A stretch of DNA of 36,828 bases from Nitrospinota bacterium (GTDB taxonomy: Bacteria > UBA8248). The stretch covers positions 1-36,828 of the forward strand of contig JASLZZ010000119.1 of the NCBI GenBank assembly GCA_030754595.1, given 5' to 3'. Below, in pieces: positions 1 to 36,828 of the stretch; within the stretch, counting starts at the first letter, position 1, and each line of letters begins with the position of its first letter. Made by a program: the position numbers and the translations under genes. The notes under the pieces are model-generated. The model was not told the origin of the DNA, ran no database searches, and saw only the letters and a list, made by a program, of their open reading frames with translations.

Positions 1-155
1 GCAGGCGATGGATCATCGAGCGGACGATTGCCTGGTTTGGCAACTTCCGCAGGCTGACCGTGCGATGGGACCGACTGATGGAAACCTACGGTGGATTCTT
101 TCATATGGCTTGTGCCCTGATCACGACGAGAAAACTCATGAGGGTTATGAAATGA
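1..155 (+). CDS. IS5-family DDE transposase, C-terminal part (5' end outside window)
   Basis: Frame starting at base 3 reads RRWIIERTIAWFGNFRRLTVRWDRLMETYGGFFHMACALITTRKLMRVMK, stop TGA 153-155. This matches the RWxxERTxAW...RRL signature of IS5-family transposases. Not in the ORF track because there is no start codon. Confidence 0.88.
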   Translation, partial: RRWIIERTIAWFGNFRRLTVRWDRLMETYGGFFHMACALITTRKLMRVMK

Positions 156-162
156 CTTCTAG
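1..162 (+). mobile_element. Right end of an IS5-family insertion sequence
   Basis: Transposase tail overlaps terminal repeat GGTTATGAAATGACTT (143-158) followed by CTAG (159-162); the same end recurs at 1112-1131. Confidence 0.85.
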
Positions 163-225
163 TCATCGGGCATAAAAAAAACCCCTAAACATCGGGGCTT
201 TCTTGGCCGGAGAGGGTATTCCTCG

Positions 226-998
226 TTAAAATTTGAAAGTGGTTTGGGTCAAAATGCTGCTTATTTCGTTCTTTCCCGGCCCGTTTTCCAGGACGAGGGC
301 ATAAAACCACATGCCCTTCCGCCAGAAGGCCAGTTTGAAGCCGTCTTTCTCGGCCTGGAAAATTTTGTGGCCATTGACCCTGAAACTGGCAATCATGGGG
401 AGTGAATACCGGATGCCGCTGGCTTCCCCGATGAAGAGGACCATGTTTTTATTGTTGCGCAGATAGCGGACCATTGCCCCCTTTTGTCCGGCGAACGGGC
501 AGAGGCGGGCGCCAACCATCTCCCCTTTAAGCTCTAGCGTATTGACACTCTGCTGGAATTAACTGGCGAGCCAAGCCGAAACGGTCAGAATATCGCTAGA
601 CCGGACATCGAGGGGGTTCCCCGTCTCCACCCTATAAATCATCATTGTATCCGAGACCAGTGGCGCGGGAACGACTGCCGCGCGCTGATATCCAGCCCAG
701 CCGAGGACTAGGAACGTGATAACGGCAGCGGCGGCCACCGAGGGGCGGACCAGTCAGTTTGCCGCAGTCCCTCACGGCGAATGGCCTCCCTCACGCGGTG
801 CTTCAGAAGATCGGAAGCGCCCGGGCCCTCCTCGCCCAGTTTGCCGCGAAGCATCTCCTTCAGAGCAATGATACGCTCGTATTCCGCCCCGCAGACCTCG
901 TCCTTCTCGATCCAGGCCTGAATCTCCAAGGCGTCCTTTACGTCCAACTCGTTGTCAACATAGGCGTCGATATAACGAATGGCTTCTTCCCGGGTCAT
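226..998 (-). pseudogene. Transmembrane anti-sigma factor pseudogene
   Basis: N-terminus MTREEAIRYIDAYVDNELD is anti-sigma-like with a degenerate zinc motif. There is a 1-nt frameshift near 750. The shifted frame gives TM helix AAAAVITFLVLGWAGY, then PLDVRSSDILTVSAWLAS, an in-frame TAA at 561-559, and MVGARLCPFAGQKGAMVRY...LAFWRKG to stop at 226. Confidence 0.82.
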
Positions 999-1016
999 CT
1001 CAATCCTCAACTCAGA

Positions 1017-1131
1017 CTAGAGGTCATTTCATAACCTCTTTCGCGGAATCTTCGTCCGTCAAAGGCCTTGATTTTATCGGCCCTCTCACAGGGGTGGAAA
1101 CCTCGGGAATGGGTTATGAAATGACTTCTAG
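1017..1131. mobile_element. MITE (non-autonomous IS5-family derivative)
   Basis: CTAG (1017-1020) + AGGTCATTTCATAACC ... GGTTATGAAATGACTT + CTAG (1128-1131). The 16-bp terminal inverted repeats have one mismatch, the 107-bp interior has no transposase, and the right end is identical to the IS end at 143-162. Confidence 0.9.
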
Positions 1132-1329
1132 TCAAAAACTCCCGTCAATGGCTCCGGGAGTCAAAAAACGACGCCGTTATGAAAATTCCGGCTAATTCCA
1201 ACAGCGTTAGCCAAAATCGCCCTCCGATCAATTGAACACCGCCAGAAGAAAATAATTTCAACTCTACCTAAAAATTATTACTTTTAGGTCATTTTATCGT
1301 ATTTTATCTGAAAAATCCTATTCTTTGGC

Positions 1330-1860
1330 CTATTCATCGTATTCGACAAGAATGCCCTGGAGCATCCGCCGGGCTCGGTAGAGGCGGGACATCAACGTTC
1401 CAAGAGGGCATTCCTCAATTTCGGCGATTTCCTTATAATGAGAAGCCCTCGACGTCGGATAAAATCACAATGCGCCGAAAATTTTCGGGAATTTCGGAAA
1501 GCGCCTTTTTGATGGTGTCCGATGCCTGCCGGTTAAAGAATTCTGCCTCGGGCCCCGCCACTTTGGAATGACCGGCATAGAAGGGCTCGGAGTCTGAGCG
1601 TTGTTGCTCGGATTCCTCGAGTTCCAGATGGGTCGGAATGCGCGCATTCCGCCGAAAACGGTTGATATAAGTATTTTTGAGGATTTTAAACAGCCATGCC
1701 CGGATATTGGTTCCGGGCTGGAACTGTTGATAGAAGCGGATTGCGCGGACATAGACATCCTGAACCAAATCCTCGGCGTCCGCCTGATTGCCGCACATTC
1801 GGAGCGCGCCCCGGCAGAGGACACCGGTATGTTCAAGTGCCAGAGATCTGGACTCCCGCC
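1330..1860 (-). pseudogene. ECF sigma-70 family factor, frameshifted
   Basis: Region 2 motifs DAEDLVQDVYVRAIR and AWLFKILKNTYINRFRR are present. At GGC TTC TCA TTA TAA GGA an extra T (~1436-1438) truncates region 4; removing it restores [29 protein letters not shown], stop 1332-1330. The 5' boundary is approximate. Confidence 0.88.
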
Positions 1861-1881
1861 TATCTAAAGCTATTTCAATAT

Positions 1882-2346
1882 TTATTTCCCGTTAACTTCA
1901 AGTATTACTTCAAGTTCGACCGACGCCCCGAGAGGAAGTTCGGCCACTCCAATCGCCAGCCTAGCATGAGTTCCCGCGTCGCCAAACACCTGGACAGCCA
2001 TCTCCGAGGCCGCGTTCATGACCACCGCCTGATCCGTGAACCCTTCCGAGGAGGCCACGAAGCCCGACATCCGAACCACCCGGGCCACCCTGTCGAGACT
2101 GCCCAGGGCCGCCTTCGCCTGCGCCAGAGCGTTCAAGAAACACTGGCGGGCGCATTCCTGGGCCTCTTCGACCCCTACTTCCCGGGAAACCTTCCCCGGA
2201 TGAAGCATATTCCCCTCCCTGAGCGGAATTTGTCCCGAAATGAAAAGAAGGGAGCCGGATAAAACATAGGGAACGTAGGCTCCCACCGGCGCCGGCGCCG
2301 GCGGGAGGTCGAGCCCGAGCGATTGGATGTTCTCCTCTGCGCCCAT
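1882..2346 (-). CDS. RidA/YjgF/UK114 family protein
   Basis: LPPAPAPVGAYVP, LFISGQIP, HARLAIGVAELPLGASVELE motifs; GGAGG RBS upstream. Confidence 0.92.
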   Translation of the reverse strand: MGAEENIQSLGLDLPPAPAPVGAYVPYVLSGSLLFISGQIPLREGNMLHPGKVSREVGVEEAQECARQCFLNALAQAKAALGSLDRVARVVRMSGFVASSEGFTDQAVVMNAASEMAVQVFGDAGTHARLAIGVAELPLGASVELEVILEVNGK

Positions 2347-2364
2347 CGATTCCTCCCTGTTGCG

Positions 2365-2967
2365 TTAATTTCCGCCCGCCGCCTCTTCGTACTCGCCGGG
2401 CGTATTGAGGTTCCGAAACGATAGCGCGTCCGGGTCCCAAGGGCGCCACTCCGCCTCCTCGACACGCTTGACCCGGACGTCCGTGTAAAAGCCGATCATC
2501 TTCAGTTCACCCGCCTCGATCCTGGAGCGAATCGGGGCCTCGCAATCCGAACCATAGACCGCGCAGAGGGGCTCGGAAAAATCCCTTACTATCGGGACAA
2601 CCACGTCCCACCCTTCGGCCTGGGAGGCGAGTCCCTTCAAAAGAGGCGCCTGAAGCGAGGGCATATCGCAGCCAGTGACGAAAACGTGGCCGCCCCCGGC
2701 GGAAGCCACCGCCGCGTGGAGGCCTCCCAGTGAATCGTTTCCCTCGAGAATATCGACCACCACGCGAAAGCCCAGCGCCTCGTAGGGGGGGGGGTCGTTG
2801 GCAACCACGAATACATCCGAGAAAATTCCCTTGAGCGAGTCGGCCACTCGGGAAACCGCTGGCCTCCCCTCCATCGGGAGAAACGCCTTGTCCCGACCCA
2901 TTCGCCGGCTCTTCCCTCCCGCGAGAATTGCGGCGGGAAAATCGATCCTCCCCGATGGAGCGCTCAT
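2365..2967 (-). CDS. mobA: Molybdenum cofactor guanylyltransferase
   Basis: AAILAGGKSRRMGRDKAFL, GCDMP, EPLCAVY, FRNLNTP motifs; downstream of moeA. Confidence 0.93.
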   Translation of the reverse strand: MSAPSGRIDFPAAILAGGKSRRMGRDKAFLPMEGRPAVSRVADSLKGIFSDVFVVANDPPPYEALGFRVVVDILEGNDSLGGLHAAVASAGGGHVFVTGCDMPSLQAPLLKGLASQAEGWDVVVPIVRDFSEPLCAVYGSDCEAPIRSRIEAGELKMIGFYTDVRVKRVEEAEWRPWDPDALSFRNLNTPGEYEEAAGGN

Positions 2968-3063
2968 ATTTCAGCCCGGCCCGGCGCGGCCGCCCGGCGG
3001 ATCGCTACCGCCCGGCGGGGCGCTGTCGCCCAATTCGCTCCGCTCTTGTCCTGATATTCCCCC

Positions 3064-4350
3064 CTAGGCGGGCGCATGGCCCGTCCGGCCTCTTCCGGCC
3101 GCCAGCGCATCAGGGACCAGATGTTGGCCCAGGGCCGCGGCCTCCTCGAGGAGGACCACCCGGACCCGGCTCCCCTCGGCGAGTTCCGTCTCGAACTCCG
3201 GAAAAACGATCAGGGCGTTCGCCCGCACCATCGATTGAATGATATTCGAGCCCTGCGCCCCAATGGCGGTGGCCGTCCACTCCTCCTCCTCCCAGCGGGC
3301 GAGGGCGCGGACATAATGCCGCCGCTCGGGGGATTTCGACAGCGGAGCGAGAAGTCTCGCCGAAACCTGGGGCCTGTGAAGGACGCTCTTCCCCTGCATT
3401 TTCAAGAGCGCCGGCCGGACAAACAACTCGAAGCTCACCATCGTCGACACAGGGTTTCCCGGTAGCCCGAACACCGGCCGCCCCTCCAAGGTGCCGAACG
3501 CCATCGGCTTTCCGGGCTTCATCCGGACGCGCCAGAAGTGCATCTCGTTCCCAAGATCGCCCAACGTGCTTTTGACCAGATCGAAATCCCCTACCGATAC
3601 GCCCCCGCTAGTGATAACGAGATCAGCCGCCAGACCGTCGCACAAATGGGCCTCGAGGTCCTCGGCGTTATCGCGGGCGATTCCCAAAAGGACCGGCTCG
3701 CCGCCCGCTTCCCTGACCTGGGCGGCAAGGGCATAGGAATTCGAGTTGTAAATTTGCCCGGGGGCGGGCTCCTCGTGGAGTTCGACCAGCTCCTCGCCCG
3801 TCGAGAGAATGGCGACCCGGGGGCGGCGGGTGGCATAAACAATCGCCCGTCCCATCCCGGCCAACATTCCGATCGCGGCGGGAAGAAGGGTCGCCCCGGC
3901 CTCGAACACCCGCTCGCCTTCCCGGACATCCTCGCCCGGCAGTCTGATCGCCTCGCCTTCGGGCATCGCCCGGAGAATCCGGACTTCATCCCCGTCCCCG
4001 CGTTCGGTCAGCTCCACCATCACCACCGCGTCGGCTCCATCCGGGATCGGCGCTCCTGTCATGATGCGGATGGCATCGCCCGGACCGAGGGCCTTCGCGG
4101 ACTCGAATCCGGCCTGTATCTCATCGATAACCCGGAGCGTGGCGGGGCGCTCGGGCGAGGCCTCCGCGATATCCCGGGCGCGGACGGCGTATCCATCCAT
4201 CGCCGAGTTCGCCCACGGGGGAATCGGCCGGGGCGCAAAAACATCCTCGGCCAACACCCGCCCCAGGGCGTCGGCGATATTAACGCGCTCGCGTCCCAAG
4301 TCCGGGATCCGCGAGAGGATCGACTCCTGCGCTTCTTCTACGCTAATCAT
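3064..4350 (-). CDS. moeA: Molybdopterin molybdotransferase
   Basis: NSAMDGYAV, IRIMTGAPIP, ILSTGEEL, ITSGGVSVGDFD, MKPGKP, LPGNPVS. Start moved to MISVEEAQ (ATG at 4350), the usual MoeA N-terminus. Confidence 0.95.
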   Translation of the reverse strand: MISVEEAQESILSRIPDLGRERVNIADALGRVLAEDVFAPRPIPPWANSAMDGYAVRARDIAEASPERPATLRVIDEIQAGFESAKALGPGDAIRIMTGAPIPDGADAVVMVELTERGDGDEVRILRAMPEGEAIRLPGEDVREGERVFEAGATLLPAAIGMLAGMGRAIVYATRRPRVAILSTGEELVELHEEPAPGQIYNSNSYALAAQVREAGGEPVLLGIARDNAEDLEAHLCDGLAADLVITSGGVSVGDFDLVKSTLGDLGNEMHFWRVRMKPGKPMAFGTLEGRPVFGLPGNPVSTMVSFELFVRPALLKMQGKSVLHRPQVSARLLAPLSKSPERRHYVRALARWEEEEWTATAIGAQGSNIIQSMVRANALIVFPEFETELAEGSRVRVVLLEEAAALGQHLVPDALAAGRGRTGHAPA

Positions 4351-4535
4351 GAAAATTCTCCGGCGGGCGCTCCGCTTCAGGCCCGAACAGGCGTTTTTTA
4401 TCCGAAAGTGGCTTTTCGTCCTGCAACCGGAGGGATTATAGCCCACGAATTGAGATGAACAAGCCTCCCGGCTCGCCTTCAATCCAGACCCGGTTTTCGC
4501 TTAAAATAAGGCCTCAACCGCCGGAGGGAGCAATA

Positions 4536-4979
4536 ATGGCAAGAGAGGATTTTCGGTACAAGAGCGAATTTCGCGTGCGCTTCGGAGAGACCGATTTACA
4601 GGGCGTGGTCTTCAACGCCAACTATCTTCTCTATACCGATACCACGCAGCTCGACTATTTCCGCCACATTGGCGTGCCCTACAGCGAGGTGCGGCGCCTG
4701 GGCCACGACATTTATCTCGCCGACACGCGGCTACAGTTTCACGCCCCCGCCCGGTTCGATGAAGTGATCGAATCCTTCACCCGGATTTCGGGTTTTGGAA
4801 ACTCAAGCCTTCAAATGGATTTTGAAATGTACGAGAAGGAAAGCGGCCGGCATCTCGCCACCTCTCGGTCCACCTACGTCATCGTCGACGAGGAGACGGG
4901 ACGGCCCCTCCGCGCGCCCGTCTACCTGAGAGCCGCCGTCCGTGAATTCGAGAACAACGACGCCATCGAGCCCGAATAG
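4536..4979 (+). CDS. Hotdog-fold acyl-CoA thioesterase (YbgC/4HBT family)
   Basis: RVRFGETDLQGVVFNANYL motif; ATG at 4536 follows a GGAGGGAG RBS. Confidence 0.9.
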   Translation: MAREDFRYKSEFRVRFGETDLQGVVFNANYLLYTDTTQLDYFRHIGVPYSEVRRLGHDIYLADTRLQFHAPARFDEVIESFTRISGFGNSSLQMDFEMYEKESGRHLATSRSTYVIVDEETGRPLRAPVYLRAAVREFENNDAIEPE

Positions 4980-5033
4980 CGCTTCACACACGCCCCGAAG
5001 ATCTGGCGCACCCGCCCCGAAGATTTGCGGGAA

Positions 5034-6648
5034 TCAAGAGGCGAGCCACAAGGTCAGTAGCCCGACGAGCGCCACCTAGACCAGGCAGTAAAGCGCCACC
5101 CGCCTGAAAACCTCCCCCTCTCTGCCCGAGAGGCCGGCGGTCGAACAACCCACCAAGACCTTGGCCGGAGCAATCATGATCCCCAGCGAACCGCCCGCGC
5201 TGTTTCCGGCGGCAAGCACCGACGGGTTTTTTCCGAGCAACTCCCCGACACTGACCTGGAATTTCCCGAAAAGGATATTCGCGTTCGTGTTGCTCCCGGT
5301 GACAAAGCAGCCAATCAGCCCCACCAACGGGGCGAGGGCGGGGTACAGTACTCCCAAAAAATCCGCCACCCCCCTCCGCCAGGACCTGAATCATTCCCGA
5401 CACCGTCATGACCGTCGCCATGGCCACCATCGAAACAGTCCCCACGCTGGTGGACAGGGTTTCCCTGAACGTATTTCGAAACAGCCTCGCCTCCCTGCCG
5501 GGCCAACGCCCATTCGCCCGGTAGATTAGGTACCCCAACCAGGAGGTGCAAAGAAGAAGCGCCCCCGGGTGACCGAGAGGTTCGAGCCGCCAGAGTTTCT
5601 CCGGTGTGGAAAAGCCCAGGCCCGTTCGAAGAGCCTCGAGCGGGACTTTAACGCTCCACCCGTGCAGCACATCGTGGACAAATGGAATAAAGGTCGTCGC
5701 CATGACAATAACGATCAACCCGTAATACGGAGAAAAAGCCAGATGAAATCCCATGCGACGATCACCGGCCGGCGGGCGCTTCAGCCGGACGCGCTCTTCC
5801 TCGGGTTTTTGCGGAAAAAAGTCCGGCCGGGAGGGAGACTGGTAGCGAGCGAACCGGGAGAGCCCGAAACCGACAAGGAGGCAGAGCATCCCTGCCCCGA
5901 AGGAAGCGATGATCCACAGGCCCAGCCAGGCGAAAATAAACTGGGCCAGGCTGGTCAATCCGCCAAGGAAGAAAATGATCAGCGTCCACCTCACGACCGC
6001 GCTCTATCCGGCGTGCAGGTGCGCAATCGAGACTGCCGCGGCCAGCCCCGACAAACCGAGGAGGGAGGCAATCAAAACGGCGGATCCATTCGGGGGCAAC
6101 TCGGTCACCGTCAGTAGCGCTTGAAAGCTACTGGCCATGTCTCCCATGCTAACCGCCCAGGCGTGTCCGATGAGAGCGGCCGCCACGGCCTCCACCGGAG
6201 GATAGCCGATCCCCACCAGGAGAGGTGCGACGACGGCGACCGGAATTCCAAAGCCGGCGACCCCTTGGAGTAAGGAGGTGAAACCGAAGACCAGGATCAT
6301 GAGCTGGAGAATGTGGTTCTGCGTCATTTCCCACACGCTCCAGCCGATGTTTCGAATACCTCCCGCCGCCTCGGCGACATGAAACAATAAAATGGCCGGG
6401 ATGATGATGTAGAGAACCGGCAGGCTCGCGAGCGAGCCGCGCACCAGAGCGGCCAGGAGTACCTCTCCGCCCGCCCCGAACCGGACCCACGCGACCGCCA
6501 TGGCGGCGAGAAGGCCGGCCAGCCCCGCCCGGCTCCTGCTCCAAAGAAGCCCCAGCATCAAAACGATGAGCGTTAGAATCGGGGCGGAGGCGAGCGCAAA
6601 TGACGCTGCGCCGACTTCCAACCCCTCGGGCGGCAGAGGTGAACTCAT
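5034..6648 (-). pseudogene. L-lactate permease family transporter pseudogene
   Basis: LctP motifs QGVAGFGIPVAVVAPLL and GCFVTGSNTNANILFG, AGNSAGGSLG. Interrupted by in-frame TAG at 6006-6004, a +1 frameshift in the C6 run at 5369-5374, and TAG at 5078-5076 before the last hydrophobic stretch VALVGLLTLWLAS-TGA (5034). Confidence 0.88.
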
Positions 6649-6970
6649 CGCGGGGGGACCTCTTTTTCAGGAAACGGCAAGGACACCAACCAAATCAGGG
6701 AGCGTTTTCCATGAAATCCGGGCGCTCCATGGGTCCATCCCATGGATACATCCAAAATAAACGATACTGAATATTACAAACCGAGTTCCTCGATCCCTTA
6801 TTCTATCCCAAAACCATCTTCCTCCCATTAATCAGATAAAAGGGAGTTAATTTCTCGTATAAATTGTTACCAAATTAATGTCATCATGGCATATCACACC
6901 TACAGAAAAAGGTAATAAAATCAAGGGAAACGGCCTGTTTTCAATCGCGAAATACGAAATGTCTTTTTAT

Positions 6971-7030
6971 CTATTTTTGCCTATTTTTGCCTGTTTTTAG
7001 TTGCTCGTAGTTACAAGTTAGTTACAAGTT
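6971..7030. repeat. Short tandem repeats in AT-rich intergenic region
   Basis: CTATTTTTGC x2 plus CTGTTTTTAG (6971-7000); TAGTTACAAGT x2 (7008-7029). Confidence 0.8.
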
Positions 7031-7459
7031 TTCCTGGTCAATTGATACATGTTTTTGATGGAGATACGGAAAGCTCTATTAGATAGAGTTTATTACTTCA
7101 GAACCGTTCATTGGTCTGAGAAGTTGGGGGCGGCGGTGGTGGGTTAGAATATCGAACAACCGAATGTGAAAAATCGACTTATATCGATTTCTCTCCCAGA
7201 CGCAGAAAGACCCTAAAATAGCTTCCTACCTGCATAAAAACCTCTCACGTCTAATGCATAGATTCATTGCGTGGTAGCGAAATTGTGAGATTGGTCGTAA
7301 ATTAGGACTTTGTAGTCCGAATAGTTGTTTAATTATTCCATTGGAAGTCCGAATGGCCACTTTAATACTCAGAAACGGTGCTAAGCTAGGGACATCGGAT
7401 TTGCTTTTTCAATTACTCGGCTCACTTTTTTTGTGCAAAGCTCATAGGGGGTGTAAATT

Positions 7460-8809
7460 ATGATGGCCACAAAACTAAACAGCGTACTTACCGTCGCTGG
7501 CGCGATTCTCTTCGCTGCCGCTCTGACGATCCCAATTCAGGCTAACGCTGCCGGAAAGCTGGTCGTCGTCACGTCCTATCCGCCGGACACTACCGTTACC
7601 ATTGGCAAGGCGTTTGAAAAGGCGACCGGCATCAAGACCGAAATGCTGAAGAAAAAAACCACAGCTGGCATAAAATATTTACAGGCAACAGCCGCTAACA
7701 ACACGTCGGATATGTTTTGGGCGTCCGCGCCCGACGCTTTTGAAGTCCTGAAGGGCGACGGATTGCTGCAGAAATACAAGGTCAAGGTCAAAGGCATCCC
7801 CCAAAAAGTCGGGTCCTTCCCGATCAACGATCCCGAAGGCTATTACAAGGGCTTTGCGGCGTCCGGCTACGGCATCATGTGGAACACTCGTTATTTAAAA
7901 GCCAAGAAGCTGCCGGTTCCGACAAAGTGGTCCGATTTGGAGAAATCCATCTACTACGGTCACGTTGGCATGAGTGCGCCGTCGCGGTCTGGTACCACGC
8001 ATCTGACTGTTGAAACCCTTCTTCAAGGTGAAGGTTGGGAAAAAGGATGGGCGATGTGGAAGAGCATCGCCGGTAACTTCAAGAGCGTGACCGCGCGCAG
8101 TTTCGGCGTTCCAGACGGGGTCAACTCTGGACAGTTCGGCGTCGGCGTGGTGATCGACTTCTTCGGTTTGTCATCGAAGGCATCGGGTTTCCCGGTCGAT
8201 TTTGTCTATCCGAAAGTGACGACGCTGGTGCCAGCCAACATCGCCATTGTCAAGAACGCCCCCAACCCCAAGGCGGCGAGTGCTTTCATCGAGTTTTTGT
8301 TGTCACCGACCGGACAGGGACTTCTTCTGGACAAGAAGATTATGCGCCTGCCAGTCAATCCGAAGACCTATGCCAAGGCGCCAAAAGGTTTCCCGAATCC
8401 GTTCAAGGATAAGTCAATTGGCTCAGCAGTGAAGTTCGATTTGCAATTGTCGAAGAGCCGCTACAACGTGATCAACTCGCTATTCGATGTGATGGTCACT
8501 TACCGGCTCAGCGAGCTGCGTGCCGCCACCAAGGCCATCCAGGCGGCCGAGAAACAGCTCATGGGCAAATCCAACGCCAAGGCGAAAAAAATGATCCAGC
8601 AAGCGCGGGCACTAATCTCCAAAGTGCCAATCTCTGCGACCAAGGCCAGCGAAAAATCCTTTAACAAGATTTTCAAGAAAAAACGCAAAAAGAAAAGCGT
8701 CAAGGTCACCGGCCGGCAGGCCGAGTTTGAACAGGCCTGGGATACCGAGGTAAAGGCCAACTACGCCAAAGCCAAGGCACTGGCGATTAAAGCTGCCTCC
8801 ATGCTGTAG
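7460..8809 (+). CDS. ABC transporter substrate-binding protein, PgtC-like / Fe3+-type family
   Basis: Signal peptide ending ANA-A; DMFWASAPDAFEVLK, MSAPSRSGTTHLTVETLLQGEGWEKGW, RSFGVPDGV, VIDFFGLSS resemble PgtC-like binding proteins. Start 7460 or 7463. Confidence 0.85.
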   Translation: MMATKLNSVLTVAGAILFAAALTIPIQANAAGKLVVVTSYPPDTTVTIGKAFEKATGIKTEMLKKKTTAGIKYLQATAANNTSDMFWASAPDAFEVLKGDGLLQKYKVKVKGIPQKVGSFPINDPEGYYKGFAASGYGIMWNTRYLKAKKLPVPTKWSDLEKSIYYGHVGMSAPSRSGTTHLTVETLLQGEGWEKGWAMWKSIAGNFKSVTARSFGVPDGVNSGQFGVGVVIDFFGLSSKASGFPVDFVYPKVTTLVPANIAIVKNAPNPKAASAFIEFLLSPTGQGLLLDKKIMRLPVNPKTYAKAPKGFPNPFKDKSIGSAVKFDLQLSKSRYNVINSLFDVMVTYRLSELRAATKAIQAAEKQLMGKSNAKAKKMIQQARALISKVPISATKASEKSFNKIFKKKRKKKSVKVTGRQAEFEQAWDTEVKANYAKAKALAIKAASML

Positions 8810-8821
8810 ACATTTCTCTCT

Positions 8822-8873
8822 CTCGCGGGGCCCGGCAAATCAATGATCATGCCGGGCCCCGCGAGTTTTCTTT
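8822..8873 (+). terminator. Intercistronic stem-loop with U-rich tail
   Basis: Perfect 16-bp inverted repeat CTCGCGGGGCCCGGCA (8822-8837) / TGCCGGGCCCCGCGAG (8850-8865), then TTTTCTTT. Confidence 0.75.
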
Positions 8874-8904
8874 GAATTCATGGATTTATTAAGCGGAGAA
8901 CGGC

Positions 8905-10614
8905 TTGAATTCATTTTCAAGGAATCGTTGGGGCATTTATTCCTTGGCCTTGTGCATCGGACTGTTCCTGCTCATTTTTCTCATCGTTCCAGTCGTCAAA
9001 GTCATCTACGTTGCCTTCCAGGATCCCAATACGGGTGCCCTGACTCTAATCAATTTCATTGATTTCTTTAGTACTTCTTTGTTTCAAGAATCGTTCCTGA
9101 ATTCTCTTTACGTCGCCAGTATGTCGGTACTGCTCGCGTCAGTAGTTTCGATTCCGCTGGCGTATTTCACGACGCGGTTTAATTTCGGTGGCGCTGTTCT
9201 GATCCAGACCTTGGGTATCATTCCCTTGATCATGCCGCCGTTTGTCGGTGCCGTAGCCATGCTTCTGTTGTTTGGCGAAAATGGTTCGGCGAACCTGCTT
9301 ATCAACGAATGGTTTGGCTTTACCATCCCCTTCATGGAAGGGCTCAACGGTGTCATTTTAGTTGAGTCTATCCATTATTTTCCGTTTATCTTGATCAATC
9401 TGTCGGCAGCTCTTTTAAATATTGATCGGTCCATGGAAGAATCGGCACAGAACCTAGGCGCTAGCGGAACGAGGCTGTTCCGGCGCATCGTTTTTCCGTT
9501 GGCCATGCCCGGATACGTCGCCGGAGCGTCATTGGTGTTCTTGAAAGTTTTTGATGACTTAGGGACACCGTTATTACTGAACATCAACAATATGTTGGCC
9601 CCGCAGGCGTATCTCCGGATTTCTTCCATAGGCATATCCGATCCAATGGGCTATGTGATTTCGGTAATCCTGGTCGTTTTTTCGCTGTTTTCGATGTGGG
9701 TGTCGTTGCTGGCACTTAAGGGCAAAGACTATTCCACCGTTCAAAAAGGAGGTGGCGGCCTGATGAAACGCGACCTCAGGCCGTGGGAAAAGATTGGCTG
9801 CTACGCGGTTGTCATTCTTATTCTGGTTTTTGTTTTGTCACCACACATTGGTTTAGGGCTATTAAGCTTCGGAACCATCTGGTCGTTTAGCGTGATGCCC
9901 GATGCTTTCACTTTTGCGCACTACGGCAACATGTTCAGGGCGGCGGATCAATACATATACAATACGTTGCTCTACGCCGGATTGGCGGCGCTAATCGACG
10001 TGATCCTCGGCACCGCCATAGCCTATTTGGTATTGCGGACAGGGGTGGTCGGGCGTAAATGGCTAGACTACGTTGCTTCGGGGGCGGTGGCGATACCCGG
10101 TGTTGTGCTCGGCATTGGGTATTTACGGACTTTTGTCGAATTCAACGTGCCTATCGTCGACAAACCATTGGCATCATGGTGGGTAATTATCGTCATCTCG
10201 CTGGCCGTCCGCCGTCTGCCTTATGCGTTGCGCGCCTGCATGGCCGGGTTGCAACAGGTCAGTGTCATGCTGGAGGAAGCCTCCGAAAACTTAGGCGCCA
10301 CTAAATCGCGCACAGTTATGCGCATTGTCGTGCCGCTAATGTCAGGAGGAATTATGGCTGGCTTTATTACCAGTTTCGCAACTGCGTCGGTTGAATTGTC
10401 GGCCACCATCATGCTGGTGTCGGCCGAATCTGACGCACCGTTGGCTTACGGCATTTACGAATTCATGCAATCGGCAGCGGGTCGGGGGCCGGGGGCGGCG
10501 TTGGGCATCATTGCCGTCGTCATTGTCGGCATCGCCACTTATATTTCACATCGTGTCATAAAAAACTTTGAGAAAAAACGCACCGCCGGTGTTGTCGTTA
10601 CCGAAGGAGTTTAA
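8905..10614 (+). CDS. ABC permease, FbpB-type with two fused TM domains
   Basis: Two EAA-like loops (MEESAQNLGAS, LEEASENLGAT), multiple TM helices; TTG start after GGAG. Confidence 0.93.
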   Translation: MNSFSRNRWGIYSLALCIGLFLLIFLIVPVVKVIYVAFQDPNTGALTLINFIDFFSTSLFQESFLNSLYVASMSVLLASVVSIPLAYFTTRFNFGGAVLIQTLGIIPLIMPPFVGAVAMLLLFGENGSANLLINEWFGFTIPFMEGLNGVILVESIHYFPFILINLSAALLNIDRSMEESAQNLGASGTRLFRRIVFPLAMPGYVAGASLVFLKVFDDLGTPLLLNINNMLAPQAYLRISSIGISDPMGYVISVILVVFSLFSMWVSLLALKGKDYSTVQKGGGGLMKRDLRPWEKIGCYAVVILILVFVLSPHIGLGLLSFGTIWSFSVMPDAFTFAHYGNMFRAADQYIYNTLLYAGLAALIDVILGTAIAYLVLRTGVVGRKWLDYVASGAVAIPGVVLGIGYLRTFVEFNVPIVDKPLASWWVIIVISLAVRRLPYALRACMAGLQQVSVMLEEASENLGATKSRTVMRIVVPLMSGGIMAGFITSFATASVELSATIMLVSAESDAPLAYGIYEFMQSAAGRGPGAALGIIAVVIVGIATYISHRVIKNFEKKRTAGVVVTEGV

Positions 10615-10617
10615 AAA

Positions 10618-11712
10618 ATGTCAGAAATCAGACTTGAGGCCGTCGGTGTCACCATCGAAAATGTCAGTCTTTCATTTGGTGCGACCGAAGTGTTGAAGGG
10701 AATCAATTTAAACATCGAGGCGGGGGAATTCTTTACATTCCTGGGCCCCTCGGGGTCAGGAAAATCGACTCTGTTGAGGGCCATTGCCGGCTTTGGGCCC
10801 GCTCCCGGCGGAAAAATCCTGATTGGCGACGATGATGTTATCAAATTGCCGCCCTGGAAGCGCAATGTCGGTTTGGTGTTCCAAAGCTATGCCTTGTGGC
10901 CACATATGACAGTGCACAAAAATGTAGCCTTCGGCCTGGAGGAGCGCAAAGTAGCCCCTAAGGAAATCACAGATCGGGTGAACACGGTTTTAGGTATGGT
11001 CGGCCTCAGGGACTACGCTGACCGTCATCCGTCCCAGCTTTCTGGCGGGCAGCAGCAGCGCGTGGCGCTAGCTCGCACGATCGTTGTTGAACCCCGGGTG
11101 TTGCTGCTGGATGAACCATTGTCAAATCTGGACGCCAATCTGCGCGTGCAGATGCGGATCGATATTCTGGAACTGCAACGTAAACTTAAACTCACCACCA
11201 TATTTGTGACTCACGATCAGGAAGAAGCCAATACCATGTCGGACCGAATTGCTGTACTCAACAACGGTGTCACACAGCAGGTGGGTTCGCCCATCGATCT
11301 GTACGACAAACCGGCCAATCGTTTCGTCGCCGATTTCCTGGGTACGGCTAATTTCATCGACGGTCATGTGGAAAAAAAGGAAGGGAAATCCGTATTTCGT
11401 TCTGGAGACGGCACCACTTTCGTCATTGACGATGAAGGCATCAAAACTGGCAGCGGCCTCACCGCCATGTTTCGGCCACAGGCCCTGAGTTTCGGTGCCC
11501 CCACCGAAGAGAGCCCCGCCGGTGGCGCTGTCTTGACGGGTAACGTCCGGCACCGAGAATTCCTGGGCAGTCTTATTCGTTATTCAGTTCAGGCTGGGGC
11601 TCATGTGATCTTGGCCGAAGATTCCCATCAGGCCGGACGCCAGGTGTTTGATATCGGCGACGGTGTGGCGTTGAACCTAGATATGAATCAGGTGCGGATA
11701 CTCTCAAGTTAA
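10618..11712 (+). CDS. ABC ATP-binding protein (PotA/FbpC-type)
   Basis: Walker [42 protein letters not shown]-terminal TOBE-like region. Confidence 0.95.
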
Positions 11713-12009
11713 AATGAAAAGGATGACCCGTGCTTGTCGAATTAGCAGTTCTGACCGAAATTTAGGCTTTTCTTAGCCTTAGGCCGAATGACATACCCTA
11801 GTTCACCATGATATATTAGCTCCATTCACGATAATTAGTGGTCTTGCGTTCTAGAACTTAATTTTCTTGAGACCGAGGTGTCCCCGGATGTCGGACCGCC
11901 CTTGGGAGCGGTCCCATGAAGAACGGGTTGTCAATCACCGCTTGGGCTCCACCGCGTTGGTTTAAAAGACCAACCAAAGTGGGCCCCTCTCATTCACGGA
12001 GGAATTAAA

Positions 12010-13008
12010 ATGAATTCGCGGAATTGGACACGTCGCTTCACCCATCTCTGGATCGTGGCACTGGCTCTCGTTATAACGGCCGCCTGGAGCCTGCCCAGCG
12101 CGGAGGCCGCCTGGAAACCCACCCGCCCAATTGAATTCGTCATCATGGCCGGCAAGGGTGGAGGCGCCGACCGCATCGCCCGCCTCATGCAGAAGATCGT
12201 GACGCAGAACAACTGGTCTCCTCAGCCCCTCGTCCCGATCAACAAAAAAGGCGGCTCGGGCGCCGAGGCGATGCTCTACATGAAATCGAAGCAGGGCAAC
12301 CCCCACGTCATCCTCGTGACGCTGAACAGCTTCTTCACCACCCCCGCCCTGCGGAAACTCCCCGTCAGCTACAAGAACTTCACCCCCATCTACCGCCTCG
12401 CGATGGATACGTTCCTCCTCTGGGTGAACAAAAAATCCGGAATCACCAACGTCGATCAGTTCGTCAAGGCCGTGAAGGCCAAGGGCGGAAAATGGACGAT
12501 GGGCGGCACCGGCAAAATGCAGGAAGATCAGCTCGTCACAAACATGCTGAGTCAGGCCTACGGGCTCAAGGGCCTCATCACATACGTCCCCTTCCGGGGC
12601 GGCGGAACGGTGGCCAAGAACCTCGCCGGTGGACACCTCGACTCGACGGTGAACAACCCGGCCGAGGGTCTGCCGCACACACCGAACAAGATGGTGCCGA
12701 TCGCGGCGCTTACACCCAAGCGCATTCCGGCCTTCCCGAACGTTCCCACCTTCGCGGAGCTCGGAAAACCGAGCCTTGTCTATTTCATGATGCGCAGCAT
12801 CAACGCTCCCGGCGGCATTCCGGCTGGCGCGACAAAGTGGTACAGCAACCTTTTCACGAAACTCTGCAACTCGGACGCGTGGAAGACATACACCAAGAAG
12901 AAGGCCCTCAACCGCGCCTGCCTGACCGGCGGGCCGCTGGCCTCCTTCTTCGCGGACGAAGACGTCAAGCACAAAAAACTTCTCAAGGGAATGGGACTTA
13001 TCAAGTAA
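12010..13008 (+). CDS. tctC: Tripartite tricarboxylate transporter substrate-binding protein (Bug/TctC)
   Basis: Signal peptide; WKPTRPIEFVI, GGGADRIAR, YVPFRGGG, PNVPTFAELG; GGAGG RBS. Confidence 0.92.
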   Translation: MNSRNWTRRFTHLWIVALALVITAAWSLPSAEAAWKPTRPIEFVIMAGKGGGADRIARLMQKIVTQNNWSPQPLVPINKKGGSGAEAMLYMKSKQGNPHVILVTLNSFFTTPALRKLPVSYKNFTPIYRLAMDTFLLWVNKKSGITNVDQFVKAVKAKGGKWTMGGTGKMQEDQLVTNMLSQAYGLKGLITYVPFRGGGTVAKNLAGGHLDSTVNNPAEGLPHTPNKMVPIAALTPKRIPAFPNVPTFAELGKPSLVYFMMRSINAPGGIPAGATKWYSNLFTKLCNSDAWKTYTKKKALNRACLTGGPLASFFADEDVKHKKLLKGMGLIK

Positions 13009-13020
13009 CGTGAATCTTCA

Positions 13021-13533
13021 ATGCGCTTAATGGACAGAGCGGTCGCCGCGGTCCTGTTCCTCATCGGCCTCTGCGTCGCATGGAAATCAACCGAACTGCC
13101 GATCGGAATTCTCCCCAAGGAAGGGCCGGGAGGGGGATTTCTCCCCTTCTGGCTCTCCCTGGGGATTTCCCTGGCCGCGGCGGGGGTGTTCGTCCAAAGC
13201 TTCTTTGGCGGCTCCGCAGAGGGGGAGGGAGCTGACGCACCCGCAGAAGAACCGTTTATCTCCTGGGAGAGTTTCACCGATATTCTCCGGGTCGGGATTC
13301 CCGGCCTGATCATGATTCTCCTTACGAGCACCATCTCCATTTATTTCGCGTCCGCGGCGTTCGTTTTCTATTGCCTTTTCTATGTCGGGCGGCACGGCCT
13401 CAAGACAAGTTTGTCGGTGGCCGTCGGCGTGCCGATCGGGGTCTTTTTCATCTTCGAGAAATTCCTGATTATCCCGCTGCCCAAGGGTTTTGCAGAGCCC
13501 TTGTTTTACCTGGAATGGGGTTCTTTTTTTTAA
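13021..13533 (+). CDS. tctB: Tripartite tricarboxylate transporter small membrane subunit
   Basis: GPGGGFLPFWL and FEKFLIIPLPKG motifs, about 4-5 TM helices, between tctC and tctA. Confidence 0.9.
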   Translation: MRLMDRAVAAVLFLIGLCVAWKSTELPIGILPKEGPGGGFLPFWLSLGISLAAAGVFVQSFFGGSAEGEGADAPAEEPFISWESFTDILRVGIPGLIMILLTSTISIYFASAAFVFYCLFYVGRHGLKTSLSVAVGVPIGVFFIFEKFLIIPLPKGFAEPLFYLEWGSFF

Positions 13534-13679
13534 TGCCGGACTGAACCGCATTCTCCCGAATCGGCAGTTTTTTAGGACAAGTCTCTGGTTAAGACCAGGG
13601 CCTCCGGCCCGGCCGGACCATCTGTGACGGCGGCGGAGAAATTAGCGCAATGAGCATTTCGTTTTAAGGAGCGCTTCGC

Positions 13680-15194
13680 GTGGAAATTCTGGGAAATCTT
13701 TTCTACGGGCTCGGCATCGCGCTCTCGCCCGAGAACCTGTTGATGGCCTTGATCGGGGTGGTCCTCGGCGTCGCCATCGGGGCGATGCCGGGGCTCGGCT
13801 CGGTCAATGGGGTGGCGATCTTGCTCCCGATCACCTACGCGGTGCCGCCCACGAGCGCCATTATTTTTCTCGCCGCCATCTACTACGGGGCGATGTACGG
13901 CGGCGCGATCAGCTCGATCACGCTGAACATCCCCGGCGCATCGACGGCGGTCGCCACCACCTTCGACGGCTACCCGCTCGCCCAAAAGGGCCAGGCGGCC
14001 GACGCCCTGGTAACCGCGGCGGTGGCCAGCTTCATCGGCGGCACGATTTCGATTGTCCTCTTCACCTTTTTTGCTCCCCCACTGGCGGAGTTCGCCCTAC
14101 GGTTCGGGCCGCCCGAGGAATTCGCCGTCGTCTTCCTCGCCTACGGAACCTTCGCCGGACTCGGCGGCGAGAGCCCCATCAAGACCCTCATCGCGACCCT
14201 GATGGGCCTGCTCATGTCCACCGTCGGCACGGATATCGTCAGCGGCTCGCCGCGGCTGATCTTCGCCGACATCACGGGTTTTTATCACGGCATCAATTTC
14301 CTCGTCCTGGCCATCGGCCTCTACGGGGTGGGCGAGATCTTCTACACCCTCGAGGGGGGGATGCAGGCGCGCGAGCGATACCAGGCGAAAGTGGGCATCC
14401 GGGAGATCGCGGCGACGATCCGCGATCTGAGGCGCTACACCACCACCCTCCTTCGCGGCTCGCTTTTGGGGTTTTTCGTCGGAATGCTCCCGGCGGCGGG
14501 CGCCACCCCGGCGAGTTTCATGAGCTACTCCATCGCCAAGCGTTTCTCGAAGGAGTCCGGCCAATTCGGCAAGGGGACCATCGAGGGCGTCGCCGCCCCC
14601 GAGTGCGCCAACAACGCCGCCAGCACGGGCGCGATGCTCCCGATGCTGACGCTGGGGATTCCCGGGTCTCCGACGACGGCGGTCATGCTGGGCGCCCTCT
14701 ATGTCTGGGGCCTGGTTCCGGGCCCGCGTCTTTTCATCGAGAACGCCGACTTTGTCTGGGGGCTGACTGGAAGCCTCTACATCGCCAACGCCCTCGCCGT
14801 CCTCGTCGCCCTGTTCGCCATCCCCTTCTTCATCTGGATGCTGCGGATGCCGATGACGATCCTCGCGCCCGTGATACTGGTGGTCTGCGCCGTGGGCGGC
14901 TTCTCCCCGACACAGGACATGTTCGACGTTTACCTGATGTTCTTCTTCGGGGCGATCGGCTATTTTTTCCGCAAGCTCGACTATCCCCTGGCCCCGATGG
15001 TCCTCGCCCTCGTCCTGGGCGGGCTCACCGAGCGCACCTTTCGCCAGAGCTTGATCATCAGCCACGGGAGCATCGGAATTTTTTTCGATTTCTCGGGCCA
15101 CCCCATCGCCGCGACGCTGATGTGGCTCTCGGTCGCCACCTTCGCGGTGCCCGTAATCTCATACTTCCTGGGCAAGCGGCGGTTAAAATTCTAG
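13680..15194 (+). CDS. tctA: Tripartite tricarboxylate transporter large membrane subunit
   Basis: GAMPGLG, YYGAMYGGAIS, GVAAPECANNA, LTLGIPGS; GTG start after AAGGAG. Confidence 0.95.
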   Translation: MEILGNLFYGLGIALSPENLLMALIGVVLGVAIGAMPGLGSVNGVAILLPITYAVPPTSAIIFLAAIYYGAMYGGAISSITLNIPGASTAVATTFDGYPLAQKGQAADALVTAAVASFIGGTISIVLFTFFAPPLAEFALRFGPPEEFAVVFLAYGTFAGLGGESPIKTLIATLMGLLMSTVGTDIVSGSPRLIFADITGFYHGINFLVLAIGLYGVGEIFYTLEGGMQARERYQAKVGIREIAATIRDLRRYTTTLLRGSLLGFFVGMLPAAGATPASFMSYSIAKRFSKESGQFGKGTIEGVAAPECANNAASTGAMLPMLTLGIPGSPTTAVMLGALYVWGLVPGPRLFIENADFVWGLTGSLYIANALAVLVALFAIPFFIWMLRMPMTILAPVILVVCAVGGFSPTQDMFDVYLMFFFGAIGYFFRKLDYPLAPMVLALVLGGLTERTFRQSLIISHGSIGIFFDFSGHPIAATLMWLSVATFAVPVISYFLGKRRLKF

Positions 15195-15265
15195 GCGCCC
15201 CGATTTCCCGGGCAAGTCCTCGCCCTTCCCTTCGCGGGAAGTCTCGCCCAGTAAAAACTCGACCG

Positions 15266-15300
15266 AAAAAAAACGGGCAGGACCGTACCAGATCCCGCCC
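15266..15300 (-). terminator. Rho-independent terminator downstream of the FGE-family gene
   Basis: Minus strand GGGCGGGATC-loop-GGTCCTGCCC followed by G and a T8 run. Confidence 0.7.
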
Positions 15301-15371
15301 ACTCTAATATCATTTTATTTCGCTGATGCGGCTTCCATCACCCGGCGTCCACAACCGGCTTCCACCACCAA

Positions 15372-15389
15372 TCTCCGGGACCCCGGAGA
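15372..15389 (-). promoter_or_regulatory. Putative bacterial SECIS element
   Basis: Minus strand TCTCCGG-GGTC-CCGGAGA: 7-bp stem with a GGUC loop starting 22 nt after the TGA at 15407-15405, with no U-tract behind it. Confidence 0.65.
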
Positions 15390-16292
15390 CTATTCGTTCG
15401 CCGCTCAGCGAAAACCCAGATTCAGGTTCTTGTACCAGGGCTCAAAGCCCTCGCGCGCCGAGCAGCGCAGGCCGTCCTCTATGTAGTCCCATCCGCACCC
15501 GCGCGCCACCTTGGCCGTCCAGGCATACCCCCCCCGACGGGGAAGCCAGCCCTCGGCGTCGCCGAAGCGTATTTTATAAATGTCCTTGTCGCGCCCCAGT
15601 ATCTCGAAGCGCTCCCCCCGCTTCACCTCGCCCAGCGTCAGGCTCCCCCCGCCCGGCACGGCGAACACCGAAATCCGGGCGACGGCCACCTCGAATGTCG
15701 GAAACAACGGCCCGCCGGGGTCCTCGTCCGGGGCGCTGCGGTAGTAGAAGGCATCAAACCAATCGTTCACCCACTCGTAGGCGTTTCCGGCCATCTGGAG
15801 ACACCCGTAAGGGGAGGCGCTCCCCGGTAGCGCATCCGCCGGAAGCGTCCGCCTCTCCTCACCGCCGCTGTATTGCGCCACCTCGGGCAATGGGTCGCCC
15901 TCTCCCCAGGGGTATTTTCTCCCGTCCGCGCCCCGCGCCGCCTTCTCCCACTCCGCCTCGGTGGGTAGGCGCTTTCCGGCCCAGCGGCAATAGGCCTCGG
16001 CCTCCTCCCAAGCGACACTGACGACCGGCTGGCGGGGGCCGACAAAATCGTCTTTCGCGAACGAGGGCGGCGGCGCGAAGGCCTTCATCTCCTCCAAAAA
16101 GCGGCGATACTGCCCGTTGGTCACCTGAAGCTTGTCGATCCAAAACCTGGAGAGCGTCACCCGCCGCTGCGGTTGCTCGTCATGGTCTCCCAGGTCGGAG
16201 CCCATCAGGAACTCCCCCGAGGGAACGCTGACCATCAAGGCGCCGTCCCTGCTCTCGCGCTCTCCGCTTTCCTCGTTCATCTTCTTCTCCAT
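15390..16292 (-). CDS. FGE/SUMF1 (formylglycine-generating enzyme-like) domain protein with inserted SH3-like domain; probable selenoprotein
   Basis: GEFLMGS, PVVSVAWEEAEAYCRWAGKRLPTEAEWEKAARG, MAGNAYEWVNDW; ends NLGFR-TGA-AANE-TAG. If TGA is a stop the CDS ends at 15405. Family call is confident; the Sec reading is inferred. Confidence 0.88.
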
Positions 16293-16311
16293 TTCATAAT
16301 CGACAGAGACG

Positions 16312-16341
16312 AAAAAAGACGGGACCCTCCCGGGCCCCGTC
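16312..16341 (-). terminator. Rho-independent terminator after the oxidoreductase beta subunit
   Basis: Minus strand GACGGGGCCC-GGGA-GGGTCCCGTC followed by T6. Confidence 0.78.
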
Positions 16342-16386
16342 CGGTTTCGGCTCGGGAGAATTTACGCTCCCCCCCGAAGATTCCTT

Positions 16387-17415
16387 CTACTTCTTGGACG
16401 AATCCTCGCCCAGCTTGAAGGGAATCACGCCGGGCATCGCCCATTCGTCCCACATTTTATTCACTTCATCCTGGAAGTACTGGTAATCCTCCTCGATGAA
16501 GTGGTGGAACCGACCCTGTGTCTCCAGGTACTCGCGGACCGACTTGCGGCTCCGGTTTCCATAAACCTGGCGCGCGGAGATACCGGTATAGGTCAACTCT
16601 TTGTTCGTCATCTCCCAAAGCGGGAAGAGGCCGCTCTCGACGGCCAGCTCGCCCAGCTTGTGAGAGTAGAACGGGTCGTAGTCCCAACCCTTGGGACAGG
16701 GGTCGAAGGTGTGAATAAACGAAGGGCCCGGCTCCTTGAGCCCTTTGCGCACCTTGTCGATCATGTCGGCCGGGTAGGACGCGTCGGCGGTCGCCACATA
16801 GTTGCACTTGGTGTGTCCGACGGCGTACATGGCCGCGATATTTTTCTTCCAGTTCTTGTACATGATCCGGATTTTCTTTCCCGGAGGGGTGAACGTGGTG
16901 TTCGCGCCCCAGGGAGAAGCGCCCGAGATCTGGATGTCGGTGTTCGCATACGACTCATTGTCGTAGCAGATGATCAGTATATTGTACTGGGTGTGCATGA
17001 GCGCCGCCGATATGGCCGAAACGCCCATGTCCACTCCGCCCCCGTCGCCGCAAAAGGCGATGACGTTGATGGGCTCTTCCTTCATTTTCCCCTTGCGCAT
17101 CAGGGCCCGGAGAGCGGCGGCGGTGCCGGTGGCCGCGGAGCCGGCCGAGCCGAGCTGGGTGTGCATCCAGGGCACAACCCAGGGGGTGGAGTAGTAGGTG
17201 GTGTTGGCCACGTACATGCAGCCCGTGCTGCCCAGAATGATGGAGCGGGGGCCGGCGGCCTTGGCCATGAGGCGCATGATGAGCGCGCTCTCGCAGCCCT
17301 GGCAGGTCCGGTGTCCGCTCGTGTAGTACTCCTCAACCGCTTTTTCCGGTATCTGATTCACCCTTCCCGTCAGGGGAAGGTCCTGCGTTCCGATGTGATA
17401 AACAGACTCACTCAT
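16387..17415 (-). CDS. 2-oxoacid:ferredoxin oxidoreductase beta subunit (TPP-binding), oxalate oxidoreductase-like
   Basis: GHRTCQGC, STGC, TPP motif GDGG...YDNESYANT, PCPKGW. Confidence 0.92.
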   Translation of the reverse strand: MSESVYHIGTQDLPLTGRVNQIPEKAVEEYYTSGHRTCQGCESALIMRLMAKAAGPRSIILGSTGCMYVANTTYYSTPWVVPWMHTQLGSAGSAATGTAAALRALMRKGKMKEEPINVIAFCGDGGGVDMGVSAISAALMHTQYNILIICYDNESYANTDIQISGASPWGANTTFTPPGKKIRIMYKNWKKNIAAMYAVGHTKCNYVATADASYPADMIDKVRKGLKEPGPSFIHTFDPCPKGWDYDPFYSHKLGELAVESGLFPLWEMTNKELTYTGISARQVYGNRSRKSVREYLETQGRFHHFIEEDYQYFQDEVNKMWDEWAMPGVIPFKLGEDSSKK

Positions 17416-18635
17416 TATTGTTTCCCCCTCACGCCGACCCAGCGGACATCGTTGTCGGCCTTTCCGCTATTCGCAATGGAGATAACTTCGTCGACCATGG
17501 ACGTGACATCCTCCAGGAGCACTTCCCGGCCGCCGAGGCCGCAGATGAACCCCTTCATGTGAGGTTGACTGTCGGCGCCGTAGAGGGCCGCCTTCACCTC
17601 GTTGAAGAGAATGCCGCCGTGGTAGGGCGAGCCGAACGAATAGTCGCGGTCGATGACGCCCACCGCCTTGAAGCGGGAGAGCGAAGCCCTGAGCTCATCG
17701 GTCGGGAACGGGCGCACCCACTTGAGGCGGACCATTCCGACTTTCTTCCCGGCCTTGCGCATCTCACGGATAGCCACCTTCACCGGCAGGGCCAGCGTGC
17801 CCATCCCGACGAGAACGACATCGGCATCCTCGGTCATGTACTCCTCGAGGAAAGGGTTAACATCTTCGCCGAAAATGCGACTGAAGTCCTTGTAGACCTC
17901 TTTCATCACAGTGTAGGCATTCTTGCCTGCCTCGCTGCTCTGCCGCCGGACTTCCATCAACCAGTCCTCGTTCGCCTGAGGCGCGATCGTTATGGGGTTG
18001 TCCGGGTGGAGGAGAAGATCGCCCCGGTCATAGGGCGGCAGGAATTCGTTCACCTGCTCCTGGCTCGGAACTGTCACCGTCGCCTGGCTATGGGTGAGGA
18101 AGGCGCCGTCCATCGCGATGGCGCAGGGCAGGAACACCCGCGGATCCTCGGCCACGCGGTAGGACATGAGGCCCAGCTCGACCACTTCCTGGGCAGTGGA
18201 GGGGAAGTTGATCATCCACCCCAGGTCGCGCACGAGTAGCGCGTCGTTGTGCTCGGTGCCGAAGGCGCCCGGGTCGTCGAGCGCCCGACAGCCCACCAGC
18301 GCCACCATCGGAAGCCGAAGGCCGGCGGTCACCGCGAGCGGCTCCATCGCGTAGAGCCAGCCCACGCCGCTCGAACCTGTGAACACCCGCGCTCCGCAGG
18401 CCGAGGCGTGCTTGACGACCTCGAACTGGCCGTGTTCGCTTTCGGCCGGAATATAGTCGGCGTCAAAATCGCCGTTCGCGATCATTTTCGAGACGAACTG
18501 CATCACCGTGTCATAGGGGCGGATGGGATAGGCGGTGAGAACATCCACATCGGCCAGACGGCAGATGTGGGCCATCACCTCGCTCCCCGTTAGAAGCTCT
18601 ACCCCAGCCCCTTTCTGCTCTACTGCTGTCGCCAT
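17415..18635 (-). CDS. 2-oxoacid:ferredoxin oxidoreductase alpha subunit, oxalate oxidoreductase-like
   Basis: RLADVDVLTAYPIRPY (YPIRP rather than YPITP), ESEH, ARVFTGSSGVG, RPFP, GLGGRE. Confidence 0.92.
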   Translation of the reverse strand: MATAVEQKGAGVELLTGSEVMAHICRLADVDVLTAYPIRPYDTVMQFVSKMIANGDFDADYIPAESEHGQFEVVKHASACGARVFTGSSGVGWLYAMEPLAVTAGLRLPMVALVGCRALDDPGAFGTEHNDALLVRDLGWMINFPSTAQEVVELGLMSYRVAEDPRVFLPCAIAMDGAFLTHSQATVTVPSQEQVNEFLPPYDRGDLLLHPDNPITIAPQANEDWLMEVRRQSSEAGKNAYTVMKEVYKDFSRIFGEDVNPFLEEYMTEDADVVLVGMGTLALPVKVAIREMRKAGKKVGMVRLKWVRPFPTDELRASLSRFKAVGVIDRDYSFGSPYHGGILFNEVKAALYGADSQPHMKGFICGLGGREVLLEDVTSMVDEVISIANSGKADNDVRWVGVRGKQ

Positions 18636-18649
18636 CTTTTCAGCTCCTA

Positions 18650-19837
18650 TTAGAGTTCTTTCAGGGATTTGGTGGAAAAGGTCTTGTCGTTATGTCCGCC
18701 CTCGAGACCCAGGCCCGAGAAAGCGCCGGCAAGCCCGGTGATCGGGTGGCGATTCTCCACCTTGCCCGCCGAGAGTTTGTCTTCAACGTATTTGCCGAAA
18801 GCGTCCTTATCGTTGGTCCACATCTGATACTGGCTGTCCCTGTCCTCGAAAGCGGTTTCGTAGGCCATCTGAAGGCATTCAGGAACCGGACAAATGGCCT
18901 CGCAGACCCCGCAGCCGATGCAGGCTTCCATGTTCGGATCGAAGTAGCCGTCCGGCGTCACGTCGAAGGCACTGTCCGGGCAAGCGACCCAGCAGAGGGT
19001 GCACTTCGTGCACTTGTCGAACTGGAGCACCGGCCGCATCGAGCGGGTGGACCATTTCTTGAAATACGGGTTCCGGCCCGGAACATACCCGTCCTTCGAG
19101 TCGCCGTAGCCGTTGTGGCCGCCCACGGCGTCGATGACGACGCCCGGCCGCATGGAGTCCCAGCCGAGCAGCTCGAAGGTGAAGGGAACCTCGGTGTTGC
19201 CCTCGCCTGCCTTGACTTCGTCGGAGCGCGCATCCTCGAAGCTCGCCCGCGCGGCCTCGACGTGATGATCGCCGCCGACGTTTTCGCGGATGGCGGCCTC
19301 AAGAGAAGCCACCGAGCAAATCTCGGGGCAGGCCTTGAGGGCCGCGCCGAGACAGCGAGCGTCGGTGCCGTCGTCCTTGTAGACAAAAAGGCCGGCGAAG
19401 CTGGCGCCGCCCTTGAGGATGGACAGCTTGTAGGGCGTGTCTCTCCGGTGCATCTGCTTGACGAGAGCCTCGGACGAGTTGTTCGAGGTCATGATAAGCG
19501 TACCGCCCGGCTTCGTCACAGCGTTGAGCGGTTGCAGCCCGGTCCAGGCCCACGACTCGAGCCCCTGGGTCAAGGTGTCGTCCGCGCAGATGGAGACATC
19601 GACCTGCTTGGGTTCGTACTGCGCGGCGATCTCCTCGAGCTCCTCCGGCGTGTCAGTGATATAGCCGAACTGCTTCGCCGGAATGCCGTTGCGCTCGGGC
19701 GAGTCGCTGTAGCGTCCGAACGAGACGCCGTGCTTGCCTTCCTTGACGGCCGCCAGGATCATGGTCCGGCTAATCTTTTGCGCGAGCTGCCTTTGAAAAA
19801 CTCCTCTGTAAATCACCTCGAAAGAAACTATGCCCAC
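18650..19837 (-). CDS. Fused gamma-delta (ferredoxin) subunit, oxalate oxidoreductase delta-like
   Basis: Two 4Fe-4S motifs CTKCTLCWVACP and CIGCGVCEAICP after a gamma-like domain; GTG start at 19837 follows GGAGG. Confidence 0.88.
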   Translation of the reverse strand: MGIVSFEVIYRGVFQRQLAQKISRTMILAAVKEGKHGVSFGRYSDSPERNGIPAKQFGYITDTPEELEEIAAQYEPKQVDVSICADDTLTQGLESWAWTGLQPLNAVTKPGGTLIMTSNNSSEALVKQMHRRDTPYKLSILKGGASFAGLFVYKDDGTDARCLGAALKACPEICSVASLEAAIRENVGGDHHVEAARASFEDARSDEVKAGEGNTEVPFTFELLGWDSMRPGVVIDAVGGHNGYGDSKDGYVPGRNPYFKKWSTRSMRPVLQFDKCTKCTLCWVACPDSAFDVTPDGYFDPNMEACIGCGVCEAICPVPECLQMAYETAFEDRDSQYQMWTNDKDAFGKYVEDKLSAGKVENRHPITGLAGAFSGLGLEGGHNDKTFSTKSLKEL

Positions 19838-20013
19838 ACCATTTACCTCCCGAATCCGATTAGGAGTTTCACGGTAGCCGGCCAAAAGTCAGGCCGGCAG
19901 AAAAAAAACAACCTCAAACAGAAATACCCGCCGAAGGTCCGGCGGAACGATCGAAACCGCCTATCGCCTCGTCCCCTAGTTCCCCTCCCTCGTTAGAAAT
20001 GAAGCGCAGTTCG

Positions 20014-20727
20014 TTAATTTATGGCCGACTCGGAATTCATTTCCCCGCCCTCGATTTCGAGCAGGTGACTGATCATGTTCGCCACGGCGTCTTGCTCCCG
20101 GCCGTTTTTCACGGCATCGAGAATCTTCAGATGCGTCTCGTGAGACCGGATGCGGTCGCTTATCCTGCGGACCGAGCGCTCCCTGAGCTCGCGGAGCGAG
20201 GCCAACAAGGTGCCGAGTAGTTTTTCGAGAAACTCGTTCTTGGCCGCCCCGGCGAGAGCCATGTGGAACTGGGTGTCCTCCTCGATGCCGCTTCCACCGG
20301 TATCCACCGCTTTTCGCTGCCGCACGAGAATCCGGTCAAGCTCCCTAAGCTCGTCGGTGCCAGCCCGCTCGGCCGCGAGGGCGGCGATCTGGGGCTCGAG
20401 AACCCGCCGGGCCTCGAAGAGGTGGTGGACCCCGCTCTCCTCCTCGGAGATTCGCGCCGAAAGGACCGGGACCAGCGAATCGGGGGTGGCGATAATGAAT
20501 GTCCCCTCGCCCTGTCGGGTTACCACCAGGTTGGCCGACTCAAGCGCCCGCGTCGCCTCGCGGACCGAATTTCTCCCAACAGCGAAGCGCTCGCCCAACT
20601 CGCGTTCGGAGGGGAGTTTGTCCCCGACCTTGAGGTCGCCGCTCAGGATCAGCGAGGTGATCTGGGAGACGATCTCCTCGTAGACTCTGACTCTTCGAAC
20701 GGCCTGGAGCTGGGGCTCAATTGCCAA
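20014..20727 (-). CDS. GntR family regulator, FadR subfamily
   Basis: GDKLPSERELGERFAVGRNSVREA HTH, RQGEGTFI wing, FCD domain EDTQFHMALA. Confidence 0.93.
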   Translation of the reverse strand: MAIEPQLQAVRRVRVYEEIVSQITSLILSGDLKVGDKLPSERELGERFAVGRNSVREATRALESANLVVTRQGEGTFIIATPDSLVPVLSARISEEESGVHHLFEARRVLEPQIAALAAERAGTDELRELDRILVRQRKAVDTGGSGIEEDTQFHMALAGAAKNEFLEKLLGTLLASLRELRERSVRRISDRIRSHETHLKILDAVKNGREQDAVANMISHLLEIEGGEMNSESAIN

Positions 20728-20769
20728 GTAAATTCTCTCCGCGGCGGAGCATATTATCTAATTATGAAT

Positions 20770-20804
20770 TTGTAGGATTATGATGTTATGGAGTCATCCT
20801 ACAA
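20770..20804. promoter_or_regulatory. Inverted repeat, candidate operator
   Basis: TTGTAGGAT (20770-20778) and ATCCTACAA (20796-20804), immediately downstream of the predicted minus-strand promoter. Confidence 0.5.
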
Positions 20805-20812
20805 GCAAGGGA

Positions 20813-20841
20813 AACCTAACAATCACGGTATGCCGTGTCAA
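20813..20841 (-). promoter_or_regulatory. Sigma-70-type promoter for the gntR-oxidoreductase genes
   Basis: Minus strand TTGACA-17 nt-TAGGTT with an extended -10 TG. Confidence 0.6.
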
Positions 20842-21084
20842 GGACTTCAGAGTAATAATTCTCTTTGCCGGGGAACAGATGGGACGAGAAAATGCATGAA
20901 TATATTCTATTATATATTTGTTATATCGTAACTTATAAAATTATAATGCGCACTTCCTCTTACCCTTGCGCCATGCTAAAATAAAAAATAATCGGACCCG
21001 CTCCCTTCGAACACAGGCGCGCCCTTCCGGTGATTATTGAAATCGAAATTTATCGAGATCGAAATTTTCCCCTAGGAGAGACGA

Positions 21085-22299
21085 TTGAACCGCGGACGGC
21101 TCCTTGCTCTAATAACCACCGGACACGCCGCCGAGCACTGGTATCTGGGCATTTTCGGGCCCGTCCTCCCGTTTCTCGTCAAGGATCTGAACATCTCCCT
21201 CACCGAGGTGGGAATTCTTTATACCGGCCGCTCGGTGTTCAGCGCACTCTCGAGCGCGAGCACAGGCTACGCCATCGACCGGCTTGGGGGCGGAAAATGG
21301 GTACTGGTTGTTTGCCTCGCCGGAATCGCCATTTTCTATGGCGGAATGAGCATGGCATCGGGCCTGATTTCTTTAATTCCCCTCTTCTGGCTCAGCGGGT
21401 TGTTTTCCCATTTATGGCATCCGCCCTCGATGGGCCTCCTTGGCGAGCGATTCACCGACAGGAGGGGGTTCGCCCTGGGCCTTCATGGCACGGGGGCGAA
21501 TATCAGCCAGACTCTCGCTCCCTTGGCGGCGGGATACCTCCTTCTCATCATGGATTGGCGCGCCACTCTCCTCGTCAACATGACGCCGCTGATGCTGGCC
21601 GCCCTCTTGCTAGGAGTACTTCTTCCGCCTTTCAGCCTGAAACAAACCCAACCGCAGGGCCCTGGAGTTCCCCGGCGGACGCACTTCTCCCTCCTGAAAG
21701 ACCCAGCGTTCGGCGCCACGGCATTGATTGCCGGAGCCCTGACCATCGGCCACCATGGCCTCATTATTTTTCTTCCTATACTTTTGATGAAAAAACATGC
21801 TGCGGGCCCCGAGTGGATTGGTCTATGTCTCGGTTTATATGCGGCATCCGCCATTATTCCCGAAGCCATTGTCGGTTATGTTTCGGACCGCATTTCGAGG
21901 AAATTCGTTTTGATTTTCGGCCTGACGGTGGGAGGGCTCTCTCTGGTGGCCATACCCGCCGCCGCACACGGCTCCCTGATCATTCTTCCTCTGGTAATCT
22001 TGGGGGTTTTTCTCCGCTCTCTCCGGCCTGTCATTTTTGCCCATGCGTTGGATACTTCTCCTCCACACCTCAAAGCGAGCACCGTTGGCTTCCTATTCAC
22101 AACAAATCAATGTTTTACGGCAACCGGCCCCCTGCTCGCGGGAATGCTGTCTGATTATTACGGAGTAGATGCCGCCCTCTGGTTTTTTGGCGGGCTCACA
22201 CTTGGCATTCTTCCATTGTTTGCTTTTCTTCCGAATTTCTCCGAAAAATCCAAGAAACGCTCTGTCGCCGTCGACGAGGGCGATTCCATGACGCTGTAA
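21085..22299 (+). CDS. MFS transporter
   Basis: About 12 hydrophobic helices; GYAIDRLGG and GYVSDRISRK loop motifs; WHPPSM; RGFALGLHG; TTG start after AGGAG. Confidence 0.92.
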   Translation: MNRGRLLALITTGHAAEHWYLGIFGPVLPFLVKDLNISLTEVGILYTGRSVFSALSSASTGYAIDRLGGGKWVLVVCLAGIAIFYGGMSMASGLISLIPLFWLSGLFSHLWHPPSMGLLGERFTDRRGFALGLHGTGANISQTLAPLAAGYLLLIMDWRATLLVNMTPLMLAALLLGVLLPPFSLKQTQPQGPGVPRRTHFSLLKDPAFGATALIAGALTIGHHGLIIFLPILLMKKHAAGPEWIGLCLGLYAASAIIPEAIVGYVSDRISRKFVLIFGLTVGGLSLVAIPAAAHGSLIILPLVILGVFLRSLRPVIFAHALDTSPPHLKASTVGFLFTTNQCFTATGPLLAGMLSDYYGVDAALWFFGGLTLGILPLFAFLPNFSEKSKKRSVAVDEGDSMTL

Positions 22300-22321
22300 C
22301 CCCTGCCGGGAGACTCGCCTC

Positions 22322-25300
22322 ATGCGCATATCCATTCACGAACACCCCGGCTTCCACCATCTCGAGCGGCTTCTCTCCGGTGGAATGCCCACTCCTCAAG
22401 CCGCCGATCTGCTCTCCTCCCTTGGCGTCAACAATCAAGAACAAGCCGCACGAAGCCTTCAGTCCCTGGCGCTTCACCCCTCGTTTCCCCGCGGGGACAA
22501 CGCTTTTCTTGGCCAATTTCTTGAATCCATTGGTGAAACTTTCGAACCCGAGCGAGCGATGGCCAATCTTGAGCGTATTCTCGAATCAAGGGAAAATCCA
22601 GACGCCCTACTTTCGGCGCTAAGGCGATCAAGCGAACGCCGCTCAATTGTCCTCACTCTCGCAGGCGGAAGTCAGTTTCTCTCGGACACCATCCTTCGCC
22701 ATCCGGAATATCTCGACTGGCTTCTCAAGCCAATGACCCTCCGGAAGGAGCGCACCTTCGAGAAGATATTCCTTGAGTTATGGCGCTGGGTTCGAGAGGC
22801 GAGGGAGCACCCCGGCGGTCCCGCCGACGCCCTGAGGCGGTTCCGGCAACGCGAATATCTCCGCATCGGCATCCGAGACCTCCTCAGGATGGCTTCCACG
22901 GAAGAAACCACGTTGTCCCTTTCCAATCTGGCGGATGCCACCCTTGAAGCCGCACTACGAATTTCCCAGAGCGAACTTCATGCGCAATACGGAAAACCTC
23001 GGTGGCGGACTCCAAATGGCCGCTGGTCCTCCTGCGATTTCGCCATTATAGGAATGGGGAAACTTGGCGGGAGAGAACTTAATTTCAGCTCGGACATCGA
23101 TCTCATATTCGTCTATTCCTCGGATGAGGGAAAAACCCGGGGAATTCCCGGTTCCTACACCGGGAGGCGAAGAGGACAAATCTCCAGCCATGAATTTTAC
23201 GTGCGCCTCTCTCGGCGGGTCATCCAGTTGATGGCGGAAAACACCGAGGAAGGCCTCGTTTTTCGGGTTGACACGCGTCTTCGTCCAGAGGGCTCCCAGG
23301 GCGCATTGGCATACTCCTTGAGAAGTTGCGAGATCTATTACGAATCCTGGGGAGAAACATGGGAGCGGCAGGCCTTGATCAAGGCACGCCATTGCGCGGG
23401 CGACAACGCTCTGGGCCGAAAATTCCTGGAGATGACCCGGCCATTCATTTACCGAAGAACCCTGGACGTAAGTGCTCTAGATGAAATCGCCCGAATCAAG
23501 GACAGGATCAACAGAAAATTGGCCTCCAGCGGACAATCCGCTCTGAATATCAAACTCGGGGAGGGCGGCATCCGCGAAATTGAATTCATCATCCAGTCCT
23601 TTCAGCTCATTTATGGCGGAAAAGAACCCTTTCTTCGGAAACAGAACTCTCTCCAGGCCCTCTCGGCCATCAAAGAGGTTGGGCTATTACCCATAATCGA
23701 CTGCGATGATCTGGCCGAAGCCTATACTTTTCTTCGGGATGTGGAGCATCGCGTTCAAGTCACTCATGGCCTTCAAACACACGATCTTCCTGAAGACAGG
23801 CACGGGTTGACTGTCCTCGCCCGAAAAATGGGCTTCGTGCCCAATGAAGCCGGCGAAAAAGAAAAATTCGAAGACGCCTTGAAAGGTTATCGGGGAATCT
23901 CATCCCGAATTTTCGACGATCTCTTCCGCCGCCAGGATAAAAACACCACTTCCGAAGAGGACACGGAACGAATCGGTGCGAAAGAGCTGTTGAGCGCCAA
24001 GACTTTGGAGGATTCCCTCTCGCCCGCCGATCTGGCCCCCTATAATTTTGCGGACCCCGATTCAGCAAGTTCGCTTCTTCGCCTTATGCGCAACGGGGAG
24101 CAGTTTCAACATGTCAGCGCCCGGGCAAAGCGCACATTTGACGAACTCCTGCCCCGCCTGCTCTACATCACCCTCGATCTCCCCGATCCGGATAGCGCTG
24201 TGGCCAACCTGTTTCGTTTTGTGGAAGCCGGCGGTGGAAGGGAAGCGGTGTTCTCTCTCATAAGCGAATCCGATCGCGTATTCGAAGCTCTGCTTCAGCT
24301 ATTTGGAACCAGCGATTATTTGTCCGACGTTCTTATCCACCGCCCTGACGTTTTCGAAACAATCATCCAGTCCGGAGCCTTGACCCAGTCAAAACCACAA
24401 GAAGAAATGATTTCGGAATTCCGCTCTGTCGTTCATGGAATTTCTACGGCCGAATCCCGGTTCAGTGCTCTCGCCGACGCAAAACGGGATGAAGAATTCA
24501 CCATCGGCATACGGAGCATTCTTGGAGAAGCCGATATACTTGTGACTGTTTCAGACCTGACCCGTCTCGCGGACACCGTTTTGAAAATCGGGCTCTCAAT
24601 CGCGCAAGAGGAGTTGAATAACCTTTACGGAGCCTCACGCTCAGATGACGGCCCCCCAGGATTCGCTGTCATCGGTTTGGGCAAGCTTGGAAGTTTTGAG
24701 ATGAATTTCGGATCCGATCTGGATTTAATCTTCGTGTACGACGACTCAAAAGGAGAAACGGCTGGTCTCTTTGAAGAAAAACCATCGAAGCGAGACGCCA
24801 TCCCGAACATCGATTACTTTTTCAAGCTAGGCACTTTACTGAGAGACGGCCTCGCTTCTCCTCAGGTCGGTGAACGCATTTACGAAATAGACTTGCGCCT
24901 ACGGCCCGGGGGACAAAAGGGCTCTTTTGTCACCCCTCTTGAACAAATGAAAATTTATCTTACGGAACGGGCGGAAAACTGGGAGCGGCAAGCCTTTTGC
25001 CGCGCCCGTTTTATAGCCGGAACGCCCGAGATTGGCGAAGCGTTCATGAGGCTTGCCAGCAATTTCGTTTACGAAACTCCCGTGCCTAACGATTTTGCCG
25101 AGCAGGTCGATCATATGCGCAAGCGCATGGAGCTCGAACTGGCCCGAGAAGCCGAGGAGAATATCGACATCAAGCTGGGCGCGGGCGGAATCGCGGACAT
25201 AGAATTTACTGTACAGTATCTCCAAATCTTGAACGGCGGAAGGAATCCCTCGCTTCGACGGCCGGATTCCGCAGGGGTGATCCAAGCCCTACAGAAATCC

Positions 25301-25582
25301 GGGTTGATTTCGAAAAAAAACGGAGACGACCTTTTGGAAGCCTACCGTTTTCTCCGCCTCGTGGAAAATCGACTGCGAATCGCCAACGCGCAATCTATCC
25401 ATGCCCTCCCAAAGACCCCGGCGGAAATGGAAATTCTCGCCCGGCGCATCGGCTATGAGGATAATGTCGAAGGAAGCAGCAGAGCCAAACTCCTGTCCGA
25501 CTACGAGAGGCTTACCCTACGCGTGAGGGAAATCTACAATGAAATTGTACGTGGAGCAGACGAAGTCCCCAGGGAAAAGTAG
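22322..25582 (+). CDS. glnE: Bifunctional glutamine synthetase adenylyltransferase/adenylyl-removing enzyme
   Basis: Two nucleotidyltransferase domains: GMGKLGGRELNFSSDIDLIF, RVDTRLRPEG, WERQALIKAR, IKLGEGGIREIEF; and GLGKLGSFEMNFGSDLDLIF, IDLRLRPGG, IKLGAGGIADIEF. Confidence 0.96.
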   Translation: MRISIHEHPGFHHLERLLSGGMPTPQAADLLSSLGVNNQEQAARSLQSLALHPSFPRGDNAFLGQFLESIGETFEPERAMANLERILESRENPDALLSALRRSSERRSIVLTLAGGSQFLSDTILRHPEYLDWLLKPMTLRKERTFEKIFLELWRWVREAREHPGGPADALRRFRQREYLRIGIRDLLRMASTEETTLSLSNLADATLEAALRISQSELHAQYGKPRWRTPNGRWSSCDFAIIGMGKLGGRELNFSSDIDLIFVYSSDEGKTRGIPGSYTGRRRGQISSHEFYVRLSRRVIQLMAENTEEGLVFRVDTRLRPEGSQGALAYSLRSCEIYYESWGETWERQALIKARHCAGDNALGRKFLEMTRPFIYRRTLDVSALDEIARIKDRINRKLASSGQSALNIKLGEGGIREIEFIIQSFQLIYGGKEPFLRKQNSLQALSAIKEVGLLPIIDCDDLAEAYTFLRDVEHRVQVTHGLQTHDLPEDRHGLTVLARKMGFVPNEAGEKEKFEDALKGYRGISSRIFDDLFRRQDKNTTSEEDTERIGAKELLSAKTLEDSLSPADLAPYNFADPDSASSLLRLMRNGEQFQHVSARAKRTFDELLPRLLYITLDLPDPDSAVANLFRFVEAGGGREAVFSLISESDRVFEALLQLFGTSDYLSDVLIHRPDVFETIIQSGALTQSKPQEEMISEFRSVVHGISTAESRFSALADAKRDEEFTIGIRSILGEADILVTVSDLTRLADTVLKIGLSIAQEELNNLYGASRSDDGPPGFAVIGLGKLGSFEMNFGSDLDLIFVYDDSKGETAGLFEEKPSKRDAIPNIDYFFKLGTLLRDGLASPQVGERIYEIDLRLRPGGQKGSFVTPLEQMKIYLTERAENWERQAFCRARFIAGTPEIGEAFMRLASNFVYETPVPNDFAEQVDHMRKRMELELAREAEENIDIKLGAGGIADIEFTVQYLQILNGGRNPSLRRPDSAGVIQALQKSGLISKKNGDDLLEAYRFLRLVENRLRIANAQSIHALPKTPAEMEILARRIGYEDNVEGSSRAKLLSDYERLTLRVREIYNEIVRGADEVPREK

Positions 25583-25640
25583 AACATTTCCTGCGTCTTA
25601 ATTTTTCGAAACCATGGCTTTTTTTATACCGAGGGTTCAG

Positions 25641-26867
25641 TTGAAAATTGACGCCTCCCGTCTTCAAACGAGCATGGAAGAAATGGCCCGCATCGGCGCC
25701 ACCGCGGGTGGTGGCGTTCACCGCCTTACCCTATCCGACTCCGACAAGAACGCGCGCGACCTATTTGCTTCATGGGTGAAAAGCGCGGGTCTTTCCCTTA
25801 GTGTGGACGAAATGGGAAACATGTTTGCCCGGCGGGAGGGCTCCGACGATTTGGCCACTCCCGTCATGGTCGGAAGTCACTTCGATTCGGTTCCCAACGG
25901 TGGGCGATTCGACGGCTCCCTCGGAGTGCTGGCGGCCCTGGAGATTGTCAGAACCTTAAATGATCGGGAAATTGCCACCCACCGGCCCATAGAAATCGTA
26001 AACTGGACGAATGAGGAAGGTCCTCGATTTCCTCCGTCGATGCTGGGAAGCGGCGTTTTTGCCGGTGCTTTTGAGCGAGATTTCGCTTACGAGGTCCGCG
26101 ACACTGACGGGATGAGATTCGTCGATGAACTTGAGCGAATCGGCTACCGGGGAAAACTACCCTGCCAGCCACGTCCCTTGGCGGGCTACCTGGAACTTCA
26201 CGTCGAACAGGGTCCGGCGCTGTTCACGAGCGGGATCCAAATTGGAATTGTCGAGGGAATTAGAGGCCTCACCTGGCTTCGGATTACGATGAAAGGGGTC
26301 CGGGACCATGCCGGCCCCACCCCAATGCACATGCGAAAAGACGCCTTGGTCGGAGCGGCCCGGGCCATTTCGGCCATCCGGGATATTCCCGGAAACCTAG
26401 GCTCCGATCTTGTTACTACGGTTGGAGAGATTTCCGTCTCCCCCAATGCCATCAATGTCATTCCCGAACTGGTCACTTTTTCCGTCGATTTTCGCCACCG
26501 TGCTGAAAATATTCTCACTCGAGCGCATCAAGCCGTTGTCGAAGTCTCCGTGAACGCCGCCAAACAAGAAGGCCTTGAAATAGAAGTAACCCCCCTGGGA
26601 GGCTCAACTCCCATGGCGTTTGACTCCGGCGTCATCGGAACCATCGAAGAGACCTGCCTCGATAAAGGATATTCTCATCGGCGCCTCTGGAGCGCGGCGG
26701 GCCATGACGCCCGCTACGCGGCTGATCTTTGTCCCACCGCGATGATTTTTGCTCCGAGCGTGAACGGAAAAAGTCATGCCGAGGACGAACTAACGCTGTG
26801 GGAAGATGTCACCCGAAGTTGCGAGATATTGGGTGGCGCTCTTGTTTCGCTGGCAAATCAACCCTAG
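25641..26867 (+). CDS. M20 Zn-dependent amidohydrolase (allantoate / N-carbamoyl-L-amino acid amidohydrolase family)
   Basis: GSHFDSVPNGGRFDG, WTNEEG, ELHVEQGP, DHAGPTPM, SAAGHDA, GKSH. TTG at 25641 chosen from the GAGG RBS; ATG at 25614 is an alternative. Confidence 0.92.
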   Translation: MKIDASRLQTSMEEMARIGATAGGGVHRLTLSDSDKNARDLFASWVKSAGLSLSVDEMGNMFARREGSDDLATPVMVGSHFDSVPNGGRFDGSLGVLAALEIVRTLNDREIATHRPIEIVNWTNEEGPRFPPSMLGSGVFAGAFERDFAYEVRDTDGMRFVDELERIGYRGKLPCQPRPLAGYLELHVEQGPALFTSGIQIGIVEGIRGLTWLRITMKGVRDHAGPTPMHMRKDALVGAARAISAIRDIPGNLGSDLVTTVGEISVSPNAINVIPELVTFSVDFRHRAENILTRAHQAVVEVSVNAAKQEGLEIEVTPLGGSTPMAFDSGVIGTIEETCLDKGYSHRRLWSAAGHDARYAADLCPTAMIFAPSVNGKSHAEDELTLWEDVTRSCEILGGALVSLANQP

Positions 26868-26904
26868 GAAACTTTTTCTTAAAAGTTGGAGGAAAATTTC
26901 GATC

Positions 26905-27753
26905 ATGCCCAAAATTAGGTGGAAAAATGGCGCACGCTGCGCAGTTTGTCTGACTTTCGATGTTGACGGAGAATCGCTCTGGATATCGCGAGACCCGCAT
27001 CTCGCTCACAGACCTATCCACAACGCCATGGGAGCCTACGGCCCAAAGGTTGGCGTCCCGCGGATTATCAAACTGCTGGAAAAATACTCGCTTCCCGGAA
27101 CTTTTTTCCTGCCGAGCTGGACAGCGGAGAAGTGGCCCAAGATGACCGAAGGCATCATGAAGGGAGGGTATGAGATCGGCCATCACGGCCACCTGCACGA
27201 AAAACCTTTTCAGCTTGCCGATGCGGAACGCGAAGAAGAACTTCTCATTCGCGCTCTTGAGATTCTCGAACGTCTTACCGGCCAAAAACCCACCGGCTCG
27301 CGGACGCCCTCCTGCGATCCAAGCGTCCACACCATGGATCTATTGAAGAAGCACGGCCTACTCTACCACTCGAACCTCATGGACGACGACTCGCCCTACT
27401 ATCATCCTTGTGGCCTTGTCGAACTTCCCACCAAGTGGACGCTCGACGACTTTATCTTTTTCGGCTTTAGCGGGAGTCCGCCCTTCGGTCATGGCATCCG
27501 CGACGCCGAGTCGGTCTACTCCATGTGGGTTGAGGAATTCGAGGGTACCTACGAGGAAGGCGGCTACATCAACTTTATGTGTCACCCCCAGGTCATCGGG
27601 CAGCATCACCGCATACGAATGGTCGAGCGACTGATCAAACATATTCTCGAAAAAGGCGATTGCTGGTTCGCCACGACGGGACAAGTAGCGCGCCACTGGG
27701 CCCGGCAGGTGAGGCCTCCGAAGGGCCTACCGAAAAAGCGTTCCAAAAAATAA
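26905..27753 (+). CDS. Polysaccharide deacetylase family protein (PuuE/HpPgdA-like)
   Basis: LTFDVD, YGPKVGVPRI, EIGHHGHLHE, MDDDSPY, CHPQVIG; ATG 26905 after GGAGG. Confidence 0.9.
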   Translation: MPKIRWKNGARCAVCLTFDVDGESLWISRDPHLAHRPIHNAMGAYGPKVGVPRIIKLLEKYSLPGTFFLPSWTAEKWPKMTEGIMKGGYEIGHHGHLHEKPFQLADAEREEELLIRALEILERLTGQKPTGSRTPSCDPSVHTMDLLKKHGLLYHSNLMDDDSPYYHPCGLVELPTKWTLDDFIFFGFSGSPPFGHGIRDAESVYSMWVEEFEGTYEEGGYINFMCHPQVIGQHHRIRMVERLIKHILEKGDCWFATTGQVARHWARQVRPPKGLPKKRSKK

Positions 27754-27769
27754 ACCAATGCCCGATTGG

Positions 27770-27956
27770 TGCCGGGGCCGTTTGCCTAACAGCATATATT
27801 CTCATCGGGAACCGCTACGAGGAGCGGGATTTGCTCGCCCGTTACGGCCCGGCCCATGAGCGCTATGCCGAGGTGGTTCCCGCCTTTTTTAGCGGCGCCT
27901 CGAATCTTCGTCGGCGAAAGGAAAAACTCAGGCCTTACGGCCATGATGATTCCTAG
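27770..27956 (+). pseudogene. C-terminal remnant of an ICMT/MddA-like membrane methyltransferase
   Basis: LTAYILIGNRYEERDLLARYGPAHERYAEVVPAFF matches the EExxLxxxxGxxYxxYxxxVP tail of this family; the upstream body is missing. Confidence 0.65.
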
Positions 27957-27969
27957 CGCATGAACGTGC

Positions 27970-28440
27970 CTAAAGGATCGGCGAGAGCCAGCCCAAAATT
28001 GTGCCGTAGATGGTATGCGCCACAACCGCTGTTTGCCAGGCGCGAGGATGCGTTTTCACCGAAAAAAACCCATGTTTCGTTATGAATGGACTAAAAACAC
28101 ACTGGGAAAAGATGAAAAGCAGGCCGCCGAATATCAACCCGCGCACCACAGAAGCCCCGGGCAACTCCGGCCCCACCAATGTAGCGTAAATCAAGGCGAA
28201 AACAATGCCATTCAGATGAACCGAAATGAGCCCCAATACATACGGCGGGTTTCCGCCGTAGGACTCGCCGAAAAGGAGCATGGAGAGCCCCTTTCCGAAG
28301 TCGAGTTTCACCATTCCCACCCGACCCGCGGTCAAGGCGAAAACCATATGAAAGTAGGTGGCCAGAAAACCCGCGGCCGCGACTAACAACAAAAAATCGA
28401 GCTTCACTTTCTCCTCCGAAAATTTAACCATGAACTCCAA
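27970..28440 (-). CDS. Uncharacterised 4-TM membrane protein
   Basis: Hydrophobic helices with VHLNGIVFALIYA, RGLIFG, AHTIYGTILG; start uncertain (28440 or 28431). Confidence 0.8.
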   Translation of the reverse strand: MEFMVKFSEEKVKLDFLLLVAAAGFLATYFHMVFALTAGRVGMVKLDFGKGLSMLLFGESYGGNPPYVLGLISVHLNGIVFALIYATLVGPELPGASVVRGLIFGGLLFIFSQCVFSPFITKHGFFSVKTHPRAWQTAVVAHTIYGTILGWLSPIL

Positions 28441-28542
28441 AAATTAATTCGCAAGGCGCGAATTGATTCTTGGACACAGATCCTCTCTCATCAATAGATT
28501 TCTCGATGCATTAACCGCTTGCTCTTTCGCCCCCTTCAAGCC

Positions 28543-29733
28543 TCAACCGGTGTACTCCAAAATGTGCATTCCGGCGCCATTCCTGTCGATTAGGTAGAGT
28601 CTCCCCTCATCGTCCATGCCAATATCGTTCGATTGACAGCAACGCTCCCCAAAATTCATTTCAGGCACAAAATACCCCACCTCCTTTGGGTAGAAGGGAT
28701 CGGACACATCCATCGCGCGGAGCCCCGCATTGAAATACGTGAGGAAGATAATGTTTGGCCAGGGATTTTGTCCCGGTTTGTACTCGAGAATGTTATGGGC
28801 GCCGAACCGTTTCCCACGATCCAAGTACTTGCCTCGATCCGGCATGAAGGCCGAAATCGGGATCGGATTCGTCTCGTCTCGAATGTCGATGATCCACATA
28901 AATTGGCTGCCCCGGTAGTTCGTATGGGCCCGGGCCTCGTCCGTGGCGATGACGTAGGGTCGGTCATCCACGGGCCAGACCGTGTGGGTGGAACCGACAA
29001 AGGGAGGAGACCAGCAGAGTTCCGAGACATGTTTAATGTTTTTCAAATCCGAGCAGTCGGCGATTCCCATACCGCCGCCCCAAAAACCGCAATACATCCT
29101 GTCTCCGCGAATAACCGCCGGACCATGGCACTGGGTGGTTTGCTCCATGGTCTCCGCCTCCTCGTAGGGGAGGTTGAGCGAAAGGTCTTGCTCGGGAAGC
29201 CCCCACAAACTCAGCAAATCTGGCTTTAGCGGATCGCTTATGTCCACCGTCCAACTCACGCGATTCCGCCAACCCTCGGCGTCGTTGGGGATAAAAGCCA
29301 GGTGACGCTCATTGTCCACACCGAAACGGTGAGGGCCATTCCCGGGCAGGTCGTAGAAACCCACTTCCTTTGGGGAGGCCGGGCTGCTTATATCGAAAAT
29401 CTGTATCCCCGCCCGGGCGGCTTCCCCCTCCGGGGTCTTCAGGCGCTCGTTGTTGACGTAGAGGAGATCGTCGCCGACGACGCGAACCTTGTGATTATGA
29501 ATTCCGGGAGAGGCCTTAACTTCGGCCACCCTTTTTGGTTTCGCCGGGTCGGAAACATCGTGTACCGTAAATCCCTCGGGTCCGTTGAAGCCGGAGCTCC
29601 CCACCGAGCCTACGTATGCGAAGCCCTTATGAACCTCGACAAGACTCCCACCGCCCCAAGCCGCGCTGGAGTCATGACCCAATAGCTTGAAATTTTCTAC
29701 CTCAGCAGGATCGCCCACCTTTCCTACGGTCAT
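28543..29733 (-). CDS. LVIVD-repeat beta-propeller protein
   Basis: Repeats FTVHDVSDPAKP, IQIFDISSPASP, WTVDISDPLKP, WIIDIRDETNP, LRAMDVSDPFYP; ends GMHILEYTG. Confidence 0.88.
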   Translation of the reverse strand: MTVGKVGDPAEVENFKLLGHDSSAAWGGGSLVEVHKGFAYVGSVGSSGFNGPEGFTVHDVSDPAKPKRVAEVKASPGIHNHKVRVVGDDLLYVNNERLKTPEGEAARAGIQIFDISSPASPKEVGFYDLPGNGPHRFGVDNERHLAFIPNDAEGWRNRVSWTVDISDPLKPDLLSLWGLPEQDLSLNLPYEEAETMEQTTQCHGPAVIRGDRMYCGFWGGGMGIADCSDLKNIKHVSELCWSPPFVGSTHTVWPVDDRPYVIATDEARAHTNYRGSQFMWIIDIRDETNPIPISAFMPDRGKYLDRGKRFGAHNILEYKPGQNPWPNIIFLTYFNAGLRAMDVSDPFYPKEVGYFVPEMNFGERCCQSNDIGMDDEGRLYLIDRNGAGMHILEYTG

Positions 29734-29768
29734 GAAATTTCTCTCCCCTGAGTTATTTAAAAAAATGA

Positions 29769-30641
29769 TCAGTCCTTATTTTCATATACCTCGATTACCC
29801 GGGCGCAATCATCCTCTTTCCAACCGGCGGCCTCGGCGCGGCGGAACATATCAAGACCGGCGGCCGTCATGGGAATTTCCATACCGCAGTCCCGCGCCAC
29901 ATCCAGGCATAGACCCAAATCCTTTACATATATCCCCACCGAAGCATGCGGAGTGAAATTCCGATCCAGAATTTTTTCGCCCTTAAGATCCAATATATGG
30001 CTAGCCGCAGCATTCGCTTTCAGGCATTCCAACATTAATTCCTTTGAAAGTCCCGAACGCTCGCCCTGTAAAAGTCCCTCCGATAAAAGAGCGACTCCCG
30101 CGTTTACGATCAAATTGGTGACCAGCTTCATCGCGCAAGCCGAGCCGTTTTTCCCTGTATATGTGACACTCTTGCCGAGAGGCGAGATGATCGGAAGGAT
30201 TCGGTCGAAAACCTCTTTTTCCCCGCCCACCATGTACGCCAGCGTCCTCGCTTCGACATGCGGAACCGTTCCGGAAACAGGAGCGTCCACCATGTCCACC
30301 CCTCGGGTGGCGAGTTTCTCGGCCAGTGCAGCCGACCAGGCGGGGTGCATAGTGCTCATTTCGATATGAATAAGACCTTTTTTTCCGCTGGCCGCGATTC
30401 CATTGGGGCCAATCGTGTTTTCCTCGATATGCTCCTGCTTGAGGAGCATCGTGAAGACAAAATCCGACCACTCGGCCACCTCGGCGGCGGAACCCACCGG
30501 GGAGCCGCCCGCCTCTTCGAGCATCCGGCCCCGTGACGGGTCAATATCGAATCCACTCACTTCGTGGCCATCCTCCATCAACTTCTTCGATAAGGGCAGC
30601 CCCATTTTGCCCAACCCGATAAAACCCAGTTTTTCACCCAA
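29769..30641 (-). CDS. NAD(P)-dependent beta-hydroxyacid dehydrogenase (3-hydroxyisobutyrate/tartronate semialdehyde reductase family)
   Basis: GFIGLGKMG, DAPVSG, MKLVTN catalytic Lys, KDLGL; TTG start after GAGGAG. Confidence 0.92.
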   Translation of the reverse strand: MGEKLGFIGLGKMGLPLSKKLMEDGHEVSGFDIDPSRGRMLEEAGGSPVGSAAEVAEWSDFVFTMLLKQEHIEENTIGPNGIAASGKKGLIHIEMSTMHPAWSAALAEKLATRGVDMVDAPVSGTVPHVEARTLAYMVGGEKEVFDRILPIISPLGKSVTYTGKNGSACAMKLVTNLIVNAGVALLSEGLLQGERSGLSKELMLECLKANAAASHILDLKGEKILDRNFTPHASVGIYVKDLGLCLDVARDCGMEIPMTAAGLDMFRRAEAAGWKEDDCARVIEVYENKD

Positions 30642-30903
30642 TTTCAGGATCTCCTCAATAAATTCCAGGGTGGACGCCGCACCGCCCGCGCTTCCGGGGC
30701 CCCGGCGCCACCTCGCCGGGGGCTAGCTCCGAATCGGCTATATATTATCGGTTGGCACTACCGCTTCCCTTCTCTTACGAATAGAATAGCGCGGCTCATG
30801 GGTGATGGTTTACCCTAACTCCGGGACGTGAATTTGCCAACATCCTCAGGAGTTTAACGCCTCCGGCACAACCGCCGTTCCCGATCTTCTAAAGAGAAGA
30901 ATT

Positions 30904-31983
30904 ATGCCAACCACCCCACTCCAGGAAATGCTCCAGTCGGAAGGAGCCATTTTCGGCGAGGTATCGGGCTGGATGATACCAACCAATTTCGGAGACTCCG
31001 TGGAAGAACACCGTGCCTGCCGGGACGGCGCCGTGGTCGTGGACTTATCTCACAGGGGAAATGTTCGGTTTTCAGGTTCCGACGCCGTAAAATTTCTCCA
31101 TGGAATGCTTTCCAACCGTGTGGAAGAGCTTCTCCCCGGTGAAGGCGTATACACCACCTTCCTCACCCGTCAGGGGAAATTCGTGACGGATTTACACCTT
31201 TACCGCAGGACCGATGATCTCATGGCGGATCTCGCCCCCGGCATGGCCTCCGTTCTGGCCGAGGCCATTGAAATGTACATCATCATGGATCAGGTCGAGG
31301 TGGAAGACCTTTCCGGCTCGGTGTCCACGGTGGGTCTTTTTGGCCCGCAATCATCCACCTGCCTGATGCGCGCGGGTCTCGGTCCCGGTGAATTGACCGA
31401 GCATGGGCACACCGAAATAGACGGCGCTTTCATTTCCCGCGAACTCTGGACGGGAGAAGATGGTTACTTGCTTACCGTTCCCGTTGAGCGAAGCGAGGCC
31501 ATATGGAAAACGCTCACCGGCTCTGGCGCCATGCCCGCTGGCCTAACCGCCTTCGACACTTTAACTCTCGAGGCGGGCGCTCCTCTTTTCGGAGTTGATA
31601 TGGATTCATCCATCAACCCCATGCAGGCTGGTCTTGAGACCAAGGCCATTGATTTCGAAAAAGGCTGCTACATCGGTCAGGAGGTTATCGCGAAGATCAA
31701 ATATTTAGGCCAGATCAACAGCGGGCTGGCGGGTATTCGCATCGAGGGAGACTCCATTCCAGCCCCGGGCGCAAGAGTCGTATCGAACTGCGAGGATGTC
31801 GGAGCCCTGACGCGCGCAGCTTTCTGCCCAACGCTCGGTAAGGTCATGGCCTTCGGGCATATTCACCGAAAAGCAATGGCGCCGGGAACCGGAGTCACGG
31901 TACGAGACGACAATCTGGAGGCGACGGGAGAAATTGCATCCCTCCCCTTTTATTTTAACAAAGAACTTGAAGATCACCTATAA
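30904..31983 (+). CDS. ygfZ: Folate-binding YgfZ/GcvT-like protein
   Basis: DLSHRG, GSDAVKFL and the YgfZ signature KGCYIGQE. Confidence 0.85.
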   Translation: MPTTPLQEMLQSEGAIFGEVSGWMIPTNFGDSVEEHRACRDGAVVVDLSHRGNVRFSGSDAVKFLHGMLSNRVEELLPGEGVYTTFLTRQGKFVTDLHLYRRTDDLMADLAPGMASVLAEAIEMYIIMDQVEVEDLSGSVSTVGLFGPQSSTCLMRAGLGPGELTEHGHTEIDGAFISRELWTGEDGYLLTVPVERSEAIWKTLTGSGAMPAGLTAFDTLTLEAGAPLFGVDMDSSINPMQAGLETKAIDFEKGCYIGQEVIAKIKYLGQINSGLAGIRIEGDSIPAPGARVVSNCEDVGALTRAAFCPTLGKVMAFGHIHRKAMAPGTGVTVRDDNLEATGEIASLPFYFNKELEDHL

Positions 31984-31995
31984 ATCGAGGTTTAA

Positions 31996-32577
31996 ATGGA
32001 GCTTAATCTTATGCCTCGCCGCAAGATATTCACTTTGGATGAAGCAAGAAAATTACTCCCTGAACTTAAGCCCCGGCTAGCCTCCGTTCAAGAAACCTGG
32101 TCGGAAATAAGCCCCTACCGCGAGGAGGCAAGCCGTTTGGCCCGGAGAATCGACGAGGGCGGGGCCACGATATCGAACCCGAATGATTACCTGCGGCTGT
32201 CTCATGAAATGAAGTCGCAGTTATCATACTTCAAAGAATTGGGAATCAAAGTCAAGGATATTGCCTCGGGATTGATTGATTTCCCCTCTATCCTGGACGG
32301 CCGCGTGGTGTATTTATGCTGGAGAATGAACGAAGAGACCATCTCGCATTGGCACGACCTGGATGCGGGATTTGCCGGGAGACACCCCCTCGATCCCCCC
32401 CGCCGGGGGGTTAATTCGGTTGACCTCCCACCATCTCCGGCGCATATTGACGAATTAGAGGGCGTCGGTGGCCGTAGGAAATCCGCCGTTAACGGCGAAC
32501 TTATTGCCATGACATTGATGCCGCCGCCTCAAGAGAAGGATGAGTTTTCTTTTCATTTTTTTCGAAGACCTAATTAA
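31996..32577 (+). CDS. DUF2203-like protein (3' end possibly over-extended)
   Basis: FTLDEARKLLP, VKDIASGLIDFP, VYLCWRMNEETISHWH, GFAGRHPL; the last ~55 codons look non-conserved. Confidence 0.8.
   Translation: MELNLMPRRKIFTLDEARKLLPELKPRLASVQETWSEISPYREEASRLARRIDEGGATISNPNDYLRLSHEMKSQLSYFKELGIKVKDIASGLIDFPSILDGRVVYLCWRMNEETISHWHDLDAGFAGRHPLDPPRRGVNSVDLPPSPAHIDELEGVGGRRKSAVNGELIAMTLMPPPQEKDEFSFHFFRRPN
32420..32448 (+). promoter_or_regulatory. Candidate sigma-70 promoter for pckA
   Basis: TTGACC-17 nt-CATATT about 155 nt upstream of the pckA start. Confidence 0.45.
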
Positions 32578-32602
32578 TAGAGTCGCTTCAGGAGGAATTT
32601 GA

Positions 32603-34243
32603 ATGACTAAGGCCGTACAAGGGCGAGCATCAAATACATCGGCCGCTTCACCCGTTTCAAACAATTTATACGGTCTGAAAAAAATCGGACTTCGAAATCT
32701 GGGCAATGTCTTCCGAAACATTTCCGTGCCTACTCTGACAGAGATGGCCGTTGCCCGCGGGGAAGGTTACTTGGCGCGCAACGGCGCCTTGGTCGTTGAT
32801 ACCGGCAAATATACCGGCCGATCTCCCAAGGACAAATTCACGGTGGATCAATATCCATCGACTAAAGATATTTGGTGGGGTCCGATCAATCAGAAAATAT
32901 CGGTTGAAAATTGGGACCATATTTTCGAAAAAGTTAAAAGCTACCTCCAATACAAAGATGTTTTTGTCTTCGACGGATTTGTGGGCCGGGACCCCCGCTA
33001 CAAGCTTCCCGTCCGGGTTATATCTGAGCAAGCATGGCACTCGCTTTTCTGTCAGACACTTCTCGTCCGCCCGACGTCCGAAGAGCTCAAAAATCACAAA
33101 ACGCAATTTACCGTGATTGATGTCGGCCGCTTTCACGGCTCCGGCGCCGCCGAAGGGATCCGAAAAGAAAACTTCACTCTGGTGAACTTCGAAAAGCAGC
33201 TGGTACTCGTCGGCGGTTCGGAGTACGCGGGGGAAATTAAAAAATCGGCGTTCTTTCTGATGAACTATTTACTTCCCCAGAAAAACGTATTTCCAATGCA
33301 CTGTTCGGCCAATGCTGACGCCAAGGGGGACACCTCGCTTTTCTTCGGCCTCTCGGGAACGGGAAAGACCACCCTTTCGGCCGACAGCCGGCGACGCCTA
33401 ATCGGAGATGACGAACACGGCTGGTCCGACAAAGGCATCTTCAACTTCGAGGGTGGCTGCTACGCCAAAACAGTTGACCTCAGCCGCGATAAAGAGCCTG
33501 AGATTTGGGATGCAATTCGCTTCGGATCGGTTCTGGAAAATGTCTATGTTGATCACGCTACCCGCGAGATCGATTACACGGATATCCGCTACACCGAGAA
33601 TACACGGGCTACCTATCCGGTAGACTACATAGAAAATTGCGTCCTTTCGGGGATGGGCAGCCACCCGAAAAACGTCTTTTTTCTCACCTTTGACGCTTTT
33701 GGAGTCCTCCCCCCCATCAGCAAGCTCAGCCCCGAACAGGCCATGTACCATTTCCTTTCGGGCTACACGGCGAAAGTCGCCGGCACCGAGGCCGGTATCG
33801 ACGAACCCGAAGCCACGTTTAGCACCTGCTTCGGGGCCCCCTTCCTCGCCTGGCACCCGAACCGCTATGCCGAACTGTTGCGGGAGAAAATTAAAAAGCA
33901 TAAATCCCAGGTCTGGCTCATTAATACGGGCCTGAACGGCGATCCGGCCGCAAATCCGGACCGCGTTTCACTTAGTGATACCCGCACCCTGCTTACCGCG
34001 GCGATTGAGGGAAAGCTGGCCAAGGCGCCAACCATCAAAGACCCCGTATTCGGCCTTCAAATTCCCAAGAGTTGCCCCGGCATTTCGGCCAAGAATCTCC
34101 ACCCGTGGAACGCCTGGCGCGGCCGGAAAAAATACGATCAAAAGTCCCGTGAATTGGCGGCCTTGTTCCAAGATCACTTCAAGAAGTTTGAAGATCGCGT
34201 ATCGAAAGAAGTCATTGCCGCGGGACCAAATCCCGGCAGATAG
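32603..34243 (+). CDS. pckA: Phosphoenolpyruvate carboxykinase (ATP)
   Basis: TGRSPKDKF, YAGEIKK, MHCSAN, FFGLSGTGKTTLSAD, LIGDDEHGW, NFEGGCYAK, TENTR. Confidence 0.97.
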   Translation: MTKAVQGRASNTSAASPVSNNLYGLKKIGLRNLGNVFRNISVPTLTEMAVARGEGYLARNGALVVDTGKYTGRSPKDKFTVDQYPSTKDIWWGPINQKISVENWDHIFEKVKSYLQYKDVFVFDGFVGRDPRYKLPVRVISEQAWHSLFCQTLLVRPTSEELKNHKTQFTVIDVGRFHGSGAAEGIRKENFTLVNFEKQLVLVGGSEYAGEIKKSAFFLMNYLLPQKNVFPMHCSANADAKGDTSLFFGLSGTGKTTLSADSRRRLIGDDEHGWSDKGIFNFEGGCYAKTVDLSRDKEPEIWDAIRFGSVLENVYVDHATREIDYTDIRYTENTRATYPVDYIENCVLSGMGSHPKNVFFLTFDAFGVLPPISKLSPEQAMYHFLSGYTAKVAGTEAGIDEPEATFSTCFGAPFLAWHPNRYAELLREKIKKHKSQVWLINTGLNGDPAANPDRVSLSDTRTLLTAAIEGKLAKAPTIKDPVFGLQIPKSCPGISAKNLHPWNAWRGRKKYDQKSRELAALFQDHFKKFEDRVSKEVIAAGPNPGR

Positions 34244-34291
34244 ATTTTGACTTCCGGCGCACATTCCAACCGTTGAAAAGGAGCGTTGAGC

Positions 34292-34477
34292 ATGCCTGTC
34301 GTCCATGTTAATTTAATCAAGGGCCGGACGAAAGAACAAAAAGCTTTAATGGCTAACGAAATTTCGGAAACGATTCACAAGCATTCGGGCGCGCCCAAGG
34401 AGGTTGTCATCGTCACTTTTAACGATGTGGATCCAGATTCATGGGCTCAGGGGGGAACCCTGTTTTCCGATAAATAA
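34292..34477 (+). CDS. 4-oxalocrotonate tautomerase family protein
   Basis: M-PVVHVNLIKGRTKEQK with catalytic Pro1 and W-x-x-GG tail; ATG at 34292 after AAGGAG. Confidence 0.92.
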   Translation: MPVVHVNLIKGRTKEQKALMANEISETIHKHSGAPKEVVIVTFNDVDPDSWAQGGTLFSDK

Positions 34478-34502
34478 TCAATAATGCCGGGGGGGCTTTT
34501 GA

Positions 34503-35351
34503 ATGAGTTTTCGAATTGCCGTCGTTCAGCCCATGAGCCATATGCCGCCCGGCGACGGGAAAAACGTCGCCGATGCAATCGAATTTATCGAAAGAGCGGC
34601 GGCGCAGGGGGCCGAACTCGTCTCCTTCCCCGAGTCCTACCCCGGTCCGTGGAGGATGCCGGCCACTTTCGATCCGAATGAGGCCATGACCGAAGCGGCC
34701 AGCCGTTGCGGCGTTTATGTCCAGTACGGAACACTCGAACCCATCGACGATGAAGAGGGCACCGCATACAACCTCCTGATGCTGGCACGTCCCGGCGGTG
34801 GCGCTCCGGGAAAGTACCGGAGGACTCATCCTCCCGGCCCCTGGATTTATAAAGGCGGAAAATACTGGGACTTCGCGTACACCGCCGGAGATGAATATCC
34901 GGTATTCGAAACGCCCCAGGCCCAGGTCGGGCTTGCAATGTGCAGCGAAGTCTATATGCCCGAGGTTTCCCGAGCGCTTTCCATCCGGGGCGCGGAGATT
35001 ATCTTTCTCCCCGCTGGAGTGGACAAAAGGAAACTATGGGCAACCTGGCGTAACTTGATCTGGTCACGGGCGATTGAAAACCTTGCCGTCGTCGTCACCA
35101 CACAGAATCTCTTCGATAAATCCCAGCGGGGACTTGCCATGGTCGCCACACCCGAGGAGGTCATATTCGAGAGTACTCAGGAGGGAATGTTCCTCGTGGA
35201 TGTCGACCTCGAACGGGTCCGGGACCTCAGAGCCCAGGAAGATACCCCGGGTTCCGCGGAGGAAAACGCTGCCAAGGCCGGCGTCCTTTCTCAATGGCAA
35301 CGGCCCGAAATGTATGACAAATTTCTGCCGAAAGAGAATGTAACCAATTGA
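34503..35351 (+). CDS. Carbon-nitrogen hydrolase (nitrilase superfamily)
   Basis: IAVVQP, AELVSFPE, GLAMCSE, GAEIIFLPAG, SRAIEN, VDVDLERVR. Confidence 0.9.
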   Translation: MSFRIAVVQPMSHMPPGDGKNVADAIEFIERAAAQGAELVSFPESYPGPWRMPATFDPNEAMTEAASRCGVYVQYGTLEPIDDEEGTAYNLLMLARPGGGAPGKYRRTHPPGPWIYKGGKYWDFAYTAGDEYPVFETPQAQVGLAMCSEVYMPEVSRALSIRGAEIIFLPAGVDKRKLWATWRNLIWSRAIENLAVVVTTQNLFDKSQRGLAMVATPEEVIFESTQEGMFLVDVDLERVRDLRAQEDTPGSAEENAAKAGVLSQWQRPEMYDKFLPKENVTN

Positions 35352-35374
35352 TTATTAGAAGATAATCCATCCCC

Positions 35375-35400
35375 CCCCGGCAGAATTGCCGGGGATTTTT
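35375..35400 (+). terminator. Rho-independent terminator
   Basis: CCCCGGCA-GAAT-TGCCGGGG followed by ATTTTT after the nitrilase stop. Confidence 0.7.
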
Positions 35401-35416
35401 ATGTCAGAGGCCATCC

Positions 35417-35932
35417 ATGCCGCGAAGCTATTTCTTGATTCTTTACGGACACCTCATCTTTGCTTGTTTTTTTATAGGCGGAATGTCCTTTTTTTCGATC
35501 CTCGTAAAAAATTTACGGAAGAGGCTGAGTCCAGATGAATTCGCCGGAGAAGTAGTATCGATCCTCCGCTTCTATCATCCGTTCATTTTACTTTGCATGG
35601 GAATACTAATCATGTCAGGCGCCTGGTATCTGACCGGCGTCAAAATTGCGATGGGCCCGTCCTTCGGCGCCCTCTTTGTTCCCCTTGGGCTTAAACTGGG
35701 AGTGGTGTTCCTGGCTGTGATGGGATTGAGCTTTCAGTTCTTCGGACTAGGGCTGCGGCTCACCAGGGGGATTGGACCCTCCGGAAATGGCCGCACTATT
35801 TCGGACGGAACCGACGAGCGGCTTCGTCTAATAAGTGCAGTCGAAAGATCGAATTTCGTCAACTTGATATTCGCTCTTTCAGCTGCCTTTCTGGGGCTCT
35901 CAATGTCCTGCCTGCCGGTTTCGAGGATATGA
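35417..35932 (+). CDS. Hypothetical 4-TM membrane protein (CopD-like N-terminal motif)
   Basis: HLIFACFFIGGMSFF, ILIMSGAW, LGLKLGVV; GAGG RBS. Confidence 0.65.
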   Translation: MPRSYFLILYGHLIFACFFIGGMSFFSILVKNLRKRLSPDEFAGEVVSILRFYHPFILLCMGILIMSGAWYLTGVKIAMGPSFGALFVPLGLKLGVVFLAVMGLSFQFFGLGLRLTRGIGPSGNGRTISDGTDERLRLISAVERSNFVNLIFALSAAFLGLSMSCLPVSRI

Positions 35933-36213
35933 CGAAACCCCTTATTTACAATAAGGACGATATTATGAGTGCGTTTTCCAAGCAGCGCTCTCGTTACGGC
36001 GGATGTGCTGTGAACGATGGATAAAATGTCGGCGGGTTCGGCAGCGGCCAATTTGAGCACTTCAAGAATCGCGTCGCGGAATGTTTGAGAAGGATCCGAG
36101 TGATTGGATTCGATCTGCGCCATATAAAGGGCGCCATCTTCGGTACGGAGAGCGGCGGCGCGGGTGAACGAGCCGCCCGCATCTATACCAATACGAAGTG
36201 AGCCGTTACTCAC
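35905..36213 (-). pseudogene. Hydantoinase A/oxoprolinase N-terminal fragment
   Basis: RIGIDAGGSFT, IVHSTSAVTRALL, NKGFRHILETGRQ are degenerate versions of IGIDxGGTFTD, HGTTVATNALL, TxGFRDxLEIGRQ. Similarity stops after ~102 aa. Confidence 0.8.
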
Positions 36214-36326
36214 CGTTCCCCCTTCCGTTTTCGCGCAACGCCATATTCATCAAATCGGTCATCCTGAAGGATGGTAACATTTTTCATTTGAATAATTAAT
36301 TTTCGAAACTATTCTCGAACGCCCAG

Positions 36327-36828
36327 CTAGGGCGCTTTTCCGTAACCGCCCCCGCCGGGAGTGAGCAATTCCAAAAAATCACCCGGGGCGAGGATGGTTG
36401 ATTTTTTCGGATTAATTGCATTTCCATTGATCGACATTCGGCCACAGGCTCCTGGGCCTCCTCCAAACATACCCGGCGCCGGATTTTTCGTTCTCTCGGC
36501 CATAAACGACACGGCGACGCCGCCCGCCGAATCATTTTGCATGAGGACCCGTTGCCCGTGCCCTCCGGATTTCCTCCCTTCACCGCCCGAACCGGCCACG
36601 ATGCTTTTTTCAAGAAAAGTAAAGGGCGATATTCGCTCGAGAATTTCGACCGGCGTGTGGGATACATTGCTCGGAAAGCTCAGGCACGAATGACCGTCTT
36701 CCCGCTCGGTCGCTCCCGTTCCTCCATTGTGGAAAAAAAGACCCGCCGTTCGATTTCCATGTTTGTCGAGCCCGCTGTAGTTGACACACCACATGGGAGA
36801 ACCGCTCGGCGCCGCCACTCGCCCGGGA
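36327..36828 (-). CDS. Hydantoinase B/oxoprolinase subunit, C-terminal part (5' end outside window)
   Basis: GGTGA, SFPSNVSHTPVEILE, SGGEGRKSGG, GMFGGGPG, TPGGGGYG. Confidence 0.9.
   Translation of the reverse strand, partial: PGRVAAPSGSPMWCVNYSGLDKHGNRTAGLFFHNGGTGATEREDGHSCLSFPSNVSHTPVEILERISPFTFLEKSIVAGSGGEGRKSGGHGQRVLMQNDSAGGVAVSFMAERTKNPAPGMFGGGPGACGRMSINGNAINPKKSTILAPGDFLELLTPGGGGYGKAP

Follow-up and report, generated by a model that had tools for sequence, protein, structure and literature searches.

Where a protein carries selenocysteine (Sec), the residue nearly always takes part in its chemistry. In mammalian thioredoxin reductase, it is part of a C-terminal Gly-Cys-Sec-Gly motif in which a selenenylsulfide forms, and Arner and colleagues reportedly expressed this enzyme in E. 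coli in 1999 with a bacterial SECIS element placed after the stop codon, where it is said to work untranslated. In bacteria, the small KCU-star (NF033934) and UXX-star (NF041114/NF041211) proteins, families that appear in Table 1 of PMC13188914 and also in the Haft preprint, carry Sec only a few residues ahead of the true stop codon; the SECIS has to be located in the 3′ UTR for this reason, and no more than a short tail is missed by gene callers. The SECIS of E. coli fdhF is described in PMC8659212 as having its upper stem-loop 11 nt from the UGA, with G23 and U24 in the loop. For the protein studied here, the nearest characterized counterpart is FGE (SUMF1), the formylglycine-generating enzyme, which activates sulfatases. 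FGE proper has a copper-binding catalytic cysteine pair (human Cys336 and Cys341, CxxxxC). A second pair of the human enzyme, Cys218 and Cys365, is described as a structural disulfide (PMC4505483). We analyzed an FGE-fold gene on a 36,828-nt contig of a Nitrospinota bacterium (JASLZZ010000119.1; the whole contig is referred to as the window), in which a candidate Sec codon takes the place of the second of these structural cysteines.

The gene is encoded on the minus strand (15390..16292) and comprises 300 codons from the ATG at 16292, counting UGA-296 and the TAG. An alternative ATG at 16280 with a GGAG just upstream, the start of most orthologs and database models, would give 296 codons and place the UGA at codon 292. 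At the end of the gene, the frame reads NLGFR (GGT TTT CGC), followed by the TGA (15405..15407) at the Cys position of the superfamily GFRC motif, the four in-frame sense codons GCG GCG AAC GAA (AANE; 15393..15404) and the TAG at 15390..15392, exactly as a preliminary description of the sequence had read it past the apparent stop. The coding signal after the UGA is thin because just four codons follow. The protein matched the Pfam FGE-sulfatase model PF03781 (E 3e-50; 171.6 bits versus a cut-off of 23.3), and the best Foldseek matches of its AF2 model (pLDDT 92.8) were FGEs (TM 0.64–0.70, E about 1e-19, probability 1.00). It has the fold in common with the human (1Y1E), S. coelicolor (2Q17) and T. 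curvata (5NXL) enzymes, and the FGE motifs AYC...PTEAEWE and NLGFRCA match residue for residue.

Several features nevertheless distinguish the protein from FGE proper. Its cysteines are at positions 102, 164, 266 and 277, and we found no CxxxxC, in agreement with the preliminary description; the corresponding region reads RGCGWDYIEDGLRC (15462..15497, minus strand), which includes Cys266 and Cys277 and is invariant in 59/59 ortholog rows. The two catalytic cysteines of a copper-dependent SUMF1 are hence missing, and no sulfatase gene was present among the Pfam-annotated neighbours in the window. Unlike FGE, the protein shows no visible N-terminal signal sequence and has an SH3-like β-barrel as an insert within its FGE domain, some 60 residues long (approximately 197–258; 15519..15704, minus strand). 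This insert forms six strands in the AF2 model, matches Pfam SH3_3 below the cut-off (E 4.7e-4) and is confined to the ortholog group, with matches to paralogs stopping at about residue 200. Neither Pfam nor the AF2 model revealed an extra N-terminal domain, and the DinB-like iron-binding domain at the N-terminus of the EgtB, OvoA, OvsA and SenA class is absent. Scores against the EgtB (86.6 bits versus a cut-off of 360) and SenA (79.9 versus 420) models were low, with the match limited to the FGE-like part.

We then compared the codon at the UGA site at the DNA level in 35 orthologs, of which 6 carry TGA, 25 TGC and 4 TGT. The TGA therefore aligns with a Cys codon in 29/35 genes and is shared by 6/35, so it is not private to this assembly, a possibility that the preliminary description had raised. 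The UGA-bearing orthologs belong to six species-level genomes from three genera. In all six genes, the UGA is followed by exactly four in-frame codons and a stop, and these tails follow the pattern [AV]-x-[DN]-x, as do those of the Cys forms. A database of 5.8 billion proteins contained 25 ortholog clusters with identities of 66–98%: 13 read GFRC plus four residues and 12 end exactly at ...GFR, the stop codon of the latter having been read in DNA for all but 7 (P0004, P0007, P0008, P0011, P0013, P0015, P0022). All UGA genes fall within one bacterial family, and the tree requires only three Sec/Cys changes. We found no orthologs outside this family in the whole phylum (51 genomes) or in the representative library, where the entire ortholog group is a single 50% cluster. 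A search of genome and metagenome contigs, for which the matches listed were mostly paralogs sharing the common PTEAEWEK pattern, yielded two orthologs among these matches and no further UGA-bearing DNA. No RNA record was present among the runs listed as containing the stretch.

A SECIS-like hairpin (TCTCCGG-GGTC-CCGGAGA; 15372..15389, minus strand) directly follows the gene, with a 7-bp GC-rich stem and a GGUC loop. When the stop codon is counted in along with another three bases, the stem extends to 10 pairs (15368..15392, minus strand), and the TAG is paired into its base. The loop starts 22 nt from the UGA with a G, and no U-tract follows, which bears out what had been noted from the sequence at the outset. 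Folded as a single sequence, the hairpin did not stand out (z = −1.47; 13 of 200 shuffles folded equally well); on its own, it is within chance, and its support comes from the comparison of orthologs. Under a strict rule requiring a GC hairpin hugging the stop codon, five of the six UGA genes were positive and the sixth had one C·A mismatch, compared with 2/29 Cys orthologs and 87 of the 2763 long ORFs of this genome (about 3%). The Cys genes with a hairpin near the stop codon were L023 (loop CGAG) and L042. Across the six UGA genes, the loop begins 20–23 nt past the UGA and has a G at its first or second position (loops GGUC in four genes, GGC and CGUGA in the others). Pairs were counted by script, since MAFFT put the G009 hairpin out of register with the other five; of the 36 cells formed by six inner pairs in six genes, 35 were paired. 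Stem pairs 2, 3, 5 and 6 had changed on both sides; the TGA genes retain the hairpin by way of such compensatory changes, while it is mostly missing from the Cys genes. A scan of 15250..15500 against Rfam gave only chance-level matches and no SECIS family. Only one copy of the hairpin exists in this genome, ruling out an origin from a repeat or MITE.

This arrangement resembles the fdhF SECIS, which also lies just 3′ of the UGA, has a small G/U-containing apical loop and shares the loop sequence GGUC. The spacing of the stem is also similar, with 12 nt between the UGA and the extended stem, and G27 and U28 are in the loop. The two differ in that the loop is about 4 nt further away from the UGA. 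A bulged U is not evident, and apart from the stop codon the element is outside the reading frame. In the same genome, selD (345 bits) has its own in-frame TGA followed by a SECIS of the same kind (GGUCC-GGA-GGACC), the loop of which lies 17 nt past the UGA. The genome also encodes tRNA-Sec (73.6 bits, anticodon tca), selA (552 bits) and selB (364 bits), so the complete machinery whose presence the preliminary description had left to be checked is in place. Globally, selA was detected in 40 and selB in 39 of the 42 genomes of the bacterial family, including all six UGA-bearing ones. No FdhA with Sec was detected here: each of the 17 matches scored below the cut-off and was free of internal stops.

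The gene thus combines the features expected of a bacterial selenoprotein, namely a UGA aligned with Cys, the Sec machinery, a hairpin and a continuing frame, the last of which is weak alone owing to the short tail. Based on these sequence comparisons, it is highly likely that this is a genuine selenoprotein gene, with the UGA decoded as Sec. The main alternative would be that the UGA is a real stop, so that the protein ends at Arg295, five residues short, and that the hairpin stabilizes the mRNA or attenuates transcription. Gene callers do end the protein there in 12/25 clusters, the hairpin alone is within chance, and a crude terminator scan picks up its plus-strand copy. However, a U-tract is lacking, the spacing between UGA and hairpin is constant, the loop contains a G, and the hairpin tracks the UGA rather than the gene (5–6/6 versus 2/29). 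In addition, a proper terminator-like hairpin with a T-tract occurs 85 nt downstream (15270..15305, minus strand); the transcript probably ends at this site, which corresponds to the separate terminator noted previously. The last cysteine might be a tolerable loss, given that most Cys forms do without Cys102, yet the residue that would be lost is the most conserved of the superfamily. The motif had 198 matches in 169 other FGE-family loci, none of which had an interrupted domain; Cys was the next residue in 162 of these matches, and a stop came next in none. A real stop would also leave unexplained why four codons with the Cys-form pattern and a second in-frame stop persist in every UGA gene, and the organism decodes UGA as Sec in selD. 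We therefore consider termination at the UGA improbable.

Readthrough could also occur without selenium, if termination were leaky or a near-cognate tRNA for Trp or Cys decoded the UGA, in which case residue 296 would not be Sec. The conserved tail is compatible with this scenario, as it shows only that translation continues and not which residue is inserted. We nonetheless regard it as very improbable, because all six UGA genomes have a complete Sec machinery, the hairpin is similar to that of selD and at SECIS distance, and the UGA alternates with Cys codons only, the usual signature of Sec. Finally, the assembly is fragmented (138 contigs) and one or more of its FGE paralogs are broken (one on contig C14), which might point to a sequencing or assembly error or to a recent pseudogene. 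Such an origin is barely conceivable for a codon shared by six species-level genomes that represent three genera. Moreover, contigs from four runs of four independent metagenome studies were identical over the UGA, the tail and the hairpin, and elsewhere the gene shows no damage, with 66–93% identity to orthologs and a confidently predicted fold.

If the UGA is decoded as Sec, SelB carrying Sec-tRNA(Sec) would bind the hairpin while the ribosome is at the UGA, the stem beginning 12–15 nt and the small G-containing loop 22 nt downstream. After insertion of Sec, AANE would be translated as the hairpin unwinds, and termination would take place at the UAG in the foot of the stem, so that nearly all of the SECIS would be 3′ untranslated sequence. 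As in the KCU-star and UXX-star proteins, only a few residues would then separate Sec from the true stop. In contrast to these small proteins, which are unrelated in sequence, it would close an enzyme-like fold of 300 residues, and NCBIfam revealed no match to them or to any other selenoprotein model.

To which residue might Sec296 be partnered? In the alignment with human FGE (phmmer E 2e-26), U296 corresponds to Cys365 and Cys102 (codon 15987..15989, minus strand; AYC motif) to Cys218. This supports the earlier statement that the GFRC cysteine is bonded to the AYC cysteine in human SUMF1 and that the latter is kept here, as far as the disulfide is described in PMC4505483. Cys277 aligns with human Cys346, the partner of which is replaced by Ala119. 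Cys102 was kept in 18/18 Sec rows but in only 5/41 Cys rows, and the Cys-form gene from the same genus (G004) has Ser102 together with a decayed hairpin (loop AGUU). On the tree, residue 102 changed twice, leaving two to three independent Sec–Cys102 pairs (p 0.5), too few for a statistical test of co-evolution. Since Cys102 is dispensable in 36/41 Cys rows and the residue is Ala in 3/4 paralog outgroups, the GFRC cysteine has no general need for this partner. The selenenylsulfide with Cys102 suggested in the preliminary description gains some support from this co-occurrence; judged from sequence, such a bond in the protein is about evenly balanced between present and absent. Sec296, at the position of human Cys365 and beside Cys102, would form a redox-active pair with it in a cytoplasmic protein without the copper-binding cysteines of FGE, and the invariant Cys266 and Cys277 may share the same centre. 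The bond would be reminiscent of thioredoxin reductase, a different protein family, in which Sec is also near the C-terminus. There, the partner cysteine is adjacent in sequence, whereas Cys102 is 194 residues away and would be brought close by the fold.

Directly upstream of the gene are three genes for a 2-oxoacid:ferredoxin oxidoreductase (16387..19885, minus strand), encoding a Fer4 subunit, a POR_N/PFOR_II alpha subunit and a TPP-binding beta subunit. A terminator-like hairpin (16317..16342, minus strand) lies between the beta gene and the FGE-fold gene. The latter follows the beta gene in 32/35 ortholog loci, and the other three loci end before this point. This conserved neighbourhood lies in one family and may reflect plain vertical inheritance. 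That the protein serves as an accessory of the oxidoreductase is weakly suggested, and we hold it to be less probable than the selenenylsulfide. In a speculative model, which we put forward as possible but doubtful, this lineage has converted the ancestral structural disulfide of the FGE fold (Cys218–Cys365 in the human enzyme) to a catalytic selenenylsulfide, Cys102–Sec296, and the SH3-like insert of the cytoplasmic protein docks on the upstream oxidoreductase, keeping this oxygen-sensitive enzyme reduced or repaired. If this were true, the invariant GFRC cysteine of a huge and uncharacterized FGE-like superfamily would be a redox rather than a structural residue.

The preliminary description had not recognized this as an established selenoprotein family. 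In line with this, no FGE, SUMF1, PF03781 or sulfatase entry appears among the 119 families and subfamilies of prokaryotic selenoproteins inventoried in 2026 (PMC13188914, Table 1), so the gene would very probably add an uncatalogued family and, to a catalogue dominated by thioredoxin-like proteins, a new fold class. It would also represent a natural bacterial SECIS located behind, and even including, the stop codon, the layout used for recombinant C-terminal selenoproteins. Because Sec marks chemistry, its presence would single out a functional site, made up of the GFRC cysteine and its AYC partner, in a superfamily that numbers over 150,000 representatives at E 0.001 or better when each 50%-identity cluster counts as one protein; most of them have no known activity. 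For annotation, the consequence is that about half of the ortholog clusters in the 5.8-billion-protein database are cut at the codon of the GFRC cysteine; as the loss amounts to only five residues, the gene looks complete and the putative selenocysteine is invisible.

The FGE-fold open reading frame starts on the minus strand at an ATG at 16292; an alternative ATG at 16280, with GGAG just before it, is the start in most orthologs and database models. The frame runs to K-N-L-N-L-G-F-R, where it meets a TGA at 15407..15405 (codon 296), and beyond this codon it continues through GCG GCG AAC GAA (A-A-N-E) to a TAG at 15392..15390. Directly 3′ of the TAG, on the same strand, lies a SECIS-like hairpin (15389..15372), whose 7-bp stem closes a GGUC loop. 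Its stem comprises 10 pairs once the TAG and the three following bases are counted, its loop starts 22 nt past the UGA, and it lacks a U-tract behind it. Two other hairpins, both with T-tracts, resemble terminators: one is 85 nt beyond (15305..15270), and the other precedes the gene (16342..16317). The preliminary description was correct in what it said of the sequence, namely the ORF, the GFR-TGA-AANE-stop, the hairpin, the separate terminator, Cys102 and the lack of a CxxxxC motif.

We searched 42 genomes of the bacterial family and nine others of the phylum in six frames, reading through stops. Full-length orthologs (66–93% identity, including the insert described below) were detected in 37 of the 42 genomes, and none in the other nine. 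The C-terminus was read at the DNA level in 35 of these, leaving out two partial or split orthologs (genomes G022 and G026) that show no stop in the search table. TGA followed GFR in six genomes, namely G000, G001, G002 and G003 of the same genus and G009 and G008 of two others, TGC in 25 and TGT in four. A single codon is therefore TGA in 6 of 35 orthologs and a cysteine codon in 29, and the TGA, which might have been private to this assembly, is spread over three genera. By this comparison, the position appears to alternate between Sec and Cys. Among 169 other FGE-family loci (own-genome paralogs, public genomes and metagenomes), Cys came after the motif in 162 of the 198 matches listed and a stop in none; a crude test found no interrupted domain among the loci listed. 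A collection of 5.8 billion proteins yielded 46 at E 1e-60 or better, including 25 orthologs. Twelve of these end exactly at GFR (five match genomes that we read, and the other seven are known by the gene-caller stop only), and 13 have GFRC plus four residues. Two ortholog matches carry a possible break or assembly error: the one in G063 (locus L058) contains one TAG, and the one in G026 is split over two frames of contig C97 (1912-2571 and 2555-2797).

The sequence behind the UGA appears to be conserved as a coding tail. In each of the six UGA genes the stop comes after exactly four sense codons (AANE, AADE, VGDE, VENE, AQDA and AMDG). The [AV]-x-[DN]-x pattern of these tails is shared by the Cys forms, of which 26 of 29 have four codons and three have five. 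Every UGA gene also has a GC hairpin, which starts no more than 4 nt from where the true stop begins. At least six uninterrupted pairs, at least four of them G-C, were present in five of the six; in the remaining one, G003, a single C.A mismatch divides the stem into 4+3 pairs. Only 2 of the 29 Cys genes and 87 of the 2763 open frames of at least 300 codons in this genome (3.1%) have a hairpin by the same strict rule. The loops (GGUC four times, GGC and CGUGA) start 22, 22, 22, 23, 20 and 22 nt past the UGA, and all have a G at the first or second position. Four distinct stem sequences occur among the six genes. Across the six inner pairs, 35 of 36 cells keep standard pairing; numbered from the loop outwards, pairs 2, 3, 5 and 6 have changed on both sides. 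By this comparison, the hairpin goes with the UGA and co-varies, which the preliminary description had set as a check. The spacing fits descriptions of the E. coli SECIS: where PMC8659212 deals with that element, its upper stem-loop is placed 11 nt from the UGA and its loop contains G23 and U24; the extended stem here starts 12 nt past the UGA and has G27/U28 in the loop. The hairpin in the window has a single copy in the genome, which rules out a repeat element as its source. The sole Cys-form gene in the same genus (G004, locus L018) retains a decayed hairpin, CCGG-AGUU-CCGG, with one new mismatch, and has Ser in place of Cys102, as would be expected if Sec had given way to Cys and the constraint had then been lost. 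Near the stop of two other Cys forms, L023 (G012; loop CGAG) and L042 (G029; loop CCGCC), there is likewise a GC hairpin; either may be a SECIS relic or chance.

The genome (138 contigs, 96.9% complete) holds the Sec machinery that a selenoprotein reading calls for: tRNA-Sec (73.6 bits; ARAGORN anticodon tca), selA (552 bits), selB (364 bits) and selD (345 bits, with one in-frame TGA). Judged by these genes, the organism decodes UGA as selenocysteine. The selD gene (contig C16:24543-25505, locus L013) is itself a selenoprotein gene (AGG-U-GSK), and its hairpin, GGUCC-GGA-GGACC, whose loop begins 17 nt past the selD UGA, resembles that of the FGE-fold gene in having a small loop with G first. 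Within the family, selA was found in 40 and selB in 39 of 42 genomes, including all six with the UGA.

UGA-296 is very probably decoded as Sec by SelB under the direction of the hairpin. SelB would bind the hairpin, nearly all of which lies in the 3′ UTR with the real stop codon within its base, and Sec would be put in at the UGA. The UGA could instead be the real stop and the hairpin unrelated to it. Taken alone, the window hairpin is unremarkable in this GC-rich DNA (z-score −1.47; 13 of 200 shuffles fold equally well), and the hairpin region matched no Rfam family; set beside the common tail and the paired changes in the UGA genes, we consider this reading unlikely. Read-through of the UGA independently of selenium, weighed against a complete set of Sec genes and a hairpin tied to the UGA, seems very improbable.

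That the UGA reflects an error or a pseudogene has next to no probability. Four runs, from four studies (seawater, marine and vent metagenomes), yielded contigs that match the window exactly across UGA, tail and hairpin, which excludes a read or assembly error. In three of these runs (X9, X13 and X17; seawater and vent metagenomes), a related contig reading F-R-C(TGT)-A-M-D-A-stop occurs together with the window's allele (at 15415-15471 of the window), so Sec-form and Cys-form relatives co-occur.

The protein contains an FGE-sulfatase domain (PF03781, E 3e-50), split by a beta-barrel insert of ∼60 residues (15519-15704, minus strand) that weakly resembles bacterial SH3 domains (SH3_3, E 4.7e-4, below the cut-off) and is missing from paralogs and PDB structures. 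At 50% identity, all the orthologs fall into a single cluster, and NCBIfam gave sub-threshold matches alone, to EgtB, SenA, GldK and PvdO. An AlphaFold2 model from a 45-row alignment (predicted; mean pLDDT 92.8, pTM 0.90) had FGE structures as its best Foldseek matches (TM 0.64–0.70). The protein is probably cytoplasmic, as no hydrophobic signal sequence was seen by eye at its N-terminus. Its cysteines are 102, 164, 266 and 277. In a phmmer alignment with human FGE (PDB sequences, E 2.6e-26; human residue numbers are chain index + 72), AEAYC-RWAGKRLPTEAEWE matched AVAYC-TWAGKRLPTEAEWE, equating Cys102 with Cys218, and LRC-SAR...NLGFR-U-AAN matched YRC-AAR...NLGFR-C-AAD, equating Cys277 with Cys346 and U296 with Cys365. 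Where PMC4505483 describes the human enzyme, Cys346-Cys235 and Cys365-Cys218 are structural disulfides and Cys336/Cys341 the active-site pair. The GFRC cysteine is accordingly bonded to the AYC cysteine there, and the latter is retained here, both as stated in the preliminary description. In contrast to human FGE, Ala119 occupies the position of Cys346's partner, and the active-site pair is missing, in agreement with the absence of a catalytic CxxxxC. By homology, residues 102 and 296 should lie close together, and we infer that they may form a selenenylsulfide.

Sec296 and Cys102 tend to occur together. Across 59 ortholog rows (34 loci and 25 database clusters, with several identical pairs; the partial L044 left out), Cys102 is present in all 18 with Sec at 296, and in 5 with Cys at 296 as against 36 with Ala or Ser; every one of the 59 rows keeps Cys266 and Cys277. 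In a quick maximum-likelihood tree with four paralogs as the outgroup (the root, on long branches, is uncertain), the Sec forms branch basally and are paraphyletic, and Cys forms comprise G004, genera g2 and g7 and one large clade. This tree requires at least three Sec/Cys changes and two changes at residue 102, and with two to three independent pairs the association is no more than suggestive. It would fit a need for Cys102 once residue 296 is Sec, with Cys102 free to go when residue 296 is Cys. Three of the four paralog outgroups have Ala at the Cys102 position and keep GFRC, which counts against a general role of the pair.

The decoding mechanism would be the ordinary bacterial one, and the KCU-star and UXX-star families already provide cases of Sec near the C-terminus with a SECIS past the stop (PMC13188914, Table 1; passages of the Haft preprint). 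What is unusual, going by the alignment, is that Sec stands for a cysteine that is structural in the fold's characterised enzyme. An FGE-fold selenoprotein is absent from the 119 families and subfamilies in Table 1 of that May 2026 review, and term look-ups found no mention of one in its main text. No mention of formylglycine, FGE, sulfatase, SUMF or EgtB was found in the main texts of BSepDB 2026, deep-Sep 2025, the 2022 review, the Haft 2022 preprint, Olavius 2007 and GOS 2008, nor of 'sulfatase' in the Sargasso 2005 paper; the supplements of these papers may list more families. Literature searches linking selenoprotein or selenocysteine with FGE-sulfatase, COG1262, DUF323 or sulfatase-modifying factor returned nothing relevant, and no NCBIfam selenoprotein model matched the protein. 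Within this scope, we found no FGE-fold selenoprotein in print.

The only functional lead is the neighbourhood. Upstream of the FGE-fold gene, on the same strand, are three genes of a 2-oxoacid:ferredoxin oxidoreductase, encoding a Fer4-containing subunit (18650-19885), a POR_N/PFOR_II alpha subunit (17415-18635) and a TPP-binding beta subunit (16387-17415). In 32 of 35 ortholog loci, the FGE-fold gene comes immediately after the beta-subunit gene on the same strand, and in the other three the contig border comes before that point. All of these loci belong to one family, so the order may be inherited; a role connected with the oxidoreductase is weakly indicated. The conserved layout at 12010-20727 of the window further includes a GntR/FCD regulator gene (20014-20727, minus strand) and, downstream and convergent, a TctCBA tricarboxylate transporter (12010-15194, plus strand), of which TctA neighbours the gene in only some ortholog loci. 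Elsewhere in the same genome, an FGE-family paralog with a signal-like N-terminus (contig C14:14387-14914, locus L046) is broken twice: a TGA replaces the conserved Gly of YPWG, and a TAG the conserved Trp of EW. It appears to be a pseudogene rather than a second selenoprotein.
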